64,000 bases of DNA from positions 1 to 64,000 of the IMG/VR virus record IMGVR_UViG_3300012122_000001. One strand, given 5' to 3'. This document shows positions 1 to 64,000 of this stretch, piece by piece. The position numbers and the translations under genes were made by a program. The stretch's first letter is position 1. Every line of letters begins with the position of its first letter. The DNA comes from a virus. Lineage: Duplodnaviria > Caudoviricetes. Below the pieces are notes generated by a model, which saw only the letters and a list, made by a program, of their open reading frames with translations, ran no database searches and was not told where the DNA came from.

Positions 1-370
1 AGACGTCGTTCCGCTCCATCCAGCGGTTGAGCACTCGACTGGATGCCGGGGTCCTCCTGAAGAGAACCGAATCCAAAGACACCCACCCGATTCCGTTGAA
101 CGGTCCCGCGACGGCAGGCTTTGCGCCGATGCGATCGACGAACGCCGCGACGTCCCAGGACGTGTCCTGCATGACCGGATAGACGCGGGCGGAGTTCACC
201 CGGCCTCCTGGAGCGACGAAGAGAAACCCCTCCTTCTCCCCCTCGAAGCTGTTCATCGCCCGGAAGATCGCCCTGGCGACCGACGTCCGGCGCGTGTCCT
301 GGAAGAGGGTGAAGCCCTTCACGTTTCCGATGAGCGGCGACTTCTTTCCCTTGAACGAGACGATGATCAT
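1..370 (-). CDS. hypothetical protein, partial (runs off left edge)
   Basis: Manual translation MIIVSFKGKKSPLIG... is open to position 1; ATG overlaps the stop of the upstream gene (ATGA). Confidence 0.6.
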   Translation of the reverse strand, partial: MIIVSFKGKKSPLIGNVKGFTLFQDTRRTSVARAIFRAMNSFEGEKEGFLFVAPGGRVNSARVYPVMQDTSWDVAAFVDRIGAKPAVAGPFNGIGWVSLDSVLFRRTPASSRVLNRWMERNDV

Positions 371-783
371 CTCCGGGCCCTCTTCTTCTTCTTTCCGTTC
401 GACTGGACGTGATGCACCCCGTTCGTCGGCTTCACTTCGGGGACCTCTTTCTTGACGATCACCCGACTCAGTCGGGCGCCCTCGCACTTCGCCTCGTGGA
501 GAACGGAGCAGGCGGGTCCGCCGTCGTGGCCGTAGCTCTGGTGGACCAGGGCGAGGCAGGCCGGGCATCTCGAGATCCCCGGCTTCTGGCACTCGGTGCA
601 GAAGGAGATCCTTGACGGCATGACGCACGGCTCGACCTTGACCTTGACGTCGATGACCGTCGGAGGGTCGATCGTTTTCCCGCGCTTGACGCAGGACTCG
701 TGAGCGAGACACATCTTCTCGTCGGAAACCATCGACTCTCCGGGCTGGATGTCCTGCTCGCAGAGCGAGCACTTGAACGACAT
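367..783 (-). CDS. Cys/His-rich zinc-finger-like protein with basic tail
   Basis: CxxC...HxxC twice, ends KKKKRARR; start moved to MSFKC at 783, coupled to the upstream stop. Confidence 0.65.
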   Translation of the reverse strand: MSFKCSLCEQDIQPGESMVSDEKMCLAHESCVKRGKTIDPPTVIDVKVKVEPCVMPSRISFCTECQKPGISRCPACLALVHQSYGHDGGPACSVLHEAKCEGARLSRVIVKKEVPEVKPTNGVHHVQSNGKKKKRARR

Positions 784-1109
784 TAGGGGCTCCTTCCTTC
801 TTCCATTTCCGAAAGCCGCGCGTCGATGAACGGCAGAAGATCCGAGACCTTCTTGACGCGATCGCCATCGATCCGCTCCTCCACGCCCAACTCCGAGGCG
901 AGGTGCAGAACTTTCCCGGCGATCGGGAACTGCGGGGAGTTCATCGAGTCGTACGGCCACCCGGTCAGGCGACCGTTGAGCTCGAGATCCTCCAGGATCC
1001 ACTTGCAGCAGGGAGCGCACCCAGGGGAGTTTTCGTCGACCGGGATCCGGCCCCTCAGGAACGCCTTGAGAACCTGGGACTGCTCCACCTTCTTCAGAAT
1101 TTCTTCCAT
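783..1109 (-). CDS. hypothetical protein
   Basis: 108-aa ORF with normal composition, co-oriented in operon. Confidence 0.6.
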   Translation of the reverse strand: MEEILKKVEQSQVLKAFLRGRIPVDENSPGCAPCCKWILEDLELNGRLTGWPYDSMNSPQFPIAGKVLHLASELGVEERIDGDRVKKVSDLLPFIDARLSEMEEGRSP

Positions 1110-1149
1110 GTCTCTCTCCGTAAATTTTCCAACGTGTACACGATCACTT

Positions 1150-1386
1150 TTACAGATCGCATTCTACGTCGTACTGATTGCACATCCTCCTGACGATTTC
1201 GATCTGGCCCTGGGAGAGCGCGCGCTTCTCCTGGCGTAGCTGATTCATCACGCCCTGAAGGAAGTCTGCTTCCCAGGGCGTCACGTCGACGTCCATGTCG
1301 TCGAGCTCCTTGATCGTCTCGAGCTGGCTCTCGATGATCTTCTCGACGGCCTTCTCGACGTCGTCGAAGTCGCTGTACTCGGTCAC
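1150..1386 (-). CDS. hypothetical acidic protein
   Basis: 78-aa ORF overlapping upstream stop. Confidence 0.6.
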   Translation of the reverse strand: MTEYSDFDDVEKAVEKIIESQLETIKELDDMDVDVTPWEADFLQGVMNQLRQEKRALSQGQIEIVRRMCNQYDVECDL

Positions 1387-1607
1387 TTGGGTTCAGCCTT
1401 TCTTCTCTCGAGCTCTTCGACCATCAGTCGCACATCTTCCTTGTTTGACCGGACCGCCTCTCGGAGCTCGACGTGCTTGTCCGACGGAACTCCTCGGAGC
1501 AGTTGCTCGCTGTCGTGAATCAGCTTGTTCGTCACCCGGATCTCCTCGACGAGCCATTTCATCGAGACGACCTTGAGAACTTCCCTGATGCCGTCGCCGT
1601 AGCTCAT
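1383..1607 (-). CDS. hypothetical coiled-coil protein
   Basis: MSYGDG... start within ORF 1383..1937; ATGA coupling to 1604..2056. Confidence 0.55.
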   Translation of the reverse strand: MSYGDGIREVLKVVSMKWLVEEIRVTNKLIHDSEQLLRGVPSDKHVELREAVRSNKEDVRLMVEELERRKAEPK

Positions 1608-2056
1608 AGTCCGACCTGTTGGATCTTGACGACCGCCGCGACCGCCTCGGCGTGAACGTCGGTCCCTTCGAGCGCCGCGAGGTCGAGGATCGTCTGAAGG
1701 CAGGTCCCGTTCCTGCCGACCCGGATCGGCACCGGGGCCCCAGGCACCGACCTCAGGATCGTCAGCTCGGAGGCGTCGAGCTGGGCCTGATCCATGCACT
1801 CCAGGACCAGGAAGCCCTCGCAGCCGGACAGGTTGTGCGGGTACTTCCCGCCGTAGTACTCCTTCACGAGGCCCAGCCACTTCTTCTTCACGAGGCAGAA
1901 GTCGTTCGGCGCCGGGCAAGGGCAGATCCCGGCCCACTGCGAGACGCAGCGGACGTTCTCACGCCAGAGCCGCCCCAGGACCGCGGCGCCCTTGGTAAGG
2001 CGCGGGGGAAGCCCTGCACGCTTCCTGGCGGCGATGGTCTCCTGGATTGAAGCCAT
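1604..2056 (-). CDS. hypothetical protein
   Basis: 150-aa ORF with GGAGACGAGG-type RBS. Confidence 0.6.
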   Translation of the reverse strand: MASIQETIAARKRAGLPPRLTKGAAVLGRLWRENVRCVSQWAGICPCPAPNDFCLVKKKWLGLVKEYYGGKYPHNLSGCEGFLVLECMDQAQLDASELTILRSVPGAPVPIRVGRNGTCLQTILDLAALEGTDVHAEAVAAVVKIQQVGL

Positions 2057-2069
2057 TTTCCTCGTCTCC

Positions 2070-2235
2070 GATTTAAAGGACAGTTAGGACAGTTGGACAG
2101 TTATTTGGTTAAACAGCCCACGCGCGCGCGCGCGCGCGCGTGAAGGTGATGAATCGGGAAATCTGTCCAACTGTCCTAAAAACTGCATTTCCTGCGAAAT
2201 TTTCAAGTTTTGGCATCACAACTGTCCTTTAAATC
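2070..2235. repeat. putative replication origin: nested inverted repeats, GGACAGTT iterons, (CG)10 core
   Basis: 16-bp perfect IR 2070-2085/2220-2235; GGACAGTT x3 (2078, 2087, 2095) with inverted copies at 2169 and 2220; 24-bp palindrome CA(CG)10TG at 2119-2142; directly downstream of primase-helicase. Confidence 0.65.
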
Positions 2236-4522
2236 AGAACTCGTTTTCCCTGGAAAGCTTGACGCTGGACTGCTGGAGGCCGATTCCGAAGCGCCATTTG
2301 TGCCCGCCGGACTTCTCGACCTTGTATCCCAGGTCGGTCAGACGGCGCCCGAACGCCGTCCCGGACATGGGTTCGTCGCTGCCGATCTCCCGTCGATGCC
2401 ACTCGACGTAGGCCTCGTAGAGGTCGGACGCCTTGCACCGGAGCTCGTTCATCAGGACGCAGCAGTCGGAGAAGAAGCGGCCGACGACGTCGGCGTCGGT
2501 CCGGTACTCCGCGGTCGCGGAGAGTACCTCGGTGGGGTCCTGGAGGCCTCCCTCGCGCCAGAGCTTCGCGCCTTCGACGGCCCAGGCCAGGATCCCGGAC
2601 GCCTCGCCCATCAGCTTGTCCATGAGCGTGTGGTCCATCTTGTCGGGGCCGATGACGACGGAGAACGGGATCAGGCGCACGCGGCGCCAGATTCCGAAGT
2701 CCATCCCCTTGATCTCCGGCTTGTTGTTCGTCGCCATGAAGATCTTCCAGGTCGGCTTGAGCGTCCAGAAGTCCTCGCGCATCCTGCGGACCTTGAGCTC
2801 GTCGCCGCCGGTTAACTGCTTGACGAAGTTCTCGGCGAGACGTCGGCCGTCCTCGACCTCGATCGTCGTCACGAACCGCTTTCCGGCGAGATCGGCGCGC
2901 TCAGTCGGGTGGGCCGACTGGGTCCTGGTCATCACAAGGTCCGGAGCGGCTTCTGCGGCATAGTCGGCGCCGATCACGTTCCGGAGCGCACCCAGGAACG
3001 TCGACTTCCCGTTCGCGCCTTTGCCGTAGGCGATCGGTAGGATGTGCTCCCGGACGATGCCGGTCAGAGAGTATCCGGCCAGCCGCTGGAGGTAGCCGAC
3101 CAAGCTTTCGTTGTCGGCCATGATCTCGTGGAGGAACGCCTGCCACCTGGGGGCTTTGGCGTTCGGATCGTACGAGGTGGGACTGAGCTTCGTGTGGAGA
3201 TTCTCGCGACGATGCTCCTCGAAGGATCCATCCTTCAGGTTGATCGTCCCGTTCATGCAGTTGAAGGTCCAGGGATCGCCGTCGAACTGCTCGGGCTCGA
3301 CTGCCCGCATGTGCTGGGCGACCCGGAGTGTGGCGCTGATCCGCTCGGACTTCTGGCGCTTCTCTCCGGCGTTGACGGCGATCTCGACGGACCGGCCGAA
3401 CGCAGAGCCGACGCGGTCGGGAACCCAGCGACGACCGTCCCAGACGATCCACTTCCTCCAAGGCTCGCAGAAGACGAAGTCTTTTCCGAAGTGGGAGACG
3501 AACTGGTTCGCCGCGTCGACGTCGGTGACGGTCGTCGGCTCGTCGCCTTCCTTTTTCTTCTTCAGCTTCTGTCCGAAGCCCTGGTCGAGCAGATCCTTGG
3601 CGGACTTCTTGAAGTCGCCGTTGTACTTCAGGAACGTGATCGCCGCCCACTTCGAGTAGGTCGAGTCCGGCTCGAAGGGCGTGGCGTTCGAGCTGAAGAC
3701 GTGCAGGTTGTCGCCGCAGAAGCCGACGGAGGCGGAGTGGCCCTCGTCGGTCTTCCCAGGCCTTTTCCAATAGACGATCGGGCCGTCGATCTTCGCCTTC
3801 CGCCATCCGTACGGCTCGAGAACCGCCTCCCAGGTGGCGCGGGCGTTGAAGTCGTCGCCTGGGGCGGTCTCGCCCGAGGCGCTCGGGTTTCCTTTTTCGC
3901 CTGGGCCGATGATCTTCTTCGGCGCCTTGTTGAAGGACTTCGCCGTCTCGATCAGCGTCGTCCGCTCGTCGTCGGTGATCGTCGGCACCTCCGTCAGGAG
4001 CGGACCATCGGCGTGGACGTAGGCCTTCTCGAGCGGATGGCATTTCGGATGGCTGGGGGGCGCGAGAACGTAGCCGCCTTCGCCGCGGGTCTCGATCAGG
4101 ACGTGCTTGTCCTCGGCGATCGCGAGCTTTTGATTGTGCTCGATCTTCGGAGCCCTGTAGTAGAAGTGAGCTCCGCCCTTCGGCGTCGCGATGCGCGGCA
4201 GGCGCGCGACGAGATCCGGCCGGACCCCGTTGACCGCCTGGATCCAGGGGTCGATCAGGGAGGGATCGTCGAAGTCGATCATCTCCAGGTTGCCGGAGAC
4301 CGCTCCGCCGATGATGGCGAGGCCGATCGGCTTGTCCGTGGAGAACCACTGGGCGAGCTCGTACGGGATAGCCTTGCGCTTCTCGTACTGCTTCCAGGTG
4401 CAGGCGGGAGCCTTCGAGCCGTCTGCCCGTACAGGAATTACGGACAGACCGGCGGCGACGTAGGCTTGCGCTGCTGCGAGTATGTATTCCGGAGACGCGG
4501 TCTCCGGTGCCTTGTCCGGCAT
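2234..4522 (-). CDS. bifunctional primase-polymerase (Prim-Pol) fused to D5/P4-type SF3 helicase
   Basis: N-terminal LSVIPV..DGSKAP, IDFD, TPKGGAHFYY, ETRGEGGYVLAPPS; D5_N-like WIVWDGRRW; Walker A GKGANGKST; KQLTGGD; MATNNKP; WRRVRLIPF. Confidence 0.92.
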   Translation of the reverse strand: MPDKAPETASPEYILAAAQAYVAAGLSVIPVRADGSKAPACTWKQYEKRKAIPYELAQWFSTDKPIGLAIIGGAVSGNLEMIDFDDPSLIDPWIQAVNGVRPDLVARLPRIATPKGGAHFYYRAPKIEHNQKLAIAEDKHVLIETRGEGGYVLAPPSHPKCHPLEKAYVHADGPLLTEVPTITDDERTTLIETAKSFNKAPKKIIGPGEKGNPSASGETAPGDDFNARATWEAVLEPYGWRKAKIDGPIVYWKRPGKTDEGHSASVGFCGDNLHVFSSNATPFEPDSTYSKWAAITFLKYNGDFKKSAKDLLDQGFGQKLKKKKEGDEPTTVTDVDAANQFVSHFGKDFVFCEPWRKWIVWDGRRWVPDRVGSAFGRSVEIAVNAGEKRQKSERISATLRVAQHMRAVEPEQFDGDPWTFNCMNGTINLKDGSFEEHRRENLHTKLSPTSYDPNAKAPRWQAFLHEIMADNESLVGYLQRLAGYSLTGIVREHILPIAYGKGANGKSTFLGALRNVIGADYAAEAAPDLVMTRTQSAHPTERADLAGKRFVTTIEVEDGRRLAENFVKQLTGGDELKVRRMREDFWTLKPTWKIFMATNNKPEIKGMDFGIWRRVRLIPFSVVIGPDKMDHTLMDKLMGEASGILAWAVEGAKLWREGGLQDPTEVLSATAEYRTDADVVGRFFSDCCVLMNELRCKASDLYEAYVEWHRREIGSDEPMSGTAFGRRLTDLGYKVEKSGGHKWRFGIGLQQSSVKLSRENEF

Positions 4523-4574
4523 TCAGACCCTCTCTCGACCTCTACCCATCCCCAATCCGTGCCCATCTAGTCGG

Positions 4575-4661
4575 TTCTCTCTATCGCTGTCGTCCGGGGG
4601 AGGAAACCCCGAACGACAGCAGAGAGAGAAGAGGGAGGGGCGGTCACACACCCCTGCCCTC
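4575..4661. other. two intergenic stem-loops between SSB-like and primase genes
   Basis: GCTGTCGT/ACGACAGC, CGGGG/CCCCG and TTCTCTCT/AGAGAGAA stems, then GAGGG-AGGGG/CCCCT-GCCCTC; no U-tract. Confidence 0.45.
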
Positions 4662-4672
4662 ATTGGAGGAAC

Positions 4673-5356
4673 TTAGAAGTCGACGTTCTTCCCGGCACCG
4701 GCCGCCGCGCCCTTCGCGGGGGCGCCCTTCGCGGGGGTGGTGCTCTTCTTCGGGTCGACCGGAGGAGTCGTGGCCTTCTTAGTCTCGTCCTTCGAGGACG
4801 CGCCCTTCTTCGGATCCGTCGGGGTGGCGGCGCCGTGCGGGTTCGGAGCGCCCTCTTCGACGGGCGGCGCCCAGGGATTGATGAAGGAGATCCGGCTGTT
4901 CACGCGGCCCTGGTACGTCTCGTCCTTGACCACGCCTTCGAACGTCAGACCGGCCCAGGAGGTCGAGACCAGGAGCTGGCTCAACTTCTCTTCCGGTCCG
5001 ATGTGGCGGCCGAGGATCGTCCCCAGGTCGCGCTTCATGTAGGCGAGGTTGTCCTTCGTGCCCCAGAAGACGCGCTCGAGAACGGCGCCCTTCGTGATGT
5101 GGGGCTCGCCGGTCTTGGGGTTCAGGACGGTCTCGGGCTCCAGGATCTCGCAGAAGAGCTTGAAGCCCTTCGAGCCGGAGTTCGCGACGAAGATCTCGTG
5201 GTCGGCGACGACGGTCTCGACGCCCTTCTTGATCTCCTTCGTCGTGCAGACGAACTTGTAGGTCGACTCCGGGACACGTCCGGGCGTCGGGATGTCGGCC
5301 GCGTCGGCCTTCTGGAAATCCTCGTCGAAGTCGGAAAACGGATTCGGGGTCGTCAT
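4673..5356 (-). CDS. single-stranded DNA-binding-like protein (DUF669-like)
   Basis: Position between Sak4-like ATPase and primase, OB-like core (GTYKF/EIL/ERVFW pattern), low-complexity tail ending in acidic-aromatic NVDF. Confidence 0.6.
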   Translation of the reverse strand: MTTPNPFSDFDEDFQKADAADIPTPGRVPESTYKFVCTTKEIKKGVETVVADHEIFVANSGSKGFKLFCEILEPETVLNPKTGEPHITKGAVLERVFWGTKDNLAYMKRDLGTILGRHIGPEEKLSQLLVSTSWAGLTFEGVVKDETYQGRVNSRISFINPWAPPVEEGAPNPHGAATPTDPKKGASSKDETKKATTPPVDPKKSTTPAKGAPAKGAAAGAGKNVDF

Positions 5357-5451
5357 GGTCTCTCCTTCTTTTCCAAAATAGTCACAGGAAACAAGCACCC
5401 TCTCGATCCAGAGCCATCGTCATCAACTTTTACCCCGGTCGGCGACGCGCT

Positions 5452-6765
5452 CTACTTCGAGTACGCGAGTACGTTTGCTCTCACCTCCTCTTCAGTCACT
5501 CCCACGGGCGTCGCGACGTAGACGGTCCCCTGACCGTCTCGATCCAGGAACGCGCGTCCCGCCAGCACCTTGCTGAACTCCCCATCGAGGAACTCCACCT
5601 GGGGCTTCCGGAGCTCCTTGGTCGATCCGACGTTGTATGTGCATCCGATCAGAGACTTCCCGTCCTTGCCGCTGAAGAACGGGTGGATGTGGCCGTTGGC
5701 AGAACAGTCCTGCTTCCGACACTTCTTCGCGTCGTCGGGCCACCGCATCGCGGTCGCCTTCTCCATCAGGGAGGCGAGCTCTTCCGGCGTGGCCGCGGGC
5801 TGGTCCGGCGTGATCGGGACGACTCCGAAGAACTTCCTGAGGTCTTCGCAGTTCTCCTCCGGCGTCCCAGGCTTGAGGTCGATCGGAGGATCGTCCGGAG
5901 CGCCTGGGGCCGTCGCCAGATCTGCGGCAGCCTGGGCGAGCTCGGCCGCCTTCTCGGCGACCGACTCCACGGTCGGCGGCGCCGCCGGATCCGGCACGTC
6001 CGGGACCACGAGCGGCTCGACCTCCGACGGCGGCGGCGCGTCCGGAGCGTCGAGCATCTGGGTGACGTGCGGCTCGAAGAGCTCCGCGAAGGCGCGCTTG
6101 CCCGTGATGTCGTGGACCGAGTACTTCGGCATCCAGTTGAAGCGCGTCTTGGTGCAGGTCAGAAGGAACTTCGACGACTTGTCCTTCTTGTTCTCCTCGG
6201 TGTGGCAGCGGAAGACGAGGTCGAACAGATACTCCGTCTGCTTGTCCCACTCCGGCAGGTACTCGCCGGTCTTCTTCCGGACTTCCTCGCCGCGTTTGTT
6301 GAGGATCTCCTCGTACTGCTCCTTCTCGCGGAAGGACAGGATGACGTGCATCGGGAGCTCGACGAGCTGATTCAGGAAAGCGGCCCAGCGTCGCTTCTGG
6401 ACGCCCCAGTCGCCGGGCGACATGATCTCGTTGCCGCGCTTGTTCCTGATGTAGTCGACGATGTCCTGGATCAGGTCCAGGTAGAAGATCGTCGTCGAGT
6501 CGATCGCCAGCGTCTCGTACACCCCCGGATGGGCGCGGAGCCAGGACAGCACTCCGTCGAGGTGGCGCCAGCGGTTCAGCGCCTTGGACTTGAAGTCGTA
6601 CTTCCCGCGGTACGGCAGCGTTCCCTTCTCCGTGTCGATGACGCAGACTTTCGGGAACGACAGCAGGACTCTCGTTTTCCCGACGCCGCCTCCGCCGGAC
6701 AGCGCGAGCTTGAGGTACTGCTTCTGGGCTTTGGGATCTTCGAACGGGTCAAATGATGACGCCAC
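5452..6765 (-). CDS. AAA_24 / Sak4-like ssDNA-annealing ATPase
   Basis: LKLALSGGGGVGKT Walker A, VIDTEKG, LAIDSTT, EYLFDLVFR; Pro-rich linker and C-terminal extension. Confidence 0.8.
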   Translation of the reverse strand: MASSFDPFEDPKAQKQYLKLALSGGGGVGKTRVLLSFPKVCVIDTEKGTLPYRGKYDFKSKALNRWRHLDGVLSWLRAHPGVYETLAIDSTTIFYLDLIQDIVDYIRNKRGNEIMSPGDWGVQKRRWAAFLNQLVELPMHVILSFREKEQYEEILNKRGEEVRKKTGEYLPEWDKQTEYLFDLVFRCHTEENKKDKSSKFLLTCTKTRFNWMPKYSVHDITGKRAFAELFEPHVTQMLDAPDAPPPSEVEPLVVPDVPDPAAPPTVESVAEKAAELAQAAADLATAPGAPDDPPIDLKPGTPEENCEDLRKFFGVVPITPDQPAATPEELASLMEKATAMRWPDDAKKCRKQDCSANGHIHPFFSGKDGKSLIGCTYNVGSTKELRKPQVEFLDGEFSKVLAGRAFLDRDGQGTVYVATPVGVTEEEVRANVLAYSK

Positions 6766-6793
6766 TGTTCCTCCTTCTTCTTCTCTACCGACC

Positions 6794-7015
6794 CTACTTC
6801 TCCTCTTGATTCTTCCTCGCTGATGTGTCGGATTCGGTCACACCTCCCTTCGAAATTCCGTCGGAAAATTTCGTCCCGCAGGGAATGCACGTCCCGCCGA
6901 TGACCTCGACAATGACCTTGTGCAGGCCGGGCGCCAGGGCCTCGGCGCCCTGGACGTCGATCGGCCTGGGACTCTTGCACCAGTGGCACAGGACCATGAT
7001 CAAGGTCGTCGTCAC
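6794..7015 (-). CDS. small zinc-ribbon protein
   Basis: CHWC...CIPC; GTG start overlapping upstream TGA. Confidence 0.55.
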   Translation of the reverse strand: MTTTLIMVLCHWCKSPRPIDVQGAEALAPGLHKVIVEVIGGTCIPCGTKFSDGISKGGVTESDTSARKNQEEK

Positions 7016-7311
7016 GCGACCACCTTGTCGAAACCGTGCTCGAGATCCATCTTCTTGGCCTGCTTCGTCGCGATCGCGATCGCCTCGGCGTAGGCAGCGG
7101 CGACCTCGGGAGTGCATTCTCCGATCGAGTACCAGGAGATCGTGGCGCGCCTCCAGTGGTAGTTGTGGTCTTCGAAGGAGAGATCCTGGTCGCAGTACGC
7201 CGTCACCTTCGGTTGAAAGCCGCGCTTCGTGTTCTCCTGGTCGAACACCGGGTCGATGCGGAGGACCCAGTAACGGTCCCTCCGCTCCTCCCGGATCTCG
7301 ATGCGGCTCAT
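7012..7311 (-). CDS. hypothetical protein
   Basis: MSRIEIREE... ATGA coupled to helicase stop. Confidence 0.6.
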   Translation of the reverse strand: MSRIEIREERRDRYWVLRIDPVFDQENTKRGFQPKVTAYCDQDLSFEDHNYHWRRATISWYSIGECTPEVAAAYAEAIAIATKQAKKMDLEHGFDKVVA

Positions 7312-9095
7312 CGCCGCACCTCTTTGGGGGCGCCGGGCTTCAGCGCCTCGTGGAACCAGTCGGGCAGCATCCGGGCCGACTTCCAGACGAACGACTCGAA
7401 CCCGGCGTCGAGGATGTAGGTCGTCGCCCAGTCGTCCTTCGAACGCACCGACCGGCCGTAGGACTGGACGATCTTGAGCGCGCAGAGCCAGGAGTACCAC
7501 GCGGAGTCGCGATCCATGCGCTGCTTGATGACCCGGTCCTGCATGTTGGGCCAGGGCATCTTGGCGATCACCTGGAAGCGGGCGAGGTCGCCCTTGAGGT
7601 CCAGGCCCTCGTGCATGGCGGGCGCGACGATGACCGAGTCCCTCCGACGCGCGTGCTCGGCCAGCATCGCTTCCTTCGAGTCGAAGTGATCCTGGAAGAG
7701 CAGCCGGTCCGCGTGCGGCGGATCGATCTGATTGTAGAGGATCTTCGCGAGAGAGAACGAGTGGCAGTGGATGATCCCGCGCTGGGCGCGGTGGCGCTCC
7801 AGGATCTCGCCGACCTTCTTGACGAACTTCGGCTCGGTGGGATCCTTGGGGTTCTGCTCCTTCGTGAAGTACTTGAAGCCCATGTTGCCCGCGTAGTCCT
7901 TGAAGATGAGCCGGTTCTCGACCGGGAAGTCGCAGGCGGTCTTGACCAGCTCGACCTCTTCGAGGGGCAGCCCCAGGTTGCGCGCCCACACCTCGACGTC
8001 GAGGATGGTCGCGGACATGAACACGATGCGGTCCGCGTGCTTGAAGAGGAGGTCGTGGGCGAAGTCTTTCGCGTAGAGGGGGCGGGCGACGATCTTCTTC
8101 CGCTCCTCGCCGTTGCGCTTGTCGTTGTACTTCACGACCTCCAGGATCCACTCCGTCTTCTCCAGGAAGGCCATGAAGTTCGCCAGCTTGCCCTCCAGCT
8201 CCTTGAGCGCGTCGATCTCGGCCGCGGACAGGTCGTCGTCTCCGTCGCCGCCCTCGTCGCCTTCCAGATCCTTCAGCTTCCGCTGGACGATCTGGATGAG
8301 GTCGGTCTCCTCCAGCCACTGGAGGAACTCCTGCTTCGAGCGGATGTCGCGATCGATCCGGACGTCGACCAGGGCCAGCGTCCACTCCGAGAGCTCCAGC
8401 GTGACGTAGTTCATGAGCTGGGTCTCGCAGTTGTGCGCCTCGTCGATGATCATGAGCGAGCGGTGGCCGAAGCGGCCGATGCGCTGCTGGAAGAGGAAGC
8501 TCGAGAAGTTGAAGAGCGAGATCGAGGCGTCGTGGACCTTCTGAAGCTGCGCCCAGTACGGGCAGTGGTGGCAGCCGGAGGGGAGCGCGAGGCCGACCGC
8601 GGCCTGGAGGACCGAGATGCCCTGGGCGTTCGCGATGGGCTTCGCCTGGAAGTCGTCGACGCACTCGGAGAGGATGCCCTTGGACTTCCGGCGGCAGACG
8701 CCGTCGCCCGCGTCCTGCCCTTCCTCGGCGTCCGCGTGCGTGCAGGCGTAGTTCGACCGGCCCTTCAGCGTCTCGATGTCCGGCGCCGGGTAGTCGGTCG
8801 CGTACTGGTCCTGGAGGATCTTCTGCGAGGTCAGCATGAAGGTCGACTCGCCGACCGTCCGGAGCGCGTTCGCGACCGTCTTGCAGGCGTCGGTCTTGCC
8901 CGCGCCCGTGGGGAGCTCGCCGACCACGAACCGCTTCCCGGCGGCGAACGCGGCGGCGGCTTTCTCCAGGAAGTGGGTCTGCTGGGGGCGGGGGGTTTTG
9001 CCTGGGGTGAAGTGCGTGAGAAGCTGATCGCCCGTGAAGGCCCAAGGCTTCACATTTTTCTGGGGCACCGGGGGGACGACGTTCCTCGTGACCAC
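7308..9095 (-). CDS. DinG/Rad3/XPD-like SF2 helicase with Fe-S cysteines
   Basis: ELPTGAGKT, KGRSNYAC..C..C..CPY, IIDEAH, MSAT, GLDLKGD, QSYGRSVRSKDDWATTYILD; GTG start after AAGGAGG. Confidence 0.9.
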   Translation of the reverse strand: MVTRNVVPPVPQKNVKPWAFTGDQLLTHFTPGKTPRPQQTHFLEKAAAAFAAGKRFVVGELPTGAGKTDACKTVANALRTVGESTFMLTSQKILQDQYATDYPAPDIETLKGRSNYACTHADAEEGQDAGDGVCRRKSKGILSECVDDFQAKPIANAQGISVLQAAVGLALPSGCHHCPYWAQLQKVHDASISLFNFSSFLFQQRIGRFGHRSLMIIDEAHNCETQLMNYVTLELSEWTLALVDVRIDRDIRSKQEFLQWLEETDLIQIVQRKLKDLEGDEGGDGDDDLSAAEIDALKELEGKLANFMAFLEKTEWILEVVKYNDKRNGEERKKIVARPLYAKDFAHDLLFKHADRIVFMSATILDVEVWARNLGLPLEEVELVKTACDFPVENRLIFKDYAGNMGFKYFTKEQNPKDPTEPKFVKKVGEILERHRAQRGIIHCHSFSLAKILYNQIDPPHADRLLFQDHFDSKEAMLAEHARRRDSVIVAPAMHEGLDLKGDLARFQVIAKMPWPNMQDRVIKQRMDRDSAWYSWLCALKIVQSYGRSVRSKDDWATTYILDAGFESFVWKSARMLPDWFHEALKPGAPKEVRR

Positions 9096-9304
9096 GGGTT
9101 CCTCCTTCTTCTTCCTACCCGACCGCGCGGTTCCTCCGCCTCGCGGCCGGGCTGTCCCTAGAGTCGCTGGATCTGGACCGCCGTACGTCCGAGTACAGAC
9201 TGCGGCGACGTGAGCTTGTGAGGACCCCGGCCGCAAACGGAGCGGCGGCGGTCCATATCCAGAGACTCGGGTTCACTGCGCGCCGGGGTGGTCCTCACGC
9301 CTGT

Positions 9305-9332
9305 AGTATAGCCGGAGATAGAACGGATACAA
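9305..9332 (-). promoter_or_regulatory. sigma70-like promoter of replication operon
   Basis: TTGTAT-N16-TATACT on minus strand in AT-rich divergent intergenic region. Confidence 0.45.
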
Positions 9333-9367
9333 GGAAAAAGTGACGAAAAAAATAACGCCGATTTGCG

Positions 9368-9396
9368 TTGACCCAGGGGAGCCGCCTATCTATAAA
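9368..9396 (+). promoter_or_regulatory. sigma70-like promoter, probably leaderless transcript
   Basis: TTGACC-N17-TATAAA; ATG at 9403 lies 7 nt after -10, no SD. Confidence 0.55.
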
Positions 9397-9402
9397 TAGG
9401 GC

Positions 9403-9663
9403 ATGGCGAAGCCCGACCGGGTGATGTTGCCCCAGGTTAAGGCGGTTTGCCCTGTCTCAGGTCTGATGATCGGGACAAAAAGGATCGACACACACTACTG
9501 TAGAGCCAGCCTTTGCGCCAACGGATCCGTTCACGTCTACTGCGTTCTCCACATGTTCAAGGGTTTCATTAGTCATCCCCAGATTCTGGAGGCTTGGAAT
9601 GTCGCCGAAGGCCACCTCAAAGCGCAAACCCCAGGAGTCCGCCCCGTCGTCCCCGGCAGATGA
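9403..9663 (+). CDS. small Cys/His-rich protein
   Basis: 86 aa, first gene after promoter. Confidence 0.5.
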   Translation: MAKPDRVMLPQVKAVCPVSGLMIGTKRIDTHYCRASLCANGSVHVYCVLHMFKGFISHPQILEAWNVAEGHLKAQTPGVRPVVPGR

Positions 9664-11617
9664 CCACGAACCCTTGGCACCGCCACCCGAAGCAGGGAAC
9701 GGACACTCCGGCGAAGAGGAGACCGAGACACCTCAGCCGGAAGAAGAGCCCGCGCAGGTCCAGGTCGTCATGAAGGGTTCCGACAGAGCGGTCCGCGCGG
9801 CGGCGGGTCGGCTGTCCGGCAGGTCGGCGAAGCCCGCACCCGTCGTGACCCCGGCGAATGAGCCCGAACCTCCCGACATCGATCCGAACGCGGACCTTCT
9901 CTCGGACGGGAAGAACATGGTGATCGTCACGCGGCAGTATCCGCGCGTGCTTCACACCCACCAGGGGAAAATTCCGACGAACACTCGCGTCGGCGGGAAG
10001 TACGGATGCCCGACGTCGATCTCCGAAATCGAGGCCGACGTCTTCGCGCGCTTCGGCGGCCGGAAGTACAAGTGCTCGATCCACCCCGACACGTCGAACT
10101 GGGAAAACACGATCCTGGGATCCTTCACGATCGAGCATCCGGATCCGGATTCGGAGCCGTACATCGAAGGGATCACCGACGTCGAGCCTCCCCGCGATGA
10201 GCCGGAGATTCCGTCCGGCACCGATCCGACTCTTCACGAGACGGATCAGCTCGTCAAGCTTCGCCAGGACGCGGAGCGCCGCATCGAGCGCGCCCGCCTT
10301 CGGAAAGAGGCGATGACGATGGAGCGCGAGGCGAAGCGCCTGGAGGCAGAGCTCGACGAGGACACGAACGGCAAGCCCGCGCCCCAGGTCCCGGTCGGCG
10401 AGTCGGAGGAAGTGAAGAAGCTCCGCGCGGATCTCGCCGCGACCCAGGCGGCGCTCGCAGAAAAGAAAGTCAACGATCGCTTCGACAAGCTGGAGGACTC
10501 GATCACGAAGCTCGCGACGGCGATCGCGACGAGCGCGACGGCGAAGCCCGCGGTGTCCAGCGACGAATCCTTCGCGATGCAGATGGTCAAACAGAGCCAG
10601 CAGCATTCGAAGGATATGATGGAGTTCATGAAGAGCGCCGCCAAGCCTCCCGCGGCGCCGGAGACCCTTGATGCGATGCTGGAGCGCCAGATCAAACTGA
10701 ACTCCGCCTTCGGAAAGAAGGAGGACTCCAGGATGACGCAGTTCCAGGAGCGTCTGATCGAGGACGCCCTGGACAGACTGACGAACGGCAGCGGCGACGA
10801 GCGCGGAGGCGAGCCCGACGAGGAGCAGGACGTCATCAAGTACGGCATCAAGCAGCTCACGCCGGTCCTCAAGACCTACGTCGAGAAGGTCATGGAGAAG
10901 GAAGCCGCGGGCGGCGCCGCCGTCACGCCGGAGCGCGTGAAGGAGATCTACGCCGAACAGGCTGCGAAGGTCGCACGAGAGCTCGAAGCGAAGATGCGCG
11001 CGGACGGAATGCGGATCGCCGTCGGTCCGGACGGGAAGACGATGGCGCTTCCGGCGCCCAGGGGCAAGGGAGCCGTCGTTCCTCCGCGTCACGCGGGGAC
11101 GAAAGTCGTCTCGCAGCACCGGACGTCGGAGGGCGTGGTCAAGACCGTCCACGTCACTCCGGAGAACATGAAGAAGAAGGAAGAAGAACCGAAGCTGGAG
11201 GGAGACGACGTGGTCAAGTTTGCCGAGTTCCCTGGGATCGGAGACAACGGCGGCACGCTGAAGATCCCGATTCCTCCGCCCCCAGGCGATCTGAAGTACG
11301 ATCGCAAGGGCGTCGTCAACTTCATCCTCGACTCGATCCGGTCCGAGATCCGTCAGCAGATCCCGCAGAACACTCCGAACGATTCGTTCGTGCCGGGTGA
11401 TGCGCTCGAACTGCTCGACGCCGAGATCCTGGACCGCATCGCGAAGGTCGACTCCGGCGAACAGGTCGAGAAGATCCTCGCCGAGTGGGGCGATCAGAAG
11501 AAGATCGACGAGATCAAGGCGGCGGGCAACGACGAAGCCGTCAAGTCCTGGCTCCGGCGCCTCGTCATCACGATCGGAGACGCTTACCGGAGCGCGGTGC
11601 AGGGGAAGGGCGCGTAA
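9599..11617 (+). CDS. large hypothetical protein with disordered N-terminus and coiled coil
   Basis: 672-aa ORF with typical codon usage; Pro/Glu-rich start, heptad region; no Walker motif. Confidence 0.8.
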   Translation: MSPKATSKRKPQESAPSSPADDHEPLAPPPEAGNGHSGEEETETPQPEEEPAQVQVVMKGSDRAVRAAAGRLSGRSAKPAPVVTPANEPEPPDIDPNADLLSDGKNMVIVTRQYPRVLHTHQGKIPTNTRVGGKYGCPTSISEIEADVFARFGGRKYKCSIHPDTSNWENTILGSFTIEHPDPDSEPYIEGITDVEPPRDEPEIPSGTDPTLHETDQLVKLRQDAERRIERARLRKEAMTMEREAKRLEAELDEDTNGKPAPQVPVGESEEVKKLRADLAATQAALAEKKVNDRFDKLEDSITKLATAIATSATAKPAVSSDESFAMQMVKQSQQHSKDMMEFMKSAAKPPAAPETLDAMLERQIKLNSAFGKKEDSRMTQFQERLIEDALDRLTNGSGDERGGEPDEEQDVIKYGIKQLTPVLKTYVEKVMEKEAAGGAAVTPERVKEIYAEQAAKVARELEAKMRADGMRIAVGPDGKTMALPAPRGKGAVVPPRHAGTKVVSQHRTSEGVVKTVHVTPENMKKKEEEPKLEGDDVVKFAEFPGIGDNGGTLKIPIPPPPGDLKYDRKGVVNFILDSIRSEIRQQIPQNTPNDSFVPGDALELLDAEILDRIAKVDSGEQVEKILAEWGDQKKIDEIKAAGNDEAVKSWLRRLVITIGDAYRSAVQGKGA

Positions 11618-11620
11618 CGA

Positions 11621-11914
11621 ATGGCGGCGGACGACGTCGATCCGCAGATCAAGGCGCAGCGAGACCGGATCATCAAGGCGTTCGAGACGATCGGGTTATC
11701 GACGGCGAAGCTTCATGCGGCGACGGACCAGCAGGTCCAGGCAATCGGAGCACTTTTCGAAGCGATCGCAAAGGACAAGGACGGTCTGATCTGCGCGATC
11801 GACGATTTGATCGTCGAGATCCAGGGACTTCGGCAGGACGTGCGCGCGATCGCCAAGGCGACCGGCATCCAGGCGGGGCTCGCCTCGCTGTTCGGAGCCG
11901 CGAGGAGACGCTGA
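11621..11914 (+). CDS. small coiled-coil protein
   Basis: 97 aa, heptads, hydrophobic/basic C-terminus. Confidence 0.65.
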   Translation: MAADDVDPQIKAQRDRIIKAFETIGLSTAKLHAATDQQVQAIGALFEAIAKDKDGLICAIDDLIVEIQGLRQDVRAIAKATGIQAGLASLFGAARRR

Positions 11915-11929
11915 GGTTTCGTTTATCAC

Positions 11930-11958
11930 TTGACATAGGATTCACAGTAGAGCAAAAT
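11930..11958 (+). promoter_or_regulatory. sigma70-like promoter
   Basis: Perfect TTGACA, 17-nt spacer, CAAAAT. Confidence 0.5.
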
Positions 11959-11960
11959 GT

Positions 11961-12028
11961 TATTCGTAGATCGGCAGAGAAGCTCGTAGGAGCAGAATAG
12001 GCCGCGGCGAAAGTCGCGGCTTTTTTTT
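11961..12028 (+). ncRNA. candidate small RNA or attenuator leader
   Basis: About 65 nt between promoter and intrinsic terminator; TATTC/GAATA encloses a GCTC-GTAG-GAGC hairpin. Confidence 0.35.
12001..12028 (+). terminator. intrinsic terminator
   Basis: GCCGCGGC-GAAA-GTCGCGGC followed by T8. Confidence 0.85.
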
Positions 12029-12049
12029 ATGGGCCGAGATGGGGAAGAG

Positions 12050-12220
12050 ATGACGACGGTGATCTGCCCGAAGTGCGGACGTTTCGCACTGAAGGGTAGG
12101 TTCCAGATCGTCGAGACCATCTGCAACGACCGCGATTGTCGCGCGAACTTCGTTGTAGAGGTGCTCGCGGACGGATCGACCGCGATCCGGACTCTTCCCC
12201 GACAGAAGGTTAAGGCGTAG
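12050..12220 (+). CDS. Mu Com-like zinc-ribbon regulator
   Basis: VICPKCGRFALKG...VETICNDRDC resembles Com pattern (I.C..C.+.L.+....iEi.C..C). Confidence 0.5.
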   Translation: MTTVICPKCGRFALKGRFQIVETICNDRDCRANFVVEVLADGSTAIRTLPRQKVKA

Positions 12221-12234
12221 GGTCCACCAGGGCA

Positions 12235-12364
12235 GACGGACCGAGGCCGCGCAACGCGGAGTTGACCTCGAAATGGTCCGTTCGTCTCACAACGGCGCCG
12301 CGCTCCGCGCATCTCATTCCTTCGTTCCTTCTTCTTCCTTGGGGCCCCGCGTCTCCGCGCGGGG
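12235..12364 (+). other. structured leader upstream of protease gene
   Basis: Nested stems ACGGACC/GGTCCGT, CGAGG/CCTCG, CCGCG-CAA-CGCGG; second hairpin CCCCGCG/CGCGGGG; pyrimidine-rich, no SD before ATG 12392. Confidence 0.4.
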
Positions 12365-12391
12365 TTCCTTCAATTTTCTTCCGGTGCCTCG

Positions 12392-13933
12392 ATGAGCTCG
12401 ACCGTCGAAGGGCTCGAGCGCGGAGTCATCGGCACGGACAAAACCATCCAGAGAATGCACCGTCTGGTCGCGCTGGGAAAGCTCGACCCGACGATCCAGA
12501 AGATCGCGACCTGGATCCGCCTGGGCGTGCCCAAGGACGTGCGCGCCTCGACGAAGCTCGCGGCCGACGCGATCTTCAACTGGGTTCAGAAGCACGGTCT
12601 CTTCCAGCGCGACCCGTTCCAGATCGAGAAGATCGAGCATCCTATCGAAGCGATGCGGCCGATCATCGAGGCGCGCAAGGCCGGGACGTACACCGGACCG
12701 GCGCTCTTCGTCGGCGACTGCGACACGATGGCGGGCGTGTACACGGCGAGTTTGCTCGGCGTGCTCGGCTTCCAGTATTCCTTCGAAACCGCCAAGGTCG
12801 ATCCGGATCGCCCCGACGAGTTCTCTCACGTCTGGGTCTCCGCGCGGATCGGGAACGAGTGGTACCCGCTCGACCCGTCGACGCGCGGGGCATATCCCGG
12901 CTGGCGTCCTCCGGTCAAGCCGGAGCAGTTCAAACGCTGGCCGGAGGGACCGATCGAAGACGTCGTGAAAGGGTCCGACATGAGCGCATTCAACAGCGGC
13001 ATGGGGGATAACGGAGAAGACGAAGGCGGCGACGAGCCCGTCATCGAGAACAACGATTCCCCCCTCACCGGAGTCGACGCCGAGTACGCCCAGGACTACA
13101 TCGGATACGGGATCCCCAGGGACTTCGGCAGCGGCCCAGGCGTGATCCCGCCCGGCAACTTCGAGAGCCTCCAGCTCCTTCCGCCGCACGACACGCAGAT
13201 CCCGGCGGCCGACCTGGAGCGGGACATGCATCTGCTCAAGGCGGCGCCGCGCCTGGACCCGTCCGAACGGATCCAGAGCCTCGCCGGTCAGCCGAACGAC
13301 CACGGCAACCCCTACTATCGCGGGGGTGGTCGCCAGCCCTACATCAAGGTCGAGCGCAAGATGTACCCGCCCGGCTCGCGCTGGAACGAGCCGTACGGCA
13401 AGGACACCATCCGCTACCAGAAAACCGACAAGTACATTTCCGTCAAGAGTCCCGAAACACCCGAAAGACGAGTGGAGGTCAAGATGGACCAGCCGATGCT
13501 GATCCGCAGGAGAAACGTCATGACGCCCCCTCAGCGGATCCCGTTCGGCGCAATGGACGGCATGGGCGACATCGATCCCAATACCGGGATCATGACCTTC
13601 GGCTCGACGCCCGCGCCCACGGCGACGCAGACGGCAGCGGCGACCGCCGGAACGTCCGTCTGGGATTCGATCCTGGGCGCATTCTCGTCCGTCGCGAAGG
13701 CCGCCGGAACGATCGTTCCGTCGGTGCTCCAGTCGAAGACCGCGCAGGCCGTCGCGAGCGCGACGAACCGTCTCGCGGGCTCGAACGTGCTGACGGCCGG
13801 GCAGCTCACCAACCCGACGCCCTGGTACAAGAACCCCGTCACGATCGGCCTGGGGCTCGCCACGCTCGGCGGCCTGGGCTACGTCGTCATCAAGATGCGC
13901 CCCGGCATGGGCGGCCGGAGGCGTCGCCGGTAG
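12392..13933 (+). CDS. transglutaminase-like (papain-fold) cysteine protease with C-terminal membrane anchor; candidate virion maturation protease
   Basis: Cys-His-Asp triad in GDCDTMA, FSHVW, WYPLDPS; C-terminal TM (VTIGLGLATLGGLGYVVI) plus RRRRR. Confidence 0.8.
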   Translation: MSSTVEGLERGVIGTDKTIQRMHRLVALGKLDPTIQKIATWIRLGVPKDVRASTKLAADAIFNWVQKHGLFQRDPFQIEKIEHPIEAMRPIIEARKAGTYTGPALFVGDCDTMAGVYTASLLGVLGFQYSFETAKVDPDRPDEFSHVWVSARIGNEWYPLDPSTRGAYPGWRPPVKPEQFKRWPEGPIEDVVKGSDMSAFNSGMGDNGEDEGGDEPVIENNDSPLTGVDAEYAQDYIGYGIPRDFGSGPGVIPPGNFESLQLLPPHDTQIPAADLERDMHLLKAAPRLDPSERIQSLAGQPNDHGNPYYRGGGRQPYIKVERKMYPPGSRWNEPYGKDTIRYQKTDKYISVKSPETPERRVEVKMDQPMLIRRRNVMTPPQRIPFGAMDGMGDIDPNTGIMTFGSTPAPTATQTAAATAGTSVWDSILGAFSSVAKAAGTIVPSVLQSKTAQAVASATNRLAGSNVLTAGQLTNPTPWYKNPVTIGLGLATLGGLGYVVIKMRPGMGGRRRRR

Positions 13934-13938
13934 GTTCG

Positions 13939-14220
13939 ATGCGCTACATCCGCTACGTCAAGAGACCCGGCATCGGAGATTCCGTCACCGACGGACTCAC
14001 GACCGGCTTCACCGCTTCGGTCGCCGAGGCCCTGGAGCCGAAGATCCGGACCATCCTGAAGGAGGACATCCTTCCCATGGTGATGGTGGGTCTCGTCGCG
14101 GGCGCCGTAGCGGCGTCGGTCATCGGATCCTGGTTCGCTTCGCGCCCCTCGCGGTCCGGAGTCCGGTCGAACCCGGTCTCCAGGATCCACATCCCTCTGC
14201 GTCGCCGGAGGACCGCATGA
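13939..14220 (+). CDS. small virion membrane protein
   Basis: One TM, GIGD and RSNP motifs, basic tail; ATGA coupling. Confidence 0.7.
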   Translation: MRYIRYVKRPGIGDSVTDGLTTGFTASVAEALEPKIRTILKEDILPMVMVGLVAGAVAASVIGSWFASRPSRSGVRSNPVSRIHIPLRRRRTA

Positions 14221-17200
14221 GCTACCAGGATCTCAAGTCCAGGATGGTCGCGCACCTCAAGAAGTGGGCGCGTGGAATGGTTGATTCCGGCGAGGGCATG
14301 AACTTCAGCATCGAGTCGGCGATTTACTGGTTCGCGAACGACTACCACAACGGCGGCGGAAGCGAGCTCTACCAGATCCTCTCGACCTCGAAATTTCGTC
14401 CCGGTCCGTCTCATCGGTCGGTCGACGATGAAGGCGACGAGATCGACAAAATGATGTACGAGGAGCTGGAGCGGTACTTCATCCCAAAAGGAAGAGCGAG
14501 GAACAACGGTCACACGGGCGTTCGAAAGAACCCTCCGTCCTTCATCCTGATCGACAAAGAGACCGGACTCGTCGTGTACACGAAGCGGGCGACCGGCGTC
14601 GGCAGCGCAGCGATCTCGGCTTGCGTGAAGCGTGGTCACGAGCTCGCGGACCAGCACAACCGCGTCTACACCGTCTTCCTGGACATCCGCGGCCTCTCTC
14701 GTGGCATGAAGGTCCATGTCCCGGCGATCTATGCGCTCGGGATCACCGAAGAGATCCATCCGGGCGGTCAGTCCGTCCGTCCGAATTCTCGCGGCGCCGT
14801 ACGGAAGAACATCTTCACCTTCAACAATCCGAAGCTGAAGTTCAGCGATCTCTCGGTCGGCGAGACGTTCGTGTTCGCCTCCCAGGACGATCCCAAGTTC
14901 CTGACCAGCGGAATGGCGCGCGGTCCGTGGATCAAGCGCAGCGCCAGGACGTACGAACACGTCGACGACGTCGGCAAGCAGATCTCGGAGCGGAGGTACG
15001 GCGGCGGCCATATCGCCGTCGGAAGCGCCTCCGTCGGAGTGAAGCGCATGAGCCTCGGACGGGAACTGCCGAAGCTCTGCCCTCACTGCGACGCCTCGTA
15101 TATCGGCACGCCCCAGATGCACAAGTTCGAGTGCGCTCCCCAGGGCGGAGCGAACCTGTACCAGGAGAACCCGCGCCGCAGATCCGCTCGTCGGAACCCC
15201 ACGATGGGATCCTACGAGGTCTTCGTCGGGAACATCGGGCAGGTCTACGACGGGAACGATCGGGCGAAGGCGCAGCACTCCTTCGACTACTACGTCGCCA
15301 TGTCGAAGCGTACCAGCGGTCGCGCGAGCGGCGAGGATGTCGCCCTCCTCTGTGAAGGCGAACTCAGCCAGGAGTACATCGGAAGCAAGGGACGCGAGCG
15401 CGGAGATCATCGGCGCGGCGTCCGCCGGAACATCTTCACCTTCAACAATCCTCCGTCCGGCCCGGCAGATCCGGCCGCGGCGCGCGAGCTCGAGGTCTAC
15501 ATCGAGAACGACGCCGACCTCTACCGGCAGCAGTTCGTCCCGATCGTGAAGAATCTGATGCTGAAGCGCCGGAAGGGCGTCTACAACCGCGAGCTGGCGG
15601 TCAAGCTCTTCATGTACCTGATGGACGCGGGCGCGAAGAAGTACGTCGCCGAGTACGTCCGCTCGTCGTCGCCCGGCGCGCCGATGCCGAAGATCGACGG
15701 CACCTTCAACAAGAACACGCGCCTGATGGCCGCGCGGTCCTTCCTGGAGTCCTTCGAAGGCGAGGCGGAGCTCGGGAACTACGACCGGATGATCGGTCCG
15801 GTCTCGAACCCTCGGGGGGCAAACGTGCGGAAGAATATCTTCACCTTCAACAACCCGAAGCAGCGTCCTCTGAACGAGATGGAGAACGCTGCCAGTCTGG
15901 TCGGCCTGACCGTCACGACCTGGGCGCCGGGCGACGGCGTGACGCGCTACCGCTTCTTCAAGGCAGGCGGAAGTCGGTACGCCGACTATCACCAGGGCGG
16001 CGCTCTCTACACGGCGCTCGGCCGGAAGGAAGCGATCGCGTTCATCAAGTCGTACGGCGTCGGCCGTAGCCGGATGAATCCGCTGAACCAGAAAGAAATC
16101 GAGCAGATGCGCGATCGCGAGAGGTTCTACGTCGGTCGCTCTCAGAAGTACGGTTCCGAGGGGAAGGAAGCGGATGCCGCTCACTTCCGAGGCGCCGCGC
16201 AGGAGAGTCGGAACATTCGCGAGCGTCACCATGCCAAGGGCACGGATTGGTGGCCGAATCCCCCTGTCTGCTCGAACCCGCTCGTCCGCGGCGACAAGCT
16301 TCCTCACAACCTCCGGATGGAAGTGCGGAATCGGTTCATCTACCGCTGGACGTCCGACAACGATCGTCGCGCCGAAGTCTACGGCCTCTGCCCGCACTGC
16401 AAGACGCGGGGCGGGAAGCCCTCCGAGACCAACATCGCTTGCCGTCAGGTCCACCCGACGATCCCGCTTCAGACGGACGAGCAGTGGCTCAAGACGCACG
16501 CCTTCCACGTCACGAAGGCGGGTCGTCTCAGCGAGCGGCATAACCATGCGGAGCCGGGCTACATGGCCGACGACGAGACCAGGAAGAATCCGATGTCGCG
16601 CCGCGAAGCCGCAGGAGAGATCCGGGAGATCCGCGGCGCGAGAAGCAAGATGCGCTACTTCCATCGGCTCGGCCGTCCGGAAGCTGCCGAGTTCCAGGAC
16701 GGATACGCTCACGGAGTCGCAGGAGCGGTTTACCGCCGCGGTCCGAAGTCCGCGCGTCGTGTCGTCGATCGCGCGGTCCGCTCGAATCCGCTCCTCCAGA
16801 CCGTGATGCTGGCGAATCCTGGATCGGTGAAGACTTTCAGCGAGATGCAGGACGTGGGCAAGGCGAAGTACGTTGTGAACTATCACGACGGAGTGAAGGT
16901 GCATCGCGACGGTAGCCCGTTTTTCGACATCGCCATTTTCAGCAATCGGGCTAAGAAAGATCAGTTCGTCAGGAAGTTGGAGAGCCTTGGATTTACTCGG
17001 GGCGCCCTTCGGAACCCGCCGATCTCCACGCAGTGGGATCGGATGACGCGCCGCCAGCGCGAGGCGCTCCTGGAGATCGTCGGCTACGATCGTGACTTCT
17101 CCGGCGGCATGACGCTGTCCACCTGGGGCGCGCTCTCTCCCGCCGCGAAGCGGAAGCTCGAGGCTCAGTGGCTCGACACGACGTCAAGCGGCGGAACGAC

Positions 17201-17858
17201 GCGCCGTCGGCGCCGCTCGCCGGTCGCGGTGAATCCGCTGACCAGGAAAGAAGCCGCGTCGACGGTCAGAAGCGCAAAGTTCGACCTTCGATACGGGTCG
17301 GCGTTCGCGCCCGGACACACGCGATCCGGCTCGGCCGGTCGCGCGTTCGGGAAGGCAACGGTCGTTCGTGACTTCGGCCCCAGGTCAGCCGGTCGGGCCG
17401 CGAGCAAGATCATGAAGCGTTCCGTCGACCTGACGCACGCCGTTCGTACGAACCCCGGCATCAAGTACCCGAAACCCGGCACGAAGATGACCGTCGCCCA
17501 GGCGATGGACCTCGCGCGCCGGATCGGCAACAAGGATCTGATCAAGCAGTGCGAGGAAGCCGCGAAGCTCCAGAAGGTCGCGAACCGCGGCGCGAAGGTC
17601 GTCATCTGGAAGGAGCTGCCGATCGGCTCGCCGAACAAGATCGACATGGTGACGGCCTTCGCCCATTACGGCGACTCTCCGGAGACGATGTACCGGCCGC
17701 CGAAGGGCTCGAAGAAGGGCCCGCATATGTACCGCCACAAATGGGGCGAGGGAACCGGCAAGAAGAAGTCCGTGCCGATCCTGGCGGCGCCCGGCGGCAA
17801 AGCACTCATCACGCTGATGGGCAGCGACCAGAAGACCGGCGATTGGATGAGAGGCTAG
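14217..17858 (+). CDS. modular polyvalent protein, about 13 small domains separated by Asn-Pro linkers
   Basis: 1213 aa; 16 NP dipeptides counted, mostly R-x-N-P or hydrophobic-(A/N)-N-P, spaced about 60-110 aa. Confidence 0.85.
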   Translation: MSYQDLKSRMVAHLKKWARGMVDSGEGMNFSIESAIYWFANDYHNGGGSELYQILSTSKFRPGPSHRSVDDEGDEIDKMMYEELERYFIPKGRARNNGHTGVRKNPPSFILIDKETGLVVYTKRATGVGSAAISACVKRGHELADQHNRVYTVFLDIRGLSRGMKVHVPAIYALGITEEIHPGGQSVRPNSRGAVRKNIFTFNNPKLKFSDLSVGETFVFASQDDPKFLTSGMARGPWIKRSARTYEHVDDVGKQISERRYGGGHIAVGSASVGVKRMSLGRELPKLCPHCDASYIGTPQMHKFECAPQGGANLYQENPRRRSARRNPTMGSYEVFVGNIGQVYDGNDRAKAQHSFDYYVAMSKRTSGRASGEDVALLCEGELSQEYIGSKGRERGDHRRGVRRNIFTFNNPPSGPADPAAARELEVYIENDADLYRQQFVPIVKNLMLKRRKGVYNRELAVKLFMYLMDAGAKKYVAEYVRSSSPGAPMPKIDGTFNKNTRLMAARSFLESFEGEAELGNYDRMIGPVSNPRGANVRKNIFTFNNPKQRPLNEMENAASLVGLTVTTWAPGDGVTRYRFFKAGGSRYADYHQGGALYTALGRKEAIAFIKSYGVGRSRMNPLNQKEIEQMRDRERFYVGRSQKYGSEGKEADAAHFRGAAQESRNIRERHHAKGTDWWPNPPVCSNPLVRGDKLPHNLRMEVRNRFIYRWTSDNDRRAEVYGLCPHCKTRGGKPSETNIACRQVHPTIPLQTDEQWLKTHAFHVTKAGRLSERHNHAEPGYMADDETRKNPMSRREAAGEIREIRGARSKMRYFHRLGRPEAAEFQDGYAHGVAGAVYRRGPKSARRVVDRAVRSNPLLQTVMLANPGSVKTFSEMQDVGKAKYVVNYHDGVKVHRDGSPFFDIAIFSNRAKKDQFVRKLESLGFTRGALRNPPISTQWDRMTRRQREALLEIVGYDRDFSGGMTLSTWGALSPAAKRKLEAQWLDTTSSGGTTRRRRRSPVAVNPLTRKEAASTVRSAKFDLRYGSAFAPGHTRSGSAGRAFGKATVVRDFGPRSAGRAASKIMKRSVDLTHAVRTNPGIKYPKPGTKMTVAQAMDLARRIGNKDLIKQCEEAAKLQKVANRGAKVVIWKELPIGSPNKIDMVTAFAHYGDSPETMYRPPKGSKKGPHMYRHKWGEGTGKKKSVPILAAPGGKALITLMGSDQKTGDWMRG
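14802..14831 (+). repeat. in-frame linker repeat RKNIFTFNNP, copy 1
   Basis: cgg aag aac atc ttc acc ttc aac aat ccg. Confidence 0.9.
15423..15452 (+). repeat. in-frame linker repeat RRNIFTFNNP, copy 2
   Basis: cgc cgg aac atc ttc acc ttc aac aat cct. Confidence 0.9.
15828..15857 (+). repeat. in-frame linker repeat RKNIFTFNNP, copy 3
   Basis: cgg aag aat atc ttc acc ttc aac aac ccg. Confidence 0.9.
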
Positions 17859-17868
17859 GAGAATTCAC

Positions 17869-18987
17869 ATGATCGGAGCACTTGTATTTGCGAACCCCGG
17901 ACGGCCTGTAGCCGCTCGGAGGAGACGTTCGCGTTCCCGTACCGCCCGCACGACGGGCAGGAGAGTCAAGATGGCACGCACCCGTTCGCGCCGTCGCACC
18001 GGGCGGCGCATCCGGCGGAATGCCAAGGGGCATTTCGTCACCCGGCGCCGGTCGACCCGGCGTCGGCGTCGGAATCCCAGCGGCTTCATCAAGGTCGGCC
18101 GCCGCTGGAAGAAGATCACGAAGTACGCCCGTCGGCGCCGTCGGGGCAGCCGGAAGGGCCAGATCCGGGCCTTCAAGTTCCCGAAGCGGTATCGGCGGAG
18201 CCGCCGGGTTCGTCGGAACCCCGTGGTCGTCGCCAACCCGCGTCGGAGCCGTAGCCGTCGGGCGCGGCGCAACCCGTATCGGCGTCATCGCCGGTACGTC
18301 CGTCGGAATCCCAGCGTCGCGTATCGGCTGACGTCGGATCCGGTCGCGGCGATCAAGTCGGCGATCATGTCCGCGTTCTCGATGGACACCGTCGAGACGC
18401 TGTTCCACATGGGCCTGGGCTTCGGCTCGTCCATCGTGGTCAGCCGGACGCTGATCAAGCAGTGGCTGCCGGTCCTCGGCGAGACCGCTCTCGGCCGGGT
18501 CGGCGGCACGTTCGGGACCGGCGTGGTCCTGACGGCGCTGTCGAGCTTCCTCAAGAACTCGAGCCTCACGGCCCGGTTCCTGACCGGCTCGCTGTTCGCC
18601 ACCTTCTGGCAGGGCCTGTCCGAAGTCGTGTCGGCCTACCAGCCTCAGCTCAAGGAGTTCATCCCGACGCTGTCGGGCGCTCCGGAGACCGAGGAGTTCC
18701 GTCGCGCGATCGAGCGGGAAGTTCTCCGCGAGCTCAAGGGCGGCGTGAACGAATACCTGCCCGCGGCGGGCGCCGAGGGGTACTCGACGTACCTCCGCCC
18801 GGCCGGGATCGAGTACCTCCGTCCCGCCGGGACGGAAGCGTACCTCACCGAAGTGGGCGCGGAGCGCGCCCAGGGAGGCATGGGCGCCTTCCTGACCGAC
18901 CGCGAGGTCAGTCGCGTCGAAGCCCGGCCCAGCGGGGTCGGCGAGGACGAGTTCGGCAGGGGCGACACCCTGCCGGAGCGGTTCTAG
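17869..18987 (+). CDS. Arg-rich (protamine-like) core/membrane protein
   Basis: About 56 Arg and no Asp/Glu in first ~150 aa, six NP motifs, central hydrophobic helices, C-terminal YLxPAG repeats; strong AGGAGA RBS. Confidence 0.8.
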   Translation: MIGALVFANPGRPVAARRRRSRSRTARTTGRRVKMARTRSRRRTGRRIRRNAKGHFVTRRRSTRRRRRNPSGFIKVGRRWKKITKYARRRRRGSRKGQIRAFKFPKRYRRSRRVRRNPVVVANPRRSRSRRARRNPYRRHRRYVRRNPSVAYRLTSDPVAAIKSAIMSAFSMDTVETLFHMGLGFGSSIVVSRTLIKQWLPVLGETALGRVGGTFGTGVVLTALSSFLKNSSLTARFLTGSLFATFWQGLSEVVSAYQPQLKEFIPTLSGAPETEEFRRAIEREVLRELKGGVNEYLPAAGAEGYSTYLRPAGIEYLRPAGTEAYLTEVGAERAQGGMGAFLTDREVSRVEARPSGVGEDEFGRGDTLPERF

Positions 18988-19002
18988 GCATCAATCAAGG
19001 AA

Positions 19003-19146
19003 GCCCTGGGAGGGAAACCTCCCAGGGCCTCCCCCAGGGCGGCCCAGTGCGGGCCTTCCTGGGGGAGTCGGGCAGGTAAGCACCAGCCCGTCCCGGTGGG
19101 ATGTAGCAGCAGGCCGAGAGGCCGCTTGAGGTCATTGTGACCTCAA
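19003..19146 (+). other. multi-hairpin structured RNA leader of capsid gene
   Basis: 11-bp stem with GAAA loop (19003-19028); 10-bp stem 19029-19038/19058-19067 with inner GGCCC/GGGCC; GGCC-GAGA-GGCC; 9-bp TTGAGGTCA/TGACCTCAA. Confidence 0.6.
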
Positions 19147-19182
19147 CCCGCAGAATGGTGCTTGATCAAGGAGATCGAGAGT

Positions 19183-19821
19183 ATGCCTCCTCCCATGGAT
19201 GCGGGCGCGCCGATCCAGGTCGTGCAGCCCTACTACAAGATCGTGCAGGGCGTTCCTGCGGCGATCGTCCGGTCGTACAAGCAGCCCCTGTACGACTCGG
19301 AAGTGATCCTCTCCGCGTCCCCGACGCGGGAGTTCACGCTGTACTCGAAGCCCGTCGGCCAGATGCTGAACGACGCGGCGACGACCAAGACGTTCGTCCA
19401 CTCGAACCAGACGCAGGCCGGGTCGCTCGGCACGCCTCTGAGCTTCGACGTGTACGGCTTCAACAAGCGCGTCTGGGGCGGCGTCGCGACCAAGGTCATC
19501 ACCATCGGCAACTCGACCCTGGTCGAGGCCGCGGGCGTGGCCGAGGTCATCTTCGGTCAGGACACGAAGTTCCTGACGATCCCGATCGAAGACGTGCCGT
19601 CCGGCGTGGACTACGAGGGCATGGGCGCGACCGATGCGCCGCACATCGGCCTCGGGCAGTCCGACAACCTGTACCGCTTCGACGTGGGCGGTCGGGCGCT
19701 GCACATCAACTCGACGGAGCCGTATCAGGTCAAGATCTCCTGGCCGTCGAGCCTCTCCGGCATCACCGGCAACCTGCTGTTCCGGTGGTTCATGCGCGGA
19801 ATCCTTTACAAGGGCGTCTAG
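19183..19821 (+). CDS. probable single jelly-roll major capsid protein
   Basis: 212 aa, beta-strand alternation throughout (KQPLYDS, FTLYSKP, SFDVYGF, YQVKISW, FRWFMRG); AAGGAGA RBS; flanked by hairpins; follows core protein. Confidence 0.55.
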   Translation: MPPPMDAGAPIQVVQPYYKIVQGVPAAIVRSYKQPLYDSEVILSASPTREFTLYSKPVGQMLNDAATTKTFVHSNQTQAGSLGTPLSFDVYGFNKRVWGGVATKVITIGNSTLVEAAGVAEVIFGQDTKFLTIPIEDVPSGVDYEGMGATDAPHIGLGQSDNLYRFDVGGRALHINSTEPYQVKISWPSSLSGITGNLLFRWFMRGILYKGV

Positions 19822-19854
19822 AAAAAACGTCCTTGTGCCTTCAGGCGCAACTTC

Positions 19855-19879
19855 GGGTGGCCCCTTCGGGGGCCATCCC
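19855..19879 (+). other. GC-rich UUCG hairpin after capsid gene (no U-tract)
   Basis: GGGTGGCCCC-TTCG-GGGGCCATCCC. Confidence 0.6.
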
Positions 19880-19963
19880 TTGATGAGCCCGACGAAGAGT
19901 CAGTAGCGTCCCGCACTGTTCGCGGTCCGCTTCCCTGCTGAGTTAGCTCGGAAGGAGACGACG

Positions 19964-20917
19964 ATGAGCTGGTCCCAGGTTCCGACATTCCTCCGCATCT
20001 CGGACAAGGATCCCGATCCCAAGAAGCGCGGGATCATCTACATGAACCCGGCGAAGGACTGGGTTCAGCCGTTCGAGCTGACGGTTTCGAAGCCGAACCA
20101 AGTCATCCGTCTCGCCGCGGGCGAGCAGCGCGGGCCCTTCCCGCTGACGGCGCAGTACGACGGCCCGATCGAGGTCTTCTACGTCAAGGCCAACGTCTAC
20201 GAGGACGACGACGGGGAGCCCGGCGCCCTGGTGAACTCGTACGACATCGACGTGCTCCTGGAGCATCCGGGCAAGCGGATCCAGTTCATGAACCGCTTCG
20301 TCCCGCTCGACGCGATGTCCGGAAACGCCGGGCTGCCGTACGTCCTGCCGGAGACGATCTTCATCCCGCCGGTCCAGTCGCTCAACCTGACGCTCGTCAA
20401 CAACGATCTCGCCAACGCGCGGCACGTCGAGTTCGTCCTGGGCGGCATCAAGTTCTACCCGAACATGGCGCCGTCCGAGATCCGCGGCGAGACCTGGAAG
20501 TACGTCGACCGCCGCGAGCGGACCTACGCCTACCTCATGACCACCGACGAGGAAGCCGTCGTCGCCGCCTCGGCCACCACGCCCTTCTTCATGACGATCC
20601 CCGACAACGCGGATCTCGAGGTCTTCAAGCTGACGGCCAAGGCGACCGCCGCCTTCCGCTGCCGCGTGCGCGACGGTCAGAACGACCGCGCCCTCACCGG
20701 AGACCTCGTCCACTCGGCGCTGCTCTTCGGCGGCCACCAGCCGCTCTCGGGCAACGCTGCGGTCACCGGATCCGGCGGTCTCTTCCCGGCACGCTGGGCG
20801 ACCTCGTGGCTCATCCGGCGGTCGACGAAGGTCCAGCTCGATCTCCAGGACATCAGCGCCGCGGAGAACGAGATCAAGGTCATCTTCGGAGGCAGAAAGA
20901 TCAGCTATGTCAGCTAA
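19964..20917 (+). CDS. probable double jelly-roll-like capsid protein (internal tandem duplication)
   Basis: Two ~150-aa beta-rich halves align by eye: IEVFYVKA/LEVFKLTA, GLPYVLP..IFIP/GLFPARW..WLIR, LNLTLVN/VQLDLQD, VEFVLGGIK/IKVIFGGRK. Confidence 0.6.
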   Translation: MSWSQVPTFLRISDKDPDPKKRGIIYMNPAKDWVQPFELTVSKPNQVIRLAAGEQRGPFPLTAQYDGPIEVFYVKANVYEDDDGEPGALVNSYDIDVLLEHPGKRIQFMNRFVPLDAMSGNAGLPYVLPETIFIPPVQSLNLTLVNNDLANARHVEFVLGGIKFYPNMAPSEIRGETWKYVDRRERTYAYLMTTDEEAVVAASATTPFFMTIPDNADLEVFKLTAKATAAFRCRVRDGQNDRALTGDLVHSALLFGGHQPLSGNAAVTGSGGLFPARWATSWLIRRSTKVQLDLQDISAAENEIKVIFGGRKISYVS

Positions 20918-21617
20918 AAATCCGCCTCGCCCTCCTCGGCGCCCCAGGCGCGGAGGAATGGGCGATGACCAGTACTTCTACGAGGGATGGCGCGACGCAG
21001 GCCAGGGGGAACCCAGGCCGATGGACGTCGTGTCCGATCCCAACTGCCCGCCGCCCAAGGAAGCGCAGCAGTGCGGGAAGGTCAAGCTCAACTGGGTGAA
21101 GTTCCCGGCCTTCAACCAGCCGCCGTTCTTCGCCAAGCCGCTCATCAAGGCCCGGTCGTCGCTCGTGATCCCGGCCGGGGACATCGCGCTCATCTTCGAC
21201 CGCGAGATCGCCGATCGCCAGCGTGCGATCGTCTCTCTCGTCGGGATCGACGTCGCGCCGATCGCGCCGCTCCTGAACTCGCAGCTTGAGTTCTGGTTCC
21301 AACTCGGCCGCCAGGGCGTTCCCGAAGTTTCGAAGAACGTCATTCCGGTCTGGGACGACCAGAATCCGACCGGCTACGGCGGGTCGACCCCGATCCAGTC
21401 CGGCCGGACGACCGTGTGGCCCGGTGTCGCGACCCCGGAGGAGTTCTTCAAGAACGGCCTCCAGTTCGGCGTACGCGGCCGGGGCCAGCTCCAGGGACTC
21501 ATCGAGAACAAGTCCGCCGTCGACGTCACGGTCCGCGGGATCCTGGGTTACTACTACTACTGGTCCAGCGGCCCTGGTGGTGCCTCGGAGTTCGAGGCCG
21601 GAGATTTCCAGGCGTAG
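20907..21617 (+). CDS. probable minor/penton-like jelly-roll capsid protein with basic propeptide
   Basis: MSAKNPPRPPRRPRRG-GMGD N-terminus, then beta-rich domain ending VTVRGILGYYY. Confidence 0.45.
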   Translation: MSAKNPPRPPRRPRRGGMGDDQYFYEGWRDAGQGEPRPMDVVSDPNCPPPKEAQQCGKVKLNWVKFPAFNQPPFFAKPLIKARSSLVIPAGDIALIFDREIADRQRAIVSLVGIDVAPIAPLLNSQLEFWFQLGRQGVPEVSKNVIPVWDDQNPTGYGGSTPIQSGRTTVWPGVATPEEFFKNGLQFGVRGRGQLQGLIENKSAVDVTVRGILGYYYYWSSGPGGASEFEAGDFQA

Positions 21618-21626
21618 GGAGAATCG

Positions 21627-22106
21627 ATGCCCGCACCACTGAACCCTAACCTCTGGCCGTCGGTCCTCCACGATGAGGACGGCAACCCGATCTCGGCAAC
21701 GAATCCCCTGCCCGTAACGGGGCCGGGTGGCGGTCCGGTCGAGAACGTCCTCACCCAGGTCCGGCAGGTCCAGAACGAAGAGACCACCACGCCCCTGGGG
21801 GCCGGTGCGACCTTCAACGGCGCCGATCGGGACTGCGAGAATTACGAGAGCTTCGGAATCTCCGTGTTCCTCGATCCCGACGCCGGGCAGGCACTGAACT
21901 GTTCGGTCCTGGTCGAGAACAGCATCGACGGCGTGACCTGGAGGACGGTCGACACGGTCTCCGTCGCGGGCGCCGCTGATGCGTCATCGACCCTGAACCG
22001 CGTCTACTCGGTCACGCGCCGGTTCTACCGGGTCAGCGTGATCAACAACGACGGATCGAACGGACTCGACGCGACCGAAGTCATTTCGATGATGAAGCCC
22101 ATCTAA
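21627..22106 (+). CDS. vertex/spike-associated beta-sandwich protein A
   Basis: NPLPV anchor segment, TTTPLGAGATFNG..SIDGVTW..YRV pattern typical of virion beta-sandwich proteins. Confidence 0.55.
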   Translation: MPAPLNPNLWPSVLHDEDGNPISATNPLPVTGPGGGPVENVLTQVRQVQNEETTTPLGAGATFNGADRDCENYESFGISVFLDPDAGQALNCSVLVENSIDGVTWRTVDTVSVAGAADASSTLNRVYSVTRRFYRVSVINNDGSNGLDATEVISMMKPI

Positions 22107-22370
22107 ATGGAGAAGCTCTGCAAGGATCCGTCCTGTATGGTCGAGGTCCGCGACGGTGAGGCGGCGTCTGAGAAGCTCTTCCTTGATCAGACAAACGGTC
22201 GCGTGATCTCCCTGGTGCGCCACGAGGTCTGCGCGGAGAAGTACACGACGCCGGGATCAAGGTTCCGGCGGATCTCCCAGGACGAGAAGAAGGCGCTGCT
22301 GTCCCCCGCGTCGGCTCTCAAGAACGAGCTCGCTGCGAGGCAGCGCATGAAAGTCCAGGTGGTCAAGTGA
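22107..22370 (+). CDS. small zinc-binding protein B
   Basis: CxxxxC...HEVCAEKY. Confidence 0.6.
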   Translation: MEKLCKDPSCMVEVRDGEAASEKLFLDQTNGRVISLVRHEVCAEKYTTPGSRFRRISQDEKKALLSPASALKNELAARQRMKVQVVK

Positions 22371-23584
22371 GCAGGCAGAGAAGCTCGATTGAATGGCAGG
22401 ATATCGTCGCGGCGACATTTGTCGTCGGGAAGGATCTCGTCGAGTGCGACTACCTGACCCACCAGGAGGCGATCGACAATCTCCCGGTATCGGGCGGCGG
22501 CGTCTACACACTGCCTGGGACATACTCCCAGGCGGTCACGATCACGATGCCTGACAAGGACGTCACGTTCGAGTTTGCGTCGGGCGTGACCATGTCGATC
22601 GGCTCGACCGTCATCGCGCTCTTCACGGTTCCGGACGGCCTCACGGATAGGCGTACCTACTGCTTCTATGGTCTTACGGCCACCGCTGGAGATGTTGCCG
22701 ATCAGACCTTCATGGAGCTGGCGGAGACGAACGCGCAGGGCATCGTGAAGTTCTACAACTGCACGATGACCGGCTGGAACGTCATCTTCGACGTCTCCGC
22801 TTCCGATCTCGACTACATCTTCCCGGTCGATATGTACCTCTACGGGTGCCGTCTCGAGGCTGCGGTCGGCCTGGGCGACAACACCATCGTCAAGACTGTG
22901 GCGGCAGCGGGAGCCTTTACGAGCGGCGTCGTGCTGTGGGCGCAGGACACGATGCTCAACACGGAGCAGGCCAGCGTTGCTGTCTGGAGCAGCTTCAATT
23001 ACGGCTTCGACCTGATTTCTGACGGAACCGTCTATGCTCTTTTCCAGGGCCCGTGCAAGCTCGACGGCCTTCAGGGGCCGCTCCTCCTGTACGGCTCCGG
23101 CGTCTTCGGGATGTGGGCACTCGAAATATTCGGGGGAAACTACTGGGCGCGATCTGAGTGGATTGGCGGCGCGCTTTCTTATGGTGCGCTCACCATTTCG
23201 ACCTCGATCTATCAGTTTGACAACAACCTTCAGCAGGCTGGCACCATTATCGTCAATGCCCCCTACTGCAAAATCAACGTCAGGTACTCGGACCTTGGAG
23301 GCTCACCTCCTGCGGTCGAGGTCGACCTTCTTTCCACCGCGCATCGTTGTGTGATTTCTGGAAACTTCGGAGATAACACTACCGCTGCGGTCCGCGTTGC
23401 CAGCGTCTACAACAGGTTCATCGGATGTCTCTTCGAGTCGTCGGGCGCCCACGGGACGATCGTGGAGACCGGTGCCGCCGACAACAACATCGGCGTCGGC
23501 TGCGCGGGACTCTCCAGTGGCGGCGGGATGACGATCATCGGCGCCGGTTCGGTGTTCGACCTGACCCTTGCTAACCTTCCGTAG
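22367..23584 (+). CDS. spike/receptor-binding protein, pectin-lyase-like beta-helix
   Basis: THQEAIDNLPVSGGGVYTLPGTY start of right-handed beta-helix; Asn/Gly ladder C-terminus; GTG start. Confidence 0.65.
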   Translation: MSRQRSSIEWQDIVAATFVVGKDLVECDYLTHQEAIDNLPVSGGGVYTLPGTYSQAVTITMPDKDVTFEFASGVTMSIGSTVIALFTVPDGLTDRRTYCFYGLTATAGDVADQTFMELAETNAQGIVKFYNCTMTGWNVIFDVSASDLDYIFPVDMYLYGCRLEAAVGLGDNTIVKTVAAAGAFTSGVVLWAQDTMLNTEQASVAVWSSFNYGFDLISDGTVYALFQGPCKLDGLQGPLLLYGSGVFGMWALEIFGGNYWARSEWIGGALSYGALTISTSIYQFDNNLQQAGTIIVNAPYCKINVRYSDLGGSPPAVEVDLLSTAHRCVISGNFGDNTTAAVRVASVYNRFIGCLFESSGAHGTIVETGAADNNIGVGCAGLSSGGGMTIIGAGSVFDLTLANLP

Positions 23585-23592
23585 GAGGAGCT

Positions 23593-23901
23593 GTGGCTGA
23601 GATCATCTGCAACGTCTGCCAGCTCCCGATCAAAGACCCGGCGGAGCAGATCGACCGCCTCTACGTCATCACCGCGAACAAGATGAGGCCTCTCCCGGCG
23701 CAGAAGAAGCACGACGCCTGCGCGGAGGTGTACGAGCGCAAGCGTGGACTCCAGCGTCGGTACCTCAAGACCGGTGAGTCGAAGCTCCCGGAGCTTGTCA
23801 AGACGCCTCCGGTGAGGCGCACGCCGCAGGAGAAGACCGCTGATGCTGCCGCCCTGGAGGCGGTCATCGCGCAGCAGCAGGCCGCCGCGAAACTGAGGTA
23901 G
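23593..23901 (+). CDS. small zinc-binding protein B-prime (paralog of 22107)
   Basis: CNVC...HDACAEVY; AGGAGGAG RBS, GTG start. Confidence 0.6.
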   Translation: MAEIICNVCQLPIKDPAEQIDRLYVITANKMRPLPAQKKHDACAEVYERKRGLQRRYLKTGESKLPELVKTPPVRRTPQEKTADAAALEAVIAQQQAAAKLR

Positions 23902-23904
23902 AGA

Positions 23905-24348
23905 ATGCCCGCACCACTTAATCCAAATCTCTGGCCGTCGGTCCTGCATGACGAGGAAGGGAACGTCATCAACGGGACAAATCCGCTGCCGGTCACGGGA
24001 CCAAGCGGCCCAGGCAGCGCCATTTCCGTCAAGGGATCTCCTGGGGCCACGATCACGACTGACCCGGATGTCGCGGTGCCCGGAACGGGCGGCACGGTTC
24101 CCCTGGGCCCGATTCCCGCGGGAACCCGCCGGATGTACGTCCAGAATGCCGGACCGGCCGGAACCTGGGTTCGCGTCCGTGAGGTCGGCGGGACGGCAGG
24201 ATCCGGCAGGCTTCTCCCGCGCCTGGGCGAAGCCATCTACGGCGGCGCCGACGGCGCCCTGGCCCAACTTGAGGTCCAAGACGTCTCCCTGGCGGTCGGG
24301 TTATCCGCGGTCGCGACAGTCATCGCGGTTCAGTACGAGGGAGACTAA
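23905..24348 (+). CDS. vertex/spike-associated protein A-prime (shares N-terminus with 21627)
   Basis: MPAPLNPNLWPSVLHD.EGN....TNPLPVTGP; different small beta-sandwich C-terminus. Confidence 0.6.
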   Translation: MPAPLNPNLWPSVLHDEEGNVINGTNPLPVTGPSGPGSAISVKGSPGATITTDPDVAVPGTGGTVPLGPIPAGTRRMYVQNAGPAGTWVRVREVGGTAGSGRLLPRLGEAIYGGADGALAQLEVQDVSLAVGLSAVATVIAVQYEGD

Positions 24349-24354
24349 CCTCTA

Positions 24355-25059
24355 ATGCCTGCTCCCACGTTCCTGGAACTGGCAAGGTCGATCGACCGGC
24401 AGCTCGCCGGAAACATCAACTTCCCATTTCGGACCCTCCCGGACGGCGCCTCAGCCATCACGGACAACGACTTCTATCTGGCGATCGACGCCGCCCTGGG
24501 GAACGCCGTAATCACCCTTCCAAGTGCCGTGACGGTGAAGAGCGGCCTCGGCTACCGCGTCATCCGGGTCGACAGCGTGCTCACGAACACCGTCGTGATC
24601 GGCACGACGGGCGGACAGACCATCAACGGCGGATCATCGGTGGCGATCACGCTCCAGTACTCCGTGCTCGATATCGTTTCCGACGGAACCAACTGGCTCC
24701 TCTTCGCGAGCCCGTCGGCTTACGCCTCAGCGACCGACGTCCTGTGGACGTTCCCTGGGACGGTTTCCGACGACCAGGACAACAACCTCTACACGCTCCT
24801 GGCTCCGAGGGCCATGAGCTTCGTCGGCTTCGACGTCAACCTCAACCTCGCCCCGGAGGGAGCGGATCTCATCGTCGGCTGGCTCGTCAACGGAATCGAT
24901 GAGCCGAGTGCCCAGGTGACGGTACCGGCCGGAGATACGGACGCCACCGTCGCGTTCCCGATCTCGCTCGCGCAGGGTGACACGCTTCAGCCTTACGTTG
25001 CCCAGGTCGGCGTACAGACGCCGGGATTGACGATGGTCATCAGAGCGAGGGGGACTTAA
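24355..25059 (+). CDS. fibre/spike-related two-domain beta protein
   Basis: ITLPSA...GYRVIRVD...QTING...VSDGTNW motif common in phage fibre proteins; beta-sandwich C-domain. Confidence 0.55.
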   Translation: MPAPTFLELARSIDRQLAGNINFPFRTLPDGASAITDNDFYLAIDAALGNAVITLPSAVTVKSGLGYRVIRVDSVLTNTVVIGTTGGQTINGGSSVAITLQYSVLDIVSDGTNWLLFASPSAYASATDVLWTFPGTVSDDQDNNLYTLLAPRAMSFVGFDVNLNLAPEGADLIVGWLVNGIDEPSAQVTVPAGDTDATVAFPISLAQGDTLQPYVAQVGVQTPGLTMVIRARGT

Positions 25060-25060
25060 C

Positions 25061-25867
25061 GTGGCCGCACCGACCTACCTTGCGAACAACTACAACTTCC
25101 TGGAGACGGCCGGGCAGACCGACGTCGCCAATACGATCACCAGGATCATCGCGCAGGCCCTGGCGATGGGATGGACGAATCCGAGTGGCAACATCGTCAA
25201 GTCGCCGCCGAACGCCGTCGGCCAGTTCATCCAACTGACCTTTGCCCGAATCGGCGCGACGAACCTCGAGATGGTGCTCCTCGACTCGCTCTCCCGCACG
25301 TTCACCAGGAGAGCGCAGCCCGCCGCAACCTTTGTCGAGCGGCTCTATGTGAACACCCAGGGGATGATGATCGACTTCGACAACGGAGAGGGCCTCTGGG
25401 CCTCGATCCTCGATCTCTCCCCGGAGCTCCAGGACGCGCACGACCAGTTTGCCATCGGCAACGGCGCCAGGACGGTGGCCAACACGCTCGACTCCTTCTA
25501 TCAGGTGGCCGGATCGGAGCAGCTTTCCTCGGCCACCCCGCGCGTCTACACAATCATCCAGTTCGCGGGGCTGTTCGTCCCCCGTGGCGATCTCCTGTCG
25601 GCGGCCAGCCCCCAGGGGATCCAGAGCCTCAGTCAGCCTGGGTCGCGACTCTGGTATCCGTGGATCTTCTGCGGCCCGGTGGTCGGCACCACCAACCGAA
25701 TCCGCGGTCGCGTGTTCCAGGCTCTGATCACGGACCCCACCCTTCCGGCGCAGACCGAGGTGGTTGTGCCGATCGACGGAGCGAACACCGCGACATTCAA
25801 GGTGACGGCCATGCCGACCGGCCTTGCCGGAACCTTCAACGGCAAAGTCGCCTGGAGAAAGGCATAA
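25061..25867 (+). CDS. virion surface protein, distant paralog 1
   Basis: Starts MAAPTY, LTFARIGATNLEM and ends GKVAWRKA, matching the next two genes; GTG start. Confidence 0.6.
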   Translation: MAAPTYLANNYNFLETAGQTDVANTITRIIAQALAMGWTNPSGNIVKSPPNAVGQFIQLTFARIGATNLEMVLLDSLSRTFTRRAQPAATFVERLYVNTQGMMIDFDNGEGLWASILDLSPELQDAHDQFAIGNGARTVANTLDSFYQVAGSEQLSSATPRVYTIIQFAGLFVPRGDLLSAASPQGIQSLSQPGSRLWYPWIFCGPVVGTTNRIRGRVFQALITDPTLPAQTEVVVPIDGANTATFKVTAMPTGLAGTFNGKVAWRKA

Positions 25868-25871
25868 GAAG

Positions 25872-26699
25872 ATGGCCGCCCCGAGCTACTGGAACACCGT
25901 ATTCAGAAAGAGCGTCTCAGCGGCGTTCACGGACGTCGCGGACTGGCTGACCGCCATCCGGACGATGCTCACCTCGACTCTTCCGGTCGGTTCGCGCTGG
26001 ACGGAAGGGGCAACGAACGTCTACACCTCACCGGCAGACCCGGTGTCGGGATACACCATCGTGCTCACCCTGGCCCGCACTTCGGCCGTGCGTATGTTCA
26101 TGAGCTGCACTCAGACCGTCAACGGCGTCGGTTACGGAGTCCTCCAGGGGGAATGCGACATCTCCGGCAGCGTTCAGGCAAATATATTTGCTGGTCCAAC
26201 GCATTTCTGGACCGAGATTCCCGGCGGAGACTTTGGTGGCTGTGTGGGAGTAGATACGACGCCGGAGCCCCCTGGTCAGATTACGAGCTACGTCTTTTCG
26301 AAGATGTCTCGCAACATCGTTCAGGCCGCATTCAACCTTCAGGCAGACATGTGGCACGCCCAGGACGCGAACGTGGATGCCGGAGCACCCGTGCGTGCCA
26401 GATGTCAAGGCCCGTATTTCGTTGCCAACGCCACAGGCTATGAGTTCAAGACTGCCGCCGGGAGCTTCATCTACTTCCCTGCGGTCGGCGTTACCTATCC
26501 CACGCAAGGTCTCAATACGAACCAGAAGTTCTGCGGAATCTTCCCACAGTTCGTCTGGGTCGATCCGTCGTGGATCGGTGGGAACCTCGTTCCTGTTCCC
26601 GTCGACTTCGGCGTGATCGGCGTCTTCCAAGTGGTGAGCTCGCTCATGACCGCCGCCAACAACACCAACGGTGCGAAGCTTGCTATAAGGGTGGCGTAG
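25872..26699 (+). CDS. virion surface protein, paralog 2
   Basis: Near-colinear with 26704..27561; ends GAKLAIRVA. Confidence 0.75.
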   Translation: MAAPSYWNTVFRKSVSAAFTDVADWLTAIRTMLTSTLPVGSRWTEGATNVYTSPADPVSGYTIVLTLARTSAVRMFMSCTQTVNGVGYGVLQGECDISGSVQANIFAGPTHFWTEIPGGDFGGCVGVDTTPEPPGQITSYVFSKMSRNIVQAAFNLQADMWHAQDANVDAGAPVRARCQGPYFVANATGYEFKTAAGSFIYFPAVGVTYPTQGLNTNQKFCGIFPQFVWVDPSWIGGNLVPVPVDFGVIGVFQVVSSLMTAANNTNGAKLAIRVA

Positions 26700-26703
26700 C
26701 GAT

Positions 26704-27561
26704 ATGACCGTCCCCGCCTACTGGAGCACCGAATTCCGGAAGTCCATAACGGCACCGTTCACGGATGTCGCGAGCTGGCTGACTGCGATTCGGACGATGC
26801 TGACCGTGACGCTGCCGGTCGGTTCGCGCTGGACGGAGAGTAATCCAGGCGTCTCGAACAGCTACACGTCTCCGGCAGATCCGGTAAACGGGAACGTGAT
26901 CGGGATGAATTTCACCCGTACTTCAGCCGTGCGCCTGTATATGCTTTCCTTCTACCAAGTCCCGCCAGCCGCCGGTGCCGGTATCCTCCAGGGAGAGTGT
27001 GACATCTCCGGCACCGTCCAGGCGAACATCTTTGCGGGCCCGTTTCACTTCTGGACAGAAGTCGTAAACGGCGGCCTCCCCAACGGCGACTTCATGGGTG
27101 TCGTTGGGGTTGCTACGGTGCCGGAACCGGAAAATCAAATCACGAACTTCGGATTCGGAAAGCACTCCCGCAACGTCGCCCAGAACCCCTTCAATCTTCA
27201 GGCCGACATGTGGATGACCCTCGACGCAAACGTAGACGGCGGATTCCCGGTTCGCGCGCGCTGTCAGGGGCCATACTTCGTCGCTAACGCTGCGGGCTAC
27301 GATTTATTTACAGCCGCAGGAAGCCCCGTATACTATCCTGCTGTCGGAGTCACCTATCCGACGCTTGGATCAAACGCGAACACACGGTTCTGCGGAACTT
27401 TCCCGCAGTTTGTCTGGGTCGACAAATCGTGGCTGGCGGGTCAGTTTGTTCCGGTTCCCATCGACGTCGGAGTGACCGGCATCTTCCAGGTCGTGAGTTC
27501 GCTCATGACCCCGAGCAACGGCGGTTCCAACGGCGCGAAGCTCGCGATAAGGGTGGCGTAG
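26704..27561 (+). CDS. virion surface protein, paralog 3
   Basis: Shared blocks WLTAIRTMLT..LPVGSRWTE, LQGECDISG.VQANIFAGP, FNLQADMW, RARCQGPYFVANA. Confidence 0.75.
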   Translation: MTVPAYWSTEFRKSITAPFTDVASWLTAIRTMLTVTLPVGSRWTESNPGVSNSYTSPADPVNGNVIGMNFTRTSAVRLYMLSFYQVPPAAGAGILQGECDISGTVQANIFAGPFHFWTEVVNGGLPNGDFMGVVGVATVPEPENQITNFGFGKHSRNVAQNPFNLQADMWMTLDANVDGGFPVRARCQGPYFVANAAGYDLFTAAGSPVYYPAVGVTYPTLGSNANTRFCGTFPQFVWVDKSWLAGQFVPVPIDVGVTGIFQVVSSLMTPSNGGSNGAKLAIRVA

Positions 27562-29625
27562 ATGGGACTCTTCGCTGGTCCTGGTCCGATCCAGGTAAAG
27601 TCCTTCATAACCAATCCCCCGACCTACGGTATCGCGCAGATCGGCGTTGCCAAAAACTTTGCCGGATTTATTGCCGTCAACAGTCACTCGAGCTACTTGG
27701 TCGATCCCGACAGTCAGGCAACCTACGGGTTCGAGCCCATGACCACCGGCTCGATGGTCATCACGTTCTTCCGGATGTACGGGTCCGCGGGGCAGATCAC
27801 GCTGACGTACTCGACGTCGCCCGGACCCGCGACGCCTCTGGGCGCGAATCCGGGCGTCGACTATACCGCCGTCTCCGGAACGCTGGTCTGGACCGATGGG
27901 GACATCGCTCCGAAGACCGTATCGATTCCCCTGCTTCCGACTGCCTACACCATCGGGTTCCCGAACAACTTCTTCTACTTCAACATCGACAGCGTCGTGG
28001 TCGCCGCTCCGAACCCGACCGTCTACGTCTACATGGGCGGAAACGACTTCAACGGCGGGAATCTGGAACCGTTCCCGAGCGGACTCTACGCCACGAGTTA
28101 CACGTTCCCGGCCCTCATCATCAAGCGGACGGTCGGGAGCGCCTACTTCGTTGGATCTCCGTATTCCGTCCAGCGTCCAGGCGGGACGACGACCGTGACG
28201 CTCCAGGTCGTTCGGGCCGACAACGCCGGAGGGTTCAAGGGGGCGGTTCAGGTCAGCTACCACACCACGGACGGGACCGCCATCGCCGGTGTCGCCTATA
28301 CCACAAAGACAGGGACGATCTCCTGGGCCGACGGCGTCGGTGGCGCACAACCGATCACGATCACGATCCTGAACGGCGGAGCCGGAACGCAGAGCTTCAC
28401 CGTCACGATCGACAACCCCACGAACGGCCTCACGATCATCGTCACCCCGACGGCCACCGTGAACATCACGGCCGGTGCGCCTCCGGCGAACCCGACCTCG
28501 TCCGGAGCTATCCCCAATCAGGTGGTGGATCTCGAGACGTTTGCCGACCCAAATGGACACACGCAGACCGTCCCTAACCCAATCCTCGTCCAAGACTCCT
28601 TGAGCTACTACAACCGCAACTTCCTGATCAACTCCTACGCGACGACCGGGATCCGACCGGACCTCAACGCCGTCTTCTTCATCAGCACGACGGTCGGATG
28701 GTTCGTCGGGGATGGCGGCATGATCTTCAAGACCACCGATGCCGGTGTCACCTGGGTGCAGCAGACGAGCACGGTAGTCGTGGAGCTCGAGGACGTCTTC
28801 TTCGCCGATGCGAACAACGGATGGGCGGTCGGCGCCGACGGGACGATCCTCGTCACGACGAACGGCGGAACGGTCTGGACGGCTCAGACGAGCGGCGTCG
28901 CCACGAGGCTGAACGCCGTCGGCTTCATCAGCAGTACGAACGGCTGGGCCGTCGGGGACGGCGGCGTGATCCGCGTCACCACGAACGGCGGCGGAACGTG
29001 GTCCCTCCAGGCAAGCGGCGTCGTCACGGACCTGAACGACGTCTACTTCGTGGATGGCACCCACGGCTGGGCCGTCGGGGACGGCGGCGTGATCCTCTTC
29101 TACAACGGCACGACCTGGGCGGCTCAGACGAGCGGAACGCTGGTCAACCTGAACGGCGTGACCTTTACGAGTGCGACCAGCGGATGGGCCGTCGGAGACG
29201 ACGGGGTCATCCTCTTCTGGAACGGCACGATTTGGGCGGCCCAGGTGAGCGGAGTCTCGACACAGATCGATCTCCGTGAGGTCGATTTTGCCAGCGCGAC
29301 CGTCGGATGGGCCGTTGGGACGAACGGCACGATTCTCGCTACCACGAACGGCGGGTCCACCTGGACTCCGCAGACCAGCGGAACGACGAACGACCTCAAC
29401 GGTCTCGCCGCGGCCAGCACCTCGATCGCCTGGGCGGTCGGTGACAACGGCACCATCCTCACAACGGCGAATGGCGGGACGACCTGGACTCCACAGGCAG
29501 CGCCGCTCCCCATTGGATCGAGCGGCGGAAACGGTGGAAGCTTCGGCGGCGGCGACGACTTCGCCAACTACGACCAGGGATTCTCGCAGAGCGGATTCCT
29601 GAAGTTCCAGGGAGCTATTTACTAA
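27562..29625 (+). CDS. adhesin: two Calx-beta domains plus 7-bladed YCF48/BNR-like beta-propeller
   Basis: GVDYTAVSGTLVWTDG and TAIAGVAYTTKTGTISWADG (Calx-beta); seven repeats of LxxVxF....GWAVGDxG.I..T.NGG.TW..QTSG. Confidence 0.8.
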   Translation: MGLFAGPGPIQVKSFITNPPTYGIAQIGVAKNFAGFIAVNSHSSYLVDPDSQATYGFEPMTTGSMVITFFRMYGSAGQITLTYSTSPGPATPLGANPGVDYTAVSGTLVWTDGDIAPKTVSIPLLPTAYTIGFPNNFFYFNIDSVVVAAPNPTVYVYMGGNDFNGGNLEPFPSGLYATSYTFPALIIKRTVGSAYFVGSPYSVQRPGGTTTVTLQVVRADNAGGFKGAVQVSYHTTDGTAIAGVAYTTKTGTISWADGVGGAQPITITILNGGAGTQSFTVTIDNPTNGLTIIVTPTATVNITAGAPPANPTSSGAIPNQVVDLETFADPNGHTQTVPNPILVQDSLSYYNRNFLINSYATTGIRPDLNAVFFISTTVGWFVGDGGMIFKTTDAGVTWVQQTSTVVVELEDVFFADANNGWAVGADGTILVTTNGGTVWTAQTSGVATRLNAVGFISSTNGWAVGDGGVIRVTTNGGGTWSLQASGVVTDLNDVYFVDGTHGWAVGDGGVILFYNGTTWAAQTSGTLVNLNGVTFTSATSGWAVGDDGVILFWNGTIWAAQVSGVSTQIDLREVDFASATVGWAVGTNGTILATTNGGSTWTPQTSGTTNDLNGLAAASTSIAWAVGDNGTILTTANGGTTWTPQAAPLPIGSSGGNGGSFGGGDDFANYDQGFSQSGFLKFQGAIY

Positions 29626-29696
29626 AGATTGAACGATTCAGACGTGCATTACGGTAAAATTAGCTATGCGACCGGGGACAGGAAAGGATTGGTAGG

Positions 29697-29975
29697 GTGA
29701 TGCTGCTTTCTCTGTCCTTCGTGATGGATGCGGTGACGGTGGATCCTCCGACCGGCGGAATCAGTGCGCTGGCGTGGATCATCATCGTCACTCTGGCTGG
29801 GGTATGTGGTGTGGCGATCCCCGCTCTCTGGTATCGCGGGAACAAGATCCAGGACCGGATGTACGCGGACCTGAAGACCTGCAACGAGAGACGGGTTCAG
29901 TCCGAGGAAGAGCAGCTCGACCTGCTCAAGCTCGTTCGGCTCCAGATGGAGCAGTCGAAGGGAGGCAAGCGGTGA
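29697..29975 (+). CDS. membrane protein with coiled coil (holin-like)
   Basis: TM ALAWIIIVTLAGVCGVAIPALW followed by heptads. Confidence 0.55.
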   Translation: MMLLSLSFVMDAVTVDPPTGGISALAWIIIVTLAGVCGVAIPALWYRGNKIQDRMYADLKTCNERRVQSEEEQLDLLKLVRLQMEQSKGGKR

Positions 29976-30202
29976 GCTCGAGATCAAAGAGCACGGTCAA
30001 GATGTTGTGCGTCGCGTCGAACGCGATCATGCGGAAGGAGCTTCCTGAGGAGGCCCAGAGGCTTCTCGAGGTCTACAACGATCCGGCCGTCGCCCCGGAG
30101 CAGAAGGCGATCGCCAAGTCGCAGTTGGACGACATGATCAAGGATCTCGAGTCCAGGGTCACGACCAGGAGACTGAACGAAGCTCGCGAGAAATCCATAT
30201 AA
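29972..30202 (+). CDS. hypothetical protein
   Basis: GTG overlapping upstream TGA, GGAGG RBS. Confidence 0.55.
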   Translation: MSSRSKSTVKMLCVASNAIMRKELPEEAQRLLEVYNDPAVAPEQKAIAKSQLDDMIKDLESRVTTRRLNEAREKSI

Positions 30203-30207
30203 GGAGC

Positions 30208-30243
30208 GTTGTAACCGCCCGTCCTTAACCGGGCGGTTGTAAC
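30208..30243. other. intergenic inverted repeat
   Basis: AACCGCCCG/CGGGCGGTT stem with flanking TTGTAA. Confidence 0.45.
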
Positions 30244-30250
30244 TCGGTGA

Positions 30251-30523
30251 ATGGTGAGTACCTATTCGAAAGCCAGGGGGCGGGCGGGAAAATTGGCGTT
30301 GGTCGCAGCCCTGGTGGTCTCCACCATGGGCTGCGCCATCGCGGATCGGTCGGATAAGTTCGGTGCAGAATTAGACCTGGGGCTCGGCGGGATCCTCAGC
30401 TCGATGATCGATGTCCGCCTGTATGCGTCGGTGGGATTCTCGAAGACCTGTAAGGATGGGGTGAACGGTGAGAAAGAAGCTGATCTGGATGGCGATCCTC
30501 TTGGCCTTCGGGGGTTTCTTTAG
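30251..30523 (+). CDS. putative lipoprotein
   Basis: Basic N-terminus, hydrophobic stretch, lipobox TMGC. Confidence 0.5.
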   Translation: MVSTYSKARGRAGKLALVAALVVSTMGCAIADRSDKFGAELDLGLGGILSSMIDVRLYASVGFSKTCKDGVNGEKEADLDGDPLGLRGFL

Positions 30524-31037
30524 CGGCTGCACCGTAGCGCAGCGAAAAGAGATTCTGGAAGAAGCGAAGCTCTACGCCTTCGAGCAGGGGAAGATCCTTC
30601 TCGAGCAGGCGAAGGAGCAGGGTAAGGTGATCGCCATCCAGGCGGTCGAGAAGATCCAGAAGAAGGCCGACGAGGAGGAGGCGAAGCAGTTCGCTGCTCT
30701 AGATCAGCAGCTCACGGCCTTCAAGGTTGTCGACCAGGAGACCCAGATCGAAATCTCGAAGACCTGGAGAGACTTCGACGCCGATAAGAGCGGACACCTG
30801 GAGCCGATCGAGCTCGGCAAGGTTACCGCCTACATCACCACTCAGACCGCGAAGAAGATCGCGACCGGCGAGATCGACAAGAATACGGCCGGACAGACCG
30901 GGAAGAGTACAGGCGCGACGATCTCGGTGCTCCTGGCCCTCTACCTCGCGCGCCGCGGCGCGGGAGCTCTGACGTCGAAATTCAAGCCTGCGGTGACCCC
31001 TACAACTCCTAGAGCCGGAGGGGCGCCGCCTTCATAA
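30468..31037 (+). CDS. putative lipoprotein with EF-hand loop and C-terminal TM
   Basis: MRKKLIWMAILLAFGGFFSGC lipobox; DADKSGHLEPIE canonical 12-residue EF loop; ISVLLALYLA TM. Confidence 0.65.
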   Translation: MRKKLIWMAILLAFGGFFSGCTVAQRKEILEEAKLYAFEQGKILLEQAKEQGKVIAIQAVEKIQKKADEEEAKQFAALDQQLTAFKVVDQETQIEISKTWRDFDADKSGHLEPIELGKVTAYITTQTAKKIATGEIDKNTAGQTGKSTGATISVLLALYLARRGAGALTSKFKPAVTPTTPRAGGAPPS

Positions 31038-31038
31038 G

Positions 31039-31332
31039 ATGGACGAGATCCTTGGAGCTCTTGACCCTTCAACGCTTGGCATGGGCGTCGACGCTTCGGC
31101 TGTTGTCGCAGTGTCGGAAGCGACGAATTTGATCAAAGGAGACATGCGGAAGTGGGGTCTCGATGCCGTCGTGGGGAGGTTCTATCCGGCAATCCCGTTT
31201 TTGATTGCTTTTGGCCTGGGTCTGTTGTACGGGAATGCACTCTGGTCCGACGCTTTATGGTATTCTGGGAAGATAGGGCTGCTATCCAGCTTTGCTTGGC
31301 AAGGCTATAGGGTATCGGTGAAGGGCAAATGA
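31039..31332 (+). CDS. holin-like small membrane protein
   Basis: 97 aa, 2-3 hydrophobic helices, basic tail; lower GC. Confidence 0.5.
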   Translation: MDEILGALDPSTLGMGVDASAVVAVSEATNLIKGDMRKWGLDAVVGRFYPAIPFLIAFGLGLLYGNALWSDALWYSGKIGLLSSFAWQGYRVSVKGK

Positions 31333-32672
31333 GAATTTATGTGCCGATGGAATCGGGGCTGAACCCCCGAGAGATCGCCGCCATGCGGCGCCTCTCGAGG
31401 AGTTCGCTCGCGATCATTGCCGACGAGCTTCACGAGCCGACCTCCAGGAGCACCGTGAAGAGGGTTCTCTCCTCCCGCGATCCGGAGCGGGAAGTGATCA
31501 GGCAGGTCGCCGAAGAGGTCCAGCGCGCCGTCTGGGCCATCAGCACCGTCCGTCACGCCGGACTCGGGGACCACGAGTACGACGACATGGAGCTCATGCC
31601 CGACATCGGCTTCGGAAGCTTCTTCAAGAAGGTCGCCAAGAAGATCAAGGGCGTCGCCAAGAAGGTCGTCGACATCCACAAGAAGGTCTTCGACAAGACC
31701 GTCAAGCCCGTCATCAAAGCGACCGTGAAGGTCGCGAAGAAGTCCGTCGAGATCACCAAGAAGACCGTGAAAAAGGTGATCGAGACGCAGAAGAAGGTCA
31801 TCAAGAAGATCGGGAAGGCGATCAAACCGTACATCCCGATCATCCTAACGGTCGTGGGCGCGGTGCTGGCGCCGTTCACCGGAGGCGCCTCCCTGGCGGT
31901 CGCCGCTGCCCTGAACGCGGGCTACATGCTCGCCATGAAGGCGAAGGCAGCGAGAGCCGCGAAGAAGGAAGGCCGCGCAGCAGCCGCCCAGATGCAGGCC
32001 GAGGTGAGCGCGCAGACGGCCGACCTGAACCGCCAGCTCGACCAGCTCTTCACGGAGAACCAGGGGGTCTTTGCCGCCGCAGGTATCTCCCAGGCGGCCT
32101 GGAACGCGATGAGCCTCGAGCAGCGCCTCGCGGTCGTCGAGCGGATCAACTCCGGCAACATGCCGTCGTCGCAGTCGAATGCCGACGCCGCCACGGAGGC
32201 CCAGGGGAATCCTCCGACGACCCAGACGCAGACGTGGCGGGATGCGATCAATTCCTCGCCGGTCATGCAGCAGTGGCGTGACGAGGCCGGAGACTCCGAC
32301 ACCGCGACCGCCGGAGTCCAGACCCCGACCGGGACGTACGACGTCTACGTCGAAGGCCGGAAGGTCGGGACCGCCCAGACGCTCGACGAGGCGTCCTCGA
32401 TCATGGCGAACAACTCGAAGGCCGGGGACCGGGTCGAGATCGTGCTCAACGGTCGCTCCCTGGGCCTCAAGATCGTGACGGGCGGCGGCGGGGTCATCTC
32501 GATCCCCGCCGGTCAGGCCGATGCGGTCCGCGCGATGTCGAGGTCCGAAGTCGACGCGATGCTCTCCAGGGCTGGTCAGACAACGACCGCTTCGAGCGGA
32601 TCCTCCGGCGGGCTCGTGCTTGCCCTCGCCGTCCCGGCGGCGATCCTCTTTGCCATGCATTCGAAGGGTTAG
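31329..32672 (+). CDS. internal virion protein with Lys-rich amphipathic segment (candidate membrane penetration / DNA delivery protein)
   Basis: GLGD..GFG followed by SFFKKVAKKIKGVAKK (~25 Lys in ~75 aa), hydrophobic hairpin, coiled coil, C-terminal TM. Confidence 0.7.
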   Translation: MRIYVPMESGLNPREIAAMRRLSRSSLAIIADELHEPTSRSTVKRVLSSRDPEREVIRQVAEEVQRAVWAISTVRHAGLGDHEYDDMELMPDIGFGSFFKKVAKKIKGVAKKVVDIHKKVFDKTVKPVIKATVKVAKKSVEITKKTVKKVIETQKKVIKKIGKAIKPYIPIILTVVGAVLAPFTGGASLAVAAALNAGYMLAMKAKAARAAKKEGRAAAAQMQAEVSAQTADLNRQLDQLFTENQGVFAAAGISQAAWNAMSLEQRLAVVERINSGNMPSSQSNADAATEAQGNPPTTQTQTWRDAINSSPVMQQWRDEAGDSDTATAGVQTPTGTYDVYVEGRKVGTAQTLDEASSIMANNSKAGDRVEIVLNGRSLGLKIVTGGGGVISIPAGQADAVRAMSRSEVDAMLSRAGQTTTASSGSSGGLVLALAVPAAILFAMHSKG

Positions 32673-32675
32673 GCG

Positions 32676-33347
32676 ATGGAAAACAATCTTCCCGCGGCTG
32701 CACATGCCTTCGCGACGGCCTTCGTCGCCGACATGGAGGCCGCCCGGCCGCTCCGTGCCGCGCTCATCCGGAAGCAGATCAACCGGGAAGGCATCACGCG
32801 CATCGTCACCAGGGACCTGGATGCAGCGCGCCTGGGGAGGCGCGGCCCCGCGCTCTTCCCGAACCTCCGCGCCGTCGCGAAGGAGTTCCTGGACCAGGAG
32901 AAGCGGCGCGCGCCGTACACCGGGATCTCCCAGTTCCACAACCGCGCGGCCGGGTACATGCAGGTCGCTCCGGCGTACGAGCGCGAGGTCTACGGCCTGG
33001 GGCAGTGGGACGCGATCATCGGCGCGATCGGCGCTGCGGCAGGAGCGGCTTCGAGCATCTACGGCGCCAAGATCACCGCCGACGCCCAGAAGCAGCTTCT
33101 CAACCTCGAGCAGCAGAAGGTCAACGCCCAGATCCAGATCGCCGAGATGCAAGCGAAAGCCGCCCAGGTCCAGCTCGCCGCGGCGAACGCTGCTGCATCC
33201 GGGACTCCGGTGAAGATCGGTCCGGACGGCCTGCCGGTTCCTTACACCGAGGCTTTCGGTCCAGAGATCGGCGGAGTTCCCGTCATCCCGGCCGTCGCCG
33301 CCGCGTTCGCGCTCGCCATCGCCGGATACTTCGCCTTCAAGAAATAG
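32676..33347 (+). CDS. virion membrane protein
   Basis: Basic N-region, GLGQ motif, Ala/Gln coiled coil, C-terminal TM + KK. Confidence 0.7.
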   Translation: MENNLPAAAHAFATAFVADMEAARPLRAALIRKQINREGITRIVTRDLDAARLGRRGPALFPNLRAVAKEFLDQEKRRAPYTGISQFHNRAAGYMQVAPAYEREVYGLGQWDAIIGAIGAAAGAASSIYGAKITADAQKQLLNLEQQKVNAQIQIAEMQAKAAQVQLAAANAAASGTPVKIGPDGLPVPYTEAFGPEIGGVPVIPAVAAAFALAIAGYFAFKK

Positions 33348-33360
33348 AAAGGGATTTTCC

Positions 33361-34107
33361 ATGCCTGCTTTGAAGATGAACCAGATCGCAGGTCGGATGA
33401 AGGTCATCCGCGCGCCCCAGGTGATGTATGTCCAGGAGGCGACGTTCATCCCGTCCGGAATGCATGGGATCTCCAGTTCCGCCAGGGAGGCCGTCGTCTC
33501 GTCGCTCTCGAAGGAGATGGCCGCGCGCGGAATTCCGCCGGGCCGGGCCCGCCACGTCGTCAAGATGGCCTCGATGCGGATCCACTCGCGCTGGAACCGC
33601 GGGCGCCACCTCGGCTGGGGCAAAGGCCTGGGCGACGACGAAACGTACGGCCCTCCGCTGCCGAACGACATGGTCGCGGCGAACAAGCTCGCCCTGGTCC
33701 AGACCAAGGGCACCGAGTACCAGAGGCAGCACGCGGCCTTCATCAATCAGCTCCCGTCCTCGGGGGCGAGCGACAGCGACAAGCTCAAGGTCCGCAACGG
33801 CATCGAGAACCTCTACAACGAGTGGACCGCGTTCGCCGTCGACCTGAAGGGCGGCCTGCCGCCGTTCGAGTGGAACCGGACGGATCCCGTCGACGCGATC
33901 CTGATCGCCGTCCGGGACGATCTCCGCGACACAGTGAACCTGATCGACGCGAACAAAGCCCAGGCCGTTCTCGCCAAGCAGATCAAGGAGCTCGTGAAGC
34001 CGGGCTCGCTGCCCGGACTGCCGAACCTCCCGAAGATGGACCTTCCCTGGTACGTCTGGGTCGGGGGAGCCATCGCCGCGGCTGTCGCGGCAAAGTACGC
34101 GCTCTAA
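33361..34107 (+). CDS. virion membrane protein
   Basis: Basic N-region, GLGDD motif, C-terminal PWYVWVGGAIAAAVAAKY TM. Confidence 0.7.
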   Translation: MPALKMNQIAGRMKVIRAPQVMYVQEATFIPSGMHGISSSAREAVVSSLSKEMAARGIPPGRARHVVKMASMRIHSRWNRGRHLGWGKGLGDDETYGPPLPNDMVAANKLALVQTKGTEYQRQHAAFINQLPSSGASDSDKLKVRNGIENLYNEWTAFAVDLKGGLPPFEWNRTDPVDAILIAVRDDLRDTVNLIDANKAQAVLAKQIKELVKPGSLPGLPNLPKMDLPWYVWVGGAIAAAVAAKYAL

Positions 34108-34124
34108 AATAGGAAGGGGTCTTT

Positions 34125-34373
34125 ATGAATCCGCTGTTTCTCCTCGGCGCCGCGGCGGTCGCCACCGCCGTCATGAAGGGTAAGAAGAACGGCCCGCCGG
34201 AAGTCCCGCCGGAGCTCGTCGGCGCCGCCGCGGGAATCGCCCGGAGCCAGATCGCCCAGGGCGCCACTCCGGAGGAGGCCGCCGCGTACGCCGCGGACAA
34301 GATCGCCGAGACCGGAGGAGGCTTCTGGAAGGAAGGAAGCCGGAAGTCCGGCGGCTCCATGGTGAGGTTCTAG
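34125..34373 (+). CDS. small membrane-anchored protein
   Basis: MNPLFLLGAAAVATAVMKGKK N-terminal anchor. Confidence 0.6.
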   Translation: MNPLFLLGAAAVATAVMKGKKNGPPEVPPELVGAAAGIARSQIAQGATPEEAAAYAADKIAETGGGFWKEGSRKSGGSMVRF

Positions 34374-34388
34374 CTCTCTTTGTAGTGC

Positions 34389-34417
34389 ATGACAATTTGA
34401 CCTCCGGTCAGTAGAAT
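34389..34417 (+). promoter_or_regulatory. sigma70-like promoter
   Basis: ATGACA-N17-TAGAAT upstream of glycosyltransferase. Confidence 0.55.
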
Positions 34418-34470
34418 CATGCAGGCGCCCGGTAGAGTGCCGGGCGAAGGAAGAAGAAGGAGAGAGCGGT

Positions 34471-35811
34471 ATGAATCTTAAACCCCAGCTCATCGACATG
34501 ATCCGGACGGTTCCGGAGGTTGCCGTACGTCTCTGGTGCGGCGGGAAGGTCTTTCCGCACGACGCGGGCGTTCGGATCGAGTACGAAGGGGTCATGACCC
34601 AGGTGTCCGTCGAAGCCTACACGGCGGCGGATGAGGTCTCGAAGATCCTTGGGATCCGCTGGGGCGGCCGGATGCTTCGGTCGGTCCAGGACGTCCTGGA
34701 GCTCCGCCACGCCGCCGAAGATGCCTACCTCGAGAACCTTTTCCATCAGACCGACGTCCCGAAGGCGCTCTTCGTGCCCGCGGGCGTGACGGCCTCCGGC
34801 TACTACAGAGCGATGATCCCGTCGGACCTCGCGTACGAAGGCGGGAAGGTCATCAGTCACTGGACCTCGTCGGTCGATCTTTCGAAGGTGATGCGTTACG
34901 ACATCCTCTGGGTTCAGCTCATCACGTCGGCCGTCCTGATCGCCATCATCAAGATGGCGAAGACCCAGGGCGTCAAGATCGTGTTCGACATCGATGATCG
35001 TCTCGACTCGATTCCAGCCGAGAATCAGGCGTCGGCCGTCTACGGAGAAGCTGGGAAGCAGGCAGAGCTTCGGGAGATGATCAAGCTCGCCGACCTCGTG
35101 ACGGTCTCGACAGAACCCCTGGGGAAGTACATCCTCGAGAACATGGGCGCGAAGCGGGTCAAGGTGCTCCCGAACCAGCTCACCGCGAACGTCGCCCCCA
35201 GGAGACACCCGCCGAACTCGGCGTATACACGGATCCTTTGGGCCGGATCCCCGACCCACAAGCGAGACCTCGCGATCGTGGCGCCCGCGATCCGGAACCT
35301 GCTCAAGAAGTACAACGGGAAGCTCCGGTTCACATGTTTCGGCGAGCGCCTGCCGGAGGCCCTGGCGGACTGCTACAACTGGATCGACCTGAAGGACCCG
35401 GTCGACTTCGACCAGTACCACGACGCGATCGCGACGATCGCCGCAGACTTCGGGATCGCGCCGCTTGAGGCGAATCCGTTCAACGAGTCGAAGTCGGCGA
35501 TCAAGGCCCTGGAGTATGCCTCGGCCGGATATCCGATGCTGCTCTCCCCGGTCGGAGAGTACCCCGTCATCTGCAAGGCAGGATTTCCGGCAGAGCTCGT
35601 CGAAAACGACGGCTGGGAAGCCGCGATCGATCGGATGATCGGGATGTCCAGGGAACAGCGCGACGATCTGGGCAAGCGCGGCATGAAGTGGGTCCTCGAG
35701 AACCGCTGCATCGGCACCTCGAAGGCCTCCCAGTGGGCCGATACGATCACCGAGGTCGCGGCCTATCCGCGTGAAGAGGTGGAAGAGTCGAGGCTGAAGC
35801 TGGTGACATGA
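34471..35811 (+). CDS. GT-B (GT4-like) glycosyltransferase
   Basis: GYYRAMIP, KIVFDIDD, LADLVTVST, ILWAGSPTH, DFGIAPLEANPFNESKSAIKALEY. Confidence 0.85.
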   Translation: MNLKPQLIDMIRTVPEVAVRLWCGGKVFPHDAGVRIEYEGVMTQVSVEAYTAADEVSKILGIRWGGRMLRSVQDVLELRHAAEDAYLENLFHQTDVPKALFVPAGVTASGYYRAMIPSDLAYEGGKVISHWTSSVDLSKVMRYDILWVQLITSAVLIAIIKMAKTQGVKIVFDIDDRLDSIPAENQASAVYGEAGKQAELREMIKLADLVTVSTEPLGKYILENMGAKRVKVLPNQLTANVAPRRHPPNSAYTRILWAGSPTHKRDLAIVAPAIRNLLKKYNGKLRFTCFGERLPEALADCYNWIDLKDPVDFDQYHDAIATIAADFGIAPLEANPFNESKSAIKALEYASAGYPMLLSPVGEYPVICKAGFPAELVENDGWEAAIDRMIGMSREQRDDLGKRGMKWVLENRCIGTSKASQWADTITEVAAYPREEVEESRLKLVT

Positions 35812-36086
35812 TGAAGAACCTCAGCACGGCGATCGAAGTCGCGGCGGACTACGCCCTGCACCTCCACAAGCAGGACGGCGTTCCGAAGCAGAAGGCGATT
35901 GCCGCCGGGGCCGCCTCGGTCGTCCGTGCAGTCAGAGCCACCCGCGTCAACGACGCGAACGGCTTCATCGTGCCGCCCAGGAAGTACGTCAAGGATGCGG
36001 GCGTCGGATTCTCCGGCGACGCGATCATGGGAGCGGGATCGCTCCTGTCTGCGTTCGGTTGGATCAAGAATCTCGTGGGAGGGTAG
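35808..36086 (+). CDS. hypothetical protein
   Basis: 92 aa, ATGA coupling. Confidence 0.55.
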   Translation: MMKNLSTAIEVAADYALHLHKQDGVPKQKAIAAGAASVVRAVRATRVNDANGFIVPPRKYVKDAGVGFSGDAIMGAGSLLSAFGWIKNLVGG

Positions 36087-36087
36087 G

Positions 36088-36588
36088 GTGAGCGAAGCGG
36101 AAGAAAACGGCGAAGCGGACTTCCCGTCCGAAAAGGAAATCAAGGAAGCCTTCCCGAAGCTCGACTCCAGTAAAGTGAGCGAGCTCTTCAACATCCTCAA
36201 GAACGCCACGAGCCCCGACGCCCACGACGACGATCCGGACGACGCGATGGAGAAGGCCAACGCGATCCTCGACGGCCACGGGGTCGAAGGGATCAAGGCC
36301 GAAGACGGATATCAGGTCGACCGCTTCTGGCGCGACACGATTCTCATCTACGTCAACCAGGGCGACACCTACGAAACGACGATCTGCTACGACACCGAAG
36401 AGGGCGCCTTCTTCGTCGGCTCCTGGGGCGACTTCGTGGAGGAATGGGAGAAGGGCGGCGAGGAGGACGAGGACGAAGAAGAGGGCGAGGACGAAGAAGA
36501 GGAAGAGGAGTCCGAGGACGAAGAGGACGAGGAAGAGGATGACGACGACGAGACCTCAACCCTCGACGAAGAGGTCAAGGAGAACTAG
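36088..36588 (+). CDS. hypothetical phage protein with long acidic tail
   Basis: GHGVEGI..YVNQGDTYETTI..VGSWGD domain, then ~30-residue D/E run; GTG start. Confidence 0.7.
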   Translation: MSEAEENGEADFPSEKEIKEAFPKLDSSKVSELFNILKNATSPDAHDDDPDDAMEKANAILDGHGVEGIKAEDGYQVDRFWRDTILIYVNQGDTYETTICYDTEEGAFFVGSWGDFVEEWEKGGEEDEDEEEGEDEEEEEESEDEEDEEEDDDDETSTLDEEVKEN

Positions 36589-37266
36589 ATGTCTCTGACC
36601 GCAGAACAGTACCGGGCCCAGCTCGAAGCCCAGCGCGCGCTGGTCTACCGCGGCGTCCACCCGTCGGTCGCCGGTCAGCTTGTCCGGAGGGCCGCCCAGC
36701 GCGTCGCCCAGCGTGGCGGCATGGGCTGCAACGGGGACGACTGCTGCGGATCCTGTCGTGAAAACGGCCTGGGCCGGATCCAGATGCGGAGTCTCCGTCG
36801 GGACCTCGACCCGACGATCAAGCCTCGGCCGGTCATGGCCGGAGAGCAGTGCGTCCGGATCCAGGAGGTCCCTGGGGACGAGACGCGCCTCTACCGGCAG
36901 CTCGACGACTACCGCAGTCGCGGCTGGAACGTCATGGAGATCCAGAAGACCAAAGGCTTCCCGTCGGTCGCCGTCTACTGGGCCTGCCCGCCCGGCCGGG
37001 TGCCGATGGAGTCCCAGGGGCAGATCCTCCAGTCGCAGGCCTGGGGCGCCCCGCTCTACGTCGCAGGCGTCGGTGAAGGCGCCACCCCCGACGTTCTCGC
37101 CCAGATGCGCGCGTACGGTGACCTGGAATCCGTCAAGGCCGTCCGCGAGGCGATCACGCCCTGGCTCTGGGTCACGAGTCTGATCGGCTTCGGTATGGGC
37201 CTCATGAACACCCGCCGGATCGCGATCATGTTCCGGAAGCACCTGGGCGGAAGGAAGCGCGCGTGA
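36589..37266 (+). CDS. virion membrane protein
   Basis: GMGC, GLGR, GVGE motifs; C-terminal TM + basic tail. Confidence 0.7.
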   Translation: MSLTAEQYRAQLEAQRALVYRGVHPSVAGQLVRRAAQRVAQRGGMGCNGDDCCGSCRENGLGRIQMRSLRRDLDPTIKPRPVMAGEQCVRIQEVPGDETRLYRQLDDYRSRGWNVMEIQKTKGFPSVAVYWACPPGRVPMESQGQILQSQAWGAPLYVAGVGEGATPDVLAQMRAYGDLESVKAVREAITPWLWVTSLIGFGMGLMNTRRIAIMFRKHLGGRKRA

Positions 37267-37559
37267 GCATCGTCATTACGATCGGAGTCACGCTCCTCAT
37301 CGCGACGGTCCTCGTAATGATTTTCGGCCGCTTCCTATTCAGGAACAGCAGTGGACCGTTTCCGTGCTACCGGTGCGCGGCGGTCGCGACGACGGACTAC
37401 ATGGGGCTCCACTACTGCTTCATGTGCCGGACCGTCATCATGAAGACGATGCCTATGGTGCGGCACGATCCGCCGTACGGCTTCCCTGGATCCAGCGGAT
37501 ACCTGGAGTTTCCCGTTGAAGGTGGCGTGACTGAAGCGCCTAAGAAGAAGGAGGATTGA
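37263..37559 (+). CDS. membrane-anchored zinc-ribbon protein
   Basis: N-terminal TM, CYRC...CFMC. Confidence 0.55.
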   Translation: MSIVITIGVTLLIATVLVMIFGRFLFRNSSGPFPCYRCAAVATTDYMGLHYCFMCRTVIMKTMPMVRHDPPYGFPGSSGYLEFPVEGGVTEAPKKKED

Positions 37560-37560
37560 G

Positions 37561-37872
37561 ATGGGTGACGCGCCGTACATCATCATCAAGAACCGACCGG
37601 GCCTGACGCACGACAAGCTGATCCGGATCGCCAGGGTCTGGAGGAACAAGGAGACCGGCAACGTCGTCGAGGTCCGCGCGGTTCAGAAGGTCGTCCCGGA
37701 CAATTATCTGCGGATCGTCTTCTTCGACCCGAACGTCAAGATCGAGCTCTCCATGCCGCTCAAGACCAGGGAGAACCCGTTCCAGCCTCCCGGCCGGGCG
37801 ACTCCGCTCATGGAGCCCGGCTTCGAGGACCAGTACGAGGTCTACCAGGACCAGCGGTCGACGCGGGTATAG
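37561..37872 (+). CDS. hypothetical protein
   Basis: 103 aa, normal codon usage. Confidence 0.6.
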   Translation: MGDAPYIIIKNRPGLTHDKLIRIARVWRNKETGNVVEVRAVQKVVPDNYLRIVFFDPNVKIELSMPLKTRENPFQPPGRATPLMEPGFEDQYEVYQDQRSTRV

Positions 37873-37874
37873 AC

Positions 37875-38291
37875 GTGGACGAGCTCAACAGACCCCACAT
37901 GATCCCGACCGCCTTCGAGGACATCCCGACCCCTGATGAGCACGCCAGGGAGGTCCGCAAGATCTTCGCGATCTGCGGATTCTCGTCCGCGACGATCGTC
38001 TTCGTGGCGCTCGTCACAATCACCATCTGCCTGCTCAGAGGCGTCGCCCCGGCCGCGGTCGCGGTCTTCACGATGCTGACGATGAACGTCGCCGTCATCG
38101 CCTTCGGCGTGGGCTACGGGATCCCGGTCGGCCTCGTGTCGCTCAAGCGCCTCGAGATCGCCTACAAGATGGGCTACTTCGGACTCAACCAGAGCCGCGA
38201 GGTCGCGGCGTCGATGAAGTCGATCGCCACTCGAGTCCAGCGCGAAACGGATCCGATTCCGGTCCGTCAGCGGCCGACGACGGAGGGATGA
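37875..38291 (+). CDS. multi-pass membrane protein
   Basis: Two to three long hydrophobic stretches; GTG start. Confidence 0.6.
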   Translation: MDELNRPHMIPTAFEDIPTPDEHAREVRKIFAICGFSSATIVFVALVTITICLLRGVAPAAVAVFTMLTMNVAVIAFGVGYGIPVGLVSLKRLEIAYKMGYFGLNQSREVAASMKSIATRVQRETDPIPVRQRPTTEG

Positions 38292-38692
38292 ACGTGACCC
38301 GCGTTGAGACTCTCTTCCGGATCGCGCTCAACCACGCCGCTCTCCGTTTCCCCTGGATGCGGTCGGTGAAGTTCGCCTTCTGCCCGCTGGCCGATCGTCA
38401 CCACGGCAAGAAGTGGCGGCAGTTCGCCCATACCGATCATCGCGTGTACACGGTCTGTTTCGCGAAGGCCTCGGAGACGGACCTCACCGACGAGGAGATC
38501 CTGGGGCTGTCGGCGCACGAGCTTGGGCACATCGTCGGGAAGCGGCTCCGGTACCCGGAGCACAGCAGGGCGATCACCACAGCCAGAACCCCGAAGGCCG
38601 TCCAGGACGAGGCCGACCGGATCGCCAGAGAAGTTCTCGGATTCGAAGGCCTTCGGTACAATAAGAGGACCATCCAGGAACTTCGGCGATAG
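38288..38692 (+). CDS. zincin-like metallopeptidase domain protein
   Basis: SAHELGHIVG HExxH plus downstream EADRIA. Confidence 0.6.
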   Translation: MNVTRVETLFRIALNHAALRFPWMRSVKFAFCPLADRHHGKKWRQFAHTDHRVYTVCFAKASETDLTDEEILGLSAHELGHIVGKRLRYPEHSRAITTARTPKAVQDEADRIAREVLGFEGLRYNKRTIQELRR

Positions 38693-38700
38693 GAGATCTC

Positions 38701-39804
38701 ATGGAGCAGAGCGAGCTGATCACGGAGTTGGACGGGGACGGAGTCCGCTTCGTCGGATTCGAGAACCCGTCGCCGTTCCTGGCCCGGACCGTCATCAACC
38801 GGAACGAAGCCTACCTGATGCTCCAGGGCCACACGATCGACGTCGAGATGAAGGCCGGGAAGGATCCCGTGCTGCGGCTGTCGCCGGATCTCCGCTTCCA
38901 GTACATGACCGAGGCGGACATCGACCCCAAGACGAAGATGCCGCGGGTCATCAGGAAGAAGGGCGGCGAGGTCAAGATCCACCACTCGCACATGGACGAG
39001 TTCGTCCTGACGGCGCCGTCGCTCTTCACCAAGACCTCGAAGATGTCGGCCGCCTCATGGTCGATCCCCGCCGGTCCCCCGTCCGTCGGCGGCGCCTGCG
39101 CCTCCGCGGAGCTCTTCAAGAGCGCGGGCGCCTACAACGTGGCGCTCCGCCAGGGCGAGGTCGAGCAGCGCCCCGTCTCGAAGCCGGACTGGATCTGCCA
39201 GTACTGCTACGCCGGGAAGTCCAACTACATGCACCGGACCTCCCAGTACTCCCAGACCGCACGCTGGATCTGGATCTCCGGCATGGTCCAGCACCTGGGC
39301 CTGGAGGGCGCCGTCGAGAAGATGACGGAAGCCCTCAAGTTCCACCAGGGCAACGTGAAGAACCGGCAGCGCGCCGGAGAGAACCCGAACTTCTTCCGGA
39401 TCCACGACAGCGGTGATTTTACGCTGTCCCCCAACACCTACCTGCTCTGGTCGATGGTCGCCAGGGAGATGCCGGACGTCAACTTCTGGGCGCCGACCCG
39501 CATGTGGACCTTCCCGAAGTTCAACGAGATGGTCCGGTCGAATCCCGCGCCCGAAAACATGTCGATCCGGCCGTCGGCCCTCCACTTCGAGGACGCGGCG
39601 CCGGGCATCGACGGCTTCGACGAGGGGTCCTCGGCCCACCACATCGAGACGGATCCGGTCAAGGAAGGGATCGCCCAGTGGATCTGCCCGGCGTACCAGC
39701 ACGACGGCCACACCTGTGCGGGCGCGGGCGGGCCCAAGGGCGAGAAGGACTGCCGGGTCTGCTGGGTCCACACCGACATGTCCGTGTCCTACAGGAGCCA
39801 CTGA
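38701..39804 (+). CDS. GP88-like Cys-rich protein
   Basis: SWSIPAG..C..CQYCYAGKSNY, FFRIHDSGDF, FWAPTR, CPAY..C..C..CW. Confidence 0.6.
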   Translation: MEQSELITELDGDGVRFVGFENPSPFLARTVINRNEAYLMLQGHTIDVEMKAGKDPVLRLSPDLRFQYMTEADIDPKTKMPRVIRKKGGEVKIHHSHMDEFVLTAPSLFTKTSKMSAASWSIPAGPPSVGGACASAELFKSAGAYNVALRQGEVEQRPVSKPDWICQYCYAGKSNYMHRTSQYSQTARWIWISGMVQHLGLEGAVEKMTEALKFHQGNVKNRQRAGENPNFFRIHDSGDFTLSPNTYLLWSMVAREMPDVNFWAPTRMWTFPKFNEMVRSNPAPENMSIRPSALHFEDAAPGIDGFDEGSSAHHIETDPVKEGIAQWICPAYQHDGHTCAGAGGPKGEKDCRVCWVHTDMSVSYRSH

Positions 39805-40073
39805 TGAAGAACGAACTGCTGCTGGAGCTCGACCGCTTCATGGGGGGCGCTCGATCGAACCCTCCCCAGGCGAAGCTGTACGAGTTCCTGAAGGTGCTCT
39901 CGGCCGACGGCGGGCTCCTGGACTACTCGGAGCAGGACTGGGTCGAAGCCGGACGCAAGTACGGCCTGACGGACGACGAGATCGCCGCTTGGGTCGAGAC
40001 CGCGGCGTCCTGGATCGACGACACGACCGACGAGGGACGGTTCGAGCCGGAACCGTCTTTCTGGGGAGATTGA
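39804..40073 (+). CDS. hypothetical protein with RSNP motif
   Basis: TGATG coupling; MKNELLLELDRFMGGARSNPP. Confidence 0.6.
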   Translation: MKNELLLELDRFMGGARSNPPQAKLYEFLKVLSADGGLLDYSEQDWVEAGRKYGLTDDEIAAWVETAASWIDDTTDEGRFEPEPSFWGD

Positions 40074-40285
40074 TGCCGACCCCGTTCGAGATCGCCATGA
40101 AGGCGTTCCCCAGGTGCATCGTCGGAGGTCTCGACCCCCTGGGGCACAAGACCGTCTCCGACCTCGTCTATCAGGCGCTCCACGAGCTCGACATGTTCAA
40201 CGAAGGCCAGGACGGCGCGATCTCCTCGCGCGAGGCCGCGATCGTCAAGAAGTTCGTCCAGAAATTCAGAACGACCGAGGGCTAG
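40073..40285 (+). CDS. hypothetical protein
   Basis: TGATG coupling. Confidence 0.55.
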   Translation: MPTPFEIAMKAFPRCIVGGLDPLGHKTVSDLVYQALHELDMFNEGQDGAISSREAAIVKKFVQKFRTTEG

Positions 40286-40288
40286 ACC

Positions 40289-41623
40289 ATGTCCCGCATT
40301 CTCTACGAGCGCAGGATCGAAGGCGGCACGCTGAGTCTGGTGGAGTCGAATCCCCCAGGCGAGACGGAGATCGTCGTCCGCTTCGACGATCCGGACGGCG
40401 GGCCCGCCTTCAAGGCGCTCGCGAAGTTCCCGCCGGAGGCCAGGGAGATCGCGAAGTTCAAGCTGAAGCACGCCCGCGGCCGACTCGACGTCGAGGATCT
40501 CCTGCGTGAGTGGAGCGACCACGAGACCTGGGCGCTCTGGCAGGAGTGGTGGGCGGGCCTCAAGGCGCCTGTCAAGACCCGCCTCCTGGGCGAAGGGAAG
40601 GTCGAGCGCAAGGAGAACACGAGCGAGCTCCTGCCGTTCGACGAGTACGACGCGATCGTCGTCAGCTTCTCCGGCGGCAAGGACTCCATGGCCTGCCTGC
40701 TCGACCTGATCGAGAGAGGCGCCCCCAGGGACAAGATCGAGCTCTGGCACCAGTCGGTCGACGGCAGACCCGGCGTCGACGGCCGGTTCTTCGACTGGCC
40801 CTGCACGGAGAGCTACTGCAAGGCGATCGCCAAGGCTCTTGGCGTCCCGATCTACTTCCAGTGGCGTGAGGAAGGCTTCGAAGGCGAGATCACGAAGGTG
40901 AACCGGACCACGCTGCCGGTCGGCTTCGAGCTCGAACCGGGCGGCCTCGAGCACGGCGCCGTCGGGAAGGCCGGAGGCGGCGGCACGGTCGGGACTCGCC
41001 TGAAGTTCCCGAACCCCGTCGCCAACCTGATGACCCGCTGGTGCTCCAGCCTCCTCAAGATCGACGTCGCAAACCTCGCGCTCAACAACACGGAACGCTT
41101 CAAGTCCGGCAAGTTCCTCTTCGTGACCGGCGAACGGCGCGAGGAGAGCTCGAACCGGGCCGGATACGCGGAGATCCTCGAGCACCGGTCGACTTCGAAG
41201 AAGCGCCGCGTTGACCACTGGCGCTCGATCCTGGACTGGATGGAGCCGGACGTCTGGGGGATCATCAAGCGGTTCAGAATCCGACCGCATCCGGCCTACT
41301 ACCTGGGCTGGGGCCGCGTGAGCTGCTTCCCCTGCATCTTCGGATCCCCGAACCAGTGGGCCAGCGTCAAGGCCGTCGATCCGAAGCAGTTCAAGGCGAT
41401 CCTGGGCTACGAGCACCAGTTCGGCTACACGGTCCAGGCCGGTGGCGACATTGCCTTCCAGGCCAACCGCGGGAAGAGCTTCGTGCCGAACGATCCGGAG
41501 AATCTCGCGCTCGCCATGAGCGAAGAGTTTCCGGAGCCCCTGGCGCTCGTCCCTGCCGGTCAGTGGAAGCTGCCCCAGGGGGCCATGGGGAAGATCGCAG
41601 GATCCGGCGGCGGGCCGCTGTAG
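40289..41623 (+). CDS. PAPS-reductase-family (PP-loop) protein
   Basis: VVSFSGGKDSMAC, RWCSSLLKID, TGERREESSNRA, HPAYYLGWGRVSCFPCIF. Confidence 0.85.
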   Translation: MSRILYERRIEGGTLSLVESNPPGETEIVVRFDDPDGGPAFKALAKFPPEAREIAKFKLKHARGRLDVEDLLREWSDHETWALWQEWWAGLKAPVKTRLLGEGKVERKENTSELLPFDEYDAIVVSFSGGKDSMACLLDLIERGAPRDKIELWHQSVDGRPGVDGRFFDWPCTESYCKAIAKALGVPIYFQWREEGFEGEITKVNRTTLPVGFELEPGGLEHGAVGKAGGGGTVGTRLKFPNPVANLMTRWCSSLLKIDVANLALNNTERFKSGKFLFVTGERREESSNRAGYAEILEHRSTSKKRRVDHWRSILDWMEPDVWGIIKRFRIRPHPAYYLGWGRVSCFPCIFGSPNQWASVKAVDPKQFKAILGYEHQFGYTVQAGGDIAFQANRGKSFVPNDPENLALAMSEEFPEPLALVPAGQWKLPQGAMGKIAGSGGGPL

Positions 41624-41633
41624 AGGAGAAGCC

Positions 41634-41879
41634 ATGCAGATCACGTTCATCACCAAGGCCGGGAAGATCCCGAAGAACAAATGGATCGTGTACACGGGCG
41701 ACGGCACCAAGTATATTGCCCAGGTCCGGTACAAGAGTTCGGCGATCGACCGCGCGCTCACCGAGAACCGCAGGACCGGGAGGTCCATGGTCATCGGCGA
41801 GCTCTCGGCCGATCATCTAGGCCGGGTCTCCATCTACGATGCGATGATCGTCAACAGGGACGGGATCCGGAGGGTCTAA
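41634..41879 (+). CDS. hypothetical protein
   Basis: 81 aa, AGGAGA RBS. Confidence 0.55.
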   Translation: MQITFITKAGKIPKNKWIVYTGDGTKYIAQVRYKSSAIDRALTENRRTGRSMVIGELSADHLGRVSIYDAMIVNRDGIRRV

Positions 41880-42049
41880 TGATCAGGGTCGACCTTTATT
41901 CGAAGGACGGGGAGCACGTCGCCAACGTCCCCTTCCTGCCGTACGCGACCCCTCCGGACGCGATCATGTGGAGCAACCGCTTCTTCTTCCACCGGACAGA
42001 CGGGAAGTACTACGAGGGGTTCGTCCACTTCATAGTTCCGACGCCGTAG
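41879..42049 (+). CDS. small hypothetical protein
   Basis: TAATG coupling; last gene of plus-strand block. Confidence 0.5.
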   Translation: MIRVDLYSKDGEHVANVPFLPYATPPDAIMWSNRFFFHRTDGKYYEGFVHFIVPTP

Positions 42050-43228
42050 CTACCGCCTCGCCCTCGACATCCTCCTGGGGTTCGCCTTTGGCGCCAGCTT
42101 GTGCTTGTAGTACCTTGCTTCCGTCACGAAGGCCCTGGTCGCGTGCGCGCCCTCCGGGAGATCCTTGAAGTCCCAGTCCTTCCTGGCGTCCAGGCGGGTC
42201 ATCTGTCCGCACTTCTCGCAGGCGATTTTCGGATCCGAGTATCCGCCGACCGGCCCGATCTTCGCGATCGTGTCGGCCGAGACCTTCTCGCGGCTCATCG
42301 CGCAGTAGCCCGCGGTCTCGAGCTTCTGCGCCGCTCCGGCACGTTCGGCGCCCGGCGTCTTGTGGCTCCGGAACTTCCAGCTCTGCTTGTTCACGCTCGA
42401 GACCGCCTTGCATGATGGGCATGTAACGTAGACGGACATCCTGTTGTAGAGGCCTTTGAGCAGCGCCTGCGGAACGTACTGCCCGCTCATCGGACAGACC
42501 CCCGCTTCGACAGCGGCTTCCCGCTTCTCCTCCGCGGCGCTCTTCGTTGCTCCCAGGAGAACGCGCAACTCGTCCTCACTCGGACCGTTATAGTGCTTTC
42601 CGCTTACCTCGGCCTCGACGAACAGAAGCGGGTACTGGAAGTACGGCGTGACTCGCGGGATCGTGCGGATGACGTACTTGATGTCGACGTCGCCGCGGAA
42701 GTAGGCGCCCTCCAGGTAGACCTGCATGTTCCCCCTGAAGTAGCCTCCCCTCCAGTCGAACTTGATCACGGCGCTCTTGAGATCTGAGCGGCTCCCGAGA
42801 ACGTTCCTGATCTTGTCGAGATTCTTGTGGACAAACGAGTCGCGCGCCCGCTCGTACGCTTCATCGGCATCCTGGTCGGCGTACTTGTAGGTGCGCGTGA
42901 ACAGGTGAGCAACGGACTTGTAGTCCTCCCAGGTCCTGATGCTGAAGGTCCTGATGTTGGGCGGCGCCTTCTCTCGATCGAGCTCCGCGTAGCGATGCCA
43001 TCCAGAGTACTCCTCGCGTCTGGTCCGGTGATCCCTCTTGAGCTCGCCGGTCCTGGTCTTGATCGCCTTCATGAAGGAGAGGAACGCTTCGGCCGCGTAG
43101 TGCCGGTAGGCGTCCCTGAGTTCCTTCCGGATCTTCTCGCCGATCTCGTTGAACGCATTGACGAGCATGTCGGCGATCCGCTTGACCGCTGGATTTTTCT
43201 CCTCGTGAAGCTTGATCGCACGAGCCAT
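42050..43228 (-). CDS. hypothetical protein with two Cys clusters and C-terminal KANPRR
   Basis: 392 aa; CPMSG..CPSC and CAMS..CEKC repeats. Confidence 0.75.
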   Translation of the reverse strand: MARAIKLHEEKNPAVKRIADMLVNAFNEIGEKIRKELRDAYRHYAAEAFLSFMKAIKTRTGELKRDHRTRREEYSGWHRYAELDREKAPPNIRTFSIRTWEDYKSVAHLFTRTYKYADQDADEAYERARDSFVHKNLDKIRNVLGSRSDLKSAVIKFDWRGGYFRGNMQVYLEGAYFRGDVDIKYVIRTIPRVTPYFQYPLLFVEAEVSGKHYNGPSEDELRVLLGATKSAAEEKREAAVEAGVCPMSGQYVPQALLKGLYNRMSVYVTCPSCKAVSSVNKQSWKFRSHKTPGAERAGAAQKLETAGYCAMSREKVSADTIAKIGPVGGYSDPKIACEKCGQMTRLDARKDWDFKDLPEGAHATRAFVTEARYYKHKLAPKANPRRMSRARR

Positions 43229-43573
43229 CTATTCCTCCTCACCTTTCCCTGGATTCGCCGCAACCCGAAGTACGGGCCTCAGCTTCATCTTCAGCTTCGC
43301 CTTGATCCACGCGACCCGGCGAACGCCGCCGTCGGTCAGCGAGTAGAGGTACGGCTTCGGCTCCTCACGCCGGTTCGACCGGACGAGGCCGTTCCGGATC
43401 GCGCGCTCCAGGACCACCCAGGCCGCTCCCGGCGTGATCGTCTTGTCCCGCGGCCCCAGGCGCTCCAGGACCGCCTCGATCGTCGCCGGACCGCGCTCCA
43501 AGGTGAGCAGGATCGATCTGGACAGGCCGGTCCGATGCCATTCCTTTTTTCTCTTCTGCATGGAGTTCTCCAA
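43229..43573 (-). CDS. winged-HTH (PadR/BlaI-like) regulator
   Basis: ILLTLERGPATIEAV..ITPGAAWVVLERAIRNGLVRS..YLYSLTDGG. Confidence 0.65.
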   Translation of the reverse strand: MENSMQKRKKEWHRTGLSRSILLTLERGPATIEAVLERLGPRDKTITPGAAWVVLERAIRNGLVRSNRREEPKPYLYSLTDGGVRRVAWIKAKLKMKLRPVLRVAANPGKGEEE

Positions 43574-43928
43574 TTGTACCGTTTCGCTTCTGGTGAATCG
43601 ATCTTCCCTTCGACAGCATATCCTTCACATTCTGCGCCTGGGTCCCAGGGCGAATGTGCTCCAGGACGTTGACGCAGCGCCGGTTGTCACAGCCGTGCAG
43701 CAGCACCTTCCCGCGGGGGACCGTGCCGAACAGGATCCGGTAGGCGATCTTGTGGGCCCGGTGAACGAGCCCGCGCATCCAGAAGGCGCCGAAGCCGCCG
43801 TCCCAGGGCTCCGCCTTCCAGGTGCGGACCGAGGCTGTCCAGACCCAGCAGCCGGTCTTGAAGCCGGGCGGCGCCGTGGATTCGACCCGGACCTTCGACC
43901 AGAAGCGGGTCTTCTCGCGCTTCGTCAT
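43365..43928 (-). CDS. HNH homing-type endonuclease
   Basis: RFWSKV..CWVWT..RAHKIAY..LHGCDNRRCVN..H..GTQAQNVKDM. Confidence 0.85.
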   Translation of the reverse strand: MTKREKTRFWSKVRVESTAPPGFKTGCWVWTASVRTWKAEPWDGGFGAFWMRGLVHRAHKIAYRILFGTVPRGKVLLHGCDNRRCVNVLEHIRPGTQAQNVKDMLSKGRSIHQKRNGTIGELHAEEKKGMASDRPVQIDPAHLGARSGDDRGGPGAPGAAGQDDHAGSGLGGPGARDPERPRPVEPA

Positions 43929-44007
43929 TTCACCGTCTCTCCACCGTTTTTCAACACCAAAAAACCCTCAATTACCCCTGGTTACCGGAGCAAAACAGGG
44001 GCTTACT

Positions 44008-45939
44008 TTAGCCCTTCTTTGGCCTTTTCTTGAACGTGAACTTCCCGGTCTCCTTGTTGATGTTCCCGGCGTGCCATTCCTCGGCCGACAGCAGCAGAGG
44101 AGCCCACTGGAGGTACTTCGCCCTCGATCGAGGGTCCTGGTAGAACTGCTTGAAGTCTCCAGGCGTGTAGCCGTTCACGTTGAAGAGGAGATCTCCGTCA
44201 ACCTGCATCGAGGTCGGGATCGGATCGCCGTATCTCTTGCCGCTGTAGTAGTCGCTCGTCTGCCGCTCGCGGGTCCACCGGAAGGTTGCCTTCCTCGTCT
44301 TGGTCCACTCGACGATCTCCGCAACGAATCCAGGCCCGTCGTTACCCGAAGGAGTGTACCTCTCCGGATGGTAGTTGCTGCTCCTCCAGCCGTACCTTTC
44401 GTTGTACTTCTTCGCTTCCCGGATCTCGAAGGCTTCCTGCTGGCCGATCGTCATCGATCCATTGCCCATCGTCAGGTTCACCTTCTTCCGGTACTCTTCG
44501 AAGTCTGGGGGATCCTGGTAATGGATCGATCCGGCGCCGTCGTAGACGAGCTCGACGACTTCCTCCATGCCGCCGGGAGACCAGAGCCGGGCAGGCTTGT
44601 GCGGATGCAGAACCTCGGAGCGATCGAAGAGCCCCTGGACGATCAGGGCGATCCGGTTGTAGTACTTGAGCTGGGTCTCGACCTTCTTCTCCATGTCGTC
44701 GTAGTACACGCTCGACTTGTTGAACGGCTGGTAGTCTCTCGTCGGATCGTCGAAGCTGGAGATCCAGTGGGGGTTGCTCTTCGACGGATGGTGTCCCTCG
44801 TTTTCCTTCTCCCAGGCGTCGTGCAGCCTCTTCTTCTCGTTCCACTTCCGGCAGAGATCTTCCCAGTGACGCTTCGTGATGAGATCCTCCACGCTGTCGC
44901 AACGCTCCTTCGCCATCATCGGTTCGGTGAAGTCGACCTGACTCGGACTCGGGAAGACGTGGTCGTCGAACTCGAAGTCGCAGGTCATCCGGTAGAGCTG
45001 GTCGCCGTTCCGGATGTACATGAAGGTCGTCTTGTCGGCCTGCTCCAGGTTGAAGTTGATCATGGCGCACGAGAGCGTTCCGTCGTAATGACGGTTCTTC
45101 GTGTTCCGGCGGACCCGGAAGGCGACCATGCACCTGGGCCAGGGCAGGATCCTGTCTCGGTTCTCCAACTCCGAGATCCACTTGTCGAAGTCTTCGATGT
45201 CGTTGAACTCCATCCCGCCGTGCCGGTAGTTGACGAGGCACTCCTCGTCCATGAAGCACATGCGCTGGAAGAGCTTGAGCTTCTCTGCCGTGTCGGCGGG
45301 CTTCCCCTTGGAGATCTGCTCGACCTCTTCGGTCAGTCCGGCGTAGAGCGAGACGTTGAAGACGCGGTCGTTGATCTTCTCGATCGCTTCCTCGAGACCG
45401 CTGCACATTGCCTTCATCGGAAGAACCTTTGCGGACATCCAGACGGTGAGCCTCTCGTGCGCTTTCGCAACCTCCTCGAACAGCTTCGGCAGCGTCTTCT
45501 CCTTCGCCTGGATCAGCTCCTTCTTGTACTTCTTCAGGTCCGGCATGGCGTTGAAGGTCGACAGTTCCCTACTCTCGCTCTTCGGCGCAGCCGATGAGTC
45601 GCGAGGCTGGATCCCGAGCTTGGCCGTGAGCTCCTTGATCTGTCCAAGCTTCGCCCGGACGGTTTCCTTGTAGAAGTCGGTCCTTCCGCGGATCACAGCT
45701 TCCGGGTCAGCTTCAAGCTTCGCCTGCTTCTCGAAGTCGTTCTCGTGGATCCTCTCGTAACCGCCGTCCGGAGACTCGACCCGGATGTAGTTCGACCCGA
45801 TCTCGACGACGCAGACGAACCAGTCCATCTTCCCCTTCTCGCCGATCGCCCAGTACCACTGACCGATTTGGATCATCGGCCGACCGTCCCCAGGGATCCG
45901 TTCGGACTCGACCTCGCGCTTCGGCGTCAGCTCGCTCAT
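44008..45939 (-). CDS. large hypothetical phage protein
   Basis: 643 aa from MSELTPKR; coiled coil then globular region (NVSLYAGL, MDEE, FDKWI). Confidence 0.8.
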   Translation of the reverse strand: MSELTPKREVESERIPGDGRPMIQIGQWYWAIGEKGKMDWFVCVVEIGSNYIRVESPDGGYERIHENDFEKQAKLEADPEAVIRGRTDFYKETVRAKLGQIKELTAKLGIQPRDSSAAPKSESRELSTFNAMPDLKKYKKELIQAKEKTLPKLFEEVAKAHERLTVWMSAKVLPMKAMCSGLEEAIEKINDRVFNVSLYAGLTEEVEQISKGKPADTAEKLKLFQRMCFMDEECLVNYRHGGMEFNDIEDFDKWISELENRDRILPWPRCMVAFRVRRNTKNRHYDGTLSCAMINFNLEQADKTTFMYIRNGDQLYRMTCDFEFDDHVFPSPSQVDFTEPMMAKERCDSVEDLITKRHWEDLCRKWNEKKRLHDAWEKENEGHHPSKSNPHWISSFDDPTRDYQPFNKSSVYYDDMEKKVETQLKYYNRIALIVQGLFDRSEVLHPHKPARLWSPGGMEEVVELVYDGAGSIHYQDPPDFEEYRKKVNLTMGNGSMTIGQQEAFEIREAKKYNERYGWRSSNYHPERYTPSGNDGPGFVAEIVEWTKTRKATFRWTRERQTSDYYSGKRYGDPIPTSMQVDGDLLFNVNGYTPGDFKQFYQDPRSRAKYLQWAPLLLSAEEWHAGNINKETGKFTFKKRPKKG

Positions 45940-46280
45940 CGGGACACCTCGAACCCCTCGCGGTACGCCTTCTGGGCGAAGGAGAGTGAGCACCGCAGCG
46001 TGCAGAAGAGCGGCGGGATCCTGTCCGCCGACGATCCGTACCCCTGGTACTCTCCCATCCAGCAGTCGACGAGCTCGAACTTCTCGCGGAGCTCATCGCT
46101 TCCGTAGGCTTCCCGGCGGCCCGTGATCTTGAAGACCTTCCGACCGTTCCAGGCGGCCCAGTCGCGATCGTTCTTGTAGACCAGCGGGACGGTGCCCTTC
46201 TCGACGGTCATCCGCCTCGTATCCAGCCGAAGCGGCTTCTTGCAGCAGACGCAGGTCTCCCTGTATTCCTTCTTCTTCAT
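45936..46280 (-). CDS. Cys-containing hypothetical protein
   Basis: CVCC...FCTLRC; ATGA coupling. Confidence 0.6.
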   Translation of the reverse strand: MKKKEYRETCVCCKKPLRLDTRRMTVEKGTVPLVYKNDRDWAAWNGRKVFKITGRREAYGSDELREKFELVDCWMGEYQGYGSSADRIPPLFCTLRCSLSFAQKAYREGFEVSR

Positions 46281-46291
46281 ATCTTCTCTTT

Positions 46292-47053
46292 CTATTTCAA
46301 AGCAGCCGCCTCGTCGCCGAGCTTCCGGATGAGCTTCGCCATGCACGGGCCGCACCAGGATCCGGGGTTGTCTCGACGAGCCATCTCGCAGTTCCGCTCG
46401 TCGGTGTACCTGGACGGATTCTGGCATCCGCCCTCGACAGCTTGGTCCAGGATCGCCTTGATCTGCTGCGCGTAGCCAGCGGCCGAGACCTTCTTCTCCT
46501 GGTGAGCCTTGTACTTCTCCTGCCACTGCTCCTCGGTCGTGAGGTCGACCGGCTTCTTCTCGAACGGACGCTGCTTCCCGCCGACCGGCCCAGCGTCCTC
46601 CATGACGATGCGCTCTGCGTCGTAACCGAACGGCGCCCGCTGCCCAATGAAACACCAGAGGTGATACTGGTTCGCGGTGTCGACGAGGCGGCTCTCGGCC
46701 GGGTAGAGCTCCATCGCCTCGTGCTCCGGTCCCAGGATCTCGTTCTTGATGCGCTGGAGGTCCCGCCAGTCGTGGATGACGTTCTTGTCGTTGCGCTTGA
46801 TCGACAGGTGGACGAGCTCGCCGACCTCGCTCCGGACGTTCCGCCAGAGGACCGTATAGCGGGAGTTCTTGTAGCACTCGCTGAACCCCTCGCTCGAGAG
46901 GTCCGGGTGGAGCGTTGCCGGACGGAACTCCGTCCAGGGGAAGGCGTCGTTCTCCTTGGCCTGGAGGTGGGCGACGCATTCGTCGCAGACGTGGAACCTG
47001 GACGTGGACATCTTGCAGGCCTTGCGACAGGTGAAGCAGTTGGGCACGGTCAT
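46292..47053 (-). CDS. conserved phage protein (HLSI..WRDLQRIKNE..YP..ANQYHLW family)
   Basis: Motif VHLSIKRND..DWRDLQRIKNEILGPEHEAMELYPAESRLVDTANQYHLW; flanking Cys clusters. Confidence 0.65.
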   Translation of the reverse strand: MTVPNCFTCRKACKMSTSRFHVCDECVAHLQAKENDAFPWTEFRPATLHPDLSSEGFSECYKNSRYTVLWRNVRSEVGELVHLSIKRNDKNVIHDWRDLQRIKNEILGPEHEAMELYPAESRLVDTANQYHLWCFIGQRAPFGYDAERIVMEDAGPVGGKQRPFEKKPVDLTTEEQWQEKYKAHQEKKVSAAGYAQQIKAILDQAVEGGCQNPSRYTDERNCEMARRDNPGSWCGPCMAKLIRKLGDEAAALK

Positions 47054-47370
47054 TTCCTCCTGTTCGTCTTGCCGGTCGTGAGCAACGCGATCGTGCGCTG
47101 CCGGATCTCCCGCTCCTGCTGCTTGCGCTCCTTGATCTCCTCGGCGTGCTCCTCGTTGTGCTTCCGCAGCGTCTCCTTCGTCTCGTCGGACATCGGCGGC
47201 CCCTTCTTGACTCCCAGGATCTTCTTGACCAGACGCTTCGCGGACCCGTCCTTGCCCTCCTTCTTGAGCTTGGCGACGCGATCCCACTCCTCCTGCGCGC
47301 GCTCCTCCTGGTGGAGAAGCTTGGCGTAGAGGACCGGGCACTTCACGGGGTCGACGTCCTTCGATCTCAC
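47050..47370 (-). CDS. basic coiled-coil hypothetical protein
   Basis: 106 aa, GTG start. Confidence 0.55.
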   Translation of the reverse strand: MRSKDVDPVKCPVLYAKLLHQEERAQEEWDRVAKLKKEGKDGSAKRLVKKILGVKKGPPMSDETKETLRKHNEEHAEEIKERKQQEREIRQRTIALLTTGKTNRRK

Positions 47371-47612
47371 AGCGACCTCCCTTCAGCAAAAAGCCACTTG
47401 TCGAATTCATCCTGATCCCAGATCCGAAGCCAGTAGGAGACCTTGCACCCGTGAGCCTCGGCGAACTTCTGCCACTTCCTTCCGATCCAGAGCTGGAACT
47501 CGAGGGTGTGCGTACCGGCCGCGTCGACGGCGCTCTGCTCTTCAGCGGTCCTTCCGTTGGCCTTCGCGAAGGCCACATAGCGCGGGTTCCATTTGATCTT
47601 CGTCTCGCTCAT
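47367..47612 (-). CDS. hypothetical protein
   Basis: WNPRYVAFAKANG..FQLWI. Confidence 0.6.
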   Translation of the reverse strand: MSETKIKWNPRYVAFAKANGRTAEEQSAVDAAGTHTLEFQLWIGRKWQKFAEAHGCKVSYWLRIWDQDEFDKWLFAEGRSL

Positions 47613-47616
47613 CCGG

Positions 47617-47940
47617 TTACCCTACCTTCGTGAACGTGAAGACCAGGATCCCGGTGCTCGTGACGGACAGCAGCCACGCGCGGCGCCGGTTGATGATCAG
47701 CTTCGCGATCCGGCGCGCGTCCTTGTTGCCGAAGAGCGTCGTCTGGAACGGCTGGAGGCAGGTCTGCTCCTTGGCGGTCAGGTTGATCTGCCGCTCCCGG
47801 CCGCCCAGGTTGCGGATCCGCGCGGGGTCGACGACCAGCCGGACGACGATCGTGGTGGTCGCGGATCCCGTCTTCATGCCGCGGAGTCGCGGGGGCTGGC
47901 GATCGGCGATCGCGCGACGGACGACTGGCGGAAAGGCCAT
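47617..47940 (-). CDS. basic hypothetical protein
   Basis: 107 aa, AGGAGG RBS. Confidence 0.5.
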   Translation of the reverse strand: MAFPPVVRRAIADRQPPRLRGMKTGSATTTIVVRLVVDPARIRNLGGRERQINLTAKEQTCLQPFQTTLFGNKDARRIAKLIINRRRAWLLSVTSTGILVFTFTKVG

Positions 47941-47949
47941 GGCTTCCTC

Positions 47950-48156
47950 CTACTTGCTCACGGGATCGAGGGACGGAACGACGCGGTACTTGCGGACGGC
48001 GGTCCACCTGGAGTAGAGATCCATGACGTAGGCCTTGGCCTCCGCCGCGGTGGCGAAGCGCAGGCCGTTCGAGACCCACTTGCCGGAGTCGTCGGCGATC
48101 ACCTCGGCCGCGTAGCTCTGGTGACCAGGAAGCGCGAGGCAGGTAGCGCAGAACAT
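47950..48156 (-). CDS. small phage protein
   Basis: EVIADDSGKWVSNGLRFAT..EA..Y..DL..RW..V pattern. Confidence 0.6.
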   Translation of the reverse strand: MFCATCLALPGHQSYAAEVIADDSGKWVSNGLRFATAAEAKAYVMDLYSRWTAVRKYRVVPSLDPVSK

Positions 48157-48167
48157 GGTTCCTCCTT

Positions 48168-48440
48168 CTACAGGGGTTTCAGTTGGAAGGTCTTGACGGC
48201 GTCGTCCGACAACTTCTGCGGATATCCGATCACACCGAACGGGTACTCCGAGAGCGGCAGGTCGGTCCGGCGGTCGAAGCCGCAGTGCTGGCGCGGACGC
48301 TCGACCAGCGTCCAGTCCGCCGGGACGGTCGCGAAGCTGGGCGGCCGATACAGCGGGACGTACTTGAACGCGATCGCCGGGCAGTCCTCATCGGCCTGCC
48401 TGGAGGCCTCGAAGCCACAGTACTTGCACGCCTTCTTCAT
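48168..48440 (-). CDS. DarA C-terminal-like domain protein (putative anti-restriction)
   Basis: YVPLYRPPSFATVP...FGVIGYPQKLSDDAVKTFQLKP resembles Y..RP....P...G.i.Y...L.....yeL. Confidence 0.45.
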   Translation of the reverse strand: MKKACKYCGFEASRQADEDCPAIAFKYVPLYRPPSFATVPADWTLVERPRQHCGFDRRTDLPLSEYPFGVIGYPQKLSDDAVKTFQLKPL

Positions 48441-48441
48441 C

Positions 48442-48918
48442 TTAGAACCCTCCCTCGGACAGCTCCGCGCAGATGGGACCGATGCCGTTGCGGATCGACG
48501 CGGGCGTCGTGAGCGGCCGGTTGCACCGGCAGCAGGCGCCCTCCATGAGGATCGTGAACCCCTTGTCGGACCAGGGCGAGAAGGCGCCGTCCAGGGCGAG
48601 CGACCAGAGCAGGTCGGCGAACTGGATCCAGCGGTGGCCGTCGGAGCCGGGTCGGGCGCCGGGCATGGCCTTCGACGCCCAGACGCGGATCCCGCCGTTG
48701 TCGACGAAGGCGAAGCCGGTGTAGCAGGACGGATCGTCGTTCTGGGAGCCGGTGAGCAGGTAGACCACCCGCTTGCCGGGGGCGAACTCTGCGTCCTGGG
48801 GCTGGGTCCGGACCCAGAAGGTCCGGTGCTCGCCGGTCTGCTTGGACTCGATCGTGTAGCGCCCGTTGAAGAGCTTCACGGTCGGGGCGGGGCGCGCGTC
48901 GGGTTCGGTCGCCATCAT
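48442..48918 (-). CDS. DUF6011-like protein
   Basis: C-terminal CCRCNRPLTTPASIRNGIGPICA. Confidence 0.7.
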   Translation of the reverse strand: MMATEPDARPAPTVKLFNGRYTIESKQTGEHRTFWVRTQPQDAEFAPGKRVVYLLTGSQNDDPSCYTGFAFVDNGGIRVWASKAMPGARPGSDGHRWIQFADLLWSLALDGAFSPWSDKGFTILMEGACCRCNRPLTTPASIRNGIGPICAELSEGGF

Positions 48919-48953
48919 CGTATCCTCCTTCCTCGAAGTCGTCGTATACACGT

Positions 48954-49559
48954 TCACTTCGCCAGCTCGAAGTCTGCCTCGCAGAGGCCGCAGGAGATCG
49001 GGCCCTGCTCGAAGAGCTTCGCGGATCCGCGGATGATCCTGGGGGTCTCGCACTCGCAGACCGCCTTGAGCTGCCGGTTCTTCTGCGTGTGCAGGATGAC
49101 GAGGTGGCCGCCGGGCCACTTCGGGAGCCGCTTGAGCCAGCCCGTGATCTTCTTCTTGAGCTCTTCGCCCGCGGTGGTCGCGGTCCAGGGCTTCTCCAGG
49201 CCGACGCGCTTCGCGAGCTGGGAGAACTTCGCCCGGTGTCCGCACCCCATCGGGAGGGCCGCGTGGACCATCTCGTGGACCAGCACCTCGACGAGGTCGA
49301 ACGGCTCGCGGAGCGTGGGCGAGATCAGGATGACGCGGTCGCCCTCGACCTTGACGGCCGACCCGCCCTTGTAGTGGCACTCCCCGATCGTCCGGCGGCT
49401 GGACTTCGTGCCGCCCTTCGAGGGGAAGCTCCAGGAGATCGCCACGGTCGCGGGCGCCTGGGGGAGCAGTTCCTTCCGGATCAGGGCGTAGGCGGCCCGC
49501 AGCCACGCCTCCCGGTTGACCTTGGTGACCGGCTTCATAGGGGGTTTCTCCTTCTTCAT
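48954..49559 (-). CDS. SprT-like zinc metalloprotease
   Basis: REAWL..IGECH..VLVHEMVHA..GH..F; C-terminal CEC..CGLC. Confidence 0.75.
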   Translation of the reverse strand: MKKEKPPMKPVTKVNREAWLRAAYALIRKELLPQAPATVAISWSFPSKGGTKSSRRTIGECHYKGGSAVKVEGDRVILISPTLREPFDLVEVLVHEMVHAALPMGCGHRAKFSQLAKRVGLEKPWTATTAGEELKKKITGWLKRLPKWPGGHLVILHTQKNRQLKAVCECETPRIIRGSAKLFEQGPISCGLCEADFELAK

Positions 49560-49565
49560 GATCAG

Positions 49566-49595
49566 AATATAGCATACCAACAGTACCGTTGTCAA
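49566..49595 (-). promoter_or_regulatory. sigma70-like promoter, probably leaderless
   Basis: TTGACA-N18-TATATT; ATG at 49559 is 7 nt downstream. Confidence 0.6.
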
Positions 49596-49603
49596 CCACA
49601 TTT

Positions 49604-49627
49604 GGCATAAAATAACAGAAGAGTGCC
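49604..49627. promoter_or_regulatory. operator-like site GGCA-N16-TGCC, copy 1
   Basis: ggca taaaataacagaagag tgcc, adjacent to -35. Confidence 0.4.
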
Positions 49628-49954
49628 TAGTACGGGAGGATATCCGGACCTGGGATGGCCCTGGGGGCCGCCCGGCGGCCGACTCCCGCCCCAGGGGAGG
49701 ATCCCCCGGCGCCTGGGGCCTCCCTGGGGAGCAGAACCCCGCGGATGGCCCTTTTACCCCTCCAGACCTGGGGTCTGACGGGCGCCGGAGGGGTCCGAGG
49801 GGTACAGCCCTCGGTCCCCCCGGCTATGGGAGGGGTTCCGGCGCCCCGACCGGGCTGGTACGAGGCGCCAGGGAAACAGATCTTGTCCCGCCTCCAAGTT
49901 CCCGGAGCTCCAGGGTCTTTGCTTCCCCGGAGCTCCAGGCCTGGAATGAGGGGT

Positions 49955-50305
49955 TCAGAGCTTGGCGAGGTCGGCGCCGGAGATCTCTCGGATGGTCTTC
50001 GTCTCCTGGACCTTCACCGACAGCACCTCGATGTTCTCGTACTCGTCGAAGTGGGCTTTGACCGAGCGGAGCAGCGCCTCCGGCGACCCGGCCTCGAGCG
50101 GGTTGCCGTTCTCGTCGGTCACCGGGTCGACCGTGGTCTCGGTCGAGATCTCCTCGATCTTCTGGGTGCCGGTGCCGATGTAGGCGCCCAGGTCATCCTT
50201 GGGTAGTTCCTTCCCCGACGGATCCACCAGGAGCGGCTTCGCCGACGTGTTGAGCGCCGGGGTCCGCGACACCACCTTCTGCCTTACGATCGCCGTGTAC
50301 TTCAT
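49955..50305 (-). CDS. hypothetical protein
   Basis: MKYTAIVRQK start. Confidence 0.6.
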   Translation of the reverse strand: MKYTAIVRQKVVSRTPALNTSAKPLLVDPSGKELPKDDLGAYIGTGTQKIEEISTETTVDPVTDENGNPLEAGSPEALLRSVKAHFDEYENIEVLSVKVQETKTIREISGADLAKL

Positions 50306-50582
50306 CTGCCTTCTCCTCCTGCTTCTTCTTCTCAACGGCGTTGACCTTGTGCTTGAGCGCGATCGCCTCGCCGTTGAAGCTGGCGACCGGCTTCCTGGAA
50401 ATCACCATGGTCTCGACGACCCCTGCTCCGTGGGACTTCGACTCCGCGAGCAGCAACGCCCGGTTGCGGCTCTGGATGACGGGATCGCCGCGCTCCTGGA
50501 CCTGCTTCCAGCCGTCGGCCGCGTACAGGATCCAGACTTCGTACTGCTCCGGCTCGTCTAGGTTTTTGTTCTTCTTCCCCAT
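50193..50582 (-). CDS. hypothetical protein
   Basis: MGKKNKN start; 3' end overlaps next gene. Confidence 0.5.
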   Translation of the reverse strand: MGKKNKNLDEPEQYEVWILYAADGWKQVQERGDPVIQSRNRALLLAESKSHGAGVVETMVISRKPVASFNGEAIALKHKVNAVEKKKQEEKADEVHGDRKAEGGVADPGAQHVGEAAPGGSVGEGTTQG

Positions 50583-50584
50583 GG

Positions 50585-50923
50585 TTAGAGCCCCGGACGC
50601 TTGCGGAGCCCGCGCTGGCCGCCGAAGGGGTTGCCCGGCTTCTCCTTGGTGCCGTCGGCCTGCTCCTCGGCCTCTTCCTCGCCGGTCTCCTCCAGGATCT
50701 CCGGCGGCCGGATCGACTCCGGATCCGGCGAGAACTCGCCGACCGGGATCCAGGTCATGCCCCGGCCGCGGTCGCTTTCCGGGCTCTCCGTCTCCCACGA
50801 GGCGAAGAGGATCTCGTCACCGCTCTTGCGGAGCGCGATCATCGAGCCGTCCTCGGAGTCCTTGCCTTCGACCAGCCGGATTCCGGGGATCGGCGAGACC
50901 AACATCGTGATCTCGTGCTGCAT
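50585..50923 (-). CDS. acidic hypothetical protein
   Basis: 112 aa, GAGGA RBS. Confidence 0.55.
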   Translation of the reverse strand: MQHEITMLVSPIPGIRLVEGKDSEDGSMIALRKSGDEILFASWETESPESDRGRGMTWIPVGEFSPDPESIRPPEILEETGEEEAEEQADGTKEKPGNPFGGQRGLRKRPGL

Positions 50924-50948
50924 GTTTCCTCCTCAAAAAGAGTTGGGG

Positions 50949-51359
50949 TTATAGATTCGTTTCCAGGAACTTCATGAGCGACTGCTTCGACTCGAACACC
51001 AGGGTCTCGTGCCGCGGCAGGTTCGCCAGCGGGTTGTGCGCGACGCGCTGCGCCTGCTGGGCGAGCTGCGGGAAGAAGATCTTGACGGCCTCCCGGATCC
51101 TGCCCTTGTCGCCGTCCTCCTTCCAGTCCTCTCCGGCGCCCTTGTCGTTGATCGACCGGATGAACGCGCCCATCCCATCAACCATGCGGTCGATGATCTC
51201 GTCCGGACCCATGCTTTCGGCCGCACTCGGCACCGGAGCGATCGCCTGGGGGTGCCTGGGACTCGACGCGAGCTCCAGGTTGTAGCCGTTGTCGACCTTC
51301 AGGACCGTGATCCGGAGCGTGGGGCCCTCGGCCCCAGGAATGTAGGAACCGTCGTACAT
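50949..51359 (-). CDS. hypothetical protein
   Basis: 136 aa, GGGAGAGG RBS. Confidence 0.6.
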   Translation of the reverse strand: MYDGSYIPGAEGPTLRITVLKVDNGYNLELASSPRHPQAIAPVPSAAESMGPDEIIDRMVDGMGAFIRSINDKGAGEDWKEDGDKGRIREAVKIFFPQLAQQAQRVAHNPLANLPRHETLVFESKQSLMKFLETNL

Positions 51360-51380
51360 GATCGCCTCTCCCTTCTTCTT

Positions 51381-51417
51381 TGCACAGAATTCTACTAGAG
51401 TGCCAACAGTTCTTCAA
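51381..51417 (-). promoter_or_regulatory. promoter TTGAAG-N17-TAGAAT overlapped by operator-like site copy 2 (51381-51404)
   Basis: tgca cagaattctactagag tgcc overlaps spacer and -10. Confidence 0.5.
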
Positions 51418-51429
51418 CTCCAAGAACGA

Positions 51430-51690
51430 TTACGCGCAGTGCATGTCCGTACACCTCTCCGTCGGCTCCACCGGCTTCATGTGACCGCAGGGGTAGCGCG
51501 GCTCCTTCATCGGCCTGGGCCGCGGCCGGTTTCCCCTGGTCCACCGGAAGTACAGGTGGATCACCCAGGTCAGCCACCACTTGATCGGGTTCGAAGTCAT
51601 CGTGTACACGCCCAATTTTAACCGGGGCCCGGCACGGAACCGGGCCCCTACTAAATACCACCAGCCCACCCCGCGGTGGCCGGTCAGCAT
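51430..51690 (-). CDS. small hypothetical protein (start uncertain)
   Basis: Trp-rich, CGH..C; TTG start doubtful. Confidence 0.35.
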   Translation of the reverse strand: MLTGHRGVGWWYLVGARFRAGPRLKLGVYTMTSNPIKWWLTWVIHLYFRWTRGNRPRPRPMKEPRYPCGHMKPVEPTERCTDMHCA

Positions 51691-51695
51691 AACTG

Positions 51696-51956
51696 TCAGA
51701 ACGGAACGTCCTCATCCCCGTGGAGCTCTTCGGTCGTGTAGACGGTCTCGCGCTTCGCGACCACGCCCCACACCCGGTATCCGGTCCACTTTTTCCTGAA
51801 GACCTCGTACACCTCGGCCGTCATCTTGCAGAAGTCGAACGTGGCCGCCACTTGATTCCAGCGCGAGTAGATCTCGACGCCCATCTCCTGGAGCGCGCCT
51901 GCATCGGTCTCCTTTGCTCCGATCCACCCGCTGTACATCAGGACTTCTTTCGGCAC
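51696..51956 (-). CDS. hypothetical protein
   Basis: 86 aa, GTG start abutting upstream stop. Confidence 0.5.
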   Translation of the reverse strand: MPKEVLMYSGWIGAKETDAGALQEMGVEIYSRWNQVAATFDFCKMTAEVYEVFRKKWTGYRVWGVVAKRETVYTTEELHGDEDVPF

Positions 51957-52490
51957 CTATCTACGGAAGATGTCCGTCCTCCAGATGCCGTTGCTGGTCC
52001 GCTTCACGAACCAGTCCGACAGGAACTTGTGAGCTGGCTCGTAGATCATGCGTTCGGCGTTGTCCAGGACGATCATGCCGTCCGGCGCCACGAACTCGGC
52101 GATCGCCTTGACGCACTTGACCCGGCGCCGCCCGTCGACGATGACGACGTCGAAGCCGCGGTTCTTCAGGCCCAGGGTCCTGCCCATCTGGACGTAGTGC
52201 TGGTAGTCGTCGGCGCACGAGACGTGGTGGAGGCGGGCATTCGTGATATTCCCCTCCCGGATGGCGGTAGAGACCTGACCGAACCACCCATGGTCGTGCT
52301 CGATCGAGTCGACCATCAAGGCGCGCTTCGCGAACCAGATCGTCGAGGCGCCGCATCCATACTCCAGGATCCGCTGTCCGCCGTTGAGCTTCTGATCAAG
52401 GAAAATGATCGCGTCCCTGGTGAGCCACGGCTCGTCCGGCTTCCCGGTCTTGTCGAAGGTGTGGTAGTTGGGGCGAGGAGGCCAGTTCAT
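51957..52490 (-). CDS. class I SAM-dependent methyltransferase (glycan-type)
   Basis: ILEYGCGASTIWF, SIEHD..W, FDVVIVDGR, GMIVLDN. Confidence 0.8.
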   Translation of the reverse strand: MNWPPRPNYHTFDKTGKPDEPWLTRDAIIFLDQKLNGGQRILEYGCGASTIWFAKRALMVDSIEHDHGWFGQVSTAIREGNITNARLHHVSCADDYQHYVQMGRTLGLKNRGFDVVIVDGRRRVKCVKAIAEFVAPDGMIVLDNAERMIYEPAHKFLSDWFVKRTSNGIWRTDIFRR

Positions 52491-52831
52491 CGCTTCTTCC
52501 TCCTCAAGGACTTCGCGCGCCTCTCGGCCGCCTTCGCGGTGTACGGCCCCGTGATCTCGACGGGCTCCAGGTTCCTGTTGAGCACGAGCACGTTGAAGTA
52601 GCAGGCGGTCGACATCCCGAACTTGCACTTGCCGTGCTTCTGGTCCTCGTGAGGGCAGACGGTCGGGACCACCGCGACGACGGTCCTGGCGATCGCCGCG
52701 GACATCAGCAGATCTCGGCGCTTCGTCTTCTTGTAGCAGTTCTTGCAGACCGGTCCGAAGTTGTCGCCCTCGGACAGGATCCTGCTTTCGCAGGAGAAGC
52801 AGTACGTCTCGGGCATCGGTTTCTTCGGCAT
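52487..52831 (-). CDS. Cys-rich hypothetical protein
   Basis: CFSC..CKNC..CPH..C..C. Confidence 0.55.
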   Translation of the reverse strand: MPKKPMPETYCFSCESRILSEGDNFGPVCKNCYKKTKRRDLLMSAAIARTVVAVVPTVCPHEDQKHGKCKFGMSTACYFNVLVLNRNLEPVEITGPYTAKAAERRAKSLRRKKR

Positions 52832-52833
52832 CT

Positions 52834-54654
52834 CTACACCCCCACCGAAAGAGCATCCAGGATCTCGTCGGACGGGCGCATCCGCTCCGTGTTCTTGCCG
52901 ACCAGGACACCCGCGGTCCGGAGCGTCGAGAGGATGTTCCGGAAGCCGCCGGAGACTTCGTAGCCGGATGCCGTGGCGAGCTCGTTGATCGTCAGCCCGT
53001 TTCCGCCCGGCTTCTCGATCTCGATCAGCGCCTTGAGGGTCCGCTGCTCGCCGGTCCCGAAGGACTTGTGGTTGAGCCAGTAGTCGACGAACTCCTGACC
53101 CGTGAGGCGCTCCGAGACCGGCGCGACCGCGCGACCGGCGTCCGTCAGCTTCATGATCCCCGTGTTCAGCCCTTCCATGTATCCCGCCGTCCTGGCGGTC
53201 GCGAGCGTGTTCCGGAAGCCACCGGAGATCCGGTAGCCCGACAGCAGCGCCAGCTTGACGATGTCGCAGCCGTCCGGGTAGTCCACCAGGACCCCCAGGA
53301 CCGCCTTGACCGGCTTGTCGATGACCATGTCGCTCGAGGTCGGCGTGTTGAAGGCGAAAGCGTCCTTGTACTGAACCGGCTTCGTCACTGGAGCCTTCTT
53401 CTGAATCGGCGCCGGAGGCGGCGGCGCCTTCTGGGTCAGCTTCGACGTGTCGAGCTTCGCCGCCACGGCCTTGAGATCTCCGATCCATCGATCGACGTTG
53501 ATCATCCCGGAGAACTTCGTGATCGCTTCGACGGCCGACAGAGCCTTCTCCGCGGCCTTCGCGATCGCGCGGGCCTGCCGCTTCCCGACCACCGGAACCT
53601 CGACGATCTTGTCGACCGAGACCGTCTTCATGTCCGTCACGACTACCTGCTTCGTCTTCTCCAGGGTGGAGATCTTCCTCTGGAGCTCCTGGATCTCCGC
53701 GCGGAGCTGCTTCTCGTTCTTCGCCCTGGTGTCGACCTCCTTTGGGAGGTCCGCGAGCTTCGGCAGCAGCGTCTTGATGACCTCCGGCACGGGCGGCGCC
53801 TTGGCGCTGTAGCCCTTCGACCCGGCCTCCTGGTGCTTGGTCGAGACCGCGTCGACCTTGAAGAGGGTCCGCTCGTTCGCGACGGCGCGGCCGAAGGCGA
53901 TGAAGTCTCCGGGCTCGAGGTTCCGGAGCGTCTTCCGGAACTCCGGCTTGTCCTCGCGCGAGACCGACATGAGGTCGGTCGCGCGATCGACGTCGACGTC
54001 CTCGACCGTCATTCCGACGAGGCGGTTGAACAGCTCCGCAGAGGCGTCCTTGTCGAGCTTCGCGAGGCGCTGCGTGGCCCAGACGGCACAGAGACCGCGC
54101 TTCCGGCCGACGGTCGCCAGGGCGATCATCGCTTCCTTGCAGCGGGAGATGATCTCGCGCTCGACCATGCTGGCGGCCTTCGGCGACTCCTGGGGGCAGA
54201 ACTGGTGCGCCTCGTCGACGATGACGATGCAGTCGTGCCAGAGGTGCTTCGGCGCGTCGATCAGGCCCTCCAGGAAGGCCGCGACCCAGGCCCGTCGCCC
54301 GGACGGATTCGTCCGGAACGCCTCGTAGAGATCGCAGATCGTCGACGTGCCGAGCTCCAGGAGCTTCTCGGCGAGCAGCCGGGCCGACCGGACGTCTGCT
54401 TGGATGTCGGCGCCCTGGTCGACCTGCCCGACGTGCAGGAACCCGTACTTCGGCCGGAGGCTGGCGAACTCGCCCTCGCGGTCGATGATGATGATCTGGA
54501 CCTTCCCGAAGATCAGCTCCGCCAGCAACCTGATCAACCAGGACTTTCCGCCACCGGAGTTCGCCTGGATGAGCAGGCGCGTCCGGAGCAGCACCTCCAG
54601 GTGAAACTGGATTAGCTTGACACCGTGCCTTCCGATGACGATCCCTTTTGACAT
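52834..54654 (-). CDS. HerA/FtsK-superfamily (DUF87-like) ATPase with coiled coil and tandem C-terminal winged-helix repeats
   Basis: LLIQANSGGGKS, IIIIDREGEF, IVIVDEAH, GRKRG..WATQR; duplicated SGY..SGGFRN.L.TxRTAG. Confidence 0.85.
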   Translation of the reverse strand: MSKGIVIGRHGVKLIQFHLEVLLRTRLLIQANSGGGKSWLIRLLAELIFGKVQIIIIDREGEFASLRPKYGFLHVGQVDQGADIQADVRSARLLAEKLLELGTSTICDLYEAFRTNPSGRRAWVAAFLEGLIDAPKHLWHDCIVIVDEAHQFCPQESPKAASMVEREIISRCKEAMIALATVGRKRGLCAVWATQRLAKLDKDASAELFNRLVGMTVEDVDVDRATDLMSVSREDKPEFRKTLRNLEPGDFIAFGRAVANERTLFKVDAVSTKHQEAGSKGYSAKAPPVPEVIKTLLPKLADLPKEVDTRAKNEKQLRAEIQELQRKISTLEKTKQVVVTDMKTVSVDKIVEVPVVGKRQARAIAKAAEKALSAVEAITKFSGMINVDRWIGDLKAVAAKLDTSKLTQKAPPPPAPIQKKAPVTKPVQYKDAFAFNTPTSSDMVIDKPVKAVLGVLVDYPDGCDIVKLALLSGYRISGGFRNTLATARTAGYMEGLNTGIMKLTDAGRAVAPVSERLTGQEFVDYWLNHKSFGTGEQRTLKALIEIEKPGGNGLTINELATASGYEVSGGFRNILSTLRTAGVLVGKNTERMRPSDEILDALSVGV

Positions 54655-54680
54655 CCCCGTCTCCTTCTTCTTCCTTCTTC

Positions 54681-55472
54681 CTACCGGATCTTTCCAAACG
54701 CCGCGGATACCTCGTCCTCCGTTGTGTGGCTGTACACCTTCAAGAGCTCGATCGACGCCCACCGCATCTCCTGGCGGATCGTGTTGGGGTCCAGGCCGGA
54801 CCGAACGAGCCTACTCGCGCGGGTATGCCTCAAGATGTGAACAAGGCTCGCCCGATCCGGTTTGATCTTGTCGAGGATCCGCTCGAACGTCCTCTGGAAC
54901 GTCCTCTTCGCCATCGGGAAGAGGAGGTCGTCCGGCTTCATCTTCTTCGACCAGAGCTGGAGCTCGACGACGAACTTGCCTTTGTTGTCGAGGTGGACCG
55001 GCAGCAGAGGATGCCCGGCCTTCTTGAGCGTCGGGATCCGGACGATCGACAGCGGGCCGTCCTTGAACTCCAGGTGCCTCTTGCGGACCAGGAGCGTCTC
55101 CCCGCAGCGGCATCCGGTCTCGAGCGTGAAGCGCAGGCCGACTCCGAACGGCTTCTCGAGCTTGAAGGATGCGGCCAGGACTTTCGAGAACTCCGCGTCG
55201 TTCAGGAACTTCCTCGAGTCGAGCGAGGTCGACGTCGCGCTCGAAGCGGTCCCCTTGTAGTACTTCGACCGGCAGCAGCCCGCCACGCAAGTGATGATCT
55301 TGTCCTTCCGGCCGGAGACCTTCAGAGTCTTCTTCTCGCAGACGTGATCCTTGGCAGTGCAGGTCTTCGCGCGCCCCACCATGTTGAACCGGGCCATGAA
55401 CTCCCGGTTGCAGACGTGGCAGACCGCGGGAACGTTGTACTCCTTGTCGACTTTGTCGATCTTCTTCTTCAC
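54681..55472 (-). CDS. tyrosine recombinase with N-terminal Cys/His cluster
   Basis: ETGCRCGE (R), TLKK (K), HILRHT (HxxR), MRW (W in place of second H), KVYSH (Y); GTG overlapping upstream TGA. Confidence 0.85.
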   Translation of the reverse strand: MKKKIDKVDKEYNVPAVCHVCNREFMARFNMVGRAKTCTAKDHVCEKKTLKVSGRKDKIITCVAGCCRSKYYKGTASSATSTSLDSRKFLNDAEFSKVLAASFKLEKPFGVGLRFTLETGCRCGETLLVRKRHLEFKDGPLSIVRIPTLKKAGHPLLPVHLDNKGKFVVELQLWSKKMKPDDLLFPMAKRTFQRTFERILDKIKPDRASLVHILRHTRASRLVRSGLDPNTIRQEMRWASIELLKVYSHTTEDEVSAAFGKIR

Positions 55473-56707
55473 TTCGGTCCAAAGGGGTTGATTGCCTGGA
55501 GGCTCTCGATGGGCAACAGCGGCGCTCCCGCGATCTTCCTGGCCTTCAGAAACACCCCAGGGAAGGTCGGGATGTCCGACTCCAGGGTCACGATCTCCAT
55601 GTCCGCGAAGATCTTCTTGAACTGGTCGATCGTGAAGCGCCAGTGATCCTCGGGATACGGGTGGTACGGGAAGCCGGGCGACCGGGTGGTGATGACCAGG
55701 AGGCCGCCGGGCTTCGTCACGGCCTTCAGTTGCATGACGGCCTTGCGCCACTCCTTGACGTGCTCCATCATCTCTGTCGAGATCACCACGTCGAAGCGGT
55801 CCTCGCCGAACTCCTTCACGAGGTCGTTGACGCTGACGACGCGATCGACGCATGGGCCGGTCTGAGAGTCGACGCCCAGGTACGACTTCGGGCCGAGCTT
55901 GTCGACGACCGTCCGCGGCGTCCCGTTCACGTTGTAGCTCCCGACTTCGAGCACGGTCTTCTTCGTGACCTCGAACTCGGTCAGAGCCCTACGCAGAAAG
56001 TCCATGGCCGATGGGTGCATGTCATCCCTCCAGTATTTTTTCCACTCGGAAATCTTCGCGTCCGTTACGCTGCCGTTGTTGTAGAGCCACTGCGGGCCCA
56101 CGTTGTCCTGGGTCAGCCTCCCCATCTCCCCCCATCGGAAGTGCATTCCCGGATATCCCTCGACGCCGTAGAGGCTCTTCTCGATCCGGCGCCAATTCCG
56201 CATGAAGAGGTCGCGGTGCTTCAGCCAGAAGAACGTTCCGGCGTAGCACCAGGAGGATCCTCCGTGCTTGATCGCGTGCCGGAAGCATCCGATCGCCGGG
56301 TACTTCTGGAGCAGCCGCTCGATCGACGGGATGGACTCGAGGTTGAGGATGTACATCGCGCGGCACCAGTCGCGGATCGCGTCGACCTGCTTCCCGGTCC
56401 TGGTGACCCCCTTCGCGTGCGCGTAGAAGGTCGCCTCGTCCGGATCTCTCGACTCGAGGCGCCCCAGGGTCTCGATGAAGAGCCTCGTCTCCCCGAGCTC
56501 CCGATCGTTTCGCTCGAAGGAGACCTCGGCGTCGAGCCGCTCCAGGGCCTCGGTCACGACTGCCTTGGACTCCGTCTCCTTGTCCATCACGACGGTGATG
56601 ATCCGGCGCCCGTTCCAGGCGCTCCGGTATTCCAGGAGTCGGTCGACGTGCCATCTCCAGATCGATTCCTTCTTCGGGTACAGGTGAAACAGAAGGTTCC
56701 TTTTCAT
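55469..56707 (-). CDS. fusion of glycosyltransferase-like domain and SAM methyltransferase
   Basis: FYAHAKGVT..YAGTFFW N-domain; VLEVGSYNVNG, YLGVD, FDVVISTEMMEHV, KPGG C-domain. Confidence 0.75.
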   Translation of the reverse strand: MKRNLLFHLYPKKESIWRWHVDRLLEYRSAWNGRRIITVVMDKETESKAVVTEALERLDAEVSFERNDRELGETRLFIETLGRLESRDPDEATFYAHAKGVTRTGKQVDAIRDWCRAMYILNLESIPSIERLLQKYPAIGCFRHAIKHGGSSWCYAGTFFWLKHRDLFMRNWRRIEKSLYGVEGYPGMHFRWGEMGRLTQDNVGPQWLYNNGSVTDAKISEWKKYWRDDMHPSAMDFLRRALTEFEVTKKTVLEVGSYNVNGTPRTVVDKLGPKSYLGVDSQTGPCVDRVVSVNDLVKEFGEDRFDVVISTEMMEHVKEWRKAVMQLKAVTKPGGLLVITTRSPGFPYHPYPEDHWRFTIDQFKKIFADMEIVTLESDIPTFPGVFLKARKIAGAPLLPIESLQAINPFGPK

Positions 56708-56973
56708 CGCGGATACTCACGGGATCCTTCCAGCTCCAGGAGCCCGGCTCTGACGGCCTGGACGAGCGTGCTGACCTCCTCGGAATACCACCAGGACCCG
56801 GAGTTCCAGTTCCAGATCGCGACCATGCCGTGATGGACCATCAGTCCGGCGTGGAAGTATCGGTCCTCTTTGTCGAAGCTCCAGTAGAGGTCCGAGAAGT
56901 CCTCGTACGAAACCGCTAGAGCAGGGCAATAGAAATCGATCGGCTTGCTTGGTGTTACTGCTTCGGATCCCAT
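56704..56973 (-). CDS. hypothetical aromatic-rich protein
   Basis: MGSEAV start after GAAGAGAG; ATGA coupling. Confidence 0.5.
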   Translation of the reverse strand: MGSEAVTPSKPIDFYCPALAVSYEDFSDLYWSFDKEDRYFHAGLMVHHGMVAIWNWNSGSWWYSEEVSTLVQAVRAGLLELEGSREYPR

Positions 56974-57108
56974 CTCTCTTCTTCCATGCTCCAGAATCGC
57001 TGGCCCCTCTGCGATGCGCGAGTTACAGTCTGCGTCGTACAATGGCCGCTTCGTCAAGCAGCCGCACCCGCGGGTTTCCTCGCGCACCGCAAAGGAGCCA
57101 GTCCGAGG

Positions 57109-57144
57109 AGTGTACCATACGGCACTCTTGTCTGCTAGAGTGCC
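57109..57144 (-). promoter_or_regulatory. extended -10 promoter (TG-N-TACACT) with palindromic operator copy 3 (57121-57144)
   Basis: GGCACTCT-N8-AGAGTGCC perfect 8-bp inverted repeat. Confidence 0.5.
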
Positions 57145-57154
57145 ATGAAATTTC

Positions 57155-57412
57155 CTATGCTTTCGGAACTCTCCACCGCGGCAGCGGGCATCCACCGAAA
57201 CTATCTTCCGGGTGCCCGCAGTTCAGCTCTTCTCCGTGCATCGGGCACGCCCTGTAGATCAGGGTGTGGAAGCACGTTCCACAGTTCGAGCAGCGCCTCC
57301 ATTGGTAATCAACAAATCCGACGGCGTCGCTGATGAAGACGCGCTTGTGGTGGCCTCTCTTGAGCAGGCGATGGAAGAACCTTTTGATCGAGAACCACGA
57401 AACGTAGGACAT
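57155..57412 (-). CDS. small Cys-rich protein
   Basis: CSNC..CPMH..CGH..C. Confidence 0.5.
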   Translation of the reverse strand: MSYVSWFSIKRFFHRLLKRGHHKRVFISDAVGFVDYQWRRCSNCGTCFHTLIYRACPMHGEELNCGHPEDSFGGCPLPRWRVPKA

Positions 57413-57690
57413 CAATCCCCTCCCACGAACTTCAGATTCTTCTCCGAGACGGCGATCGCGTATTTCAGGTAGCAGTTGTCGATCGTGTCGAACCGCTTCC
57501 AGAGCGGCCGGTGGTCGTGGATCCACCACTCCGCCAGGGCGCCGAAGGATCCGGACAGCGGGCCGGTGTCCTTGGTCTTGACCCACTTGGCGAACCCCTT
57601 CCGGGCCTTCGTCAGGTCTTCCCAGGTCACCGGCAGGATCACTGCGGTGAACTGGCGCTCTTTTTCTCCGCGCAGCAGGATCGTAATCAT
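57412..57690 (-). CDS. hypothetical protein
   Basis: MITILLRG start, TGATG coupling. Confidence 0.5.
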   Translation of the reverse strand: MITILLRGEKERQFTAVILPVTWEDLTKARKGFAKWVKTKDTGPLSGSFGALAEWWIHDHRPLWKRFDTIDNCYLKYAIAVSEKNLKFVGGD

Positions 57691-57754
57691 AGGGGCATCA
57701 AAGCAAATCCTATGCCGACCGATGCTCCTGGGGAGCGCATCAAGGAGGTGAACG

Positions 57755-57958
57755 CTATCGTTCATTGTGGTGAACGCTTCCGTGTATCGGGCCCCACTGG
57801 AGATGCCACCGCAGGCCGCACTTGCAGACCGCGGCGCCGTCCTTCGTCCTGACGTAGTCGGGCGACTTCACGCGGCGCCTGGACGGCGTCGCGATCGTGA
57901 ACCGGCACCCGCAGGGGAACTTCTCAGGCGCCAGGAAGAACGCGGCGACGGCGGGCAT
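57755..57958 (-). CDS. small zinc-ribbon protein
   Basis: CGC...CKC. Confidence 0.45.
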   Translation of the reverse strand: MPAVAAFFLAPEKFPCGCRFTIATPSRRRVKSPDYVRTKDGAAVCKCGLRWHLQWGPIHGSVHHNER

Positions 57959-57960
57959 CC

Positions 57961-58350
57961 TTACCTTTTCTGTGCCAGCTTGACTTCGAACTTCATCTGG
58001 CTCCAGCGCACCGGGAACCGCTTCTTCGACAGCTCGACCATCTCCTCGAACGTGAACGTGCCCTGGGCGAAGTAGTTGCTGTTCGATCCAGGTCGCGTGT
58101 CGATCGTGCGGTCCCAGAACGAGAGCGCCGTCCATCCATCTTTGTGATGAAGCAGAGCTTCTCCGACAACTTCAGGGCAGCTTCTAGAATAGCCATCCCC
58201 AGGAACGCTGCCCTGGCAGAGGCCCCCGTCCACCTCTTTCCACGGAACATCGGGATGAGGGTAGTCGTAGATCCGGCCGCCCTCCTCCGAGTAGAAGTAG
58301 TGCCCGACATCTCCGAGGGGACCGAAGTACAGCATTTTCGGCTCTGACAT
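57961..58350 (-). CDS. hypothetical phage protein
   Basis: YFG..GHY..GWTALSFWDRTIDTRPGSNS. Confidence 0.6.
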   Translation of the reverse strand: MSEPKMLYFGPLGDVGHYFYSEEGGRIYDYPHPDVPWKEVDGGLCQGSVPGDGYSRSCPEVVGEALLHHKDGWTALSFWDRTIDTRPGSNSNYFAQGTFTFEEMVELSKKRFPVRWSQMKFEVKLAQKR

Positions 58351-58353
58351 TCT

Positions 58354-58560
58354 TCACCTTTTCTGTGCCAACAAGACCTTGAGCCGCTTCCAGCACGGGT
58401 CGCACAAGGCGACGAAGTGCTGGCAAAGATGTCCCAGGTGGATCAGGTGGCGAGGGCGGTCGATCTTCCCGCAGGAATGGCATTCGGCATCGTCCTCGGT
58501 GAATCGTTCGAGGCGGATCCCTTCGGAAGCGTATGTGCGGTCTGGAGCAGTCTTCGGCAT
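58354..58560 (-). CDS. small zinc-finger protein
   Basis: CHSC...CDPC. Confidence 0.55.
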   Translation of the reverse strand: MPKTAPDRTYASEGIRLERFTEDDAECHSCGKIDRPRHLIHLGHLCQHFVALCDPCWKRLKVLLAQKR

Positions 58561-58569
58561 TCTTTACCT

Positions 58570-58857
58570 CTACCGTGCCAACTCGAAACACTTCTCAAAG
58601 TCTTCATTGGAGTACGGGCAGCGACTCCCATCCTCAAGGGTCACGACCCATTCTCCAGGGCGGATCTGAATTTTCCCGCTCCCCGTATCGACGAAGTAGC
58701 TGTAGATCGGTCCGTACTTGTGCCTGAAGAAGCTCTGGTCGCTCGAATCTCCACCATAGCGAGCCTCTGGGCCACGCTCGACTCCGGCAGGAAGCGGATC
58801 GTCGGAGTTCACGAACTGGACCGCGTCGACCTCGATCCGCTTCGTCGTATATTTCAT
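58570..58857 (-). CDS. conserved small phage protein
   Basis: KRIEVDAVQF...PGEWVV...PY..EDFEKCFE pattern. Confidence 0.6.
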   Translation of the reverse strand: MKYTTKRIEVDAVQFVNSDDPLPAGVERGPEARYGGDSSDQSFFRHKYGPIYSYFVDTGSGKIQIRPGEWVVTLEDGSRCPYSNEDFEKCFELAR

Positions 58858-58867
58858 CGCTTCGCCT

Positions 58868-59032
58868 TCACCCAGAAATAGAAACAGGCGCCATGCTAAA
58901 CCGAACGAACACCGGCCGATTCTTGTGCTTCTTGCACGTCAGGGAGATTCCGTGGCCGCGGCACTCGTAGCCACCGTTGCACGCTTTGCAGACGTACTTC
59001 CTGACTGGGCGACGGCAGTGGAAGCACTTCAA
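58868..59032 (-). CDS. small Cys-rich protein
   Basis: TTG start overlapping upstream TGA; CFHC..CKAC..C..H. Confidence 0.4.
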   Translation of the reverse strand: MKCFHCRRPVRKYVCKACNGGYECRGHGISLTCKKHKNRPVFVRFSMAPVSISG

Positions 59033-59181
59033 TGGCTCCTCTTCCCCTTGCACTCGCCACAGCAGCGGCGATTCTTCCTGGTCTTGTTCGGACCCTGGCA
59101 TCGCTTCAGCGGCTTCGCGCAGTAGAAGCAGGGCCAGCCCATCGCCTGCCTGGGGCTCTCCACGATCGTGATCTTCGGCAT
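59029..59181 (-). CDS. small Cys-rich protein
   Basis: CFYC...CCGEC; TGATG coupling. Confidence 0.45.
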   Translation of the reverse strand: MPKITIVESPRQAMGWPCFYCAKPLKRCQGPNKTRKNRRCCGECKGKRSH

Positions 59182-59783
59182 CAGACCTCCACCTGGGTCT
59201 TGAAGTAGTGGAGCACTCTGTTGACGAACTCGATGTACTTCTCCATGTAGGTGCTGGTGCGGTCCGCCTTCTCCCGGACTCCGATGACCGCATTGGAGAG
59301 GCTCTGGCCGACTCCGATCCCGTGGTTTCCCTCGGCCTGATACAGCTTGTCGCTGCGTTCCCAGACCTTCATCTTGAACTCGGGGTGTGACCGGAAGGTC
59401 CAGGTGTTCCAGCCATCCTTGGACGTCTTCAGGGTCACCCGAAGCTTCGGGACGCGCTTCCTGGTGCCGACAGGCGCCGGATCCCCGCCGCCGAAGTACT
59501 GCTTCCAGTTCGCGGAGACGTCGATGTACGGGCGAGCCAGGAGGGCCGCCTGGGACTCTTCCATCGTCCGGCCGGTCGCCGAGGCGTAGCTCTCGATGAT
59601 CTTCCAGAAGCGGTTGTCCAGCCACTCGTCCAGGTGGAGGCTGTTGTCGATCTCGTTCCGGTCCCGGAACATTTGGATCCCGGCCTCGTTCAGGCGTCCG
59701 CGGACGGTGTCCTTCCAGGAGACGTAGTAGTCCCACTCCTTCAGGAGCTCCAGGACTTCTTCCTCGCTGTACTTTCTCGGCAT
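59181..59783 (-). CDS. hypothetical protein
   Basis: 200 aa, normal codon usage. Confidence 0.65.
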   Translation of the reverse strand: MPRKYSEEEVLELLKEWDYYVSWKDTVRGRLNEAGIQMFRDRNEIDNSLHLDEWLDNRFWKIIESYASATGRTMEESQAALLARPYIDVSANWKQYFGGGDPAPVGTRKRVPKLRVTLKTSKDGWNTWTFRSHPEFKMKVWERSDKLYQAEGNHGIGVGQSLSNAVIGVREKADRTSTYMEKYIEFVNRVLHYFKTQVEV

Positions 59784-59796
59784 AACCGATCTCCCT

Positions 59797-59982
59797 CTAG
59801 GCCTTCTTGGTGACGCACTTTAGAACGTCGCCGAATGCCATCCCCCATAGTACTCCGGTTATGGCTACCGAGGCTATCTTCATCCAGTGGAACTCACCCC
59901 ACCAGAGCGCAGACGAAATGGTGCCCGAGAAGCAGAAGGTGTGGCAGCCCACCAGGATGAGTTTCCTCCGGGCGGTCGTCAC
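59797..59982 (-). CDS. small membrane protein
   Basis: Two hydrophobic stretches. Confidence 0.45.
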   Translation of the reverse strand: MTTARRKLILVGCHTFCFSGTISSALWWGEFHWMKIASVAITGVLWGMAFGDVLKCVTKKA

Positions 59983-59983
59983 G

Positions 59984-60331
59984 TTAGATGAACTCCTTGT
60001 CCGCCTTGTCGGCCTCCAGCCACCGGACCGGCTTCCCGGTCTTGACGGCGTGGCGGATCTCGCCGCGCGTCGAATCGCCGATGTAGCCGCCGACGTTCAG
60101 CACCAGGATCTCGTCGGAGATGTCGATCTTCTGTTTGTGGAGGACGTCCAGGGCCTCCTTCTGCTGGGGCGTGATGCCCACGCCCTCGCCATGGACCTGG
60201 GCGTTGTGGGGATAGAATCCGACCGAGAGGACGATCCGCCCCTCCATCGTCTCCCGGAAATTGGCCTCCTGGAAGGCCGGATAGAACCTCGTCGACCCGC
60301 ACAGAGTCACGACCCTCGGCTTGCTCATCAC
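59984..60331 (-). CDS. nucleoside 2-deoxyribosyltransferase-like protein
   Basis: VTLCGSTRF..HKQKIDISDEILVLNVGGYIGDSTRGEI..A..GKPV. Confidence 0.65.
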   Translation of the reverse strand: MMSKPRVVTLCGSTRFYPAFQEANFRETMEGRIVLSVGFYPHNAQVHGEGVGITPQQKEALDVLHKQKIDISDEILVLNVGGYIGDSTRGEIRHAVKTGKPVRWLEADKADKEFI

Positions 60332-60337
60332 CCCTCC

Positions 60338-60706
60338 TTAGAAGTTCACGATCGCCACGCAGTCCAGACACGGGCACTTGCAGTCGTCGGTTTTCACGCA
60401 GATCAGACCGTAGCAGTGGACGGCTTTGACCTTCCCATCCTTCAGCGTTCCGACCTTCCTGGAGTACTCCAGGTACTTCTCGACTCGCGCGCGCTTCGCC
60501 GCTTTGTCCTCATCGCGCACGTCGAGACCGAGCATCTCGATCATCGCCACCACGTCGGCCGCCTCGCGCTCCAGGCGCCGCTTGTTGTCCTCGCCCTGCC
60601 CCTCCTGGACGTCGGCGAGTCCGAACCGGAGCACCTTGCACACTCGCTGCGTGACCTCGCCGCATTCCTCAGCCAGGATGGTCAACAGGTGTTCGGTTCT
60701 GTTCAT
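60338..60706 (-). CDS. MazG-like nucleotide pyrophosphohydrolase
   Basis: LAEECGEVTQ..KVLRFG..LEREAADV. Confidence 0.7.
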   Translation of the reverse strand: MNRTEHLLTILAEECGEVTQRVCKVLRFGLADVQEGQGEDNKRRLEREAADVVAMIEMLGLDVRDEDKAAKRARVEKYLEYSRKVGTLKDGKVKAVHCYGLICVKTDDCKCPCLDCVAIVNF

Positions 60707-60924
60707 AGATCACTCGGAAGGCGGACGATCCGGACGTCCCGCTTGATGCTCTTCTTCGCGGCCTGGAGACCGTGATGCTGCCAGCAGTAGTTCCTGAGGC
60801 CTGGACCCATGACCTTCTTCGGATGGACCGGGTGACAGGCGCGCGACCACTCGTCGATGACTTCCAGGCACTCCTTCTTCGCCTTCTCGAATCCCCTGAC
60901 GAACGCCTCTTGCTCTGCTGACAC
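60703..60924 (-). CDS. hypothetical protein
   Basis: 73 aa, GTG start. Confidence 0.45.
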   Translation of the reverse strand: MSAEQEAFVRGFEKAKKECLEVIDEWSRACHPVHPKKVMGPGLRNYCWQHHGLQAAKKSIKRDVRIVRLPSDL

Positions 60925-60925
60925 G

Positions 60926-61180
60926 TTACGCTCCTTTCACTCCGGACCACGGCCAATCCCGACGAAATAGGTGCGGATGCGACACCCTCAACTGCTCCAG
61001 AGCGTCTCGATGCGCCTTGCACATTCCCCCCTGGGGATGCAGCGTCTTCATGCACTCCGGACCGCAGTACCACCAGTCGCCTTCCCATTCTCCGCACGGC
61101 ATCTTCGGCTTGTCCTTCTTGCAGGTCATGCAGACGACGTGCGGGATGTAGCAGGCCGGGCACGCGGGAACCTCGTACAT
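60926..61180 (-). CDS. small Cys-rich protein
   Basis: CPAC..CMTC..CGPEC..C..H. Confidence 0.5.
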   Translation of the reverse strand: MYEVPACPACYIPHVVCMTCKKDKPKMPCGEWEGDWWYCGPECMKTLHPQGGMCKAHRDALEQLRVSHPHLFRRDWPWSGVKGA

Positions 61181-61182
61181 TT

Positions 61183-61533
61183 TTACCACCTCATCCACTC
61201 CTTCTCGTCCGGGACGATCTTGCCGCTCTGGATCGTCCAGGCGCCCTTGGATGCCTCGCCGATGCAGTAGAACCCCATGCTCTTGCAGTTCTGGCGATCG
61301 CAGATCCACTTCGTCACATAGCAGACCCTGTCGTGATGGAGATTGTGCCAGCCGTTGGGACAGTTGCCGAACGGCACCATCCAGACCCTCTTGTCGATCG
61401 ACAGGTGCCGCTTCCTGCAAGGAAGAAGCAGGCACGGGAAGGCCTTGAAGAGCTTGTGGACGAGATTGACGACGATCAGGATCGCAAGGACGCTGGCGAA
61501 TACGATTAGAAACGCAAGGTCACCCGTTGTCAT
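61183..61533 (-). CDS. membrane-anchored Cys-rich protein
   Basis: N-terminal TM, several Cys/His. Confidence 0.5.
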   Translation of the reverse strand: MTTGDLAFLIVFASVLAILIVVNLVHKLFKAFPCLLLPCRKRHLSIDKRVWMVPFGNCPNGWHNLHHDRVCYVTKWICDRQNCKSMGFYCIGEASKGAWTIQSGKIVPDEKEWMRW

Positions 61534-61637
61534 TTGCCCCTCTTCTTCCTGTCCCTGGCGCAAAGGATCGCCCAGACCAGCACTCCGAAGCCGAGCCCGA
61601 GCGCCATCGGGACGAACGGCGACAGCTCCGGCACGAG

Positions 61638-61841
61638 CTACTCCTTCCCGCCCATGAACGCTTTGATGCCCTTGACGATGATCCCGGAGATCTTGTTCTG
61701 GTCCTTGCCCTCGCCCATGTCGATCGCCTTCTGGACGATCTCCATGAGGTCGTTCCTCATCCCCTTCTTGCTGGGGTCGTCCTTGCTGTACCGCTCCAGG
61801 AACGTGTCGACCTGCTTCATCAGATCCGTCAGCATCTTCAT
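61638..61841 (-). CDS. small helical protein
   Basis: AAGGAG RBS. Confidence 0.55.
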   Translation of the reverse strand: MKMLTDLMKQVDTFLERYSKDDPSKKGMRNDLMEIVQKAIDMGEGKDQNKISGIIVKGIKAFMGGKE

Positions 61842-61925
61842 ATCTCCTTTTTGTGATATAATCCGTTCAACACCCGCCCCACACGGAGGGGGTTGCGTTC
61901 CGGCTGTACCGGCCGTGGCCCCCTC

Positions 61926-62933
61926 CTACCCTAACGAGATCTCCTCCCAGTCCTTCATCACCCGATCGAGAACCACGTCGGATCGGAACCTTGCCGCGCT
62001 CCGGACCGCGGCAGTGCTGACTTCCTCGAACCCCTGGTCCGAAAGGTCGATCGCCATGCGGATCAGCGACTCGGCGTGCTCGACCGAGGTGTAGGTGCTC
62101 CCGGCGCCGCCCAGGTAATCCAGCACCTCCGGCCCCTGGTTCCTGGCGAGGACGTAGGCGCCGGTCGCCATCGCCTCGGCGATCGACACCGGCATCCCGA
62201 ATGGGTGGGAGGTCGGATCCGACGTGCTCATGTAGATCCCGGCCATGCGGACGAGGTCCGCGGCGTCCTTCCTGCTGATGTTTGTCTGGATCTGGACGCG
62301 ACCACCGAGCTTCCTGTTGAGCGCGTTCATCTTGTCGACGACCTCGGACTCCTTCCCGATCACGGTGTTGATGCCCAGGACGAACTTGGCATCCTCGACC
62401 TTGTTTCCGGCGATGATGAAGTGGTCCAAGGACTTCGTGGGGAGACCAGCCGTCAGCCGCAGCACGGAGCGCCGGATCTTCCAGCTCTGGTAGTACAGGG
62501 TCGGGTCGTACGCCACCGGGAGCGGAACAATCTTGTCGTAGAGCTCCTGGGACTTTAGAAACAGGCAGCTCAACCGCTTCGCGAAGTGCGGGAATGCGTA
62601 CAGCTTCCTGACTGCCGGATTTGAGAGGACGTTGGTCGCGCGCCCTTCGCTCCAGTCGAACGAGTGAGCCCTGACGGTCACCTTCCTGGGAAGGCTTTTG
62701 ATGTAGTACTCCGCCGTCGTCATGTGGTGGACGTGGATGACGTTCGGGTTGAAGCCGGAGATCGCCTCCTGGAGGGTTTTCCGGTGGACCTTGACCGGCA
62801 GCTTGTCCCCGTATCCGGACTGCGGCGACCAGATCTCGATCTGGACCCCGCGGCTGAGGAAGTACGAGATCTCCGCCTCGACGTAGGACTCGGATCCCTG
62901 GGGGTAGTGCGCCAGGATGTAGAGAGTCTTCAT
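61926..62933 (-). CDS. GT-B (GT4-like) glycosyltransferase
   Basis: YP..SESYVEAEI, IHVHH, GMPVSIAEAMATGAYVLA. Confidence 0.8.
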   Translation of the reverse strand: MKTLYILAHYPQGSESYVEAEISYFLSRGVQIEIWSPQSGYGDKLPVKVHRKTLQEAISGFNPNVIHVHHMTTAEYYIKSLPRKVTVRAHSFDWSEGRATNVLSNPAVRKLYAFPHFAKRLSCLFLKSQELYDKIVPLPVAYDPTLYYQSWKIRRSVLRLTAGLPTKSLDHFIIAGNKVEDAKFVLGINTVIGKESEVVDKMNALNRKLGGRVQIQTNISRKDAADLVRMAGIYMSTSDPTSHPFGMPVSIAEAMATGAYVLARNQGPEVLDYLGGAGSTYTSVEHAESLIRMAIDLSDQGFEEVSTAAVRSAARFRSDVVLDRVMKDWEEISLG

Positions 62934-63535
62934 ATTCCGTGCTTCGTAAAAAGCGCCGACAACGCATCGGTCGCGCAAACTCCGGACGTGATACCGACGT
63001 CGATCTGGTGGAGCGTGAAGAGATTCCTGTTGATGTAAGATCCACGGAGGCCCTTCGAGAAGGCCATGGTCAGCCAAAGGTCCCAGTCCTGGAACCTCTT
63101 CAGCTTCGGATCGAACCCAGGGAACGCGGAGGTTCGAATTAAGCTCGTCGTATTGATGTAGTTTGATTTCAGAAGACGATCTGGATTGAACGCTCCAGGA
63201 TACATGTCTCCGGATGCTTGGTCCCACTCCAGGCCGTCCGCGACTTTGATCGTGTAGTCGGAGTAGACGAACGAAACGCCGTCGTCCTTCTCGATCTCCT
63301 CGACCATCGCCCGGAGACACTCCGGACGGATCTCGCAGTCGTCGTCGACGAACAGGATGAACTTCTGATTCGCCGCCTTGGCGCCGGAGTTCCGCTTCTC
63401 GTTCCCGTTCCCAGGCCCAAAGACGACGATGGTCTGAGCAGGATCCGCGGCCCTGACGGAGGGCAGGCACCGCTCCGTCAGGAACTTGTACCGCGAGTCG
63501 ATCGTCGGGATCACGACGGTGACTGGATAGGTCAT
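62930..63535 (-). CDS. GT-A (GT2) glycosyltransferase
   Basis: VTVVIPT, KRNSGAKAA..FILFVDDD, FQDWDLWL. Confidence 0.85.
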   Translation of the reverse strand: MTYPVTVVIPTIDSRYKFLTERCLPSVRAADPAQTIVVFGPGNGNEKRNSGAKAANQKFILFVDDDCEIRPECLRAMVEEIEKDDGVSFVYSDYTIKVADGLEWDQASGDMYPGAFNPDRLLKSNYINTTSLIRTSAFPGFDPKLKRFQDWDLWLTMAFSKGLRGSYINRNLFTLHQIDVGITSGVCATDALSALFTKHGI

Positions 63536-63669
63536 TTCTTCTGGTCTTCCTTGCTGATAACGATCAGTGGCCCAAAGCTCTCCGCCGACCAGCTCACCGT
63601 GACGCAAATGATGAAGAGGTACAGCAGCGTCCACCAGGGATGAGCGTCGATGTACTGAATAAGCGTCAT
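63532..63669 (-). CDS. small membrane protein
   Basis: PWWTLLYLFIICVTV TM. Confidence 0.45.
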   Translation of the reverse strand: MTLIQYIDAHPWWTLLYLFIICVTVSWSAESFGPLIVISKEDQKK

Positions 63670-63671
63670 AG

Positions 63672-63866
63672 TCAAGCCCTCGCCTTCCTCTCTTTTGGCC
63701 TGATGTCCATCGACCGCTCGATGGCAGGAGACCGGTAATATACCGTCCGCCTCTTGCACTTCGGGCATGGCGGTCGCTCGATCGGCTCCCCGCGCATCTC
63801 GGTTCGGTAGCGACGACCCTTCCAGGCGCAAACGCCGCAGTGAACCGCGACCGTTTTCGTCTCCAT
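63672..63866 (-). CDS. zinc-ribbon protein
   Basis: CGVC...CPKC; TAATG coupling. Confidence 0.55.
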   Translation of the reverse strand: METKTVAVHCGVCAWKGRRYRTEMRGEPIERPPCPKCKRRTVYYRSPAIERSMDIRPKERKARA

Positions 63867-64000
63867 TAGAGCTGGGCCCCATACCAAGTCATCAGGGCGA
63901 AGTTTGCAACGTCGACCGCCTCCTTCTTGATCTTCTCGCGCTCCGCAGGCTTGGTGATGATGCTGATGTGTCCCCAGGCGACGCGGTCGAGCTCCCGGAC
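63866..64000 (-). CDS. MazG/dNTP-pyrophosphohydrolase-like protein, partial (C-terminus)
   Basis: Manual translation ...EKIKKEAVDVANFALMTW. Confidence 0.5.
   Translation of the reverse strand, partial: VRELDRVAWGHISIITKPAEREKIKKEAVDVANFALMTWYGAQL

Follow-up and report, generated by a model that had tools for sequence, protein, structure and literature searches.

A conserved membrane-anchored protein with a lysine-only amphipathic helix in an uncultured, apparently tail-less bacterial virus

Results

The open reading frame analyzed in this work lies within a window of 64,000 nucleotides, the whole stretch of DNA that was studied, taken from a complete viral genome of 72.7 kb, and its product is hereafter referred to as the 31329 protein (Table 1). 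It overlaps an upstream open reading frame for a 97-residue membrane protein through an ATGA sequence, and its start codon is backed by an N-terminus, MRIYVP, that is kept in relatives. The earlier note had singled out this reading frame for its cationic amphipathic stretch, and both proved to be real and conserved: the family comprises 35 close homologs and 273 representative clusters at E≤1e-3, and the gene is a conserved core gene located in a syntenic block together with genes for membrane-anchored proteins and capsid candidates. Its neighbours form a run of small membrane-protein genes, among them ORF 30468, which carries a lipobox, and ORF 29697, which encodes an N-terminal transmembrane segment and a helical region.

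Neither Pfam nor PHROGs yielded a match above threshold for the whole 31329 protein, Pfam searches with its sub-domains at E≤10 returned only noise, and the Pfam scan of 48 family members revealed no consistent family. A sequence profile search of the PDB gave no match, and Foldseek and VIA-wide comparisons of the whole model retrieved generic helical hairpins only (Z≤6.7). A tblastn comparison with 50,697 phage records returned nothing for the 31329 protein or for the virion-operon proteins 19964 and 9599, and no homolog of the 31329 protein was detectable in SSIP-1, the sole cultured distant relative. Regarding the virus itself, Pfam detected no terminase, portal or HK97 capsid family among about 40 of the larger reading frames across the 72.7-kb genome, a search of the operon for Walker-A motifs, aimed at a packaging ATPase, found only the two replication proteins, comparison of the capsid candidate 19964 with SSIP-1 gp40 and gp41 by hhalign gave no match, and Pfam searches at the distant loci L008, L010, L020 and L025 returned nothing informative on tailed versus tail-less virions. 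The operon also encodes an Arg-rich, protamine-like protein, 17869, with 72 Arg residues. A possible paralogy between 32676 and 33361 was considered, and the comparison was negative. Altogether, the 31329 product represents a conserved family of membrane-anchored proteins that had not been described before, here encoded by an uncultured bacterial virus that is apparently tail-less.

Table 1 Features of the 31329 protein and of its candidate partner enzyme
Feature	Residues	Positions	Strand	Remarks
Whole open reading frame	1-447	31329..32672	+	447 aa; undescribed viral membrane protein family; from the ORF listing
Four-helix N-terminal domain	10-77	31356..31559	+	Conserved; no known fold
A-G-[LM]-[GS]-D motif	77-81	31557..31571	+	Candidate cleavage or docking site
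Short acidic linker	82-93	31572..31607	+	Length variable, missing in some relatives
G-[FLM]-[GSC] motif	94-96	31608..31616	+	GFG in the 31329 protein; from the alignment
Lys-only amphipathic region	97-166	31617..31826	+	Six in-phase 11-residue repeats; 11/3 helix of ~100 Å
Hydrophobic helical hairpin	167-203	31827..31937	+	Invariant columns, hydropathy
Basic patch, then helical region	204-275	31938..32153	+	Conserved; no heptad periodicity
Small alpha/beta C-terminal domain	334-417	32328..32579	+	AF2
C-terminal transmembrane anchor	425-444	32601..32660	+	Hydropathy 1.99; conserved in the alignment; 3-residue tail
Candidate partner enzyme 12392		12392..13933	+	Membrane-anchored transglutaminase-fold Cys-His-Asp; carries two GMGD motifs

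The N-terminal domain was modelled by AF2 from a 48-sequence alignment with a mean pLDDT of 83.6 (89-97 as means of 10-residue blocks within residues 11-70), and comprises helices 13-21, 24-34, 37-47 and 52-76. Folded alone, it gave only Foldseek matches with E>0.8 in the PDB and BFVD, and its best VIA-wide Z was 3.7. The HTH_7 profile matched it weakly (E 0.56) and no helix-turn-helix was prominent in the structure searches; as the fold searches in the PDB, VIA-wide and BFVD gave no match of note, the idea of a helix-turn-helix domain found no support there. The Gly-hydrophobic-Gly motifs fall where model confidence is low, in the stretches that flank the helices of this domain. The prosegment of 80-90 residues described in the earlier note does contain the GLGD (residues 78-81) and GFG motifs, but its first 77 residues are a folded, non-acidic domain. 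The A-G-[LM]-[GS]-D motif is found in most relatives, distant ones included, and G78 is nearly invariant in the alignment. The 18 residues from 79 to 96, which span the acidic linker, have a net charge of -6, with an acidic segment of only about 14 residues, and in several relatives that lack the linker the motif directly abuts the Lys-rich helix. G-[FLM]-[GSC] directly precedes the aromatic start of this helix, FFKK, and the equivalent sites of two relatives read GLGE-LGG-WWKK (L017) and GLSGLFSK (L024); in all relatives, these two included, an aromatic pair opens the helix right after the G-x-G motif.

The Lys-only region contains 25 Lys, no Arg and four Asp/Glu residues (net charge +21; charge density 0.30 per residue), in good agreement with the approximately 25 Lys over 75 residues noticed before, and its hydrophobicity is low. 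The Lys:Arg ratio of 25:0 compares with 9:25 elsewhere in the protein and with a K/(K+R) of 0.38 in the other proteins of the window. The hydrophobic moment, one of the checks proposed for this segment, averaged 0.56 in 18-residue windows (best angle 100 degrees) against 0.25±0.05 in shuffled sequences (z 6.2), and values of 0.54-0.71 were obtained in the comparison with reference AMPs. The periodicity is that of an 11/3 helix: the coherent amplitude at 98.2 degrees reached 0.581, compared with 0.130±0.067 and a maximum of 0.38 in 5000 shuffles (z ~6.7), the hydrophobicity autocorrelation was 0.56 at lag 11 and 0.51 at lag 22, and the family-wide peak was found at 98 degrees, whereas the heptad (7/2) amplitude at 102.9 degrees was only 0.107, that is, no heptad signal. 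The resulting faces are a clean Val/Ile/Ala/Phe stripe and, opposite to it, an all-Lys face of about 180 degrees. All 18 aligned relatives are cationic and amphipathic in this segment, with net charges from +11 to +27. Among the hairpin-bearing relatives, 48 of 91 have an upstream net charge of at least +10 and about half lack a strongly cationic segment, so the superfamily as a whole does not depend on the Lys-rich helix. As judged from its sequence, a 66-residue 11/3 helix with such a polar face would fit a surface-lying, curvature-active element better than a pore former.

The hydrophobic hairpin that the earlier note had recognized is indeed present: its two arms, some 15 and 17 residues long, enclose an invariant PFTGGAS turn, the alignment is free of indels, and basic residues lie on both flanks. 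An Apolipoprotein L/colicin-like hairpin (PF05461) was considered and rejected: with a cutoff of 25.9 bits, the 31329 hairpin scored 15.2, a scan of 48 family members gave no match at E≤0.01, and only the L029 protein, of unrelated length, attained 26.6 bits. The coiled coil expected downstream of the hairpin could not be detected, since the heptad amplitude at residues 204-275 was 0.09, although the region is helical by AF2 (helices 187-213, 218-243 and 263-275, in and around it); structure searches gave only generic helical-bundle matches here (Z≤6.7). The C-terminal domain, modelled with block-mean pLDDT values of 70-88 over residues 331-410, shows the order beta-beta-alpha-beta-beta-beta-alpha-alpha. 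Its Atlas comparison was uninformative (TM ~0.5 to unnamed small beta domains). Together with the anchor it recurs as a module in other architectures, as indicated by domain-only matches to proteins of other lengths.

The same virus encodes an enzyme, 12392, that the earlier note had proposed as a protease. Its comparison with PF01841 clusters in Atlas gave a feature score of 0.94 and a structure TM of 0.77-0.85, and it is homologous to the SSIP-1 structural protein gp34 (BLASTP E 7e-10) with the Cys, His and Asp residues aligned. The PF01841 (Transglut_core) profile itself remained sub-threshold on 12392 (17.9 bits against 23) and was above threshold in gp34 (29.6 bits) and in the neighbours at L017 and L024. 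These results identify 12392 as a transglutaminase-like/papain-fold cysteine enzyme with an aligned triad. At L017, a distant relative, the gene for the enzyme runs into the beginning of that for the helix protein, and a GLGE motif lies two residues before the helix. Furthermore, G-hydrophobic-G-[DE] occurs nine times in the virion operon against 1.97 expected (P ~0.0005, an optimistic value because the motif was defined post hoc), and control patterns were not enriched. The motif is conserved in three proteins (the 31329 protein, w33361 and w20907), and no conservation is seen at two of the nine sites. The case for 12392 acting as a protease on these sites is circumstantial, built on motif enrichment and conservation together with gene linkage, and a role as a cell-wall peptidase or in cross-linking would be just as likely.

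Discussion

From the architecture, conservation and periodicity of the 31329 protein, the enrichment and conservation of its linker motif, the fold and homology of the 12392 enzyme and the linkage of their genes, we infer a topology, a location in the virion, an activity in membrane bending and a possible cleavage. The explanation that we tentatively favor, at somewhat short of even confidence, is that of a membrane protein under the capsid whose 11/3 helix and hairpin bend the membrane and whose linker is perhaps cut by 12392. The 31329 protein would be an integral protein of the lipid membrane beneath the capsid of a probably tail-less phage, fixed in the bilayer by the PFTGGAS hairpin and the C-terminal anchor. 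The positive-inside rule would place all its soluble parts on the host-cytoplasmic face, which in a PRD1-type assembly becomes the capsid-facing outer leaflet; this topology is based on that rule and on an assumed PRD1-like acquisition of the membrane. Owing to the 11/3 periodicity the hydrophobic stripe stays straight, and therefore the Lys-only helix can lie flat over some 100 Å along an anionic leaflet. Wedge-like, helix and short hairpin together would bend the membrane towards the cytoplasm and stabilize it while vesicle and procapsid form, and the same wedge could serve again at entry, during membrane remodelling. In PRD1, most of the anionic PG resides in the outer leaflet, and remodelling at entry is driven by membrane proteins (PMC3782422). 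The N-terminal four-helix domain would be joined to the helix through the G-hydrophobic-G-[DE] linker common to virion-operon proteins, and this linker is probably recognized, and perhaps cut, by the membrane-anchored 12392 enzyme, which would leave the helix with a free N-terminus.

Several known systems resemble parts of this arrangement. The helices of alpha-synuclein, exchangeable apolipoproteins and perilipins share with the 31329 helix the in-phase 11/3 repeat over 66 residues, the richness in Lys and a narrow hydrophobic face of small residues, and 11/3 helices lie along anionic lipid surfaces, where they sense or induce curvature. However, there is no homology by Pfam, and the resemblance is one of function alone. 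In the 31329 protein the polar face consists of Lys instead of being zwitterionic, the helix is covalently linked to a membrane hairpin, and the context is viral. The PRD1 proteins P7/P14, P18, P32 (tube formation) and P16 (vertex-membrane link) are small or medium membrane proteins from the late operon of a phage with an internal membrane, which they shape or remodel; no homology to them was found (tblastn against 50,697 phage records, PHROGs) and the 31329 protein is much larger and multi-domain. Finally, PAAR-like (DUF4280) type VI secretion system toxins of Bacteroidota have a transmembrane hairpin in which two short hydrophobic helices are joined by an identical PFTGGASLA turn, and a helix rich in Lys and Ala comes next. 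In this case, however, the similarity covers only 30-60 residues (18-29 bits), the remainder of the toxins being PAAR-like, PT-HINT and nuclease toxin modules, and it may be convergent because it is so short and was found by exact-peptide seeding.

The earlier note had interpreted the protein as a protease-activated membrane-penetration factor, and this reading is partly supported. In its present form it holds that a virion protease cuts at GLGD and/or GFG and unmasks an AMP-like lytic helix, which would perforate the host envelope when the tail-less virion infects, as a functional analogue of adenovirus pVI. We consider this model unlikely. The parallels with pVI and adenain are several. Both are virion-operon proteins whose amphipathic helix immediately follows a Gly-containing motif, each virus has a Cys enzyme of papain-like fold of its own, and the motif recurs in several virion-operon proteins. 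The enrichment and conservation of G-hydrophobic-G-[DE] and the virion-type 12392 enzyme with its gene linkage also speak for the model. In addition, the pVI helix itself acts by changing membrane curvature (PMC3386624). The hydrophobic moment of the 31329 helix falls within the range of magainin, cecropin, melittin and LL-37, and its start, Gly-hydrophobic-Gly plus an aromatic residue present in all relatives down to L017 and L024, is like those of magainin and melittin. Moreover, the PFTGGASLA hairpin also occurs in type VI effectors, which must act on target cells from outside. In contrast, the sequence and fold are unrelated to pVI (Pfam, PDB and structure searches) and no AMP family was matched in Pfam or the PDB; of the proposed likeness, the cationic amphipathic helix stands. 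The adenain consensus, (M/I/L)XGX-G or (M/I/L)XGG-X, is absent at residues 70-100, where A-G-L-G-D and I-G-F-G-S are found instead, and a pVI-like cleavage is here a prediction. The helix is three times longer than that of pVI and far more cationic. Whereas pVI is soluble and released, and AMPs are short secreted peptides, the 447-residue 31329 protein has no N-terminal signal-like hydrophobic segment and is kept in the membrane by its hairpin and C-terminal anchor, so that any cleavage product would probably stay bound there instead of being set free in the manner of pVI or an AMP. An acidic segment does exist, but instead of the charge-balancing propiece of AMPs it sets -6 against +21, a weak masking by charge, and it is missing in several relatives. 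Compared with AMPs, the helix has about twice the charge density, a lower hydrophobicity and a wide polar face, and its 66-70 residues with in-phase 11/3 periodicity would fit surface binding. To this the other activities open to 12392 have to be added.

The remaining alternatives place the protein elsewhere. As a non-structural host-membrane protein it could belong to a cassette for lysis, lysis timing or superinfection exclusion that depolarizes or disrupts the inner membrane late in infection, and the run of small membrane genes around it (the 97-residue ORF overlapping its start, ORF 30468 and ORF 29697) would suit this; cationic amphipathic peptides can replace spanins in some phages. However, a 447-residue protein with two folded domains is unlike holins and spanins, neither Pfam nor PHROGs (the latter covering 20 virion-block proteins) matched a holin, spanin or endolysin in it or its neighbours, the sole holin trace being a sub-threshold Phage_holin_5_2 (E 0.13), and the G-x-G-[DE] motif is common to the 31329 protein and capsid-operon proteins, which makes this option improbable. 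Still less probable is a membrane-anchored protein that binds DNA or condenses the packaged genome from the inner side of the viral membrane: the very high positive charge and an N-domain layout of three helices plus a long one, reminiscent of helix-turn-helix domains and weakly matched by HTH_7, would suit it, but a hydrophobic 11/3 stripe this strict, with Lys used exclusively, suggests a lipid or protein surface and not DNA, translocation of a +21 segment to the lumenal side is unlikely, the N-domain lacks a fold match, and the operon already contains the protamine-like 17869. Tape-measure proteins span facets in PRD1 and giant viruses, and a long straight helix of ~100 Å with membrane anchors encoded in the virion operon might similarly span a fixed distance under the capsid facets as a ruler or cement. 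We give this very little credence, as the Lys-rich segments of three relatives measure 70, 59 and 52 residues despite near-equal longest contigs (72.7, 72.9 and 75.0 kb), and many relatives have only a short or weakly charged segment.

Tail-less phages with a membrane are abundant, and little is understood of how they pinch a lipid vesicle off the host membrane and later turn that membrane into a device for DNA delivery; the PRD1 proteins for these steps are not known to have recognizable relatives. The 31329 family is widespread, with 273 sequence clusters of which none is annotated, and it pairs a short hairpin wedge with a long 11/3 helix in the membrane plane, both of them textbook elements of curvature; a shared linear motif and gene adjacency tie it to a virion-type cysteine enzyme, making it a concrete candidate for membrane shaping. 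The Lys-only helix is, in its own right, a natural and unusually long amphipathic peptide of biophysical interest. Beyond the membrane-bending reading, it is tempting to speculate, doubtful as the idea is, that large tail-less bacterial viruses undergo an adenovirus-style maturation in which a packaged, membrane-anchored cysteine protease of the 12392 type cuts several virion proteins at G-hydrophobic-G-[DE], one of these cuts freeing the N-terminus of the tethered helix for membrane remodelling or perforation during genome delivery. If such cleavage were true, this would be the first known maturation-protease system in prokaryotic viruses of this apparent capsid type, paralleling those of adenovirus and giant viruses.

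Family, neighborhood and genomic frame

The ORF at 31329-32672 (+ strand) encodes a protein of 447 aa. Relatives of this protein conserve the N-terminus MRIYVP, which fixes its start codon; this ATG overlaps the stop (ATGA) of the upstream 97-aa membrane ORF. In a set of 5.8 billion proteins we found 35 relatives, the longest contigs reaching up to 75 kb, and a profile search with the family retrieved 273 representative clusters at E ≤ 1e-3, 84 of these at E ≤ 1e-30; none of the relatives or clusters carried an annotation. Related contigs retain the neighboring genes 29697, 32676, 33361, 34125, 36589 and the glycosyltransferase gene 34471 (genes are named by their start coordinate), together with the GP88-like 38701 and the capsid candidates 19964 and 20907, and this shared neighborhood indicates a core gene of a virus group. 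Across the wider superfamily, conservation centers on a hydrophobic hairpin plus the helices after it; 48 of 91 relatives with the hairpin have a strongly cationic segment (net charge of at least +10) upstream of it.

The virus record (IMG/VR; 72,725 bp, direct terminal repeats, rated 100% complete; positions 1-64000 form the window) carries replication genes on one arm (primase-polymerase/D5 helicase and AAA_24, from Pfam), glycosyltransferase and methyltransferase genes on the minus strand at both genome ends and, at about 9.6-41.6 kb, a long block of genes on one and the same strand, in which Pfam and PHROGs matches, the latter sought for 20 virion-block proteins, are nearly absent. No terminase, portal, HK97 capsid or tail family was detected with Pfam among about 40 larger ORFs genome-wide, including the 8.7 kb beyond the window, and hhalign gave no match between gene 19964 and gp40 or gp41 of SSIP-1. 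The virion block is rich in proteins with C- or N-terminal membrane anchors, as is the late region of SSIP-1, and a tail-less virion with an internal membrane is a reasonable, putative frame for this virus.

Other features of the region are collected in the table. The ORFs directly upstream of the target gave nothing in PHROGs and could be a spanin- or holin-like set; the overlap at 29697-30202 points either to a wrongly placed start of the second gene, which has an internal Met near 30002, or to a frameshift site. The product of 35899, whose true start is probably internal, could serve as scaffold or as charge chaperone for the numerous basic proteins of the virion.

Coordinates of the features discussed, in the window unless a locus is named
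Feature	Position	Strand	Description
Upstream ORFs	29697-31332	+	Small membrane ORFs in a row: 92 aa, N-terminal TM and helical tail; 189 aa, Lys-rich, lipobox-like FSGC, hydrophobic C-terminal end; 97 aa, hydrophobic, contains GMGVD
Overlapping ORFs	29697-29975; 29774-30202	+	Different frames, both with conserved tblastn matches in six related loci
GC dip	30001-32000		GC 0.596, GC skew +0.10; flanking bins 0.629 and 0.669, window-wide 0.59-0.67; coincides with Lys-rich coding stretches 30468-31037 and 31617-31826
C-domain and anchor	32328-32660	+	Module also in P0114, P0123, P0129, P0124, P0136
Acidic-tail ORF	35899-36588	+	C-terminal tail of extreme poly-Glu/Asp character; the listed ORF has net -48; conserved in L003
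Candidate enzyme	12392-13933	+	GDCD, SHVW and LDPS within the first 165 residues; C-terminal anchor; two own GMGD motifs
SSIP-1 gp34	L027 21296-22210		Annotated structural protein
Compact locus	L017 882-3405		Short metagenomic contig with, in this order: 361-aa acidic helical scaffold-like ORF, stand-alone 175-aa Transglut_core enzyme, overlapping target relative with Gly-rich tail end
PFTGGASLA locus	L036 9461-11050		Pedobacter mendelii
PFTGGASLA loci	L030; L032; L037

The Lys-rich helix

The cationic amphipathic run of about 25 Lys claimed in the earlier note, with GLGD and GFG ahead of it, is borne out: GLGD occupies residues 78-81, GFG residues 94-96, and the 70 residues from 97 onward contain 25 Lys and no Arg (net +21). 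The remainder of the protein has 9 Lys and 25 Arg, the K/(K+R) ratio of the other window proteins is 0.38, and the genome has 63% GC, against which the Lys-only composition stands out. The helical-wheel and hydrophobic-moment check proposed for this segment gave a V/I/A/F face opposite a Lys-only face about 180 degrees wide, and a mean 18-residue moment of 0.56 against 0.25±0.05 in shuffles (z 6.2). Amphipathicity is common to 18 of 18 aligned relatives, despite indels and identities of 31-79%.

The Fourier peak of the segment lies at 98 degrees, or 3.67 residues per turn, in the target (94-101 degrees in all 18 relatives, family mean 98). Residues 98-163 form six 11-residue repeats (hydrophobic-x-K-K-hydrophobic-hydrophobic-K-K-hydrophobic-x-polar), all six in the same phase (40-110 degrees), with a coherent 11/3 amplitude of 0.581 against 0.130±0.067 in 5000 shuffles (maximum 0.38). 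The heptad (7/2) amplitude is at chance level (0.107), and autocorrelation peaks at lags 11 (0.56) and 22 (0.51), with none at 14 or 21. An 11/3 periodicity marks long helices lying straight on a lipid surface, as in apolipoproteins, alpha-synuclein and perilipins, and not left-handed coiled coils or short pore-forming peptides. Compared with reference AMPs, the moment is similar but charge per residue is about twofold higher, hydrophobicity lower and length two to three times greater.

Domains around the helix

In the AF2 model from the family alignment, confidence was high for just two parts, residues 10-77 and 334-417. A separate model of the N-terminal part, built with 48 relatives, shows a four-helix domain (pLDDT 83.6; means of 89-97 for the 10-residue blocks within residues 11-70). 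No match to it was found in PDB or BFVD (Foldseek E>0.8) and the best VIA score was Z 3.7, leaving an HTH identity unsupported by any structural match. What had been called a prosegment does lie ahead of the Lys-rich run, but the term undersells a conserved, folded domain that is not acidic. The acidic stretch covers residues 82-93 only; the enclosing 18-residue window 79-96 has net -6, and the linker is missing in the relatives P0019 and P0023 and in that of L017.

The expected hydrophobic hairpin is present at residues 167-203, its invariant PFTGGAS turn joining arms of about 15 and about 17 residues, with no indels in the family. Such a hairpin is short for crossing the membrane fully twice and could insert like a wedge; basic residues lie on either side of it (+21 ahead, KAKAARAAKK behind). 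The coiled coil placed after it was not recovered, residues 204-275 being helical with no heptad signal. Residues 334-417 form a small domain (beta-beta-alpha-beta-beta-beta-alpha-alpha) followed by the C-terminal anchor. Many metagenomic proteins contain this pair as well, alone (80-157 aa) or on unrelated N-terminal regions (500-650 aa); it acts like a mobile module for membrane tethering.

Some bacterial proteins share the exact peptide PFTGGASLA, likewise placed between two hydrophobic helices. The Pedobacter and Chitinophaga examples have a PAAR-like DUF4280 domain on one side of it and a PT-HINT-nuclease toxin on the other, a layout which, with the adjoining VgrG gene, identifies these proteins as T6SS effectors; the peptide is also found in very large proteins encoded by Spirochaetales, Treponemataceae, Muribaculaceae and Chlamydiae MAGs. 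Homology between phage and T6SS hairpins is unproven, as the similarity is short (18-29 bits) and the search was seeded on the peptide; the phage hairpin may be a portable membrane-insertion module.

A recurrent glycine motif and a candidate enzyme

The A-G-[LM]-[GS]-D motif after the N-domain is nearly invariant in the family, with variable flanks, and a second motif, G-[FIL]-G-E, near residue 10-28 of many distant members indicates that the motifs bracket the N-domain. In P0019, P0023 and L017 the motif stands 2-3 residues ahead of the aromatic start of the helix (GLGE-LGG-WWKK in L017); conservation attaches to a motif followed by the helix rather than to an acidic mask followed by it. In virion-operon proteins, G[LMIVF]G[DE] has 9 occurrences where 1.97 are expected (P about 0.0005 by shuffling, a generous value since the pattern was picked after inspection), and none of the five proteins checked outside the virion block has it. 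Of seven control patterns, among them swapped, reversed and other-final-residue forms, six showed no enrichment; the superset G[LMIVF]G-any was mildly enriched (29 against 19.7, P 0.016). Relatives of 33361 keep the motif amid indels ([AS]GLGD in L002, L003 and L005), as do those of 20907 (GGLGDD behind a variable Pro/Arg tail), and relatives of 22367 and 36589 do not; such conservation is evidence independent of the enrichment P.

The gene heading the virion operon, 12392, encodes a candidate enzyme. Its residues 1-200 group with PF01841 Transglut_core clusters (Atlas features 0.94; structure TM 0.77-0.85), and its alignment with SSIP-1 gp34 (E 7e-10) pairs Cys, His and Asp of the two proteins, a homology that independently links the two viruses. 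The gp34 protein passes the Transglut_core Pfam threshold (29.6 bits), 12392 by itself remaining below it; the GenBank annotation of gp34 does not mention this domain. The GMGE of gp34 and a GMGD of 12392 each lie about 40-50 residues past the catalytic Asp, the distance in gp34 being about 50. Contig L017 pairs a target relative (BLASTP E 5e-10) with a stand-alone Transglut_core gene (E 5.7e-12) that overlaps its start, apparently a compact version of the proposed enzyme-substrate pairing, and in L024 the two genes are 1.4 kb apart. This is good circumstantial evidence that enzyme and helix protein are functionally linked. Since cell-wall peptidases and cross-linking enzymes have the transglutaminase fold too, fold and linkage do not establish proteolysis by 12392.

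Discussion

The best-supported reading, which we hold tentatively, is that the Lys helix and hairpin bend membrane. As basic residues flank the hairpin on both sides, the positive-inside rule would place the N-domain, Lys helix, middle helices and C-domain on the cytoplasmic face. Were membrane acquisition to follow the PRD1 route, a patch of host membrane would bud into the cytoplasm under the assembling capsid, and the cytoplasmic face would become the capsid-facing outer leaflet; in PRD1, anionic PG is concentrated in this leaflet (PMC3782422). Inserted there, the short hairpin and the cationic helix, lying in plane for 100 Angstrom, would expand the leaflet and bend the membrane toward the cytoplasm, the direction needed.

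The latent lysin of the earlier note, a protease-activated membrane-penetration protein, appears rather unlikely, even though much of the same evidence is compatible with it and the two readings are not exclusive: adenovirus protein VI itself acts by altering membrane curvature (PMC3386624), and PRD1 reuses its own membrane proteins at entry. Helix, motifs and enzyme proved real and linked, but the analogy to adenovirus protein VI and AMPs does not hold for membership or for several mechanistic details. Against a release of that type stand the two anchors, the helix geometry and an acidic segment that is weak and dispensable. The earlier interpretation is partly supported, and protease cleavage and membrane activity are putative properties. 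Roles in lysis or DNA binding are less likely, as is that of a ruler, since three relatives whose longest contigs span 72.7-75.0 kb have segments of 70, 59 and 52 residues.

With membrane bending as the preferred reading, the N- and C-domains could contact capsid proteins. Membrane-active amphipathic helices are an already known kind of viral element; the present family is undescribed and widespread.
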